Shown: positions 1 to 24,047 of the stretch, piece by piece | Layout of the letters: each line of letters opens with the position of its first letter | Position numbering within the stretch: position 1 is the stretch's first letter | Origin: an uncultured Acidiferrobacteraceae bacterium | GTDB taxonomy: Bacteria > Pseudomonadota > Gammaproteobacteria > Acidiferrobacterales > CAZCAK01 | Length of the DNA: 24,047 bases | Direction: 5' to 3' | Assembly (NCBI GenBank): GCA_964496605.1 | Contig: CAZCAK010000001.1 | Location: 1 to 24,047 of the forward strand | Position numbers and translations under genes: made by a program | Notes under the pieces: generated by a model | What the model was told of the DNA's origin: nothing | The model's input: the letters and a program-made list of their open reading frames with translations, nothing else | Database searches by the model: none

Positions 1-1
1 C

Positions 2-91
2 GGTTACATCCGATTACGCGCCGGGCACCACGACGACATGGGCTTCAACGCGCGCCCACGCTGGGCCCTCACCGAGCTTAGTGCGGCATGA
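2..91 (+). CDS. tsaD: 3' end (partial) of tRNA N6-adenosine threonylcarbamoyltransferase TsaD
   Basis: Not in the ORF track. Frame from position 2 reads GYIRLRAGHHDDMGFNARPRWALTELSAA-stop (TGA 89-91), resembling the TsaD C-terminus (..RPRWPLAELPAA). tsaD next to plsY is a conserved gammaproteobacterial arrangement. Confidence 0.8.
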   Translation, partial: GYIRLRAGHHDDMGFNARPRWALTELSAA

Positions 92-92
92 T

Positions 93-674
93 TCATTGAC
101 CGATCTTGGTTTCGCGTCCGCTGATGAGATTGCGCATATTGCTGCGGTGACGCCAGAGCAATAACGCGGACATGAGGCTTGTCACCACAAGATAAGCGCT
201 GGTAGGCACCAGCCAATAGACATAGAGCGGCGCCAGAACCGCGGTGATCATCGCCGCCAGCGACGAATAGCGAAACACCAGTGCGAGCGCAATCCAGGTT
301 GCGGCTAATAAAAGCCCGAGCCAAGTATTGAGCCCGAGAAAAACACCAAGCGCGGTCGCAACGCCTTTGCCACCACGAAAGGCAAAAAACACTGGAAAAA
401 CGTGACCGAGGAACGCCGCCAGCATCACCGCGGCGATCACTGTCGGCTCGGCACCGACGGCACGTGCGATGAGCACGGGGATCACGCCTTTAAGGATATC
501 GCCCAATAGCGTGAAGATGGCGGCTTTTTTGCCGCCAACGCGTAGGACATTGGTGGCACCGGGATTACCGGAACCGACCTTACGCGGATCTTGCAGACCC
601 ATCGCACGCGAGACCAAAATCGCCGCGGAGATCGATCCCATCAGATACGCAATAAACGTCAACCAATAGAGCAC
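93..674 (-). CDS. plsY: Glycerol-3-phosphate acyltransferase PlsY
   Basis: Motifs YLMGSI, GSGNPGATNVLR, DILKG, GHVFPVF..FRGGKGVAT. GTG start with AGGAGG upstream. Confidence 0.96.
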   Translation of the reverse strand: MLYWLTFIAYLMGSISAAILVSRAMGLQDPRKVGSGNPGATNVLRVGGKKAAIFTLLGDILKGVIPVLIARAVGAEPTVIAAVMLAAFLGHVFPVFFAFRGGKGVATALGVFLGLNTWLGLLLAATWIALALVFRYSSLAAMITAVLAPLYVYWLVPTSAYLVVTSLMSALLLWRHRSNMRNLISGRETKIGQ

Positions 675-796
675 CGCTTCCTCCTGCCAAGACAGCCTCG
701 GCGTTTTTCGTTATAGTGGATCGCAGCCGCCGATACAACGCCGACCATCACCGCGCCTTCTATTCACTACTAGCCTTTTATTATCAATAGCCCCGA

Positions 797-1165
797 ATGG
801 ACATTATTTATTTACACGATTTAAAGATCGACTGCGTCGTCGGTATCTGGGCCTGGGAGCGTCAAACCACTCAGCGCGTCGTATTCGACCTCGACATGGC
901 GCTCGACGTGCGCAAGGCCGCGGCACGCGACCACATCGACGATACCGTGAACTATAAAGCCGTCGCCAAGCGCATCATTGCCTTCGTCGGCGAATCGAAA
1001 TTTCAATTGGTCGAAACCTTGGCGGAGCAAGTTGCGGAACTCATTGTGCGCGAGTTCGCGGTCGAGTGGGTGCGGTTGCGGGTAAACAAGAAAGGTGCGA
1101 TTCGCGGCGCCGCCGATGTCGGCGTGATTATCGAGCGACGCCGTTCCGATGTGAAATCGTTATAG
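797..1165 (+). CDS. folB: Dihydroneopterin aldolase
   Basis: GIWAWER, DTVNY, FQLVETLAE, VRLRVNK and VGVIIER motifs; divergent from plsY as usual. Confidence 0.95.
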   Translation: MDIIYLHDLKIDCVVGIWAWERQTTQRVVFDLDMALDVRKAAARDHIDDTVNYKAVAKRIIAFVGESKFQLVETLAEQVAELIVREFAVEWVRLRVNKKGAIRGAADVGVIIERRRSDVKSL

Positions 1166-1921
1166 AACGATGGAGCGTCCGGCATCGACCGCGAGAATTT
1201 GTCCGGTGATGTACGGCGCATCTTGAATAAGGAACAACATCGTACGCGCAATATCGTCGGGGCTGCCCGGGCGGCGCAAAGGCGTGCGCGACAAAATTTT
1301 TTCTTTGACCTCATCGCTCAGCACTTCCGCACCGTTCTCGTCCTCCGGCCAGAGAATCGTCCCTGGCGCAATGGCATTTACCCGCACCGCCGGTGCCAGC
1401 TCGCGCGCAAGCGACTTGGTGAGCATGATCAAACCAGCCTTGGCGATACTATATATAGGATAGGTCTTGAGCGGCTGTGCACCGTAAATATCGACGACGT
1501 TGACGATACAGCCGTGGTTTGCGGTCAGCTGTGGTGCACATAATTGCGCAAGAAAAAACGGCCCCTTGAGATTCGAGCCGATCAGTTGATCCCAATCGTG
1601 CTCCGTGGCGCTGCCGATCGGCGTCGGATAAAAACTAGAGGCGTTGTTGATCAGTACATCGATACGTCCAAAGGTATCCAGCGCCGCATCGCGAATGTGC
1701 GCGAGCGCTTCGGTCCGCGTCAAATCGGCTTGCGCCAATGCCACGGAGCGTGCGCGCTTTTGTTCGAGCTCGCGCTGCAATGCCTGTGCATCACGCGCGG
1801 AACCACGATAATGCACCACGACGTTGGCGCCCTGCGCATGTACGCGCCGCGCCACTTCGGCGCCGACGCGACGCGCGGCACCGGTAATGACCACGACCTT
1901 ATCTTTTAATGTGGAATTCAT
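1160..1921 (-). CDS. Pteridine reductase (FolM/PTR1-like short-chain dehydrogenase)
   Basis: TGAARRVG nucleotide-binding motif, NNASSFYPT, catalytic YSIAK (YxxxK), VRVNAIAPG; adjacent to folB. Confidence 0.88.
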   Translation of the reverse strand: MNSTLKDKVVVITGAARRVGAEVARRVHAQGANVVVHYRGSARDAQALQRELEQKRARSVALAQADLTRTEALAHIRDAALDTFGRIDVLINNASSFYPTPIGSATEHDWDQLIGSNLKGPFFLAQLCAPQLTANHGCIVNVVDIYGAQPLKTYPIYSIAKAGLIMLTKSLARELAPAVRVNAIAPGTILWPEDENGAEVLSDEVKEKILSRTPLRRPGSPDDIARTMLFLIQDAPYITGQILAVDAGRSIVL

Positions 1922-1999
1922 CGCTCATTTCGGCGTTATGCGTAAAGCTGCCACAATAGCGCGGATGCGTATGCCTGCCAATCGAACCCACCGCCGACC

Positions 2000-3187
2000 A
2001 TGAACACCGTCGACCGTGTCATCGCGACAATGAATGCCCGCGTTGTCGAAGGTTTGCCATCACCGAGCCCCGACGAACGCGCCCTCTCGGACCGGTTGGT
2101 GGCGCGCATCGTACAAGAAATTACCAAATGCCATGCGATCGACTTTGCACGCTTTATGGAGCTTGCCTTGTACACGCCGGGCTTGGGCTATTACAGCGCC
2201 GGCCGGCAAAAATTCGGCGAAGGCGGCGATTTCGTGACGGCACCGGAATTATCGCCGTTATTTTCGCGCATGCTCGCGCGTCAATGTGCCGAAATATTGC
2301 TTGAGCTTAGCGGTGGCGACATTCTCGAATTCGGCGCCGGCAGCGGTGCCATGGCGGCGACCATACTCGCGGAGTTGCAAGCACTCAATGCGGTACCCCG
2401 GCGCTATGCCATCCTCGAACTCAGTCCGGACTTGCGCCAACGCCAACAGGCGCTTATTCGCGAACGGCTGCCGGCGTTGTTCCCCCGAGTCGAATGGCTC
2501 GACCAACTGCCCGGTTCCTTTCGCGGCGTTGTACTGGGTAATGAGGTATTGGACGCAATGCCGGTGCAATGTTTCATCGTCACTAGCGACGGTGCGCGCT
2601 TGCTCGAAATTGCGCAGACTCGGGGGCGTTTTTTTTGGCAACTCGGCGCAGTCGCGCGGGACATCGATGAGCGCATCGCCGCTTACGCCTTGCCGATCGG
2701 TTATGTCTCGGAGACAAATGGGCACGCCGAGGCCTGGGTACGCAGTATCGGCGATCGGCTTGAAGCCGGCGCGATACTCCTCGTCGATTACGGCTTTCCG
2801 CGCGCCGAGTTTTACCATCCGCAACGCAGCACCGGCACGCTGATGTGCCATTACCGGCATCGCGCCCACGGGGATCCACTGATCAATATCGGTCTGCAGG
2901 ACATCACCGCGCATGTTGATTTTACTGCCATGGCGGAGGCGGCATCATCTACCGGGCTCGATGTGCTCGGCTATTCCAGCCAGGCGGCGTTTTTGCTGTC
3001 ACTCGGAATTGCCGACGCCATCAACGATAGTACGCAGCCCTTGCCGCATCTGATCCTCGCACAGCAAATCAAAAAGCTGACTCTGCCTTCGGAAATGGGC
3101 GAGCTATTTAAGGTCATCGCCTTCGGACGTGGGCTGGCGTCGCCGCTACGCGGTTTTCAAATGCAAGACCGTCGCAGTCGTTTGTAA
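2000..3187 (+). CDS. SAM-dependent methyltransferase, MidA/NDUFAF7 (DUF185) family
   Basis: FARFMELALYTPGLGYY, GDFVTAPELS, LEFGAGSG, NEVLDAMP, DYG, QDITAHVDF. Start could be 2000 or 2030. Confidence 0.88.
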   Translation: MNTVDRVIATMNARVVEGLPSPSPDERALSDRLVARIVQEITKCHAIDFARFMELALYTPGLGYYSAGRQKFGEGGDFVTAPELSPLFSRMLARQCAEILLELSGGDILEFGAGSGAMAATILAELQALNAVPRRYAILELSPDLRQRQQALIRERLPALFPRVEWLDQLPGSFRGVVLGNEVLDAMPVQCFIVTSDGARLLEIAQTRGRFFWQLGAVARDIDERIAAYALPIGYVSETNGHAEAWVRSIGDRLEAGAILLVDYGFPRAEFYHPQRSTGTLMCHYRHRAHGDPLINIGLQDITAHVDFTAMAEAASSTGLDVLGYSSQAAFLLSLGIADAINDSTQPLPHLILAQQIKKLTLPSEMGELFKVIAFGRGLASPLRGFQMQDRRSRL

Positions 3188-3198
3188 TGGTATAAAAT
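3188..3198 (+). promoter_or_regulatory. Candidate extended -10 element for the lactonase gene
   Basis: TGGTATAAAAT (TGn-TATAAA) just after the methyltransferase stop and about 45 nt before the GTG at 3243. Confidence 0.4.
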
Positions 3199-3242
3199 TG
3201 CCGGGCGCCACACGGGCGTCTTGCCGAAAAAAGGAAAACACC

Positions 3243-4097
3243 GTGAATAAAATCGTTTCGCAAATCTTGGTTCTTGGAGTCGTCGGACTCGCGGCCATCG
3301 GTTGCGCGCACAAACCCGCGGCACAAACAAACGTCGGACCGAAGCTGTACGTCATGAATTGCGGCACCATCGATATCGCCGATATCTCGGTGTTCCGCCC
3401 GGGACAAAACATCGGTGAGCACAAACGGTTTACCGATTCTTGCTACCTCATCGTGCATCCGAAGGGAACGTTGATGTGGGACACCGGCCTACCGGACGCG
3501 CTTGCGGAAAAACCCGCCGGCGTGACCATGGGGGTGTTCACCGTGAGCGTGCAAAAGCCGCTGCTGCCACAACTCAAGGCGATCGGCTATCCACCGCAGG
3601 ACATCGACTACGTGGCGTTCTCACATATGCATATGGATCACGCCGGCAATGCCAATGCCTTTGCGCGCTCAAAGCTGATTATGCAAGAAGAGGAGTACCG
3701 CGCCGCATTCGGCCCCGAGCCGAGCAAATACCGTTTCGATCCCAACTCGTACAGCAACCTCAAAGCGAGCCCGGTTAAATTATTGACCGGTGACTACGAT
3801 CTCTTCGGCGACGGTACCGTCGTCATTCGGCGCGCACCGGGACATACCCCAGGGCACCAAGCCCTGTTTTTAAAGCTGGCCAAGACCGGCAATATTTTAT
3901 TGTCCGGCGATTTGGTGCACTTCACCGACAACTGGCTCGAGAAGCGCGTACCTTCGTTCAATTACGACAAGGAGCAGTCTTTAAAAACGATGCAAGACAC
4001 CGAGAAGTTTTTGAAAGATCATCATGCGACGTTATGGATCCAGCATGATCTCGAGCAAAATCAAAACATCAAACACGCGCCGGAGTATTATGAATAA
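3243..4097 (+). CDS. N-acyl-homoserine-lactonase-family metallo-beta-lactamase-fold hydrolase, predicted lipoprotein (284 aa)
   Basis: HMHMDH (HxHxDH, 3624-3641), GHTPGH, SGDLVH and C-terminal WIQHD. Start moved from 3129 to GTG 3243 (AAGGA upstream), giving MNKIVSQILVLGVVGLAAIG-C, a lipobox-like signal. Confidence 0.82.
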   Translation: MNKIVSQILVLGVVGLAAIGCAHKPAAQTNVGPKLYVMNCGTIDIADISVFRPGQNIGEHKRFTDSCYLIVHPKGTLMWDTGLPDALAEKPAGVTMGVFTVSVQKPLLPQLKAIGYPPQDIDYVAFSHMHMDHAGNANAFARSKLIMQEEEYRAAFGPEPSKYRFDPNSYSNLKASPVKLLTGDYDLFGDGTVVIRRAPGHTPGHQALFLKLAKTGNILLSGDLVHFTDNWLEKRVPSFNYDKEQSLKTMQDTEKFLKDHHATLWIQHDLEQNQNIKHAPEYYE

Positions 4098-4122
4098 CGC
4101 CGGTCCAACGCGCTAAAGATTT

Positions 4123-4142
4123 AAAAACGGGAATTATCCCGT
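4123..4142 (-). terminator. Candidate intrinsic terminator downstream of the CbbO-like gene
   Basis: ACGGGA-ATTA-TCCCGT hairpin (4127-4142) with an A-run on its left, i.e. a T-run after it on the minus strand. Confidence 0.45.
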
Positions 4143-4207
4143 CATGCGCGCACGACTTCGGTGAGAAGCGCGGTATCCGCGTGTTCTTTGGGCGGGCAAC
4201 AACACAT

Positions 4208-6733
4208 TTACCGCCGCAATCTCAAATAAATCTCGGGCAATTTTTTCGGCAATTGATTCACACGATCGATCACCATGTAATGTCCAGCACCGAATATTTT
4301 CGGTAAATATTCCGCGCCGGCGGGATCGAGCGTGATGCAAAACGGATGCACGCCCTGATCGATCGCCTCCTTCACCGCCATGCGCGTATCTTCATGCAAA
4401 TATTTTTCGTCGCCGCCATCATCGTAATCGGCCGGTCGACCATCCGAAAGGATCATGAGCAATCGTCGTTGACTCGGCGCGTCGCTAAAGCGATGCACCG
4501 CGTGACGAATCGCCGCACCCATGCGCGTGGCGAGGCGCCCGGATAAGCCGCCGATCAGTGCGCGCGCCTTCGTGTCGAGGCGGCGATCGAATGTCTTGAT
4601 CGGATAATAGCTAACGTTGTCGCGATATTTAGACGCAAAGCCGGCAATGGCGTAAGGGTCGCCGACCTGTTCCAAGCTTTCGGCGAATAGTAGGATCGCC
4701 GCACGCAATCGATCGACGATCCGCCCTTCACCTTCGCTGGTCTTGGCCATGATCGAGGTCGAGATATCGGCCAACAATAGGCAAGCAGTATCGCGCTGCA
4801 TGAAGTGCCGTCGCCGATATAACGCCGGCTTCGGCGATAAGCCGGCACGTTTTTCCGCGACATACTGAATCGCGGCTTCGATATCCAGCTCGTCGCCGTC
4901 CAATTGGCGTCGCTGCGGCGCCGGGCGTGTCGGCTTTTGCATCTGAATCGCGCGCTTGAGCCGCTGCAAACTATTGGCGTGTTGTGCGAGTAAGTTATTC
5001 GCCTCCGTAAGATCGGTCTCGTCGAGCTCGCGCTCCTGCACCCAGGCCCAATTACGCTTAAACGCGCCATCGCGATAGTCCCATTCGTGATAGGCAACGC
5101 CTTGCGCGCTGTGATCGCGACCGCGCGCGTATCCAATGACATTCGCCGGTTGCGGAATGCCGACGCCGACACGGCCGCCGGTACCGCTAGTGTCCTCCGG
5201 CGGGATGTCGAAATCGGGATCGTCGCCTTGCGCGGCCTTAGGGATGTCACGCGCGTCGGGATTCGGTTTGATCTCATCTTTTTTGACGATGTCGTCGCGA
5301 TCGAACGTACCGGTACCGAATTCAGCATCGTCGAGCTCGGCGCGTGGATAGATCGCGCGCGCGGCATTCGGCCCGCGCGCCGGTAAATAACAATCCGCGC
5401 GCAGTTTGAGTTCGGGAATTGGCGGTAGGTTGGTGTCGCGATACAGCACATTGGCAATATTGAATGCGTCCACTATCGTGGCGTCGCGACGAAGCAATGG
5501 CGTCAGCCGCGCATCCAGCGTCTCAAGCCCGAGCGCACCCATGAGGGTCGCGCGCGCGAACAGATAATATTCACGCGCCGGCGATGCGCTTGGGGTTTGT
5601 GCTTGCGCCAGACGATACAAGCGCGCCAAATGATTCGGTACTTGCGCATTGATCGCATAGTCCACGCGCAAATCTTCGCAAATATCGAACAACAGCTGAA
5701 AGCGCAACATATTATCGCCATAGTGCGCAAACAGCGGCCGCCAGGTGATACGTTGCCGATCATCGAGTGGTGGGTGCTCGCGTCCGACGGTGCGAAATAA
5801 AGCCTCGATATAGCGTCGCTCGTAGGAATGAAACGCCAAGTGCCCGGCCGCATGAATCACTGCCGTCAGCGCCTCATCGCGCGTCGGCAAGGCCGCCGGT
5901 AAATACAGGCTGCGAGCGTCGGTTTCGATGAAGGCACGCCCTTGATCCGGCGTCCAGCCACTGTCCTCGAACTCAACGCGCTCGCGGAACCACACCGCGG
6001 TCACAAGTTGCAATAGCCGCTGATGTTCCGCTAAGCGAAACCCCGGCATGTGTTCCAATAACAGCGCCAGACTTTCCGGTGTCTCTAAGCGAAAGAACGC
6101 CTCGCCGCGCAAGCGGCCCGCCTGCATGATGTCGGCGCCGCGCTGGGCCCACGGGCGCACCGACTCGACACCCAATAAATCGCGCACGCGAATCGCGCCA
6201 CGCAAGTAGCTCCCGAGCGCCAGTCGACGTTGAAACAATTCGTCCGCAGGGGCCAGTAGCGCCTCGATCGCGGCAATACCGGCACCGCCAGTAAACTCAC
6301 CGATATCGGTACGAAAGTAGGCAATGCCGCTATCGAGATGGCGTGCGCACCAGTCAAGCCCGATTTCGGCCCAGCGCACCTCGCCGGTGGCGCCGAGCTG
6401 CGCGTACGCCTGCGGCAGCTGTTGCATGAAACCCTCGAGCGCCTTGTATGAGCCGCGCCATTGCGCAAAATTCAGCGCCTGTTCAGTCCAGGGCCGCACG
6501 GCATTGGCGGCTTGCGCCGCGGCGATACTGCCACGAATAAAACTTTTACCAGCGTCGCGATCATGCATGAATAACGTTTTGCACGCGTTGACCCATAGCA
6601 ACGCCGTGGCGGCGCCGAAACGTTCGATCGCCGGCAGCGCTGCGGCGGTATCGCGATGCGCAACGAAGCTGATCTCTTCCAGATCAACCAGGACTTGCTG
6701 AATCGCGGCGAGTGTTTCTAATTCTGACATCAT
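4208..6733 (-). CDS. CbbO/NorD-type von Willebrand factor A domain protein (AAA+ adaptor), 841 aa
   Basis: YHEWDY motif, DGDELDIEAAI, MIDAS DISTS ... TRMGAAIRHA ... LSDGRPAD, C-terminal LPKKLPEIYLRL; directly downstream of a CbbQ-type ATPase. Confidence 0.88.
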   Translation of the reverse strand: MMSELETLAAIQQVLVDLEEISFVAHRDTAAALPAIERFGAATALLWVNACKTLFMHDRDAGKSFIRGSIAAAQAANAVRPWTEQALNFAQWRGSYKALEGFMQQLPQAYAQLGATGEVRWAEIGLDWCARHLDSGIAYFRTDIGEFTGGAGIAAIEALLAPADELFQRRLALGSYLRGAIRVRDLLGVESVRPWAQRGADIMQAGRLRGEAFFRLETPESLALLLEHMPGFRLAEHQRLLQLVTAVWFRERVEFEDSGWTPDQGRAFIETDARSLYLPAALPTRDEALTAVIHAAGHLAFHSYERRYIEALFRTVGREHPPLDDRQRITWRPLFAHYGDNMLRFQLLFDICEDLRVDYAINAQVPNHLARLYRLAQAQTPSASPAREYYLFARATLMGALGLETLDARLTPLLRRDATIVDAFNIANVLYRDTNLPPIPELKLRADCYLPARGPNAARAIYPRAELDDAEFGTGTFDRDDIVKKDEIKPNPDARDIPKAAQGDDPDFDIPPEDTSGTGGRVGVGIPQPANVIGYARGRDHSAQGVAYHEWDYRDGAFKRNWAWVQERELDETDLTEANNLLAQHANSLQRLKRAIQMQKPTRPAPQRRQLDGDELDIEAAIQYVAEKRAGLSPKPALYRRRHFMQRDTACLLLADISTSIMAKTSEGEGRIVDRLRAAILLFAESLEQVGDPYAIAGFASKYRDNVSYYPIKTFDRRLDTKARALIGGLSGRLATRMGAAIRHAVHRFSDAPSQRRLLMILSDGRPADYDDGGDEKYLHEDTRMAVKEAIDQGVHPFCITLDPAGAEYLPKIFGAGHYMVIDRVNQLPKKLPEIYLRLRR

Positions 6734-6784
6734 CAGCGTAGCAACTTGTCGCTACCAGCACCGTTGCCGATCCAGACACGGGGT

Positions 6785-7636
6785 CTAAAGCGCCTCACTA
6801 AAATGTGCGCGCATAATTTCGCGCATCGCCTCGGCGAGCTCGGCATCGTCGGTAACCGGATTTATCAGGGCGACTTCGCAGGCATCGAGCGGTGACAGGC
6901 CGGCCGCAATCATGTTTGCGGCATAAACTAAGGCACGCGTCGAGGTCGCTTCCTGCAAACCATGATCCTTGAGTACCCGCGCCTTGCGACCGGCGGCGAC
7001 AAGCTTGTTGATGATGTCGTCGCTTACGCCGGCGGCTTCATTTTTGACAACCTTGCGTTCGATGGCCTCGTTCGGATAGTCAAAATTAATACCGATGAAA
7101 CGCTGCTTGGTTGATGGCTTCAAATCTTTCAACACGGTTTGGTAACCAGGATTGTAGGAAATAACCAACATAAAATCTTCATGCGCCTCGATTTCCATAC
7201 CGCGCTTTTCCAATGGCAATTGGCGTCGATGATCCGTCAACGGATGAATCACCACGGTTGAATCGGTGCGTGCCTCGACGATCTCGTCGAGATAACAAAT
7301 CGCGCCGACCTTCACCGCGCGCGTCAGCGGCCCGTCTTGCCACACCGTCTGCTCGCCTTCTAACAAGTAACGCCCGACCAGATCCGAACTCGTCAGATCT
7401 TCGTGGCACGACACCGTGACAAGTGGCTTATTCAAGCGATGCGCCATATATTCGAGAAAGCGGGTCTTACCGCAACCGGTCGGTCCCTTGAGCATTACCG
7501 GTAAGCGCTTCTTGTAGGCCGCCTCGAAAATCACAACCTCGTTGGCCTGCGGTTCGTAATACGGCGCATCGCCGCTGCGCGGCTGTTGAATAATGTCGCG
7601 CTCGACACCGCGTAGGCGATTGATGAAATTCTTCAT
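6785..7636 (-). CDS. CbbQ/NirQ/NorQ-family MoxR AAA+ ATPase
   Basis: PYY..EV.IFEAAY..RLPVMLK, Walker [21 protein letters not shown], Walker [37 protein letters not shown]. Confidence 0.93.
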
Positions 7637-7693
7637 GTGGCCTCAATCATGGAACGACAGCGGGCGCTCATGATAGCGGCGACGCGTCGAAAC

Positions 7694-8917
7694 TCAATGC
7701 GCCGTCGCAAACGCGTGTTTGGCAGCTGCAATCGCGGCGATGCGCTGCGCGCGGATTTGTTTTCCGATGGCGGCGCCGCTGGCACCAGGTTCGACCGTCG
7801 CGATGCCAATGTCTTTGGCGGCGTTGAATGCACGCATCAATAACGCCGCCTGTGGATAGGCGCGCTCTTCAAGGCCGGCGCGTCCGCGCGCGTCCGCCTC
7901 GCATGCGAGCGTGAACATTTGCGCGCGCTCCGGTTTACGAAACGCGTTCACGCCCTCCAAGGTCTTTAAGATGGTTTCCGGCTTGAGCTCCAGCACGCGA
8001 TGGCAGTGCAAATGATAACGGCTGACGACCTCGGCGAATTCGCGGTAATCGGTCGGTACGCGAAAACGCTGACAGAACCTGCGGATAATCTCGACGCCGC
8101 GCTCCTCGTGACCGATGTGTCGCGGCCACTCCGCCCGCGGAGTCGCGCCCTTACCGAGATCATGTACCAGGGCAGCGAAGCGGATGCGGACATCCATCGT
8201 CAAACGTGCCGCCTGGCGCAAGACCATGAGCGTGTGCACACCGGTATCGATCTCGGGGTGATGTTGCGGCGGTTGCGGCACGCCGAATAAGGCCTCTAGC
8301 TCCGGAAATAATTCGGCGTTCGCGCCGCAGTCCCGCAGCACCTCAAAAAAAATCCACGGTGCCTTTTCGCCCAGGGCGCGGCTGAGCTCCGCCCATACGC
8401 GCTCCGCCACCAGCGCCTTCATTTCGCCGGCGCGCACCAACTGGCGCATGAGTTCGAGCGTTTCATCGGCGATGCGAAACTCGAAACGCGCAGCGAAACG
8501 TGCGACGCGTAATACCCGCAGTGGGTCTTCCACAAATGCCGGGCTGACGTGACGCAAAATGCCTTCGCGCAAATCCTCCACGCCGCCGAACGGGTCGATC
8601 AGCGCGCCGTCCTCATCTTCGGCCATGGCGTTAATCGTGAGATCGCGCCGCGCCAAGTCCTGTTCTAGAGTGACGTCCGGCGCGGCGTATACGCTAAAGC
8701 CTTTATACCCTGGCCCAGTCTTGCGCTCGGTGCGCGCCAGGGCGTACTCGTATTTGGTCTGAGGATGCAGAAATACCGGGAAATCGGCGCCGACCAGCTT
8801 GAAACCGCGCGCGATCATTTCGTCCGGCGTTGCGCCGACCACGACGTAATCGCGGTCTTTAACCGCCAAACCGAGTAACCGATCGCGTACCGCGCCGCCA
8901 ACCAGATAAGTCTTCAT
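7694..8917 (-). CDS. cca: Multifunctional CCA tRNA nucleotidyltransferase with HD phosphatase domain
   Basis: [48 protein letters not shown]. Confidence 0.97.
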
Positions 8918-8952
8918 GGACTTATCGTAATCGGCCGCGCGCCGCGCAACAA
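8918..8952 (-). promoter_or_regulatory. Candidate sigma70 promoter of cca (possibly leaderless)
   Basis: Minus strand TTGTTG (8952-8947), 17 nt, TACGAT (8929-8924), 6 nt, ATG (8917); no SD. Confidence 0.45.
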
Positions 8953-8974
8953 CCGATGGTGCAGCTAAGGCGCG

Positions 8975-9211
8975 TTAACGCTTTTTGCGGCTGCTGCGCT
9001 TCTGCGTCGTGCGCTTGCGCGTGCTGCGTTTTTTCTTGGTCGTGGACTTCTTTTTCTTGGTGCCGCTTTTTTTCTTGCCGGTCTGTTTGTACGACATACC
9101 GGCCTTAGTCAGCGCGATGGCAACCGCCTGTTTTTGCGGCTTGCCGTGGTGTACTTCGGTTTTGATGTTTTCACTTACCGCCTTGCGGGATTTTCCGGAT
9201 TTCAACGGCAT
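8975..9211 (-). CDS. Small, very basic hypothetical protein (MPLKxGKS...KPQKQAVAIAL core plus K/R/S/T-rich tail)
   Basis: ATG with AGAGG SD. The N-terminal 38 aa resemble a small-protein family I recall from bacteria and phages (unverified). 29 of 78 residues are K/R and 2 are acidic. Confidence 0.75.
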   Translation of the reverse strand: MPLKSGKSRKAVSENIKTEVHHGKPQKQAVAIALTKAGMSYKQTGKKKSGTKKKKSTTKKKRSTRKRTTQKRSSRKKR

Positions 9212-9263
9212 AAGGCCTCTTTACAGTTTTGTCCGCGGCAAAACTAACACCGTTTAACGCCAA

Positions 9264-11528
9264 TCACGTGAGACTTACGACGGAACCGGAGGCGACCCGC
9301 TTCAACATCGGCTTGCTGTGTAGATGCGCGAAGCGGCGATGCGGCACGTTCGCCGACGGCATACCGACGTGATAACCCTGAATGTAGTCGACCTTATAAC
9401 GCTTCAGCAGGTTAATCGTCGCCTCATCGCGCACGAACTCGGCAATCACTTCCTTACCCAAAGCCTTCGCCACCTGTGCAATCGCGCGCACCATGGCTTG
9501 GTCCATCGGCTCATGGGCCATGTTCTCAATGAACGAACCGTCAATCTTGATATAACTGACCGGGAAATGTTTCAGATAGCTAAAGGAGCTGAAACCGACG
9601 CCAAAATCGTCGAGCGAGAAGCGACAACCGGCATCGATTAAGGTCTGCATCAGGCGCCGCGCCTTGTCCATATAGCGCACCGCGATTTGTTCGGTAATTT
9701 CGAATACCACCGCCGCCGGGGGGATGCCGAGCGCTTTTAAGCGCTCGGTAATGAGCTGAACGATCGCCGGGTCTTCCAGGCTCTGTCCGGACAGATTAAT
9801 CGAGAAGGTGACATCGCGTCCGTCGCGGCGAAAATGCGCTAGAGCCTCGAGCGCGTGTGCGATGACCCAGCGATCGATATCCGCCAGCAGACCGAAACGC
9901 TCCGCGACGCCCAAGAAGGCCGTGGGCGAAGACGCGTGGCCGTGGCCGTCCGGCATGCGCAATAGCACCTCGTAATACTCGTGCTCCGGGCCGTTCAACG
10001 CCATGATCGGTTGATACACCAAGCGGAAACTATTGTCTTTGAGCGCATGCTTGATTTGCTCAGCCCAACCGATGTCTTTCGACGTGTTGTCGAGCTCGTG
10101 CTGACTCTTTTCGTATAATTGATAACGATTGCGGCCGCTATTCTTGGCGTCGTAGCACGCGGTATCGGCATGCAGCATCGCCTCCTCGGCATTGAGGCAT
10201 TCCGGCGTGATCATGGCCACGCCGATGCTGCAACAGACATTGAACGTTTGCTGATTGCCGACAAAGTAGAAATTGCGCATCAAGTCCATCAATAGCCGTG
10301 CCACTTCCATGGCGCCAGTACGCGTGACACGGCGCACCAGTACCGTAAACTCGTCACCGCCGAAACGCGCGATCGTGTCGTTCTCGCGCAAGCGCGTCTT
10401 AATGAGCTGCGCCACTTGTACCAGCAGTTTGTCGCCCTCGGCATGGCCGAGCATGTCGTTGACGTACTTAAAGCGGTCCAAGTCGATGAACAGCAACGCG
10501 CTGGCACCGCCCTCAGCCTTCACCCGCGTGATCTCGGCCGCGAGTAAATCGGAAAAATACTTGCGGTTATAAAGACCGGTCAGCGGATCGTGTTCCGCCA
10601 GACGACGCAGGGTCGCATCGCGCTCTTTGACCGCGCTGATCGTCGCGTTGAGCGCGATGCCGATGGCGGCGATTTCGGCGTCGCCCCGTTCCGCGACACT
10701 CACGTCGGTATCACCGTGCGCGAGCCGGGTTAACGGTGTTTGCAATTCGGTTAGAGGATGCAGCGCGCGCTTAATCAGCTTGCGGCCGATACCGATCGCG
10801 ATTAGAAATACGATGGCCGTCAGCATGCTGCCGAAGGCGATGCTCTTGGCGAGCGAATCGCGGTGCAGGTTCGGGTCGAGCCCGAGATCGATATACCCGA
10901 GTATGCGCGTTTGTTCGCCGCCGACTGCATCCAATCGGAAATTCAATAGGCCATCGGCATCGATGTAACGCGCCCGCACCGGGGCGATCACGCGCACATA
11001 ATGCGCCCCCAGATGCGAGCGCTGCACCGGGACGCTGCGGTCAAACAAAAAGGGCCGATCCTTGGCGGCTTGTCCCTTCAAACTCGAAAGCTGGTCCGCG
11101 TGCAACGCCGGAATATGAGCGGCGCGATCGCCATATTGGCGCAGCATGCGGCCGCGGGCGTCATAGAAACGGACGAACGCGATCTCCGGAAAATTCTTGA
11201 TACGATTTTCGATGTACGGCGGGTTACCACCGCCGACACCGTAAAGTGTCGAGCCGAAATCTTCCATTTCGGCGATCCATTGCAGCGCCTGCTTTTCCAA
11301 GCTGTCCTCAATCAGCCGACTGGAAGTCCACCAAAGTCCTAAGACACCGATGAGATAGATAATGAGCGCGCCCGAGACGAGCAAGATAATAAGGCGCGTC
11401 ACCAAACTGCGATTGCGCCGCGGCACGCAACGATGCATGCACCACTCGACCGCACGATGCGCCGCGTGATCGAGCGACCAACGTGCATTGGGAACCAAGT
11501 TCTGTGTTACCGCTTGATTAGCTGTCAT
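9264..11528 (-). CDS. Membrane-bound diguanylate cyclase/phosphodiesterase (TM-periplasmic-TM-HAMP-GGDEF-EAL), about 754 aa
   Basis: HDPLTGLYNR, DLDRFKYVND, REND-x5-GGDEF (intact I-site and active site), EVLLRM, FEITE, DDFGVGFSS, KIDGSF, QGY. Start moved to 11528 (AAGGA SD), overlapping the upstream stop. Confidence 0.9.
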   Translation of the reverse strand: MTANQAVTQNLVPNARWSLDHAAHRAVEWCMHRCVPRRNRSLVTRLIILLVSGALIIYLIGVLGLWWTSSRLIEDSLEKQALQWIAEMEDFGSTLYGVGGGNPPYIENRIKNFPEIAFVRFYDARGRMLRQYGDRAAHIPALHADQLSSLKGQAAKDRPFLFDRSVPVQRSHLGAHYVRVIAPVRARYIDADGLLNFRLDAVGGEQTRILGYIDLGLDPNLHRDSLAKSIAFGSMLTAIVFLIAIGIGRKLIKRALHPLTELQTPLTRLAHGDTDVSVAERGDAEIAAIGIALNATISAVKERDATLRRLAEHDPLTGLYNRKYFSDLLAAEITRVKAEGGASALLFIDLDRFKYVNDMLGHAEGDKLLVQVAQLIKTRLRENDTIARFGGDEFTVLVRRVTRTGAMEVARLLMDLMRNFYFVGNQQTFNVCCSIGVAMITPECLNAEEAMLHADTACYDAKNSGRNRYQLYEKSQHELDNTSKDIGWAEQIKHALKDNSFRLVYQPIMALNGPEHEYYEVLLRMPDGHGHASSPTAFLGVAERFGLLADIDRWVIAHALEALAHFRRDGRDVTFSINLSGQSLEDPAIVQLITERLKALGIPPAAVVFEITEQIAVRYMDKARRLMQTLIDAGCRFSLDDFGVGFSSFSYLKHFPVSYIKIDGSFIENMAHEPMDQAMVRAIAQVAKALGKEVIAEFVRDEATINLLKRYKVDYIQGYHVGMPSANVPHRRFAHLHSKPMLKRVASGSVVSLT

Positions 11529-12480
11529 GACGATCCTTCGCATTGAATGCTGCCGAGAGATCCTTATTCGCGACCGCAGCCGGTGCCGCGGCCCGAGGAG
11601 CCGAGATTTTCGCCTGTCGTAGCGATAAGATATTCGGACCGGGAATCGCATCGCCACGCGTATTCGCGGCGGCGATTAAACGCTGGACCACCAAGGTCGC
11701 GATGTCATCCGGTTCGGCATTTGCCGTCAATTGACCGCCCCAGGCACGATCGCCATTGACCAGCAATACCTGGCGCGCGCGCTGCGGCGATAGCATCTCG
11801 CGTAATACCGTGCGGCTGAGTACGCGGTTGTCCGGTAATACCCACCAGGCCCGAATTTCGCCGTTGCGCTCAAATGTGCGCAGCGTCGTCAAATCGGAAT
11901 CGGCGAGAAAATGCAGCAATTGTATGCCTTGGCGCGCAGCAGCGAGGCGCGCTTCGTTAATCACGGCATCGAGTCCGCTGCCGGTAATGACGCCGACACG
12001 ATCCAGGCGCGGATTCATTTTCTTCCAAGCGCGGAATTGCTCCTCGACCGCGGGCACCATGCTCACACCCTTCATCCACGGGCGCGGCAGATTCGCATCC
12101 ATATAATTGAACACCTGACAGAACACGATCTTCTTACGCGTCAATCGATGCGCGAGTTGCGCCGCGGGCAATCCGACCGCGGCCACCAGCGTCCGTGGGC
12201 TCGATTGCAGCTGAGCCTGCAACGCCGCGTCCGCTTGGGCTTGACCAGTAAGGCGATAGACTTCGACCGGGCCTGGCCACTGTTTCACAATACCGGCCAT
12301 GACCCGTCCGAACGGCGCCGAGGCGTCGCTTGCGATCACGATAAGCCCAGCGCCCTGGGCCGCGGTGGTATTCGGTGGCGAAGCGGTTTCGTGCAACTTG
12401 GACGGGCCGGCGCATCCCATGACTAGGACCAGCGCGCCTAAGAACGCGCAATACAAAGCGTTAAGCGAGTGAGCGGCCAT
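11518..12480 (-). CDS. Periplasmic ligand-binding (ABC substrate-binding-like) lipoprotein
   Basis: Hydrophobic signal ending LVLVMG-C; LVAAVG..AAQ, IVFCQVFNY, GVSM, RVGVITG, WWVLPDNRVL segments resemble ABC_sub_bind-type proteins. Start 12480 or 12522. Confidence 0.6.
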   Translation of the reverse strand: MAAHSLNALYCAFLGALVLVMGCAGPSKLHETASPPNTTAAQGAGLIVIASDASAPFGRVMAGIVKQWPGPVEVYRLTGQAQADAALQAQLQSSPRTLVAAVGLPAAQLAHRLTRKKIVFCQVFNYMDANLPRPWMKGVSMVPAVEEQFRAWKKMNPRLDRVGVITGSGLDAVINEARLAAARQGIQLLHFLADSDLTTLRTFERNGEIRAWWVLPDNRVLSRTVLREMLSPQRARQVLLVNGDRAWGGQLTANAEPDDIATLVVQRLIAAANTRGDAIPGPNILSLRQAKISAPRAAAPAAVANKDLSAAFNAKDRHDS

Positions 12481-12686
12481 GGCTGAGGTGGCCAGCTTCA
12501 ACACAGTAGCGCCTGCTGGCATCCGACTTAGGTCGGAACGTGAACCTGAGCGGCGGCTACGGGCGGATGAGCGGCAAGCTGCAAGGGGTCGTCTAACCGC
12601 CTATCCTTAAGGTATCGATTTACTAAGGTTTCTGGCCACGACCGGTCCTATTACGAATGGCACAGTATTTGAAATCTATTTTTCAT

Positions 12687-13751
12687 ATGAAGCGCTTTGC
12701 CTTACGCGTAGTCGTGGTCACTGCCCTCGTCGCCACCATTCACGGTTGCGCGAACTTCGGTTATTACGCCCAGTCGGTCAGTGGGCAAATGGAAATTCTT
12801 GGCAACCAAAAGCCGATCGAGGAACTGCTCGACGATTCCAATACCGATCCCGCCCTGCGCCAAAAATTGCGCGCGGTATTGCGCATGCGCGAGTTCGCGA
12901 GCCAAGAGCTGGGGCTGCCGAACAACGATAGCTATCGTTACTACGCCGACGTGAAGCGACCATACGTGTTATGGAATGTGTTCGCGACCCCGGAATTCTC
13001 AACCAAACTGAAATCGTGGTGTTTTCCCATCGCCGGCTGCGTCAATTATCGCGGTTATTTTTCCAAGCCGGCGGCGGATCACTTCGCGACGCAACTCCAA
13101 GGCCAAAACCAAGATGTGTTTGTCGGCGGCGTTGCAGCATATTCGACGCTGGGCTGGTTTCACGACCCAGTACTCAATACCGTACTTAGTCGCGACGAGA
13201 TCGATCTCGCGGGTCTCATCTTTCACGAGTTGGCGCACCAAGTGGTATATGTGCCAGACGATTCCTCGTTTAACGAATCGTTCGCCACCGCGGTAGAACT
13301 GGAAGGCGTGCGTCGCTGGTTGGAAAAAAACGGCAGCACCGCGAAGGTCGACGAGTACGCCAAGGCGAAATCGCGCCATGCGGAATTTTCCGCGCTGGTG
13401 TTACGCTACCGCGATCGCCTTGAGGCGCTTTATCAAGAAAAAATCGAGGCGCCGACGATGCGCGCGCGCAAGGCGCAGGAGTTTCAGAATCTGCAACGCG
13501 ATTATCACGCGCTGAAGCAAAGCTGGGGTGGATATAGCGGCTTCGATCGCTGGTTTGCCCGCGATCTGAATAATGCACACCTCGCCTCGGTCACCACTTA
13601 CACGCAATTGGTACCGGGATTCCAAGACCTGCTGAACGCACAAGGCGGCGATATGCGCCGCTTCTATCGCGCGGTAAAACAGTTGGCGAAGCAGGATCGG
13701 CCGGAGCGTCGCGCGGCACTGGCATCAAACGGGAATGTACCGCAATCTTGA
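12687..13751 (+). CDS. Putative zinc aminopeptidase (DUF2265-like), predicted lipoprotein
   Basis: YYAQSVSGQ, WCFPIAGCVNYRGYF, AYSTLGWFHDP, zinc motif HELAH-x(n)-NESFA; signal ending TIHG-C. Start 12687 preferred over 12657. Confidence 0.82.
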   Translation: MKRFALRVVVVTALVATIHGCANFGYYAQSVSGQMEILGNQKPIEELLDDSNTDPALRQKLRAVLRMREFASQELGLPNNDSYRYYADVKRPYVLWNVFATPEFSTKLKSWCFPIAGCVNYRGYFSKPAADHFATQLQGQNQDVFVGGVAAYSTLGWFHDPVLNTVLSRDEIDLAGLIFHELAHQVVYVPDDSSFNESFATAVELEGVRRWLEKNGSTAKVDEYAKAKSRHAEFSALVLRYRDRLEALYQEKIEAPTMRARKAQEFQNLQRDYHALKQSWGGYSGFDRWFARDLNNAHLASVTTYTQLVPGFQDLLNAQGGDMRRFYRAVKQLAKQDRPERRAALASNGNVPQS

Positions 13752-13792
13752 ACGAGCGCCGCGACGATCGCCGCGGCGTCATTCACCGTAAA

Positions 13793-14164
13793 CTAGTTCG
13801 GAAAGCTGGGGCTGCCGGCAGTAGCAAAGAGATGTAAATGCGGTGCGTTCGGCCGGCGTTCACCCACCGGCACTACCCCCGCCTGAGCACGCAGGGATGC
13901 GCGTAATACGCTCGCCTCTAAGGCATGATCCTTAACCGGACGAACGATCAGCAATAATCCCTTGAGGAATTTACCGTGCAAGGCGTCGATCGCGATGTGC
14001 GCCTGCGCCTCGTCGGCGATATGCACAAAGGCGTAACCCCGGGCGCGGTCATCGTCGTTGATGCCGACGAATTTGGCGAACACGACTTCGCCGAGACCTT
14101 GGAACAGCATATTGAGGTCGTCCTCACCCACTGCGCGCGATAGGTTACCGATGTAGAGATTCAT
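13793..14164 (-). CDS. RNA recognition motif (RRM) protein with C-terminal extension
   Basis: RNP2 LYIGNL and RNP1 RGYAFVHI, AI.ALHG. The MNLYIGNL start matches typical bacterial RRM N-termini; alternative start 14272. Confidence 0.75.
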   Translation of the reverse strand: MNLYIGNLSRAVGEDDLNMLFQGLGEVVFAKFVGINDDDRARGYAFVHIADEAQAHIAIDALHGKFLKGLLLIVRPVKDHALEASVLRASLRAQAGVVPVGERRPNAPHLHLFATAGSPSFPN

Positions 14165-14268
14165 AGCGGTGTCTCGACGTTTATTGTTATGAGTATGGTT
14201 CGCGCCGCCGCCTTGTACAGCGTCGTGCCTGCCTTTGGTCCGCACGCCTTCGCCGGATGTCTTTTCGC

Positions 14269-15162
14269 TCATGGTCGCAGGTAGCGCGGCAATACTTCCT
14301 CTAAGTGCGCCGGAGTAATGCCGAACTCGGCCGGAAGTCCTTCGGGACATACACTATCGCGTTGCAAGGAGGCCAGATTATCGCGCGTCAGCGGCTTACC
14401 GGGAAAATGTTCCAGCAAGCGCGCCTGCCACTCGCTCAACTGCGGTCCGAGATCAACGATGCGCCGCTCGATGCCGGCGAATTGTGCAACCCGCGCCACG
14501 ATCTCGTGCAAGGTATAAACCGTCGGGCCGCAGAGATTCAATTCGCGTCCGGCAGTATGACGATGACGCAATAGATAGGCGAATACGGCGACGACGTCTT
14601 CGACATAAATCGGCTGCAAACGGCTGGCGGCGCCGGCCAAGGGAAAGACCCCCGGGATTCGCCGCAACCAATGCGCAAACATGCGGGTAAACCGATCGTG
14701 CGGACCAAAGATAACGGAGGGCCGAACGATGGTCGCGGCGAATGCCAGGCCGGCATTGCGCATCACCGCCTCGCCCGCCGCCTTGCTGCGCAAATAGGCG
14801 CTCGGTGCATCGGGAGTCGCGCCGAGCGCGCTCATATGAATCAGTCGCGCGACGCCGGTGTCGCGGCAGGCGGCGACGATGCGGCGCGGCAATTCGACGT
14901 GAACTTGATCGAAACTGGCGGCGCGGCTCGGATGTAAGATACCGACCAAATTCACCACCGCATCCATGCCGCGGAATTCCTGCTTCAGCAAGGCGGGGTT
15001 CATTGGGTCGCCTTGCACCACATGTGCCGTCGGCAAAACCAATAAATCCCGATGACGCTCACGATGACGCGTCACGATGCGCACGTAGTGGCCCTCAGTC
15101 ACGAGCCGCGCTGCCAGCTCGCGGCCAACGAAACCAGTGCCGCCTAATAGGCAAATTTTCAT
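14269..15162 (-). CDS. Atypical SDR, complex I NDUFA9-like NAD-dependent epimerase family
   Basis: GGTGFVG, VVNLVGIL, HMSALGA, SAYLRSKAAGE, RPSVIFG, LQPIYVEDV; this gene commonly sits next to slt and cca. Confidence 0.88.
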   Translation of the reverse strand: MKICLLGGTGFVGRELAARLVTEGHYVRIVTRHRERHRDLLVLPTAHVVQGDPMNPALLKQEFRGMDAVVNLVGILHPSRAASFDQVHVELPRRIVAACRDTGVARLIHMSALGATPDAPSAYLRSKAAGEAVMRNAGLAFAATIVRPSVIFGPHDRFTRMFAHWLRRIPGVFPLAGAASRLQPIYVEDVVAVFAYLLRHRHTAGRELNLCGPTVYTLHEIVARVAQFAGIERRIVDLGPQLSEWQARLLEHFPGKPLTRDNLASLQRDSVCPEGLPAEFGITPAHLEEVLPRYLRP

Positions 15163-15239
15163 AAGGGAACCTTTTATCTGCGCACAGATCTCGCGCGCGA
15201 GCGCATTATGCGCAAAGCGCCGATGCCGGTCGAGTCGTG

Positions 15240-17171
15240 CTAACTATTTGGTGCTACCGGCGGCATGCGCTGCACCAGTCGCGCGCCGCCATTACCCAAA
15301 CGGTGGTTGTAAACGGTGGTAAAGGCGAGGACGTTTTTGACGTAATTACGCGTTTCGTTAAACGGAATGGTATCGACCCAAATATCCGCGTCCATTGGCT
15401 CACTGTGCGGCAGCCATTCCTTAAGGCGATTCGGACCGGCGTTATAGGCCGCAGTTGCCAAAACCTGGTGGCCTTGTTGTTGATCGAGCACCAACTTTAA
15501 GTAATGTGCGCCGAGGCGCAGATTATTTTCGATGCGCAGGATCGCTTCATTGCTGCGGATATTGAGCTTGAGCGAACGTCCGGTAAAGCGCCCGGTCTGC
15601 GGCATGAGCTGCATCAAACCCAAGGCACCGGCCTGAGAACGCGCATCGGTCACGAATGCGCTTTCTTGGCGCATGATGCCGTAGACCCAACCGGGGTCGA
15701 TTTGGTTGGCCTGGGCGCTGGCCTCGACCATTTGTCGATAGAGGATCGGAAAGCGCAGTTCCAAGTCGTCGGCGTTATCGGTGCGCGCCATGGTCAAAAT
15801 CGCGCGGTCGTACCAACCCCATTGCGCCGCCAATACTGCCGCGACCTGGAGCTCGCGGTTGTTCATGGTCTTGATGGTGTAACTCCACTGGCGTCGCGCC
15901 GGCACGACTTCGCCGATGGTATACAACTCCTGCGCCAGCTGGATGCCGCGGCGCGCAAGCATGGCACCGATTTCCTCCGGACTGACATCGACACCGATAT
16001 GCTGAATCGCGTACGGGCGGTGCAAATGATCGGCCGCGAGAAATCCGTAGTAACCGCGCTCGCCGGCAAGCTTCTCATACAAGACCTGCGCATCTTTTTC
16101 GCGACCGAGTTTTTCGTTGATGCGGGCGCGCCAATAACGCCATTGCGCCTCGCGCTGTTCGGCATCGCTTAGGCCGTGTAAAAACGAATTCGCCAGCGCC
16201 CAATGGCCGCCGCGCACCGCAGCACGAATGCGCCAGTGGCGTAACATTTCATCGGCCGGCTCCGGTTGTACCGACGCCAGCCACTCGGCCGCGATCGGCA
16301 AGTGATCCTGCGCCGCGATTAATCCCACCCAGCGCACGACGTAATCGTTATCGGCCTTGGTAAAATCGTATTTCGTCTTGAGGCGATTCCACTCATCCAT
16401 CGCGACCTGCGCATCGCGCTGCGCCAAGCGCATGAGACCGTAGCGCACGATGGTGCGCGCACGTTCGCTGTCGACCGGATAATTGATGCGACGCAACTCG
16501 TGTCCCGGATCGCGGTGCATCGCCGACCAGCGTTGTACCCACACCCGCTCTTTTACCGGTAAATACGTCGCGAGGTGCTCGGCCAGACTGAGATTGCGCC
16601 GCTCCATCGCGAGCTTAATGCGCTCCCATACCAAGGCATCGCTCAGATGTCCGGCCTTGCGCCAAGGCGTAAACATCTCTTCGCAGACTGCGGGTAATTT
16701 ATTGCCGCTTAACCATAGGCTCCGCACCGCGGCCACATTGGCCGCGTTTTCCGGCTCGGCGCGGAATTGATGCGCGACATATTTGCAGCGCAGTTCGGTA
16801 TCGTCTTCGGGATCGCGATACTCGGCGAGGAAAGTCGTCCAGTCGCCGCGCTCGGCGAGATAGTGCAACCATTTGCGGCGTAGCAGATCAGCGACCGGAG
16901 CATCTTTATTGTCTTGCAGGAACCGGCGCAACTGTTCCGGCGAGGTGCCGGGAATGCGGTCTTTTAAGTACTCGTATTCGAGATATCCGGCTAACAGGTA
17001 GCCGCGCTCGCGCTCGAATAACTGCTGAAAACGCTTCATGTCCTTAGCGCGCAGGGCATCGAGCGCCGCGGCATAATTTTGGCGCTGCTGTTCCAAGGGG
17101 CTCGCCGCAAGCGCGTTTGCCACAAGCAAAAACAGGCCGAGTAACGCGCCCAGTCGTTTTATCAACATCAT
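15240..17171 (-). CDS. slt: Soluble lytic murein transglycosylase (Slt70-like)
   Basis: Signal peptide, long helical region, SLT motifs MRQESAF, GALGLMQLMP, AAYNAGP, ETRNYV. Confidence 0.92.
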   Translation of the reverse strand: MMLIKRLGALLGLFLLVANALAASPLEQQRQNYAAALDALRAKDMKRFQQLFERERGYLLAGYLEYEYLKDRIPGTSPEQLRRFLQDNKDAPVADLLRRKWLHYLAERGDWTTFLAEYRDPEDDTELRCKYVAHQFRAEPENAANVAAVRSLWLSGNKLPAVCEEMFTPWRKAGHLSDALVWERIKLAMERRNLSLAEHLATYLPVKERVWVQRWSAMHRDPGHELRRINYPVDSERARTIVRYGLMRLAQRDAQVAMDEWNRLKTKYDFTKADNDYVVRWVGLIAAQDHLPIAAEWLASVQPEPADEMLRHWRIRAAVRGGHWALANSFLHGLSDAEQREAQWRYWRARINEKLGREKDAQVLYEKLAGERGYYGFLAADHLHRPYAIQHIGVDVSPEEIGAMLARRGIQLAQELYTIGEVVPARRQWSYTIKTMNNRELQVAAVLAAQWGWYDRAILTMARTDNADDLELRFPILYRQMVEASAQANQIDPGWVYGIMRQESAFVTDARSQAGALGLMQLMPQTGRFTGRSLKLNIRSNEAILRIENNLRLGAHYLKLVLDQQQGHQVLATAAYNAGPNRLKEWLPHSEPMDADIWVDTIPFNETRNYVKNVLAFTTVYNHRLGNGGARLVQRMPPVAPNS

Positions 17172-17264
17172 GATGGAGGAAAGATCGAACGGTATGGAAC
17201 TATACTATTAATATATCGTTGGCTGAGACCTTCTCAAGCCCCTAACCTGCGGACGAGGCGACCA

Positions 17265-18623
17265 ATGGAGAGCATCAATCCTGCGACCGGTACACGCGTC
17301 GAACAATTTCAGCACTGGGACTGGCCGCAAATCGATGCGGTTCTGAACGAAGTGGCGACCGGCGCTGGTCAATGGTCCAGGCGCCCCTTTACCGAACGCG
17401 CCGACATTTTACGCACCGCCGCCGAGCTCTTGCGCGCCGCTCAAAACGATTACGCCCGGCTCATCACCGAAGAAATGGGTAAACCGATCCGCGAGGCGCG
17501 CGGCGAGATCGAAAAATGCGCCTGGGCGTGCGATTTCTACGCCGAACACGCGGCCACGTTCCTCGCCGACGAAGAAATTAAATCCGACGCCGGCCGCAGC
17601 CTCGTGGCGTATTTGCCACTCGGCACGGTACTGGCCGTAATGCCGTGGAATTTCCCGTTTTGGCAGGTATTTCGCTTTGCCGCACCGGCGCTCATGGCCG
17701 GCAACGCCGCGGTGCTAAAACACGCCGCCAATGTGCCACGCTGCGCGCTTGCGATCGAGCACATCTGGCACACCGCCGGCTTACCGAAAAACGTCTTTCG
17801 CACCTTATTAATAGAAAGCAGCCAAGTCGAGGGCGTAATTGCCGATGCCCGCATACACGCGGTGAGTCTCACCGGCAGCGAAGGCGCCGGACGCCAGGTC
17901 GCGGCCAACGCCGGCAAGGCGCTGAAGAAATCCGTGCTGGAGCTCGGCGGTTCCGACGCATTCATTGTCTTACCCGACGCCGATCTCGAGCTCGCGGCCA
18001 CGACTGGCGTTGCCGCGCGTTACCTCAATGCCGGCCAAAGCTGCATCGCCGCGAAGCGATTTATTTTAGTCGATGCGATTGCCGATGAATTCCTGGAGCG
18101 ATTCAAAACCAAGGCCGCGACCTTGAAACTCGGTGACCCAACGCGCGACGACATCGATATCGGTCCGTTGGCGCGTCCCGACCTGCGGGCGCTGCTCGAT
18201 GAACAAGTGCAGCAATCGATCGCCAAGGGCGCGGTACCGTTGCTCGGTTGCAAAATGCCCAGCGGCTCGGGCAATTTTTATCCGGTGTCGATTCTCGATC
18301 GGGTACGCCCCGGCATGCGCGCCTATGGCGAAGAATTATTCGGGCCGGTTGCGATCGTCATTCGCGCGCGCGATGAGGTCGACGCCATCCGCATCGCCAA
18401 CGATAATCGCTATGGTCTTGGCAGCAGTTTATGGACACGCGATGTCGCCAAGGGCGAACGTCTTGCACGCACGATCGAGGCCGGTGCGACGTTCGTGAAT
18501 GGCATGGTAAAAAGCGATCCGCGCTTACCGTTCGGCGGCATCAAGGCGTCGGGTTACGGCCGGGAACTGTCGCAACATGGCATCCGCGAATTCGTGAATA
18601 TCAAAACGATTTGGATTCGCTAA
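17265..18623 (+). CDS. NAD(P)-dependent succinate-semialdehyde dehydrogenase-like aldehyde dehydrogenase (Sad/GabD1 type)
   Basis: VMPWNFPFWQ, LKHA, TGSEGAG, LELGGSD, catalytic NAGQSCIA, EELFGP, PFGGIKASGYGREL. GAGG SD. Confidence 0.9.
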   Translation: MESINPATGTRVEQFQHWDWPQIDAVLNEVATGAGQWSRRPFTERADILRTAAELLRAAQNDYARLITEEMGKPIREARGEIEKCAWACDFYAEHAATFLADEEIKSDAGRSLVAYLPLGTVLAVMPWNFPFWQVFRFAAPALMAGNAAVLKHAANVPRCALAIEHIWHTAGLPKNVFRTLLIESSQVEGVIADARIHAVSLTGSEGAGRQVAANAGKALKKSVLELGGSDAFIVLPDADLELAATTGVAARYLNAGQSCIAAKRFILVDAIADEFLERFKTKAATLKLGDPTRDDIDIGPLARPDLRALLDEQVQQSIAKGAVPLLGCKMPSGSGNFYPVSILDRVRPGMRAYGEELFGPVAIVIRARDEVDAIRIANDNRYGLGSSLWTRDVAKGERLARTIEAGATFVNGMVKSDPRLPFGGIKASGYGRELSQHGIREFVNIKTIWIR

Positions 18624-18644
18624 TCCAACGAATAGCGACCACCC

Positions 18645-18675
18645 AAAAAAACGGCGCCGCGGGCGCCGTTTTTTT
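18645..18675. terminator. Bidirectional intrinsic terminator
   Basis: A7-CGGCGCC-GCG-GGCGCCG-T7 between two convergent genes. Confidence 0.9.
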
Positions 18676-18682
18676 ATGCCGC

Positions 18683-19291
18683 TTACATAAATTTAAAGAC
18701 CAAGCTTGCGCTCACCATATCGTCGCGGCCACGATCTTGCTCGAAGCGCTCCCATTCCGCACGGGCACCAAGATTACGCGAGAAATCGTAACTTAAACCG
18801 GCGCCGTAGGTCGCGTCGGTATTGGTATCGCTGCCGTATAGATTGGAGCTGCTCCGGGTGTAGTGCACGCCACCTTTGGCAAAGATGCCGATACCATAAG
18901 ATAAGGGCATCCGAATCACGCCGTCCGCATAAGTCGCCTTACGACTAATGTGATCGGCCCCCGCGGTTGCCTTACCAAGATCGGCATAGGCGGCCTCAAT
19001 ACCGAAGTTTTTATTGAAGTCGTAGCCGAGGAATCCCTTCACCGCCGTATCGCTATCTTTAACAACACTATTTCGCGCCGAGCCGACGCCGATACCAACA
19101 TAAGGTCCGGTTTGACCACCATGAATACCGGACATGCTTTGACCACCGCTACTACCTGCGCCGGCTGCGCGGGTACTGTTGTTGTAGGTAGAAGTGCCGT
19201 CGTAGTTGTCCGCCGCGTAGACCGAAGCCATCGATAACGCGAGCACACCACTGAAGATCGCTTTCACCACGCCAGTAGACGTTTTCATCAT
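18683..19291 (-). CDS. OmpA-like 8-stranded outer-membrane beta-barrel protein
   Basis: Signal peptide (..SVYA), GPYVGIGVG, KGFLGYDFNKNFGIEAAY, GIFAKGG, YGAGLSYDF, GARAEWERF. GAGGAG SD before ATGATG (19291/19288). Confidence 0.85.
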   Translation of the reverse strand: MMKTSTGVVKAIFSGVLALSMASVYAADNYDGTSTYNNSTRAAGAGSSGGQSMSGIHGGQTGPYVGIGVGSARNSVVKDSDTAVKGFLGYDFNKNFGIEAAYADLGKATAGADHISRKATYADGVIRMPLSYGIGIFAKGGVHYTRSSSNLYGSDTNTDATYGAGLSYDFSRNLGARAEWERFEQDRGRDDMVSASLVFKFM

Positions 19292-19457
19292 GCTCTCCTC
19301 TGAAAATAATTTGTTGGATGAACGGACTCTTCCATCGCCTAGTTGTTTTTTCTGCACGCATTGTCGCGCAGGGCGCACATCCGTAGCATCCAACCTTGGT
19401 ATGGCGAATGCACGGAACTCATCGCTCCATTCCGTGTAGGAACAAACTCGACGGTGA

Positions 19458-20642
19458 TTAGGCCGGCAAGACGCGTGCGAAATATGCCTTCAAATACGCC
19501 GTTTCGGGAATTGCCGCTTGTATCGGGTGATCCGGCGCCTGGCCGCCGGCTTCGACGATCTGCATTTGACGATCGAGATGTCGGCTGGCCTGCAGCAACT
19601 GCTGCAGTAAGATTTCGCGCGGCATATGGTAGGAACAAGACGACGCGATCAGGATGCCGTCTTTCGCCAGCACCTGCATCGCCATTTCATTGATGCGGCG
19701 ATACGCCTGCACCCCTTCGGTGACATCTTTTTTACGCTTAATGAACGCCGGTGGATCGACGATTGCGACATCGAAACGCGCGCGCTGCGCGCGCAGCTCG
19801 CGCAAGGCGTCAAAGGCATCGGCAACGATGGTGTCGACGCGCACCGCGTTCAGCGCCGCATTTTGCGCGATCCAGTCCGCGGCTTTGCTGGCACTATCGA
19901 TGCAAGTGACGGCGGCGGCGCCGGCGTGCGCCGCCTGCACGCCCCAGGCGCCGACATAGGCGAAGACATCGAGCACGATTTTGTCTTTCACATACGCCCG
20001 CATGCGCGTGCGATTGGCGTATTGATCGTAAAACCAGCCGGTCTTTTGTCCGGCCAATAGCGGCGCCTGAAAGCGCACACCGTTCTCAAGAACGTCGGCA
20101 TACTCCGGCACCTCGCCCTGCGCGACCTGGATCTCGCGTGGTAACCCCTCGAGCTCGCGACTGGCGCTGTCGTTGCGCCATAATACCGCGCGTGGCCGCA
20201 TCACCTTATTCAACGCCGCGAGAATCGCATCCTTGACGCGCTCCATACCGGCGGTGGTGACTTGCGCTACGTAGATATCACCGTAGCGATCGATGACAAG
20301 ACCCGGCAGTCCGTCGCTCTCGCCGAAGACCAAACGATAATAAGGCTCTGGGTATAAGCGCGAGCGCAAGGCCAGCGCGATATTAAGCCGATGCGTCAGC
20401 AGCGATTGGTCTAATACATACGCCGGATCGCGGCTCACCAGGCGTGCGCAAATTAACGAATGCGGATTGACGTAACCGGTGCCCAGCACATGGCCGTTGT
20501 GCGCCTCGACTTGCACCAAATCACCGGGCGCGAACGCCGTGAGCGGTGTGTGCGCAATATCGACCTCATTGCTGAACACCCATACATGGCCGGCGCGTAA
20601 CCGGCGTTCTTCGTTTTTCTTGAGGCGTAGCGGCGGCAACAT
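19458..20642 (-). CDS. rlmI: 23S rRNA m5C1962 methyltransferase RlmI family
   Basis: RRLRAGHVWVFSNE, ESDGLPGLVIDRY, GQKTGWFYDQ, LDVFAYVGAWG, DPPAF. Start moved to 20642. Confidence 0.88.
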   Translation of the reverse strand: MLPPLRLKKNEERRLRAGHVWVFSNEVDIAHTPLTAFAPGDLVQVEAHNGHVLGTGYVNPHSLICARLVSRDPAYVLDQSLLTHRLNIALALRSRLYPEPYYRLVFGESDGLPGLVIDRYGDIYVAQVTTAGMERVKDAILAALNKVMRPRAVLWRNDSASRELEGLPREIQVAQGEVPEYADVLENGVRFQAPLLAGQKTGWFYDQYANRTRMRAYVKDKIVLDVFAYVGAWGVQAAHAGAAAVTCIDSASKAADWIAQNAALNAVRVDTIVADAFDALRELRAQRARFDVAIVDPPAFIKRKKDVTEGVQAYRRINEMAMQVLAKDGILIASSCSYHMPREILLQQLLQASRHLDRQMQIVEAGGQAPDHPIQAAIPETAYLKAYFARVLPA

Positions 20643-20677
20643 GGCGCGCATTATAGCGACTTCACTGCACGTCCCAA
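20643..20677 (-). promoter_or_regulatory. Candidate sigma70 promoter of rlmI (possibly leaderless)
   Basis: Minus strand TTGGGA (20677-20672), 16 nt, TATAAT (20655-20650), 7 nt, ATG (20642); no SD. Confidence 0.5.
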
Positions 20678-20695
20678 CAAAATATCGTCGCTGCT

Positions 20696-21520
20696 TTAAA
20701 AACCTCGCGGCGAAACCGTGCGTCGCCGGCTCGCCGCACGCCAAACCGCGGCCACGATCGGCAAGAGTCCGAGCACGCTGACCACGCTAGCGCCGGTCGG
20801 AAGATCACCGACGTAGGATAACCACAGCGCGACTGCGCTCGCGGCCGCGGCAAATGCAGCTCCGAGCGCCAGACGCTGTGCGAATCGAGTCACGATCAGT
20901 GAGGCGCTGAACGCCGGAATGATGAGATACGCGAACACCAACAATACGCCGGCGAGATCGAGCGCCAGCGTAATCACAATGGCAAATGAAACAAAAAACA
21001 GCGCCTCCCAACGAAACCGTGCCGGCATGTCTTCCTCGAATGACAGCGCATAGAACTGCCGCCGAAACGCCAGATGCAATAACGCCAACACGCCGTATAT
21101 GGCAGCGAGCAAACCGACATCGCGCCACTGTGTCCATAATATATTGCCGTTGAGCATCGCCTTGAGCTCTTCCATGCCGGAGCTGGAACGCGATAACACC
21201 ATCACCGACGCCGCGGTTGCGACGACATACACCGTACCAATCGCAACCTCGCGCGTGACCTTGTCGGGCACGCGCCGCAAGGCGGCGAACGCCAGCGCTG
21301 CGAGAATCGCCGCACCGAAGGCATAGGCATGCGCCGCCAGGCTATGCGCATCGTGGCCCACTAAGAATGCGACGCTGCTGCCGAATAAGGCCACCTGCGC
21401 CAACGCGATGTCAACGAAAATGATGCCGCGCGCCAACACATGCAAGCCGAGGTAAGTATGCGTCAGGATCAATAACACGCTCACTGCAAACGCCGGCGCG
21501 AGAATTTCCCAAGCGCTCAT
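20696..21520 (-). CDS. Metal ABC-type permease (ZnuB/MntB-like)
   Basis: Multi-TM protein; HVLARGIIFVDIALAQ, LAGVLLVFAYLIIPA, DLPTGASVV. 4-nt ATGA overlap with the binding-protein stop. Confidence 0.85.
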   Translation of the reverse strand: MSAWEILAPAFAVSVLLILTHTYLGLHVLARGIIFVDIALAQVALFGSSVAFLVGHDAHSLAAHAYAFGAAILAALAFAALRRVPDKVTREVAIGTVYVVATAASVMVLSRSSSGMEELKAMLNGNILWTQWRDVGLLAAIYGVLALLHLAFRRQFYALSFEEDMPARFRWEALFFVSFAIVITLALDLAGVLLVFAYLIIPAFSASLIVTRFAQRLALGAAFAAAASAVALWLSYVGDLPTGASVVSVLGLLPIVAAVWRAASRRRTVSPRGF

Positions 21521-22437
21521 CGCTTCGGCTCCAGCACACCGCTGGCGCGAATCGCGTTGACGATCGCATCGAATAAGCCGAGGTAATCTTTAATTTCCGG
21601 CGTCGCGCCAACCGATGCCGGCAGCACCGCGAGCTTGATGCCGCTTTGCGCCGTGAGAAAATCCGCCGAACGCCGTTCGTAATAAGGCTCTTCGATCAAT
21701 AAAGGAATGCGTTCGCGCTGGATGCGTTCGATTAATGCGCGTAAGTGTTCCGCATTCGGCGGGATGCCCGGCTTCGGCTCAACTTGATCGACAATCTCGA
21801 AACCGAAGGCACGCGCGAGATACACGAACGAGGTGTGATACGAAATCACCTTCGTGCCTTTCAACGGTGCCAACGCCGCGCTCCATTGCGCGTAGTGTTG
21901 GTCGATCGCCTTGCTGAAACTGTCAGCGTTAGCCTTGAACTGGGCGGCATGCGCTGCATCGAGCTGCGATAGTCGCTGCGCCATCGCCTGCGCCATGCGG
22001 GCGCCGTTGCGCGGGTCGAGCCAATAGTGCGGATTGCCTTCGGCGTGCACATCGCCCTGTGCGCGCGATACCAGTCCGTTGGGCTTATCCAATAATTCCA
22101 CGCTGGTGGATAAATCGAGATAGCCCGACGCACCTGGTTGCACCTTGCCATTGCGCGCGTTTTGCAATAACGGCGGCAACCAGCCCTGCTCCAGCGCCGC
22201 GCCGACGACGAATAAGGCATCGGCGCTATAGACCTTGCGAATCATGCTCGGCTTCGCCTCGGCGTAGTGCGGATTGGCGGCACCGCCGGTCAAACTATCG
22301 ACCTTCACGGCATCGCCGCCGACGCTGCGCGCGATCGCAGCGAGATCCTCAGTCGCGGTGACGATGTTCAGTTTTGCCTGCGCCGCAAGCGGTAGCGCAA
22401 GCACAATCATGGCGGTGATGATGCGAACTAAAAACAT
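21517..22437 (-). CDS. Zn/Mn-type (cluster A-I) metal-binding periplasmic protein
   Basis: Signal peptide (..AAQA), NPH, GDVHAEGNPHYWLDP, YHTSF, VEPKPGIPP. Start moved to 22437 (AAGGAG SD). Confidence 0.88.
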   Translation of the reverse strand: MFLVRIITAMIVLALPLAAQAKLNIVTATEDLAAIARSVGGDAVKVDSLTGGAANPHYAEAKPSMIRKVYSADALFVVGAALEQGWLPPLLQNARNGKVQPGASGYLDLSTSVELLDKPNGLVSRAQGDVHAEGNPHYWLDPRNGARMAQAMAQRLSQLDAAHAAQFKANADSFSKAIDQHYAQWSAALAPLKGTKVISYHTSFVYLARAFGFEIVDQVEPKPGIPPNAEHLRALIERIQRERIPLLIEEPYYERRSADFLTAQSGIKLAVLPASVGATPEIKDYLGLFDAIVNAIRASGVLEPKR

Positions 22438-22448
22438 AACGCACTCCT

Positions 22449-23672
22449 TTAGAATTGATGCGCGGCATGCGCGCCGAGCGAGAACTCGTATTGCATCCAT
22501 ACCGCGTTCACGTTTTTGTCGGCGAGTTGCGGCGCGAAGTCGCGATTATATTGCACGCGCAATTTACTGAACTCGGTCGGATACCAAGTGAGATTCGGCG
22601 CTAGGCGCCAACGTCGATTGCGCAGCGCATCGCTCGCGTCGCCGTTATTCGCCGTGGCATATTCGCCGCGCAAGGCCGCGACCCAGCCGGGCTTGTAGCC
22701 CCACAATACCTGCGTGTAGGCGCCATTATCTTTCAGCGTTTCGGTCGGCGTTTCGTAATTGCGCCATAGCCATTCGGTTTGCCAGGCGGTGAACGGGAAG
22801 CCGCGTGTGTTCTGTGCCGCCTTGCGCTTCACATACCAATCGACACCGAAGATATTCGTATTCGTATCGGTACCGGTTCCATTCGGACCGTGCAATGCGG
22901 ACATGCCGATATTGGCGCTGGTTTCGTCCGAGACATCGATGCCATTGAGCCAGCGCGCCGACCATAAAAGATCGCCGAAGCCGCGCGCGCCTTGGCGATC
23001 GATCAGCGTATGACCCGCGACCGTCTCGCCCGGATTCCACAGAAAGCTCGTCAGCGTATCGCCGCCGGCGTTTTGTGCGCCGAGATACAACTCCGAATAC
23101 CAAGGCAAGGGCGTCAGCCACGACACGCGTGCGCCGGTGCTGCGCAATCCGTCGGCGCCGAAAAAGCGCGTCAACACGATCGGCTGATCGACGAAGGCCC
23201 AGACGTGCGGATGTTGCGGATTTTGCCGACCGAATTCGGTGAAGTACTGTCCAGTTTTCACTTGCAGGCCGGCGGGCAAGGCACGCGTCAGTAGATACGC
23301 CTCCTCCAACTCGACGGCGGTCGCGCCGGTATCGTCGATGAGCGTGACGATATTCGCTTGGGCGTCGAAATAAGGATCGACCGCGCCACCGGCAATCAGC
23401 TCTAAGTTTTGCACGGTGAAGCCGTTGCGACGCGGATCATGCCCGCCGCCTTCGACGGTGCGCAGATCCGGATCGTTCACACCGGCGCCGCCGAAACTAA
23501 ACGTACCGGTTAGTCCGAGATTGAACGGTTGGCCGCTATTGGTTTGGCCGCTACTCGCGTTAACACCTGGCGCCGTAGACGACGGCATGGCGGCGTTATC
23601 GCTCGGCGCCGCGTTCGCGTCCAGGCCGGCAGTGCTACCGGCCAGTAATAAACACAGTGCATAAACACGCAT
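22449..23672 (-). CDS. Putative outer-membrane beta-barrel with His motifs, associated with metal uptake (407 aa)
   Basis: Signal peptide, alternating aromatic strands, terminal Phe; GGHDP, ELEEAY, GRQNPQHPH and GAHAAHQF motifs. Start moved to 23672 (GAGGAG SD). Confidence 0.7.
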   Translation of the reverse strand: MRVYALCLLLAGSTAGLDANAAPSDNAAMPSSTAPGVNASSGQTNSGQPFNLGLTGTFSFGGAGVNDPDLRTVEGGGHDPRRNGFTVQNLELIAGGAVDPYFDAQANIVTLIDDTGATAVELEEAYLLTRALPAGLQVKTGQYFTEFGRQNPQHPHVWAFVDQPIVLTRFFGADGLRSTGARVSWLTPLPWYSELYLGAQNAGGDTLTSFLWNPGETVAGHTLIDRQGARGFGDLLWSARWLNGIDVSDETSANIGMSALHGPNGTGTDTNTNIFGVDWYVKRKAAQNTRGFPFTAWQTEWLWRNYETPTETLKDNGAYTQVLWGYKPGWVAALRGEYATANNGDASDALRNRRWRLAPNLTWYPTEFSKLRVQYNRDFAPQLADKNVNAVWMQYEFSLGAHAAHQF

Positions 23673-23693
23673 AGAGAACTCCTCAATGAGAAC

Positions 23694-23717
23694 ATGAAAT
23701 AACCGCCAGACCGGCGG
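23694..23717 (-). terminator. Terminator/attenuator-like hairpin between the uORF and the outer-membrane gene
   Basis: Minus strand CCGCCG-GTC-TGGCGG followed by TTATTTCAT. Confidence 0.5.
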
Positions 23718-23732
23718 CGGCACAATGCGAAT

Positions 23733-24008
23733 TTAAGCGGGTGTGGGTGGACCGCGACTGCGGACAGCGGAGAGCGTGCGATGATAAAAAGTATTGCTGG
23801 ATATAAAAGGCGTCGGCGCGATACCCGGCACGACCACGGCGAGACCGATGCTCGGCATTGCCGCGCCCAGGGGCGCACCGGCGACACACCATTCACAAGT
23901 GTCACCGGCGACATGCGCCGCGATATCCTCTTGATGCACCGCCAGCGCCAGCTGCGCGAACAGCAGCAAAGCGATAAGGACAAAAAGTGAATATCGACGC
24001 GTGGTCAC
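23733..24008 (-). CDS. DUF2946-like small membrane protein/uORF with H-x6-H-x5-CxxC and C-terminal RGPP
   Basis: N-terminal hydrophobic segment (YSLFVLIALLLFAQLALAV), HQEDIAAH, CEWC, hydrophobic/Pro linker, RSRGPPTPA-stop. GTG 24008 preferred over TTG 24035. Confidence 0.78.
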   Translation of the reverse strand: MTTRRYSLFVLIALLLFAQLALAVHQEDIAAHVAGDTCEWCVAGAPLGAAMPSIGLAVVVPGIAPTPFISSNTFYHRTLSAVRSRGPPTPA

Positions 24009-24023
24009 CGCGTTTTTATAACA
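24009..24023 (-). promoter_or_regulatory. Candidate extended -10 promoter for the uORF/metal-uptake operon
   Basis: Minus strand TG-T-TATAAA (24023-24015), 6 nt, GTG (24008); no SD. Confidence 0.4.
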
Positions 24024-24047
24024 GAAGGACCGCAAAATAGAAACGGC

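Follow-up and report, generated by a model that had tools for sequence, protein, structure and literature searches.

CbbQO-type machines repair Rubisco, and NorQD-type machines mature nitric-oxide reductase. To our knowledge, the clients known for MoxR/VWA pairs are few and comprise Rubisco, nitric-oxide reductase, chelatases, CO dehydrogenase and methanol dehydrogenase. The assembly of the lipoate-dependent sHdr pathway is under active study. In 2015, CbbQ homologues of carboxysome-containing autotrophs were described that lie distant from the loci of Rubisco and the carboxysome and constitute a clade of their own (PMC4633670); that work noted the class only, without defining for it a partner O type, a conserved neighbourhood, a phyletic link or a function.

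We analysed a 24,047-nucleotide stretch of DNA (the window) from an uncultured Acidiferrobacteraceae bacterium, whose source genome (G000) is a groundwater MAG of 88.7% completeness. Four matching DNA sequencing runs, all from one groundwater-metagenome study, are listed, and no RNA run. The window carries a CbbQ/CbbO-like gene pair, termed Q and O here, that fits the class of 2015 by description.

A MoxR ATPase and a VWA protein between cca and a lactonase gene

Both genes lie on the minus strand as open frames: Q (6785-7636) encodes a 283-aa CbbQ-type MoxR AAA+ ATPase and O (4208-6733) its 841-aa VWA/MIDAS partner. They share the same orientation, are separated by a spacer of 51 bp (6734-6784) and are probably co-transcribed; in all 20 sampled carrier genomes, the match of Q to PF08406 ends at most about 550 bp upstream of the O match. 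The pair is flanked by cca (7694-8917; NF008137, 634 bits) and by a lactonase gene of the metallo-beta-lactamase fold (3129-4097), so that the two-gene unit proposed by the first-pass annotation stands. In the gap of 57 bp between cca and Q (7637-7693, minus strand), a weak sigma-70-like match lies upstream of Q (7697-7670, minus strand), which is no more than a possibility, because the number of such sites in the scan did not exceed the shuffled expectation.

Outside the pair, the window is housekeeping in content, with plsY, folB, an SDR, a Methyltransf_28 gene, a GGDEF-EAL protein, an aminopeptidase, an RRM protein, an epimerase, SLT, Aldedh, an OmpA-like protein, a methyltransferase and znuBA. 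Three further ORFs (8985-9257, 11518-12522 and 22449-23723) gave no Pfam match. Rubisco, carboxysome and norCB genes were not found among the ORFs of the window, as had been claimed at first reading, and the client of the pair is not adjacent to it.

Q is a member of the CbbQ/NirQ/NorQ group of MoxR AAA+ proteins, in which an AAA_5 core (PF07728; E 8e-34, 117 bits) is followed by a CbbQ_C lid domain (PF08406; E 3e-27, 95 bits) at aa 193-277 on the minus strand. Walker A (GPTGCGKT, aa 51-58, nt 7463-7486) and Walker B (ICYLDE, aa 113-118, nt 7283-7300) were both located on the minus strand, in agreement with the intact ATPase that had been read from the sequence. An arginine finger is suggested by the gap-free alignment to a solved CbbQ. 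Against solved structures, Q scored 350 bits with CbbQ 6l1q, 343 bits with CbbQ 5c3c and 315 bits with NorQ 9qh4.

O has the make-up of a CbbO/NorD VWA adaptor, with a C-terminal VWA domain carrying a complete MIDAS, a preceding linker and N-domain, and Q encoded next to it; all of its segments lie on the minus strand. A helical-repeat domain occupies aa 1-230 (6044-6733; AF2 model, pLDDT ~95). This part has no NorD counterpart, Foldseek matches to NorD beginning at aa 201-232, and hhalign aligns it to a distantly homologous region of canonical CbbO. It is followed by a domain equivalent to the N-domain of NorD and CbbO (aa 232-471, 5321-6040) with the conserved residues H294-x3-H298 and E353-D354-x-R356, and by a linker that is predicted to be disordered (aa 472-542, 5108-5320; pLDDT <50) and that corresponds to the NorD linker remodelled by NorQ. 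A beta-hairpin precedes the VWA domain (aa 546-567, 5033-5098, with modelled strands at aa 546-552 and 557-567), and its motif E550-W551-D552-Y553-R554 is invariant across the family. By analogy with the pore-inserting 'finger' described for NorD (PMC13036017), we regard this hairpin as a candidate equivalent.

The VWA domain and C-terminal tail span aa 649-840 (4214-4789), with the Pfam VWA match (PF00092) at aa 654-819. All MIDAS residues (D656-x-S658-x-S660, T736 and D764) are present, which bears out the intact MIDAS noted earlier; D656, S658, S660 and D764 are invariant and T736 nearly so among 41 homologues, and the tail LPEIYLRLRR is conserved. Foldseek matched the VWA domain to that of NorD (9qhd_G) with an E value of 3e-14, the C-terminal 300 aa matched NorD with 1e-36, and the N-terminal 470 aa used as query returned only 56 representatives among 1.84 billion. 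Aligned with canonical CbbO by hhalign (probability 100, E 2.8e-75, 757 columns, 26% identity), O is by sequence comparison a full-length paralogue of CbbO. The best explanation is that Q forms a MoxR-class AAA+ hexamer and that O is its one cognate VWA/MIDAS adaptor.

Relationship to CbbQO, NorQD and a Qmo-linked type

The pair resembles the CbbQO systems of Acidithiobacillus ferrooxidans (Q1O1/Q2O2) and Halothiobacillus neapolitanus (CsoCbbQ/CbbO) in its AAA_5 plus CbbQ_C Q, in a full-length CbbO homologue with C-terminal VWA/MIDAS and in the gene order Q then O. It differs from them in that Q and O each belong to a separate, well-supported clade, in that the N-terminal 540 aa of O are barely alignable pairwise (E 0.002), O being ~65 aa longer, and in that its genes do not have cbbLS, cbbM or carboxysome genes as neighbours. 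Moreover, pairs of this type co-exist with canonical cbbQO in most carriers and are found alongside Rubiscos without the CbbQO-type C-terminal tail.

The Q tree resolved four well-supported clades according to gene context: cbbLS/cbbM-linked, norCB-linked, QmoAB-like-linked and that of the window pair. The last comprises 23 rows (support 100/99), has O partners of the 841-aa type, is sister to canonical CbbQ (98/90) and lies apart from the NorQ clade linked to norCB. The O tree agrees with this, with a support of 99 for the O clade of the pair, and both window proteins fall outside the clades whose genes accompany cbbLS, cbbM or carboxysome loci. Identity to the window Q (P0001) was 69-78% for the Q partners of the family and 51-61% for all other Q paralogues. 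The comparison with the CbbQ and NorQ clades that had been suggested thus places the pair inside neither, and the separate subfamily proposed at first reading is borne out; the pair is best explained as belonging to a compact branch of paralogues, the fourth in the CbbQO/NorQD family.

With NorQD, the pair shares the MoxR plus VWA architecture and a conserved C-terminal tail, and by Foldseek aa 232-841 of O span the full NorD architecture of N-domain, disordered linker, hairpin and VWA. The mechanism of NorQD, in which a finger sits in the pore and the linker is remodelled, probably carries over by analogy. Differences are the additional 230-aa helical N-terminal domain of O and the gene context, because norCB is not nearby and norCB-linked pairs form another clade. 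That the pair matures a nitric-oxide reductase, or some other haem-copper oxidase whose gene lies elsewhere in the genome, might be read from the 315 bits of Q with NorQ, from the NorD match of the O C-terminus and from the oxidases of the source genome, in which a COX1 search returned only an aa3-type CoxA and a cbb3-type CcoN. However, NorB was not found in the source assembly, the norCBQD loci of carrier genomes hold the separate clade with O partners of 612-643 aa, and the pair stood beside norCB in 0 of 24 loci; we consider a role as NorQ/NorD-type maturase very improbable.

A third, Qmo-linked Q/O type found in this work also belongs to the CbbQ/NorQ family, occurs in the same genomes and is not encoded beside Rubisco or nitric-oxide reductase. 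It differs in forming a distinct clade, in the length of its O (717-1029 aa) and in its neighbours, which are a 447-aa FAD protein, a 750-aa HdrA-like/FlpD protein and QmoA/QmoB-like genes. The source genome has its own copies, with Q on contig C115 and O on contig C266; as candidates for the missing canonical activase, these were rejected because both fall in the Qmo-linked clade.

A conserved module and its arrangement in the source genome

We compared the gene neighbourhoods of the family, as the first-pass annotation had proposed, at 24 loci from at least 12 of the 16 GTDB families of our sample and from separately fetched genomes and metagenomes; genes were called there by a GC3-minus-GC2 score, which reproduced the recorded calls of one locus (L010). 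In about 15-19 of the 24 related loci, the pair is surrounded by a conserved set that adjoins lipoate-assembly genes, usually in the order c5, LplA-like, c7, c2 (divergent), c3, Q, O, HDAC, AKR. A LipS2-like radical SAM gene often adjoins this module, and across at least 10 GTDB families the pair stands next to LplA-like and radical SAM genes. The proteins c2, c3, c5, c7 and c10 gave no Pfam or NCBIfam match. In the ESM Atlas, c3, c2 and c7 retrieved 'hypothetical protein' clusters only, with weak HEPN/RnlA-like, Ig-like and CheY-like leads. The sHdr/LbpA literature that we searched, including PMC10332631, PMC6067878 and PMC6382920, does not mention the module genes.

The source genome has the gene content of the module (O, Q, c2, c3, HDAC, AKR and sHdr/LipS2), with Q and O physically unlinked from the rest. 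Contig C21 carries c7, c2, c3, HDAC and AKR without the pair, and contig C195 carries the radical SAM gene, FadL, c10 and c5. Because c3 ends at 1498 and HDAC starts near 1537, there is no room for Q and O on C21, and the pair has therefore been relocated in the source genome. The pair is thus no true orphan: a client gene is not adjacent, but a conserved gene set exists elsewhere, and its remainder lies in the source genome on C21 and C195.

The position by cca and Methyltransf_28 is common to a metagenomic homologue of 69% identity and to a genome of the same order (G293), and the relocated arrangement is kept in family f3 of that order. Five genomes (G000, G293, G021, G192 and G351) have the pair apart from the module, and one complete genome (G147) has kept c5-c7-c2-AKR without Q or O, so that the tie to the sHdr/lipoate system is no obligatory one. 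The pair can hence leave the module and persist, so that genomic context alone misleads. The position of the window pair among housekeeping genes, apart from its usual partners, could also be that of a decaying remnant without function. Against this, both frames are full-length and open with intact catalytic and MIDAS residues, and the arrangement has been retained for long, since it is kept in the 69%-identical homologue and in f3; we regard decay as scarcely plausible.

The phyletic distribution of the family was determined in a sample of 400 genomes of one class, in which 21 genomes from 16 GTDB families carried it. A LipS2-like lipoyl synthase was present in 21/21 carriers against a background of 31/400, and c2 occurred in 24 genomes of the sample, 20 of the 21 carriers among them. 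Rubisco was likewise present in 21/21 carriers, a number that discriminates weakly because Rubisco is common in the class sample (180/401). The tie of the pair to the LipS2-type lipoate/sHdr system is thus much tighter than that to Rubisco, although all of these counts overstate independence owing to the relatedness of the sampled genomes.

These data also bear on whether c2, c3, Q, O, HDAC and AKR form a self-contained system, perhaps with a LysR of its own, that acts on a substrate unrelated to lipoate or sHdr and has merely inherited its synteny. In favour of it, ten of the LipS2-positive genomes do not carry the family; c2, c3, HDAC and AKR stand together, without immediately adjacent lipoate genes, on C21 and in G266 and G293; and orthologues of one LysR (55-66% identity) are found repeatedly downstream of the module, as well as on C21. 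Against such independence stand the LipS2-like gene in every carrier and the LplA-like/radical SAM adjacency across at least 10 GTDB families, and we hold it to be quite unlikely. The LysR itself was rejected as a CbbR, having 37-39% identity to the CbbR of the source genome.

Candidate clients of the pair

In the source genome, the claim that a client is lacking, which is correct for the window, does not extend to the whole assembly, where two form I Rubiscos, one with CbbX and one carboxysomal (with CsoS2), are candidate clients. Of the genes for which a genome search had been advised, Rubisco was accordingly found and nor, as judged by NorB, was not. The assembly further encodes an sHdr-LbpA sulfur-oxidation core on contig C67.

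Rubisco is the main rival client. The pair would then be an additional, unlinked activase, a divergent CbbQO that releases inhibitory sugar phosphates from form I Rubisco, for example from the carboxysomal form IA enzyme or from a non-encapsulated pool. The sister relationship of its Q to canonical CbbQ, the full-length homology of O to CbbO and the presence of Rubisco in every carrier agree with this, as does the C-terminus of the form IA CbbL of the source genome, KLDAQKR. Extended KLDXXHK or KLDXXXR tails of CbbL have been linked to CbbQO dependence, and the short KLDxx tail is associated with activase-free Rubiscos (PMC8718961); the source genome's tail is of the KLDXXXR, CbbQO type. In Sulfuriferula nivalis, which is among the cultured carriers together with Thioalkalivibrio sulfidiphilus HL-EbGr7 and an Ectothiorhodospiraceae isolate, the O gene lies ~3 kb from cbbR-cbbLSQO.

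Canonical cbbQ and cbbO were not found in the source assembly either, but because the MAG is 88.7% complete and G293, of the same order, has carboxysome-linked and cbbM-linked canonical Q genes, their absence is unsafe. Besides the weak discrimination by Rubisco, the pair is almost never encoded beside Rubisco or carboxysome genes, Rubisco lying within 10 kb in only 1 of 26 family loci. Three carriers (G025, G314 and G364) have a single Rubisco that is already provided with canonical cbbQO, and in two others (G135 and G192) the only Rubiscos are form IA enzymes with short KLDxx tails of CbbL or form IC served by CbbX. We therefore judge an additional Rubisco activase to be unlikely.

The conserved gene set and the tighter coupling to LipS2/sHdr point away from Rubisco and nitric-oxide reductase as client. 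Because the pair belongs, in related sulfur-oxidising bacteria, to a conserved set next to the genes of lipoate-dependent sulfur oxidation, from which it has moved away here, its target is probably neither of the two. The earlier expectation of a distant or unknown client was right. We favour, with moderate confidence, a NorQD/CbbQO-like remodeller that has been relocated here and whose client is tied to the sHdr-LbpA system and to HDAC and AKR. Its mechanism can be outlined by analogy with the solved NorQD and CbbQO. O would insert the pre-VWA hairpin and the C-terminal tail into the Q ring, and its MIDAS site would grip an acidic residue of the client. ATP hydrolysis would then pull or twist the disordered linker of O and thereby open the client for the entry of a cofactor or metal or for the exit of a ligand.

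More specifically, and only tentatively, Q and O may be a dedicated assembly or repair chaperone of sHdr-LbpA that opens an sHdr subunit or the LbpA carrier. MIDAS capture and ATP-driven pulling of the linker would in this case lead to insertion of a metal or cofactor; alternatively, a mis-acylated or damaged lipoyl-lysine might be reset by the co-encoded HDAC-type deacylase and AKR.

What is new is a compact fourth branch of the CbbQO/NorQD family that has its own adaptor architecture and conserved partner genes, namely those for two to four small proteins outside any known family together with an HDAC-type deacylase and an aldo-keto reductase, and that is tightly tied, genomically and phyletically, to the lipoate-dependent sHdr pathway. 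Public records at present label this family 'Rubisco activase' or 'NorD' by name transfer, and the results speak against annotating such pairs in this way. Q, O and their partners can be tested as candidates for a step of maturation or repair that is missing in sulfur oxidation. If the pair is indeed an sHdr-LbpA chaperone, it would add a third client class to the CbbQO/NorQD family and supply a missing maturation step in a widespread sulfur-oxidation pathway.

The Q-O pair and its place in the CbbQO/NorQD family

Q, a CbbQ-type MoxR AAA+ ATPase of 283 aa (6785-7636, minus strand), and its VWA/MIDAS partner O of 841 aa (4208-6733, minus strand) are encoded by adjacent ORFs spaced by 51 bp. Q matched the Pfam families AAA_5 and CbbQ_C, carries Walker A (GPTGCGKT) and Walker B (ICYLDE) motifs, and scored 350 and 343 bits against solved CbbQ structures compared with 315 and 307 bits against NorQ structures. 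The C-terminal VWA domain of O has a complete MIDAS (D656-x-S658-x-S660, T736, D764), in which, across 41 homologues, T736 is nearly invariant and the other four residues are invariant. By sequence, the match of O to NorD in the PDB was limited to the last 300 residues.

The pair is flanked by cca (NF008137, 634 bits) and a lactonase of the metallo-beta-lactamase fold. The remaining window ORFs with a family match are housekeeping genes (plsY, folB, SDR, Methyltransf_28, GGDEF-EAL, aminopeptidase, SLT, Aldedh, znuBA and others), and three ORFs had no Pfam match. The first-pass annotation had described an intact two-gene unit of MoxR ATPase and VWA partner between these flanks, and the ORFs, the Walker motifs and the MIDAS were all found; its claim that the window lacks Rubisco, carboxysome and nor genes also held among the ORFs of the window. 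The listed GTG start of the lactonase (3129-4097, plus strand) overlaps the end of the Methyltransf_28 gene. Because a lipoprotein-like signal (…LVLGVVGLAAIGC…) appears about 37 residues into its translation, translation probably begins downstream of the listed GTG, and the product is likely to be an exported enzyme. Directly upstream of cca is a large HAMP-GGDEF-EAL membrane signalling protein (9264-11657, minus strand), which has no relation to Q-O.

Trees were built from all Q and O paralogues of 20 sampled family-carrying genomes together with reference loci. The maximum likelihood tree of 56 Q proteins, with clades labelled by gene context, resolved four well-supported clades: one adjoining cbbLS or cbbM (O partners of 747-821 aa), one adjoining norC-norB (612-643 aa), one adjoining QmoA/QmoB-like genes (717-1029 aa), and one of partners of the 841-aa-type O (23 entries, support 100/99). 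The last is sister to canonical, Rubisco-linked CbbQ (support 98/90), and the tree of the O C-terminal region recovered these four clades with an identical unrooted topology. Identity to the window Q was 69-78% within the family and 51-61% for all other Q paralogues. Q-O is a real, intact and cognate pair of a distinct branch within the CbbQO/NorQD family.

Homologues of O, all about 840 aa long, occur in Sulfuriferula, Acidiferrobacterales, Ectothiorhodospiraceae, Thioalkalivibrio, Pelomicrobium and Burkholderiales MAGs under the public names 'NorD', 'VWA domain-containing' or 'hypothetical'. In Sulfuriferula nivalis, a Q of 282 aa and an O of 843 aa are encoded separately from a canonical cbbL-cbbS-cbbQ(267 aa)-cbbO(775 aa) operon. 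The family is compact, since a search of 1.84 billion proteins with the N-terminal 470 residues of O retrieved only 56 representatives (E<=1e-3), about six of them full-length clusters.

The genome of the window (G000, a MAG; 540 contigs, 2.3 Mb, 88.7% complete, the window being contig C1) holds one further Q (C115:1127-1936, minus strand) and one further O (C266:1011-3122, minus strand), the latter at least 704 aa long and cut by the contig end. Both fall into the Qmo-linked clades, a third orphan type separate from CbbQO and NorQD as well as from the 841-aa type, with an O of 717-1029 aa, which also occurs at loci L074, L076, L077, L083 and L078. Pairs of this third type are divergent from adjacent genes for a 447-aa FAD oxidoreductase and a 750-aa HdrA-like/FlpD (MvhD) protein, which resemble QmoA/QmoB in their arrangement; on C115, a dienelactone hydrolase gene instead of an O comes after Q.

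Architecture of O

Pairwise alignment of the N-terminal 540 residues of O with canonical CbbO was marginal (E 0.002). Profile-profile comparison of the two families, however, gave an alignment of 757 columns (probability 100, E 2.8e-75, 26% identity), which makes O a deep paralogue of CbbO along its full length. The AlphaFold2 model (mean pLDDT 80.5) predicted a confident helical-repeat domain over roughly the first 230 residues, then a mixed alpha/beta N-domain up to about aa 471, a disordered linker (aa 472-542), a beta-hairpin carrying an invariant E-W-D-Y-R motif (aa 546-567) and, after intervening helices, the VWA domain (aa 649-840). At 6074-6601 of the window, within the N-terminal domain, the model stacks helices of about 10-35 residues (pLDDT about 95), consistent with a helical-repeat domain. 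Foldseek matches included NorD VWA structures (9qhd_G, E 3e-14), and because whole NorD models align with O only over aa 201/232-841, the ~230 residues before this are extra in comparison with NorD.

In the N-domain (window 5674-5854), H294-x3-H298 and E353-D354-x-R356 show complete or almost complete conservation across the 841-aa family, and their counterparts in canonical CbbO (H263, H267, E292, D293 and R295) are invariant. Judged by this conservation, the residues look like a functional site common to canonical CbbO, possibly metal-binding; we found no description of it in the literature searched. In CbbQO, the VWA domain of CbbO makes the contact with Rubisco, and CbbO is located at the concave side of the hexamer (PMC8718961). 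Because all corresponding elements are present in Q-O, a mechanism of the same kind would be the natural inference by analogy.

A conserved gene module and the relocation of Q-O in G000

We compared 24 family loci, some in the sampled genomes and others in further genome or metagenome records. Their usual gene order is radical SAM, FadL-like, c10, c5, LplA-like, c7, c2 (divergent), c3, Q, O, HDAC-family and aldo-keto reductase (AKR), where c-numbers denote small recurring genes, and c2 was present at 19/24 loci, c3 at 15/24, AKR at 14/24 and HDAC at 10/24. The radical SAM protein is LipS2-like (NF053743, 200 bits, below the model cut-off of 270) and the ligase contains an LplA/B catalytic domain; genes of these kinds have been described for the pathway that assembles lipoate in sHdr-LbpA sulfur oxidation (PMC6067878, PMC10332631). 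No recognisable family was found for the small partner proteins, and no mention of the module and Q-O genes was found in the sHdr/LbpA literature searched.

Contig C21 of G000 keeps the usual order, with c7 (89-487), c2 (571-891, minus strand), c3 (1073-1498), HDAC (about 1537-2679) and AKR (2676-3824), but Q-O is absent between c3 and HDAC; C195 holds the radical SAM gene, FadL, c10 and c5. The window contains none of the usual module neighbours, and Q-O has therefore moved out of its module in G000. Since its position between cca and Methyltransf_28 is common to a 69%-identical metagenomic homologue and to G293, a genome of the same order, the relocation is of long standing, and both genes have stayed intact throughout. 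DNA of the window was found in groundwater metagenomes.

C21 also encodes a LysR-type regulator near HDAC-AKR (5517-6566, plus strand), whose orthologues at loci L017, L034, L039 and L043, 55-66% identical between genomes, lie downstream of the Q-O-HDAC-AKR module at a distance of a few genes. Its identification as CbbR was rejected, as it is 37-39% identical to the CbbR of G000.

Rubisco or a component tied to the sulfur-oxidation module as candidate client

No NorB was found in the G000 assembly, where the COX1-family genes found are limited to aa3- and cbb3-type oxidases. The two form I Rubiscos of G000 are candidate clients within the genome. On contig C160, a DabB-like gene lies upstream of form IA cbbL-cbbS and a CsoS2 fragment downstream; further carboxysome genes lie on C51. 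A second, form IC-like Rubisco is split over C408 and C124 and comprises cbbR, cbbL, cbbS and a bona fide CbbX (TIGR02880, 535 bits), after which come TauE and beta-carbonic anhydrase genes.

That Rubisco is the client of Q-O is nonetheless unlikely in our judgement, and some weight is left for readings other than Rubisco and the sulfur-oxidation module. The sister relationship to canonical CbbQ argues for it, as does the form IA CbbL of G000, which ends in KLDAQKR, a KLDXXXR-type tail linked to CbbQO interaction (PMC8718961); carriers G135 and G192, however, have a form IA CbbL with a short KLDxx tail, no canonical CbbQ, and another Rubisco that is form II-like (G135) or a CbbX-served form IC (G192). 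The S. nivalis copy lies about 3 kb from cbbR-cbbLSQO, but this is the only one of 26 loci with Rubisco within 10 kb. No canonical cbbQ or cbbO was found in the 88.7%-complete G000 assembly, which favours Rubisco but is weak evidence because canonical Q genes, linked to the carboxysome and to cbbM, are present in the same-order relative G293. Against Rubisco, three single-Rubisco genomes (G025, G314 and G364) carry Q-O in addition to a canonical cbbQO 8-10 kb downstream of Rubisco.

Phyletic counts came from a single sample of 400 genomes of the class. The N-domain of the 841-aa family occurs once in each of 21 genomes from 16 GTDB families. All 21 carriers have Rubisco, in keeping with a Rubisco client, and all 21 have a LipS2-like gene; because the respective backgrounds are 180/401 and 31/400 genomes, the Q-O family is nested in LipS2-bearing sulfur oxidisers much more tightly than in Rubisco-bearing autotrophs, although the sampled genomes are mutually related and the counts are non-independent trials. 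The small gene c2 occurs in 24/401 genomes and in 20 of the 21 carriers.

The link to the sulfur-oxidation module is not obligatory, because five of the sampled carriers have Q-O away from the module, c5-c7-c2-AKR stands without Q, O, c3 and HDAC in the complete genome G147 (L106, G147:C1:484000-500000), G266 (L108, G266:C359) has c2-c3-HDAC-AKR beside a LipS2-like gene with no O detected, and ten LipS2-positive genomes are without the Q-O family. The sHdr-LbpA core of G000 lies on C67, where an HdrB-like protein with two CCG domains is followed by two GcvH-like genes. On balance, we lean slightly towards a client of Q-O that would be tied to the sHdr/lipoate/HDAC/AKR module.

Follow-up and report, generated by a model that had tools for sequence, protein, structure and literature searches.

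Genes and features of the module

The window analysed here, a stretch of 24,047 nt, is an entire contig of an 88.7% complete MAG made up of 540 contigs. It carries a module composed of a leader ORF followed by the genes for a porin, a ZnuA-family binding protein and an ABC-3 permease, all encoded on the minus strand. The barrel gene (22449-23672, minus strand), which starts with the ATG of MRVYAL, is separated by an 11-nt gap after its stop at 22449 from the gene for the periplasmic binding protein (21517..22437, minus strand), and the TGA of the latter is overlapped by the ATG of the permease gene (20696..21520, minus strand) in the form of an ATGA. Downstream of the module lies rlmI, with PUA and methyltransferase domains according to Pfam; on the other side only about 40 nt separate the leader ORF from the end of the contig, which truncates the promoter region. 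The original prediction, made from the sequence, had described three tightly packed genes bounded by a uORF and rlmI as a metal-uptake operon with barrel, binding protein and permease, lacking an ATPase as well as TonB and ExbBD; this anatomy was borne out, including the coordinates and gene order. It had further held that no protein with Walker A or LSGGQ motifs is encoded anywhere in the window. This is correct with respect to ABC ATPases, as a search of the window with an ABC-ATPase profile gave no match even at E ≤ 10, but not with respect to Walker A motifs in general: a CbbQ-like AAA+ protein, which is not an ABC ATPase, is encoded at 6785-7636 and features the Walker A sequence GPTGCGKT. 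Terminator and promoter scans at the locus remained at chance level, and a tblastn search of a plasmid collection with the permease as query returned no match.

In order to place the module in context we surveyed 80 related loci from many phyla, covering a median of 8-9 kb per side. The permease gene is present in all 80 loci, the binding-protein gene in 78, and homologs of the barrel are located directly upstream of the binding protein in 72.

The leader ORF (23733..24008, minus strand) comprises around 91 codons and encodes a hydrophobic N-terminal segment, a CEWC motif and, three residues ahead of the stop, the sequence RGPP. Its match to Pfam DUF2946 (PF11162) is weak, with 17.9 bits at a cut-off of 23.7. 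The distance from the CxxC to the RGPP amounts to 43 residues, and in the CruR family this spacing is 45 ± 1-2 residues (PMC9426467). An ortholog with CELC...RAPP precedes the module in locus L082. Judged by its sequence, the leader ORF resembles the metal-sensing arrest peptides of the CruR/DUF2946 type, and expression of the module is probably switched by such a CruR-like leader peptide.

The barrel protein (407 residues) starts with a signal peptide and ends in ...HQF. Its AF2 model (pLDDT 85.1) shows 16 strands and no plug, and the closest PDB matches of the model in a Foldseek search are the porins OprP, OprO, Omp32 and DcaP (E 4e-12, TM 0.56), while no family in Pfam or NCBIfam was matched by the sequence. 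The hallmarks of a TonB-dependent receptor, namely 22 strands, a plug and a TonB box, were not found in this barrel, nor did Pfam TonB_dep_Rec or Plug match it. Because the barrel is a plug-less 16-strand porin, the lack of tonB and exbBD, rightly noted in the original prediction, needs no explanation. Conservation together with the secondary structure of the model delineates a loop rich in conserved His and Asp at porin residues 151-164 (NPQHPHVWAFVDQP; 23181..23222, minus strand). In the model this loop connects strand 5 to strand 6, where general porins have their L3 constriction loop; among 40 homologs H154 is invariant, and N151, H156, D162 and P164 are conserved to at least 90%. We consider this loop a candidate metal filter.

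The periplasmic binding protein belongs to the ZnuA family (PF01297, 180 bits) and features a three-His, zinc-type site without a His-rich loop. Among solved structures, Synechocystis ZnuA (1PQ4) is its best relative, and the PH, PHYW and YH ligand motifs of the two align. H58, H132, H138 and H202 are invariant across 27 homologs, and three of them, H58, H138 and H202, align with the ligands in 1PQ4.

Permease fold, metal site and coupling loop

The permease (274 residues) is a member of the ABC-3 family with its type II importer fold (PF00950, 92 bits) and belongs to what we refer to as the D-x4-Q subfamily. Its AF2 model, predicted with a pLDDT of 92.4, superimposes on PsaC with a Z score of 25.2 and an rmsd of 3.2 over 250 aligned residues. 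In the phylogenetic tree the D-x4-Q subfamily is monophyletic and set apart from the canonical ABC-3 permeases by a long branch. Across 28 relatives the mean column identity is 68%, and the TM1-TM2 signature HVLARGIIFVDIALAQ (21395..21442, minus strand) stands out in the conservation analysis: the pattern HVL.RG.IFVD.ALAQ, originally put forward as typical of this subfamily, is recovered with H27, V28, L29, R31, G32, I33, F35, D37, A39, L40, A41 and Q42 invariant in all 28. Canonical members of the family coordinate the metal with an Asp and a His, D46/H50 in PsaC and D36/H40 in ZnuB (PMC8346216, PMC12236471). This Asp-x3-His site is not found in the permease, which instead carries the invariant D37-x4-Q42; in the HMMER alignment Q42 coincides with ZnuB H40 and PsaC H50, and D37 is placed one position ahead of the canonical Asp. 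Newly fixed residues are H21, H27, R31, H149, E172 and D239.

Outside the coupling loop the permease is under strong purifying selection. This bears on the possibility that the permease-like protein no longer transports and, together with the binding protein, senses metal, sequesters it or provides a membrane anchor, or else serves export. The change of the D-x3-H translocation site to D-x4-Q and the loss of the motor interface would be in keeping with such a role. However, the best conserved parts of the protein are precisely the helices of the translocation pathway and the periplasmic gate, where intramembrane His, Asp and Glu residues are newly invariant, and the gene is translationally coupled to those of a binding protein of the high-affinity type and a dedicated porin. 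Furthermore, the permease has no attached signalling domain, and a metal-sensing leader of the repressing type suits an uptake system (PMC9426467). We therefore regard a loss or reversal of transport as improbable and continue with uptake as the preferred reading.

A predicted complex of the permease with the binding protein is consistent with uptake. In the model the binding protein docks on both copies of the permease dimer, the contacts being provided by the gate helix and by the invariant D239-L240-P241 loop. The complex scores 0.70, compared to 0.01 for the best of three controls, with at least 85% of the contacts shared between runs and a partner pLDDT of at least 82. Of 80 solved complexes 58 attain the score mark applied, as do 2 of 110 mismatched pairs, and the pass may reflect the likeness of this pair to solved complexes of type II importers with their binding proteins.

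On the cytoplasmic side, the alignment to ZnuB and the AF2 model identify a remnant of the coupling-helix loop at residues 160-172 (SFEEDMPARFRWE; 21005..21043, minus strand). The remnant aligns with residues 154-162 of ZnuB, which form the coupling helix alpha2 (PMC12236471); in PsaC, too, this loop makes up the helix on which the ATPase docks. Inspection of the coupling helix in a predicted structure, as suggested at the outset, revealed a shortened loop in which residues 162-168 form a coil of 7 residues in place of ZnuB helix alpha2. In canonical permeases the coupling loop is fixed at 15 residues (n=31) and carries the motif FDEE.AR..G[IV]P. In the proteobacterial clade to which the permease of the window belongs, the loop has 8-16 residues (8 in the permease itself), the motif is gone and the loop is hypervariable, the top-residue frequency being 0.45 versus 0.75 for the permease as a whole. 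A sister clade has lost around 26 residues, including the entire coupling helix. A degenerate coupling helix as a feature of the whole subfamily was rejected, as a distant clade (Acidobacteriota, Planctomycetota and others) keeps an E-A-x3-G motif in a loop of canonical length, yet without a linked ATPase. The C-terminal part of one sequence, B_L019, has a loop of the D-clade type.

These differences between clades bear on the alternative that the module is a conventional ABC importer that relies in trans on an ABC ATPase encoded elsewhere, either shared or non-cognate, in the manner of MsiK and MsmK, each of which serves several sugar importers. The short, hypervariable and non-helical docking loop of the window's clade and the missing loop of its sister clade speak against this arrangement, whereas the canonical-length E-A-x3-G loop of the distant clade fits a partner encoded elsewhere; the retained motif suggests that in those lineages something still docks. 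Given this retention, independence from an ATPase may be a recent trait of individual clades; alternatively, all members of the subfamily may be served by a non-cognate ATPase. At the level of the subfamily an ATPase in trans is conceivable, since the EAA-like motif of the distant clade persists without a linked ATPase gene.

ATPase genes in related loci and genomes

ZnuABC and MntABC systems normally co-encode their ATPase. As the window constitutes the whole contig of an incomplete MAG in 540 pieces, the absence of such a gene past base 24047 had to be judged from related loci. An ABC ATPase is found within 1.5 kb in only one of the 80 loci, where it is located on the opposite, convergent strand, and within 5 kb in three. 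Among canonical ABC-3 loci, examined as a control, 28 of 30 contain such a gene at a distance of no more than 1.5 kb. In other words, the consistent linkage of an ATPase in homologous loci, which the original prediction had named as the finding that would speak against it, was not found. In locus G007:C181 the module is flanked by divergent rlmI and convergent bipA, with no ATPase, and where the contig measures 2.5 Mb, 810 kb or 293 kb, the locus likewise lacks an ATPase within 10 kb except for an unrelated ABC-2 pair at a distance of 8 kb. These loci also address the concern that the assembly missed the ATPase gene or that the gene lies past position 24047, outside the contig, a concern raised by the end of the contig some 40 nt from the leader ORF and by the fragmentation of the MAG. 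This is largely refuted by orthologous loci with full flanks (L053, L070, L072), in which the leader ORF comes first and the next gene upstream is unrelated or divergent, as well as by the 79 of 80 loci without an ATPase within 1.5 kb, so that an artefact of this kind is very improbable.

We then turned to ATPases encoded elsewhere in the genome. The genome of the window (G000) contains 27 ABC-type ORFs, 18 of which are stand-alone ATPase ORFs: FtsE, MacB-like, YbbA-like, PotA/Fbp-like, three of the DrrA type, LptB, LolD, MlaF, PstB, LivF, LivG, ModC, NtrCD-type, GldA-like, CcmA and UvrA. None of the 18 is of the ZnuC type. With the NCBIfam models NF007090 and TIGR03771 only generic ABC scores of 100-122 bits were obtained in this genome; in their place we used a ZnuC-type profile built from ATPases adjoining canonical ABC-3 permeases. 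In the positive controls, the ATPases adjoining canonical permeases in genomes G139, G164 and G162, this profile scored 233-302 bits. The profile is proteobacterial and separates more poorly in other phyla, as seen for the ATPase adjoining a canonical-like permease in G160, which reached only 167 bits. Nothing above background (≤166 bits, LptB/DrrA-like) was detected with the profile in G000 or in eight further genomes of 99-100% completeness, the latter having the permease of the module as their sole ABC-3 permease. The two follow-up searches called for by the original prediction, one for an unpartnered ZnuC/MntA ATPase in this genome and one for co-occurrence of permease and ATPase across genomes, thus turned up no ZnuC-type ATPase either in the 88.7% complete MAG or in the eight nearly complete genomes that have the module only.

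Taken together with the coupling loop, these data make supply of an ATPase in trans fairly unlikely. In its favour, three genomes (G164, G162, G160) hold a canonical ABC-3 system with its own ATPase beside the module, and the MAG, which encodes several stand-alone ATPases, is incomplete, leaving room for an ATPase gene on DNA outside the assembly. Against it stand the eight module-only genomes and the fact that most of the 18 stand-alone ORFs class by sequence with families that have well-known partners (among them FtsE, LptB, LolD, MlaF, PstB, ModC, CcmA). Between the two options originally offered, an ATPase borrowed in trans or a permease subfamily working without one, the decayed loop and the lack of a ZnuC-type ATPase favour the second, while the first is conceivable for the subfamily at large.

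Proposed transport mode and relation to known systems

We consider it rather likely that the module is a binding-protein-dependent, ATP-independent metal importer, probably for zinc. The following route combines our inferences on which way the metal moves, which metal it is, what drives transport and how the binding protein gates it. Metal would diffuse over the outer membrane through the dedicated 16-strand porin, passing its putative constriction loop with the conserved His and Asp, and would be captured in the periplasm by the three-His ZnuA-type binding protein. The loaded binding protein would dock at the periplasmic gate of the ABC-3-fold permease homodimer, whereupon the ion would move along a remodelled pathway formed by D-x4-Q in TM2 together with H21, H27, R31, H149, E172 and D239, driven by the membrane potential or by protons rather than by ATP. 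To the more far-reaching proposal we assign an even chance, namely that in the D-x4-Q branch an ABC transmembrane domain was turned into a metal channel or secondary transporter that is gated by the binding protein, independent of ATP and powered by protons or the membrane potential, and that shares an operon with its own metal-selective porin.

No ABC transmembrane domain of the ABC-3 fold is known to transport unless a nucleotide-binding domain is present, and ATP-free metal import, which we consider probable here, is to our knowledge undescribed in this transporter family; a literature search for ZnuB or ZnuC lacking an ATPase found nothing. ATP-driven transport is the defining property of ABC importers. 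If confirmed, a widespread branch in which binding protein and membrane domain persist while the motor and its docking helix have been shed would alter this picture and show that in nature an ABC membrane domain can switch to a different source of energy; it would also be the first type II importer fold shown to work without its nucleotide-binding domain. It would add a third type of binding-protein-dependent uptake not using ATP to TRAP and TTT. Many uncultured Gram-negative bacteria, and some cultured ones, would have a zinc-type uptake route equipped with its own porin. The annotation of such genes, now named 'metal ABC transporter permease', would have to change. The question of ATP independence is directly testable with a three-gene construct.

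With the ABC-3 or cluster A-I importers (ZnuABC of E. coli, PsaBCA of S. pneumoniae, MntABC, AztABCD; TC 3.A.1.15) the module has in common the three-His binding protein of the ZnuA family, the ABC-3 type II fold and, in the model, a permease homodimer with docked binding protein. Unlike these importers, it has no linked or genomic ATPase that we could find, its coupling helix is shortened and degenerate, D-x4-Q takes the place of D-x3-H, and a dedicated porin gene is part of the operon. With TRAP and TTT systems the module would share its working principle, in which a membrane component that uses no ATP receives its substrate from a high-affinity binding protein in the periplasm, and the solitary ECF S-components BioY and BtuM are precedents for the membrane part of an ABC system working without its ATPase. 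The likeness to these systems would be one of mechanism only, the folds and ancestry being unrelated.

A similar published arrangement is the omr-znuAII-znuBII cluster of Vibrio parahaemolyticus, reported to encode, in this order, an outer-membrane protein, a three-His ZnuA-like binding protein and a metal ABC permease, with no ATPase listed (PMC9817125). The cluster is part of the Zur regulon and is induced 283- to 1034-fold under zinc limitation, and ZnuAII (Vpa1307) contributes to zinc transport and virulence (PMC9817125); in the title and abstract of another paper vpa1307 is assigned to a novel subfamily of ZnuA and described as a zinc transporter (PMC3794297). No discussion of the missing ATPase was found in the passages of these papers that were searched, and searches for ZnuA2/ZnuB2 led to unrelated systems apart from the Vibrio paper. 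The gene order is the same as in the module, a likeness drawn from the published description, and by this analogy the Vibrio cluster may belong to the ATPase-less group. Its outer-membrane gene is annotated as TonB-dependent, whereas the barrel here is a plug-less porin.

The leader ORF resembles CruR (Bp2923) of the CruR-bfrG operon of Bordetella pertussis. Both have an export-type N-terminus and a CxxC, followed at a spacing of 43 versus 45 residues by an R[AG]PP that stands three residues from the stop, and in both cases the leader is the first gene of a metal-uptake operon. The leader here is shorter (91 versus 145 codons) and falls under the Pfam cut-off, and it is followed by porin, binding protein and permease, whereas the CruR operon encodes a TonB-dependent transporter. 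The modelled barrel, finally, shares with OprP/OprO and general 16-strand porins the strand number, the long loop after strand 5 and the lack of a plug. In contrast, its sequence identity is only 7-13% and no Pfam porin family matches it, the conserved loop presents His and Asp where OprP-type porins have an arginine ladder, and, unlike theirs, its gene is probably co-transcribed with an inner-membrane uptake system.

Gene layout and predicted products of the module

The window comprises an entire contig of a metagenome-assembled genome (G000; 540 contigs, 88.7% complete), on whose minus strand five genes follow one another in the order leader ORF (23733-24008), barrel (22449-23672), binding protein (21517-22437), permease (20696-21520) and rlmI. 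The binding-protein gene starts 11 nt past the barrel stop and its TGA overlaps the ATG of the permease gene as ATGA, which confirms the originally predicted operon anatomy of a tight gap and an overlap, flanked by a uORF and rlmI. Pfam assigns the binding protein to ZnuA (PF01297, 180 bits) and the permease to ABC-3 (PF00950, 92 bits); the leader gives a sub-threshold match to DUF2946, the barrel protein of 407 aa belongs to no Pfam family, and the only NCBIfam matches of the module proteins (AztB, AztC, ZnuB and ZnuA) all lie far below threshold. Given a promoter-like site just 3' of the permease stop (TTGGGA-16-TATAAT, 10/12; 20650-20677, minus strand), rlmI may have a promoter of its own. 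It adjoins the module in another surveyed genome (G007) too, there divergent and on the opposite side.

The barrel was modelled with 16 strands (pLDDT 85.1) and is structurally closest to OprP, OprO, Omp32 and DcaP. Strand 5 is followed by a long loop with an invariant H154 and near-invariant H156 and D162, and G400 and H402 are invariant within the GxHxAHxF motif that forms the C-terminal end (22449-22470, minus strand) and joins the typical beta-signal Phe with two His. The model contains no plug domain, so TonB/ExbBD would not be needed. The leader ORF carries CEWC and, three residues ahead of its stop, RGPP, with 43 residues between them. These motifs and their spacing resemble CruR, which turns off a copper-uptake operon when the metal is present (PMC9426467), and a shut-off of this kind fits the module as an uptake system. 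The substrate is most likely zinc, on the basis of the three-His site of the binding protein and the Fur-family genes beside several homologous loci; copper, suggested by analogy with CruR, would be the alternative.

ABC ATPases at the loci and in the genomes

A profile built from the ABC ATPases of G000 itself has no match in the window, even with the cut-off relaxed to E <= 10. The original prediction had denied the window any Walker A or LSGGQ protein; this holds for ABC ATPases but not for Walker A proteins, as a CbbQ-like AAA+ protein (6785-7636, minus strand; Walker A GPTGCGKT), unrelated to the transporter, is the sole P-loop protein present. On contig G007:C181, whose permease is 62% identical, the same four genes have a divergent rlmI on one side and a convergent bipA on the other, which makes this a complete operon with no ATPase. 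Three further contigs (2.5 Mb, 810 kb and 293 kb) show a small ORF, an unassigned protein of ~400-460 aa, ZnuA and ABC-3 standing alone, with no ABC ATPase within 10 kb except one unrelated ABC-2 pair 8 kb off. An assembly artefact is a very unlikely reason for the lack of an ATPase gene.

Scanning one genome per species for the signature peptides HTY[LF]GLHVL and FVD[LI]ALAQ yielded at least 594 loci encoding both, which span Proteobacteria, Acidobacteriota, Planctomycetota, Omnitrophota, Verrucomicrobiota, Methylomirabilota, Bdellovibrionota and others. Of the best 80 (median flank 8-9 kb per side), 78 have a ZnuA homolog and 72 a barrel homolog ahead of the permease in the same orientation. 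One of these 80 loci (L113) has an ABC ATPase at a distance of up to 1.5 kb, on the convergent strand, and three have one at up to 5 kb. For comparison, the top 30 canonical PF00950 loci were drawn from 121 same-class genomes with 1.5 kb of flank only; 28 of them have an ABC ATPase within that distance (27/29 without L195, a locus of the unpublished genome G147), the exceptions being L172 (G139) and L177 (G047). No cognate ATPase is linked to the homologous loci surveyed, in line with the operon without an ATPase that had been predicted. Metal-resistance and regulator genes recurring beside the module across different genomes (loci L052 and L072 and the contig of P0040) are merC, merR, a czcCBA-like RND pump, HupE/UreJ and a Fur-family regulator; on G039:C68, merC comes after the binding protein and permease.

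The prediction had also allowed for an ATPase supplied in trans, and a search for an unpartnered ZnuC-type ATPase returned none in G000 or in eight genomes of 99-100% completeness. In G000, 27 ORFs have ABC ATPase domains, and the 18 stand-alone ATPases among them were classified as FtsE, MacB-like, YbbA-like, PotA/Fbp-like, DrrA-type (three), LptB, LolD, MlaF, PstB, LivF, LivG, ModC, NtrCD-type, GldA-like, CcmA and a UvrA fragment, so that 0/18 are ZnuC-type in this 88.7% complete assembly. A ZnuC-type profile (A3) was built from 23 ATPases adjoining canonical ABC-3 permeases (one row from G147). Its matches beside canonical permeases reach 283 and 233 bits for G139, which served as positive control, 302 bits for G164, and 246 and 242 bits for G162; in G000 it gives no ZnuC-type match, its top scores of 164 and 157 bits belonging to a DrrA-type ATPase and LptB. 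It rises above background in none of the eight 99-100% complete genomes (G004 and G055, both single-contig, G117, G052, G070, G087, G140 and G102), although A3 is a proteobacterial profile that gives only 167 bits for the ATPase beside a canonical-like permease in acidobacterial G160, which makes the test less telling for other phyla. All PF00950 matches in these eight are of the divergent, low-scoring kind. Barrel, binding protein and D..Q permease without an ATPase were confirmed at the locus in seven of them, and in the eighth, G004, binding protein and D..Q permease were seen.

Permease, motor interface and proposed mechanism

Across 28 relatives the permease has a mean column identity of 68%, with H21, Y23, H27, R31, G32, D37 and Q42 in TM1-TM2, R90 and E91, E118, N124 and G125 of the gate helix, H149, W171 and E172, and D239, L240 and P241 invariant. 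The canonical metal pair, D46/H50 in PsaC (PMC8346216) and D36/H40 in ZnuB (PMC12236471), is needed for transport; the window permease has D37-x4-Q42 in its place, with Q42 aligned with the canonical His (HMMER). The binding protein retains the three His ligands of Synechocystis ZnuA, adds invariant D130 and H132, and has no His-rich loop.

Coupling helix alpha2 of E. coli ZnuB comprises residues 154-162 (PMC12236471), and PsaC has equivalent helices (PMC8346216); the ZnuB stretch aligns with residues ~161-170 of the window permease (HMMER). The loop of this ATPase docking element is exactly 15 residues long in 31 canonical permeases, with the motif FDEE.AR..G[IV]P. In the window's proteobacterial clade (n=16) it measures 8-16 residues (median 12; the window's, at 8, is the shortest), the motif is lost, and the top-residue frequency is 0.45 in the loop versus 0.75 over the whole protein. 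Many gammaproteobacterial matches to the Pfam ABC-3 profile are interrupted at positions ~146-168. Inspection of an AF2 model of the window permease (pLDDT 92.4), which superposes on PsaC with a Z of 25.2, revealed that helices 153-161 and 169-207 are joined by a 7-residue coil (162-168) where ZnuB has helix alpha2. A third clade of same-order relatives (L007-L010, from G004, G028, G006 and G023) has ~26 residues deleted and the entire helix gone. A tree recovers the subfamily as monophyletic, with a long branch separating it from canonical ABC-3, and gives the window's clade a support of 0.98; the deletion clade clusters with the subfamily. Loop decay in one clade and deletion in the other indicate that the motor interface has decayed at least twice within a subfamily that has no linked motor gene throughout. 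The L007-L010 permeases keep an RGIxFxDLAxAQ signature despite the deletion; their ORF lists contain a binding-protein ORF upstream and an apparent barrel fragment, and two of the loci adjoin a Fur-family gene.

The main support for an ATPase supplied in trans comes from the distant clade (n=47; Acidobacteriota, Planctomycetota and others), whose loops of 13-15 residues keep E-A-x3-G. The interpretation given with the original prediction is borne out in part: for the window's clade its other arm is favoured, and we lean, with some reserve, towards a permease that works without an ATPase. Distant-clade permeases L090-L152 (Acidobacteriota, Planctomycetota, Omnitrophota and others), with canonical-length loop and E-A-x3-G, are also without a linked ATPase. 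G007, which already holds an ortholog of the window's module, has a second copy of distant-clade type (L054/L019) in a 444-codon ORF, suggesting extension; its 14-kb contig, G007:C27, carries no ATPase.

A complex of two permease copies and the mature binding protein, modelled from custom alignments, reached an ipSAE of 0.70 in three runs (best of three controls, 0.01), with at least 85% of contacts shared between runs and a partner pLDDT of at least 82; the mark used is attained by 58/80 solved complexes and 2/110 mismatched pairs, rates that apply loosely to a three-chain model on such alignments. On the permease, the modelled interface comprises residues 106-131 and 232-243 in each of the two copies; on the binding protein, it comprises residues 54-68 (near ligand H58), 223-234 and 253-264. 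The model supports docking of the binding protein on the permease dimer, although the pass may stem from a resemblance to type II importer-binding protein complexes of known structure. In the proposed mechanism, metal would diffuse through the porin and be captured by the three-His binding protein, which would dock on the permease dimer so that the metal could pass along a remodelled polar pathway. ATP would not be thermodynamically required, because the inside-negative membrane potential favours divalent-cation entry, a view taken by analogy with metal importers of the channel and carrier type, ZIP and CorA among them.

Comparison with known systems

Our literature search found no paper describing ATPase-independent transport by an ABC-3 permease, and there is a realistic chance that the module represents a new transport mode. 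From published descriptions rather than sequence comparison, it can be likened to omr-znuAII-znuBII of V. parahaemolyticus, a set of three genes whose expression rises 283- to 1034-fold when zinc is limiting and which is listed with no ATPase (PMC9817125). ZnuAII (Vpa1307) is described as having three conserved His (PMC3794297) and as contributing to zinc transport and virulence (PMC9817125; title and abstract of PMC3794297); the searched portions of both papers contain no comment on the missing ATPase. Two parts of the module are like those of a ZnuABC-type importer, but it fails three defining features of that type, the ATPase, the coupling helix and the D-x3-H site, and is therefore not to be filed as a conventional ZnuABC-type member.

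Follow-up and report, generated by a model that had tools for sequence, protein, structure and literature searches.

INTRODUCTION

To our knowledge, CruR and CutF are the only studied nascent peptides that report a metal to their own ribosome, and in both cases the metal is copper. CruR (Bp2923) of Bordetella pertussis is the prototype of the DUF2946 family (PF11162). Its CxxC motif is required for the copper response and its RAPP motif for downstream expression, and the spacing of 45 residues between the two tolerates a change of 2 residues in either direction but not an extension of 5. Copper relieves the arrest, leading to Rho-dependent termination, and the export signal of CruR is dispensable (PMC9426467). 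In vitro, toeprinting of arrested CruR placed the two proline codons in the P and A sites of the ribosome, and the most robust pair of arrest cores consists of RAPP and RGPP, both refractory to EF-P (PMC12992588). The two motifs are depleted from proteomes and enriched near the C termini of small exported proteins; in the searchable part of the same paper, the genes downstream of RAPP/RGPP proteins include those for TonB receptors, YcnI, PCu(A)C, PepSY proteins, a "carbohydrate porin" and others (PMC12992588). CutF carries CxxxC together with PPP, and in its case stalling is promoted by copper and frees the ribosome-binding site of the next gene from a stem-loop (bioRxiv 10.1101/2025.02.05.636593).

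ZnuA, ABC-3 permeases or a zinc importer as cargo go unmentioned in the searchable text and tables of the CruR, CutF and RAPP/RGPP papers, and we found no paper that combines CruR with ZnuA or zinc uptake. Here, we describe a leader open reading frame (ORF) that, judged from sequence comparisons, belongs to a new, short, His/Cys-type branch of CruR-like peptides, invisible to Pfam and tied to an undescribed porin-ZnuA-ZnuB cassette.

RESULTS AND DISCUSSION

The leader has the layout of a CruR-like arrest peptide

The window analyzed, a stretch of 24,047 nucleotides, is a whole contig from an assembly of 540 contigs that is 88.7% complete. The leader is found at the far end of the contig, on the minus strand (23733 to 24008), with 91 codons from a GTG start at 24008 and a stop codon at 23735-23733, and we read it as a short-form CruR/DUF2946-like arrest leader. 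A TTG at 24035, in the same frame, is an alternative start, which would add nine residues and give a product of 100 amino acids. No recognizable Shine-Dalgarno (SD) sequence was seen ahead of the GTG, and the promoter of the leader lies off the contig, which stops at 24047. The GTG is in the loop of a 5-bp hairpin formed by an imperfect palindrome (ACGCG-GTGACCA-CGCGT on the mRNA strand, 23999 to 24013), which a terminator scan called terminator-like on the plus strand.

Like CruR, the leader is the first gene of a metal-uptake operon and begins with an N-terminal export segment. This predicted signal-anchor (residues 6 to 24, 23937 to 23993) has a mean Kyte-Doolittle value of 2.46, and the hydrophobic block is kept in the alignment of relatives; from R4 and R5 ahead of the segment and the positive-inside rule, an N-in/C-out orientation is predicted. 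Directly after the anchor comes a candidate metal-binding module, H25-x6-H32-x5-C38-x2-C41 (23886 to 23936), in which the CxxC motif reads C38-E-W-C41. It is followed by a spacer of 43 residues (23757 to 23885), of moderate hydrophobicity and with many Pro, Ala, Ser and Thr residues, and then by the RGPP arrest motif, R85-G-P-P88 (23745 to 23756), after which only Thr-Pro-Ala precede the stop. A spacer of 60 nt (23673 to 23732) separates the leader stop from the ATG of a porin-like gene at 23672. The latter has a strong ribosome-binding site, with the SD sequence GAGGAG (23684 to 23679) lying within a weak hairpin, UUCUC-AUU-GAGGA (23679 to 23692).

An earlier note on this DNA had described the ORF, its His/Cys motif, the RGPP and the 60-nt distance, and all of these coordinates and counts hold, its linker of "about 40" residues being 43. 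The CruR-like layout it had proposed is also borne out, with an export segment, a CxxC, a spacer within 2 residues of the 45 in CruR and an R-x-P-P three residues before the end, and the RGPP that it took to be a stalling motif is an experimentally robust arrest core (PMC12992588). ApdA, ApdP and the Streptomyces lividans peptides share this arrest core; they too are small membrane or secreted proteins, encoded ahead of the regulated gene, that carry the core near their C terminus (PMC7897499, PMC10951233, PMC12992588). Those are, however, monitors of Sec/YidC or respond to unknown signals, whereas the leader carries a conserved His/Cys module at a fixed distance from the core.

A six-frame translation of the whole assembly gave 19,014 stop-to-stop frames of at least 60 amino acids. 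R[AG]PP occurred 1 to 8 residues before the stop in 15 of these, and only this leader had, in addition, a CxxC 40 to 48 residues upstream of the motif. The combination of motifs in the leader is thus more than chance.

The leader represents a short branch related to DUF2946

A word-indexed search returned no homologues of the leader. An exhaustive phmmer search of 1.8 billion representatives (E ≤ 1e-3), on the other hand, gave 71 representative protein clusters, nearly all of 89 to 130 amino acids, with three of 133 to 169. Nearly all of them have a hydrophobic N terminus, H-x6-H-x5-CxxC, a spacer of 43 to 45 residues and RAPP or RGPP, followed by one to eight residues and the stop; RGPP is the variant in about a third of the relatives and performs like RAPP in published assays (PMC12992588). 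In an alignment of 58 sequences with about 30% identity to the query, H25, C38, C41, R85, P87 and P88 were invariant, and H32 was at least 90% conserved. A GTG start without an SD sequence and the lack of any Pfam or NCBIfam family above threshold are features that a functionless chance ORF might also display, but 71 homologues with invariant motif residues, in the same operon position across phyla, refute such an origin, and we assign it practically no probability.

Between the CxxC and the arrest motif, the length was kept in the 58-sequence alignment but the sequence was not. Such conservation of length only is, on this comparison, the signature of a molecular ruler and not of a folded domain. 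This bears on whether the ORF could instead encode a stable small membrane or periplasmic protein that is part of the transporter, either as a metallochaperone or as an accessory subunit replacing the function of an ATPase, with RGPP merely slowing translation. A small protein that handles metal could equally have conserved His/Cys ligands and a membrane anchor, and the operon does come without an ATPase (see below). A spacer kept in length alone nevertheless fits a ruler better than a fold, proteomes otherwise avoid the R-[AG]-P-P motif, whose presence close to the end of a small exported protein is a mark of arrest peptides, and the leader is always the first gene. We therefore consider a transporter component very improbable and continue to treat the ORF as an arrest leader.

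The earlier note had linked the leader to DUF2946. By the Pfam HMM itself (PF11162) this link falls short, with 18.1 bits against a gathering cut-off of 23.7 (E 0.0046); the match spans only model positions 49 to 117, the C-terminal half, and at E ≤ 0.01 the same HMM finds only 19 of the 58 aligned relatives. Nor does NCBIfam hold a family for the leader or the porin. Profile-profile comparison, in contrast, upheld the kinship, as hhalign of the short family against three canonical DUF2946 members gave a probability of 85% (E 6.5e-6) over exactly the half from CxxC to RAPP, with the CxxC of the leader aligned to that of canonical members. Canonical DUF2946 genes are rare in the class sample (3 of 151 genomes), and the three used for this comparison, from the same class as the window, encode 130 to 145 residues, with an extra segment between anchor and CxxC that contains a conserved Cys. 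The functional half is thus common to both groups, while the N-terminal half differs, two His replacing the longer Cys-containing segment. Compared with CruR, the leader is about 50 residues shorter and lacks the segment between anchor and CxxC, which in CruR holds a semi-conserved Cys; it has two conserved His before the CxxC, RGPP in place of RAPP, and a score below the Pfam cut-off. Taken on these profiles, the leader belongs to a short sister branch of the CruR/DUF2946 family that is missed by Pfam.

Within the taxonomic order of the window, the leader profile matched 49 of 103 genomes, in most of them once, and the spacer was 44 ± 1 residues in all 38 of the leaders compared (38/38). The second Cys was exchanged for His in 11 of these 38. 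One such locus, L074 (2971 to 3270), together with 10 others of the order, combines a CxxH leader and an extended His-rich stretch with the same cassette. Verrucomicrobial leaders often have one Cys plus several His, and in three loci from Verrucomicrobiota (L121, L122 and L169) a leader with a single Cys and several His ends in E-H-A-P-P and not in R-[AG]-P-P. A second short-family leader, identical to P0006 and with H-x6-H-x6-CxxC and RAPP, was seen at L053 (G007:C161, 2947 to 7089), in an operon for a 340-amino-acid protein resembling an outer membrane barrel, CopC, and a CopD-cytochrome c fusion. In five relatives an in-frame TGA was considered as a possible selenocysteine codon; this was rejected, the TGA being the natural stop after RAPP.

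The leader precedes a porin-ZnuA-ZnuB cassette

Three genes follow the leader on the minus strand. The first (22449 to 23672) encodes a porin-like outer membrane beta-barrel of 407 amino acids that matches no Pfam family and has conserved His motifs. Its AlphaFold model is all-beta but of low confidence (pLDDT 57), and the best Foldseek matches of that model were 16-stranded general porins; this supports a description of the product only as a porin-like barrel without a plug. In the alignment of the porin family (A2), invariant His are found in Q-H-x-H-x-W-x-F-V-D (H154 and H156) and in the C-terminal G-A-H-x-A-H-x-F (H402 and H405). The invariant His may be metal-handling sites in the outer membrane channel. 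The second gene (21517 to 22437) encodes a ZnuA-family periplasmic binding protein (PF01297, E 8e-53). Its longest ORF starts at 22500, and the likely start is the ATG at 22437, 11 nt past the porin stop. An ABC-3 (ZnuB-like) permease (20696 to 21520; PF00950, E 4e-26) is the product of the last cassette gene. The gene after it encodes an RNA methyltransferase of the RlmI/RSP_2647 type, whose longest ORF (19458 to 20744) shares ~50 nt with the end of the permease gene; translation probably begins at the internal ATG.

The cassette thus resembles zinc importers of the ZnuABC and AztABCD types in having a ZnuA-family protein, with His at three ligand positions, and an ABC-3 permease. It differs from ZnuABC and AztABCD under Zur in that a dedicated porin comes first, no palindrome resembling a Zur box lies upstream in relatives, and control is apparently by a leader peptide. 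Neither does the cargo match that of CruR: a porin with ZnuA/ZnuB and no ATPase stands here in place of a TonB-dependent transporter and a PepSY protein.

The survey that the earlier note had proposed, of how often such a leader precedes this type of operon, revealed tight synteny with porin-ZnuA-ZnuB. A leader with a 43-45 residue spacer lies directly before the porin gene in 38 of the 39 fetched loci of the order that have a porin match, and in the loci of the order porin-ZnuA-ZnuB follows the leader wherever the contig reaches. Three leader homologues are on contigs of 1 to 2 kb, one of which still shows the porin gene adjoining the leader. At the nearest relative, L015 (G039:C203, 4836 to 5747), the ZnuA gene is split into frames 4836-5252 and 5277-5747, probably by a frameshift in the assembly.

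Across GTDB, the porin has at least 591 relatives, and synteny was surveyed for the best 80 of these loci. They come from Gammaproteobacteria, Nitrospirota, Verrucomicrobiota, Gemmatimonadota, Planctomycetota, Acidobacteriota, Lentisphaerae and Methylomirabilota. A ZnuA gene followed the porin in 78 of the best 80, and then ZnuB wherever the contig allowed. An arrest-type leader was present in at least 50 of the 75 assessable loci, in about eight phyla; the end motifs among those counted were RAPP (21), RGPP (16) and HAPP (11). Because the leader is present in this many loci across phyla, its association with the cassette appears to be old and broad. In some Verrucomicrobial loci, a further transporter is encoded on the same strand directly after ZnuB, namely a CDF protein in L121, L128, L135 and L137 and a ZIP protein in L122.

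An ATPase is mostly missing from the cassette

A ZnuABC-type importer consists of a binding protein, an ABC-3 permease and a cognate ATPase, and no gene for the last is part of the cassette here. No gene with both a Walker A motif and LSGGQ was found in the window, and 43 of 44 related loci of the order likewise had none; the sole exception, L072, has a weak match to the leader next to a canonical znuCBA-type locus. Among the best 80 wider loci, where the motif pattern overlooked one ATPase (at L112) that Pfam found, about 10 to 11 had a ZnuC-type gene, including L113, L127, L134, L145, L155, L163 and L167. In the ATPase-bearing cassettes, the ZnuC-type gene usually lies between ZnuA and a more distant ZnuB, with 25 to 31% identity to that of the window instead of 33 to 63%. 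Two subtypes of permease, with and without a partner ATPase, are suggested by this difference.

Two complete genomes of the order have no ABC-3 permease gene other than that of the cassette. No ZnuC-like ATPase above 37% identity was present in either; the best match to a cassette ZnuC was a generic ABC ATPase at 31 to 37% identity. The earlier description of the operon as lacking an ATPase holds not only for the neighborhood but, in these two complete relatives, at the genome level. An unrelated ATPase may conceivably serve the cassette permease.

Zinc and copper as candidate metals

The best solved relative of the cassette binding protein is Synechocystis ZnuA, whose zinc ligands we take to be three His. 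The aligned positions H78, H158 and H222 were invariant in 108 cassette binding proteins, and H152 was His in 107 of them. Relatives of the Mn/Fe type have Glu and Asp at two of these ligand positions, which makes manganese unlikely. Of the metals named in the earlier note (zinc, manganese, cobalt or nickel), a zinc type is thus favored by the invariant all-His site, and the same site argues against manganese. Exchange of Cys for His in the leader also suits Zn(II) better than Cu(I), and the genes directly after the cassette in other phyla include four for CDF transporters and one for a ZIP transporter. No consistent Zur- or Fur-box-like words were detected upstream of 54 leaders. Weighing these comparisons, we give zinc about an even chance of being the metal sensed and carried.

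The same arrest-leader mechanism could also operate with copper as the metal sensed and carried, as it is for CruR and CutF. CxxC is a classic Cu(I) motif, and both characterized members of the family sense copper. Moreover, leader P0006 in the relative G007, 45% identical to that of the window, heads a CopC-CopD operon, and in G039, the nearest relative, a DUF305 gene stands just ahead. What speaks against copper is the invariant, all-His, ZnuA-type site of the cassette binding protein, the replacement of the second leader Cys by His in 11 of 38 cases and the single Cys with several His in many Verrucomicrobial leaders, and the CDF and ZIP transporters, rather than copper genes, that neighbor the cassette in other phyla. 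Copper is accordingly an unlikely choice in our judgment, and zinc remains the metal we adopt below. The locus thus probably departs from CruR in its metal; it also differs in a leader-to-cargo spacer of only 60 nt.

RNA features between the leader and the porin gene

The last 78 nt of the leader (23736 to 23813, minus strand) are rich in C and poor in G, with fractions of 0.40 and 0.15. A C/G ratio above 1.5 was found at 44 of 54 related leader ends, whereas the 120 nt before these ends exceeded it in 11 of 54 cases and the 5' ends of the porin genes in 1 of 54. The C-rich end resembles a candidate (rut-like) loading region for Rho; part of its C-richness may come from the coding of Pro, Ala, Ser and Thr. 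CruR likewise has a C-rich region ahead of the next gene, a likeness compatible with Rho-dependent control. Twelve nt past the leader stop starts a GC-rich hairpin with a T-rich tail (23702 to 23721, minus strand), which is terminator-like. A hairpin with a different stem sequence is present at the same offset in the nearest relatives, L015 and L092. Taken alone, the hairpin at 23702-23721 was not significant (z -0.74).

In many relatives, the leader tail from the first codon past RAPP through the stop can pair with the SD region of the porin gene, with sequences that differ by lineage. Such lineage-specific pairing is, in our reading of the alignments, covariation, and in 19 of 54 junctions the duplex between leader tail and SD was more stable than dinucleotide shuffles at z < -2. 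In these relatives, stalling at RAPP would make the ribosome melt the duplex. Related spacers were also more structured than shuffles, 21 of 53 having z < -1.64. In the window, an anti-SD sequence in the leader tail was considered and rejected, since at -4.0 kcal/mol (z +1.25) it is worse than the shuffled controls. A helix between the stop region and the porin start codon in the window (-9.0 kcal/mol) was no better than shuffles (p about 0.7), and the folding of the junction and spacer was not more stable than that of shuffles. The SD of the porin gene in the window was mostly paired in its weak local hairpin at every modeled ribosome position.

These features recall CutF, another small, exported leader that has a Cys motif, stalls at prolines near its C terminus and controls the next gene post-transcriptionally. 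Predicted masking of the ribosome-binding site, as for CutF, is enriched among relatives, but there is no significant masking of the SD by the leader tail in the window. Other properties also set the two apart. CutF has CxxxC and PPP, and its stall is EF-P sensitive, induced by copper and turns on a detoxifying oxidase, whereas the leader has CxxC, RGPP and an importer as cargo. A switch with the polarity of CutF, in which metal induces or prolongs the stall, the porin ribosome-binding site is unmasked and the operon is switched on by metal, could draw on the tail-SD pairing in relatives, which a stalled ribosome could melt, and on CutF itself as a precedent. Yet that pairing is equally compatible with stalling in the absence of metal and is missing in the window, induction by metal makes little sense for an importer-like cassette of binding protein and permease, and RGPP arrest is intrinsically strong and EF-P refractory, in contrast to the PPP of CutF. 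We regard this polarity as quite improbable. For this locus, we instead favor a CruR-like, Rho-dependent route, with the hairpin as a possible helper.

Proposed mechanism

The reading we consider probable, at roughly two chances in three, is that the leader is a short CruR-type regulatory arrest peptide, with scarcity of metal causing a stall that keeps the operon on and availability of metal causing release that turns it off. The leader would be translated first on the operon mRNA, and its N-terminal segment would anchor the nascent chain in the inner membrane. At R85-G-P-P88, arrest is expected when the codon for Pro87 (23750-23748) occupies the P site and Pro88-tRNA the A site. The stalled ribosome would then cover roughly 23765 to 23735, which takes in the 3' portion of the C-rich stretch and ends at the stop codon. 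The His2Cys2 module would at this point be 44 to 63 residues from the peptidyl-transferase center, with C41 at 47 and H25 at 63 residues from the P-site residue. As the ribosome tunnel holds ~35 to 40 residues, these distances would put the metal module just outside it; if the anchor were engaged in the translocon, the module would be within or at the exit of the channel.

When metal is scarce, the arrest would persist and Rho would be blocked, as it is with CruR, and the porin, ZnuA-like and ZnuB-like genes would stay expressed; the stall might also disturb structure in the spacer. When metal is available, the His/Cys module would bind it and fold, or pull the chain, upon which the arrest would be released, the ribosome would terminate and the operon would be switched off. 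Metal-driven compaction could supply the pulling force for this release, and a 29-residue zinc finger is known to give zinc-dependent release of SecM arrest (PMC4571824). Sensing may take place in the periplasm, as the earlier note suggested and as in CutF, or at the cytoplasmic face, which the result with the CruR signal peptide would allow. In this scheme, the sequence features, their conservation and the synteny come from our analysis, and the arrest at RGPP and the CruR logic from the literature; which metal is sensed, in which direction the switch works and how a stall affects the operon are what we infer.

A more far-reaching version, which we put forward tentatively and hold at about one chance in three, is that the leader is a co-translational zinc sensor. 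Its His2Cys2 (or His-rich) module would be a minimal, zinc-finger-like element whose folding around the metal draws the chain out of the RGPP/RAPP arrest, and the leader would replace Zur control of an undescribed, ATPase-independent porin-ZnuA-ZnuB uptake system in at least eight phyla.

Implications

The cassette, being mostly without an ATPase, raises the question of how its transport is energized. As for regulation, control by leader peptides probably extends, on these comparisons, to the uptake of zinc-like metals, and the locus would join a ruler-and-arrest design to a His/Cys module and a zinc-type uptake cassette in a large branch outside Pfam. If this is confirmed, nascent chains would be sensors of a second metal as well, in many phyla that lack cultured models.
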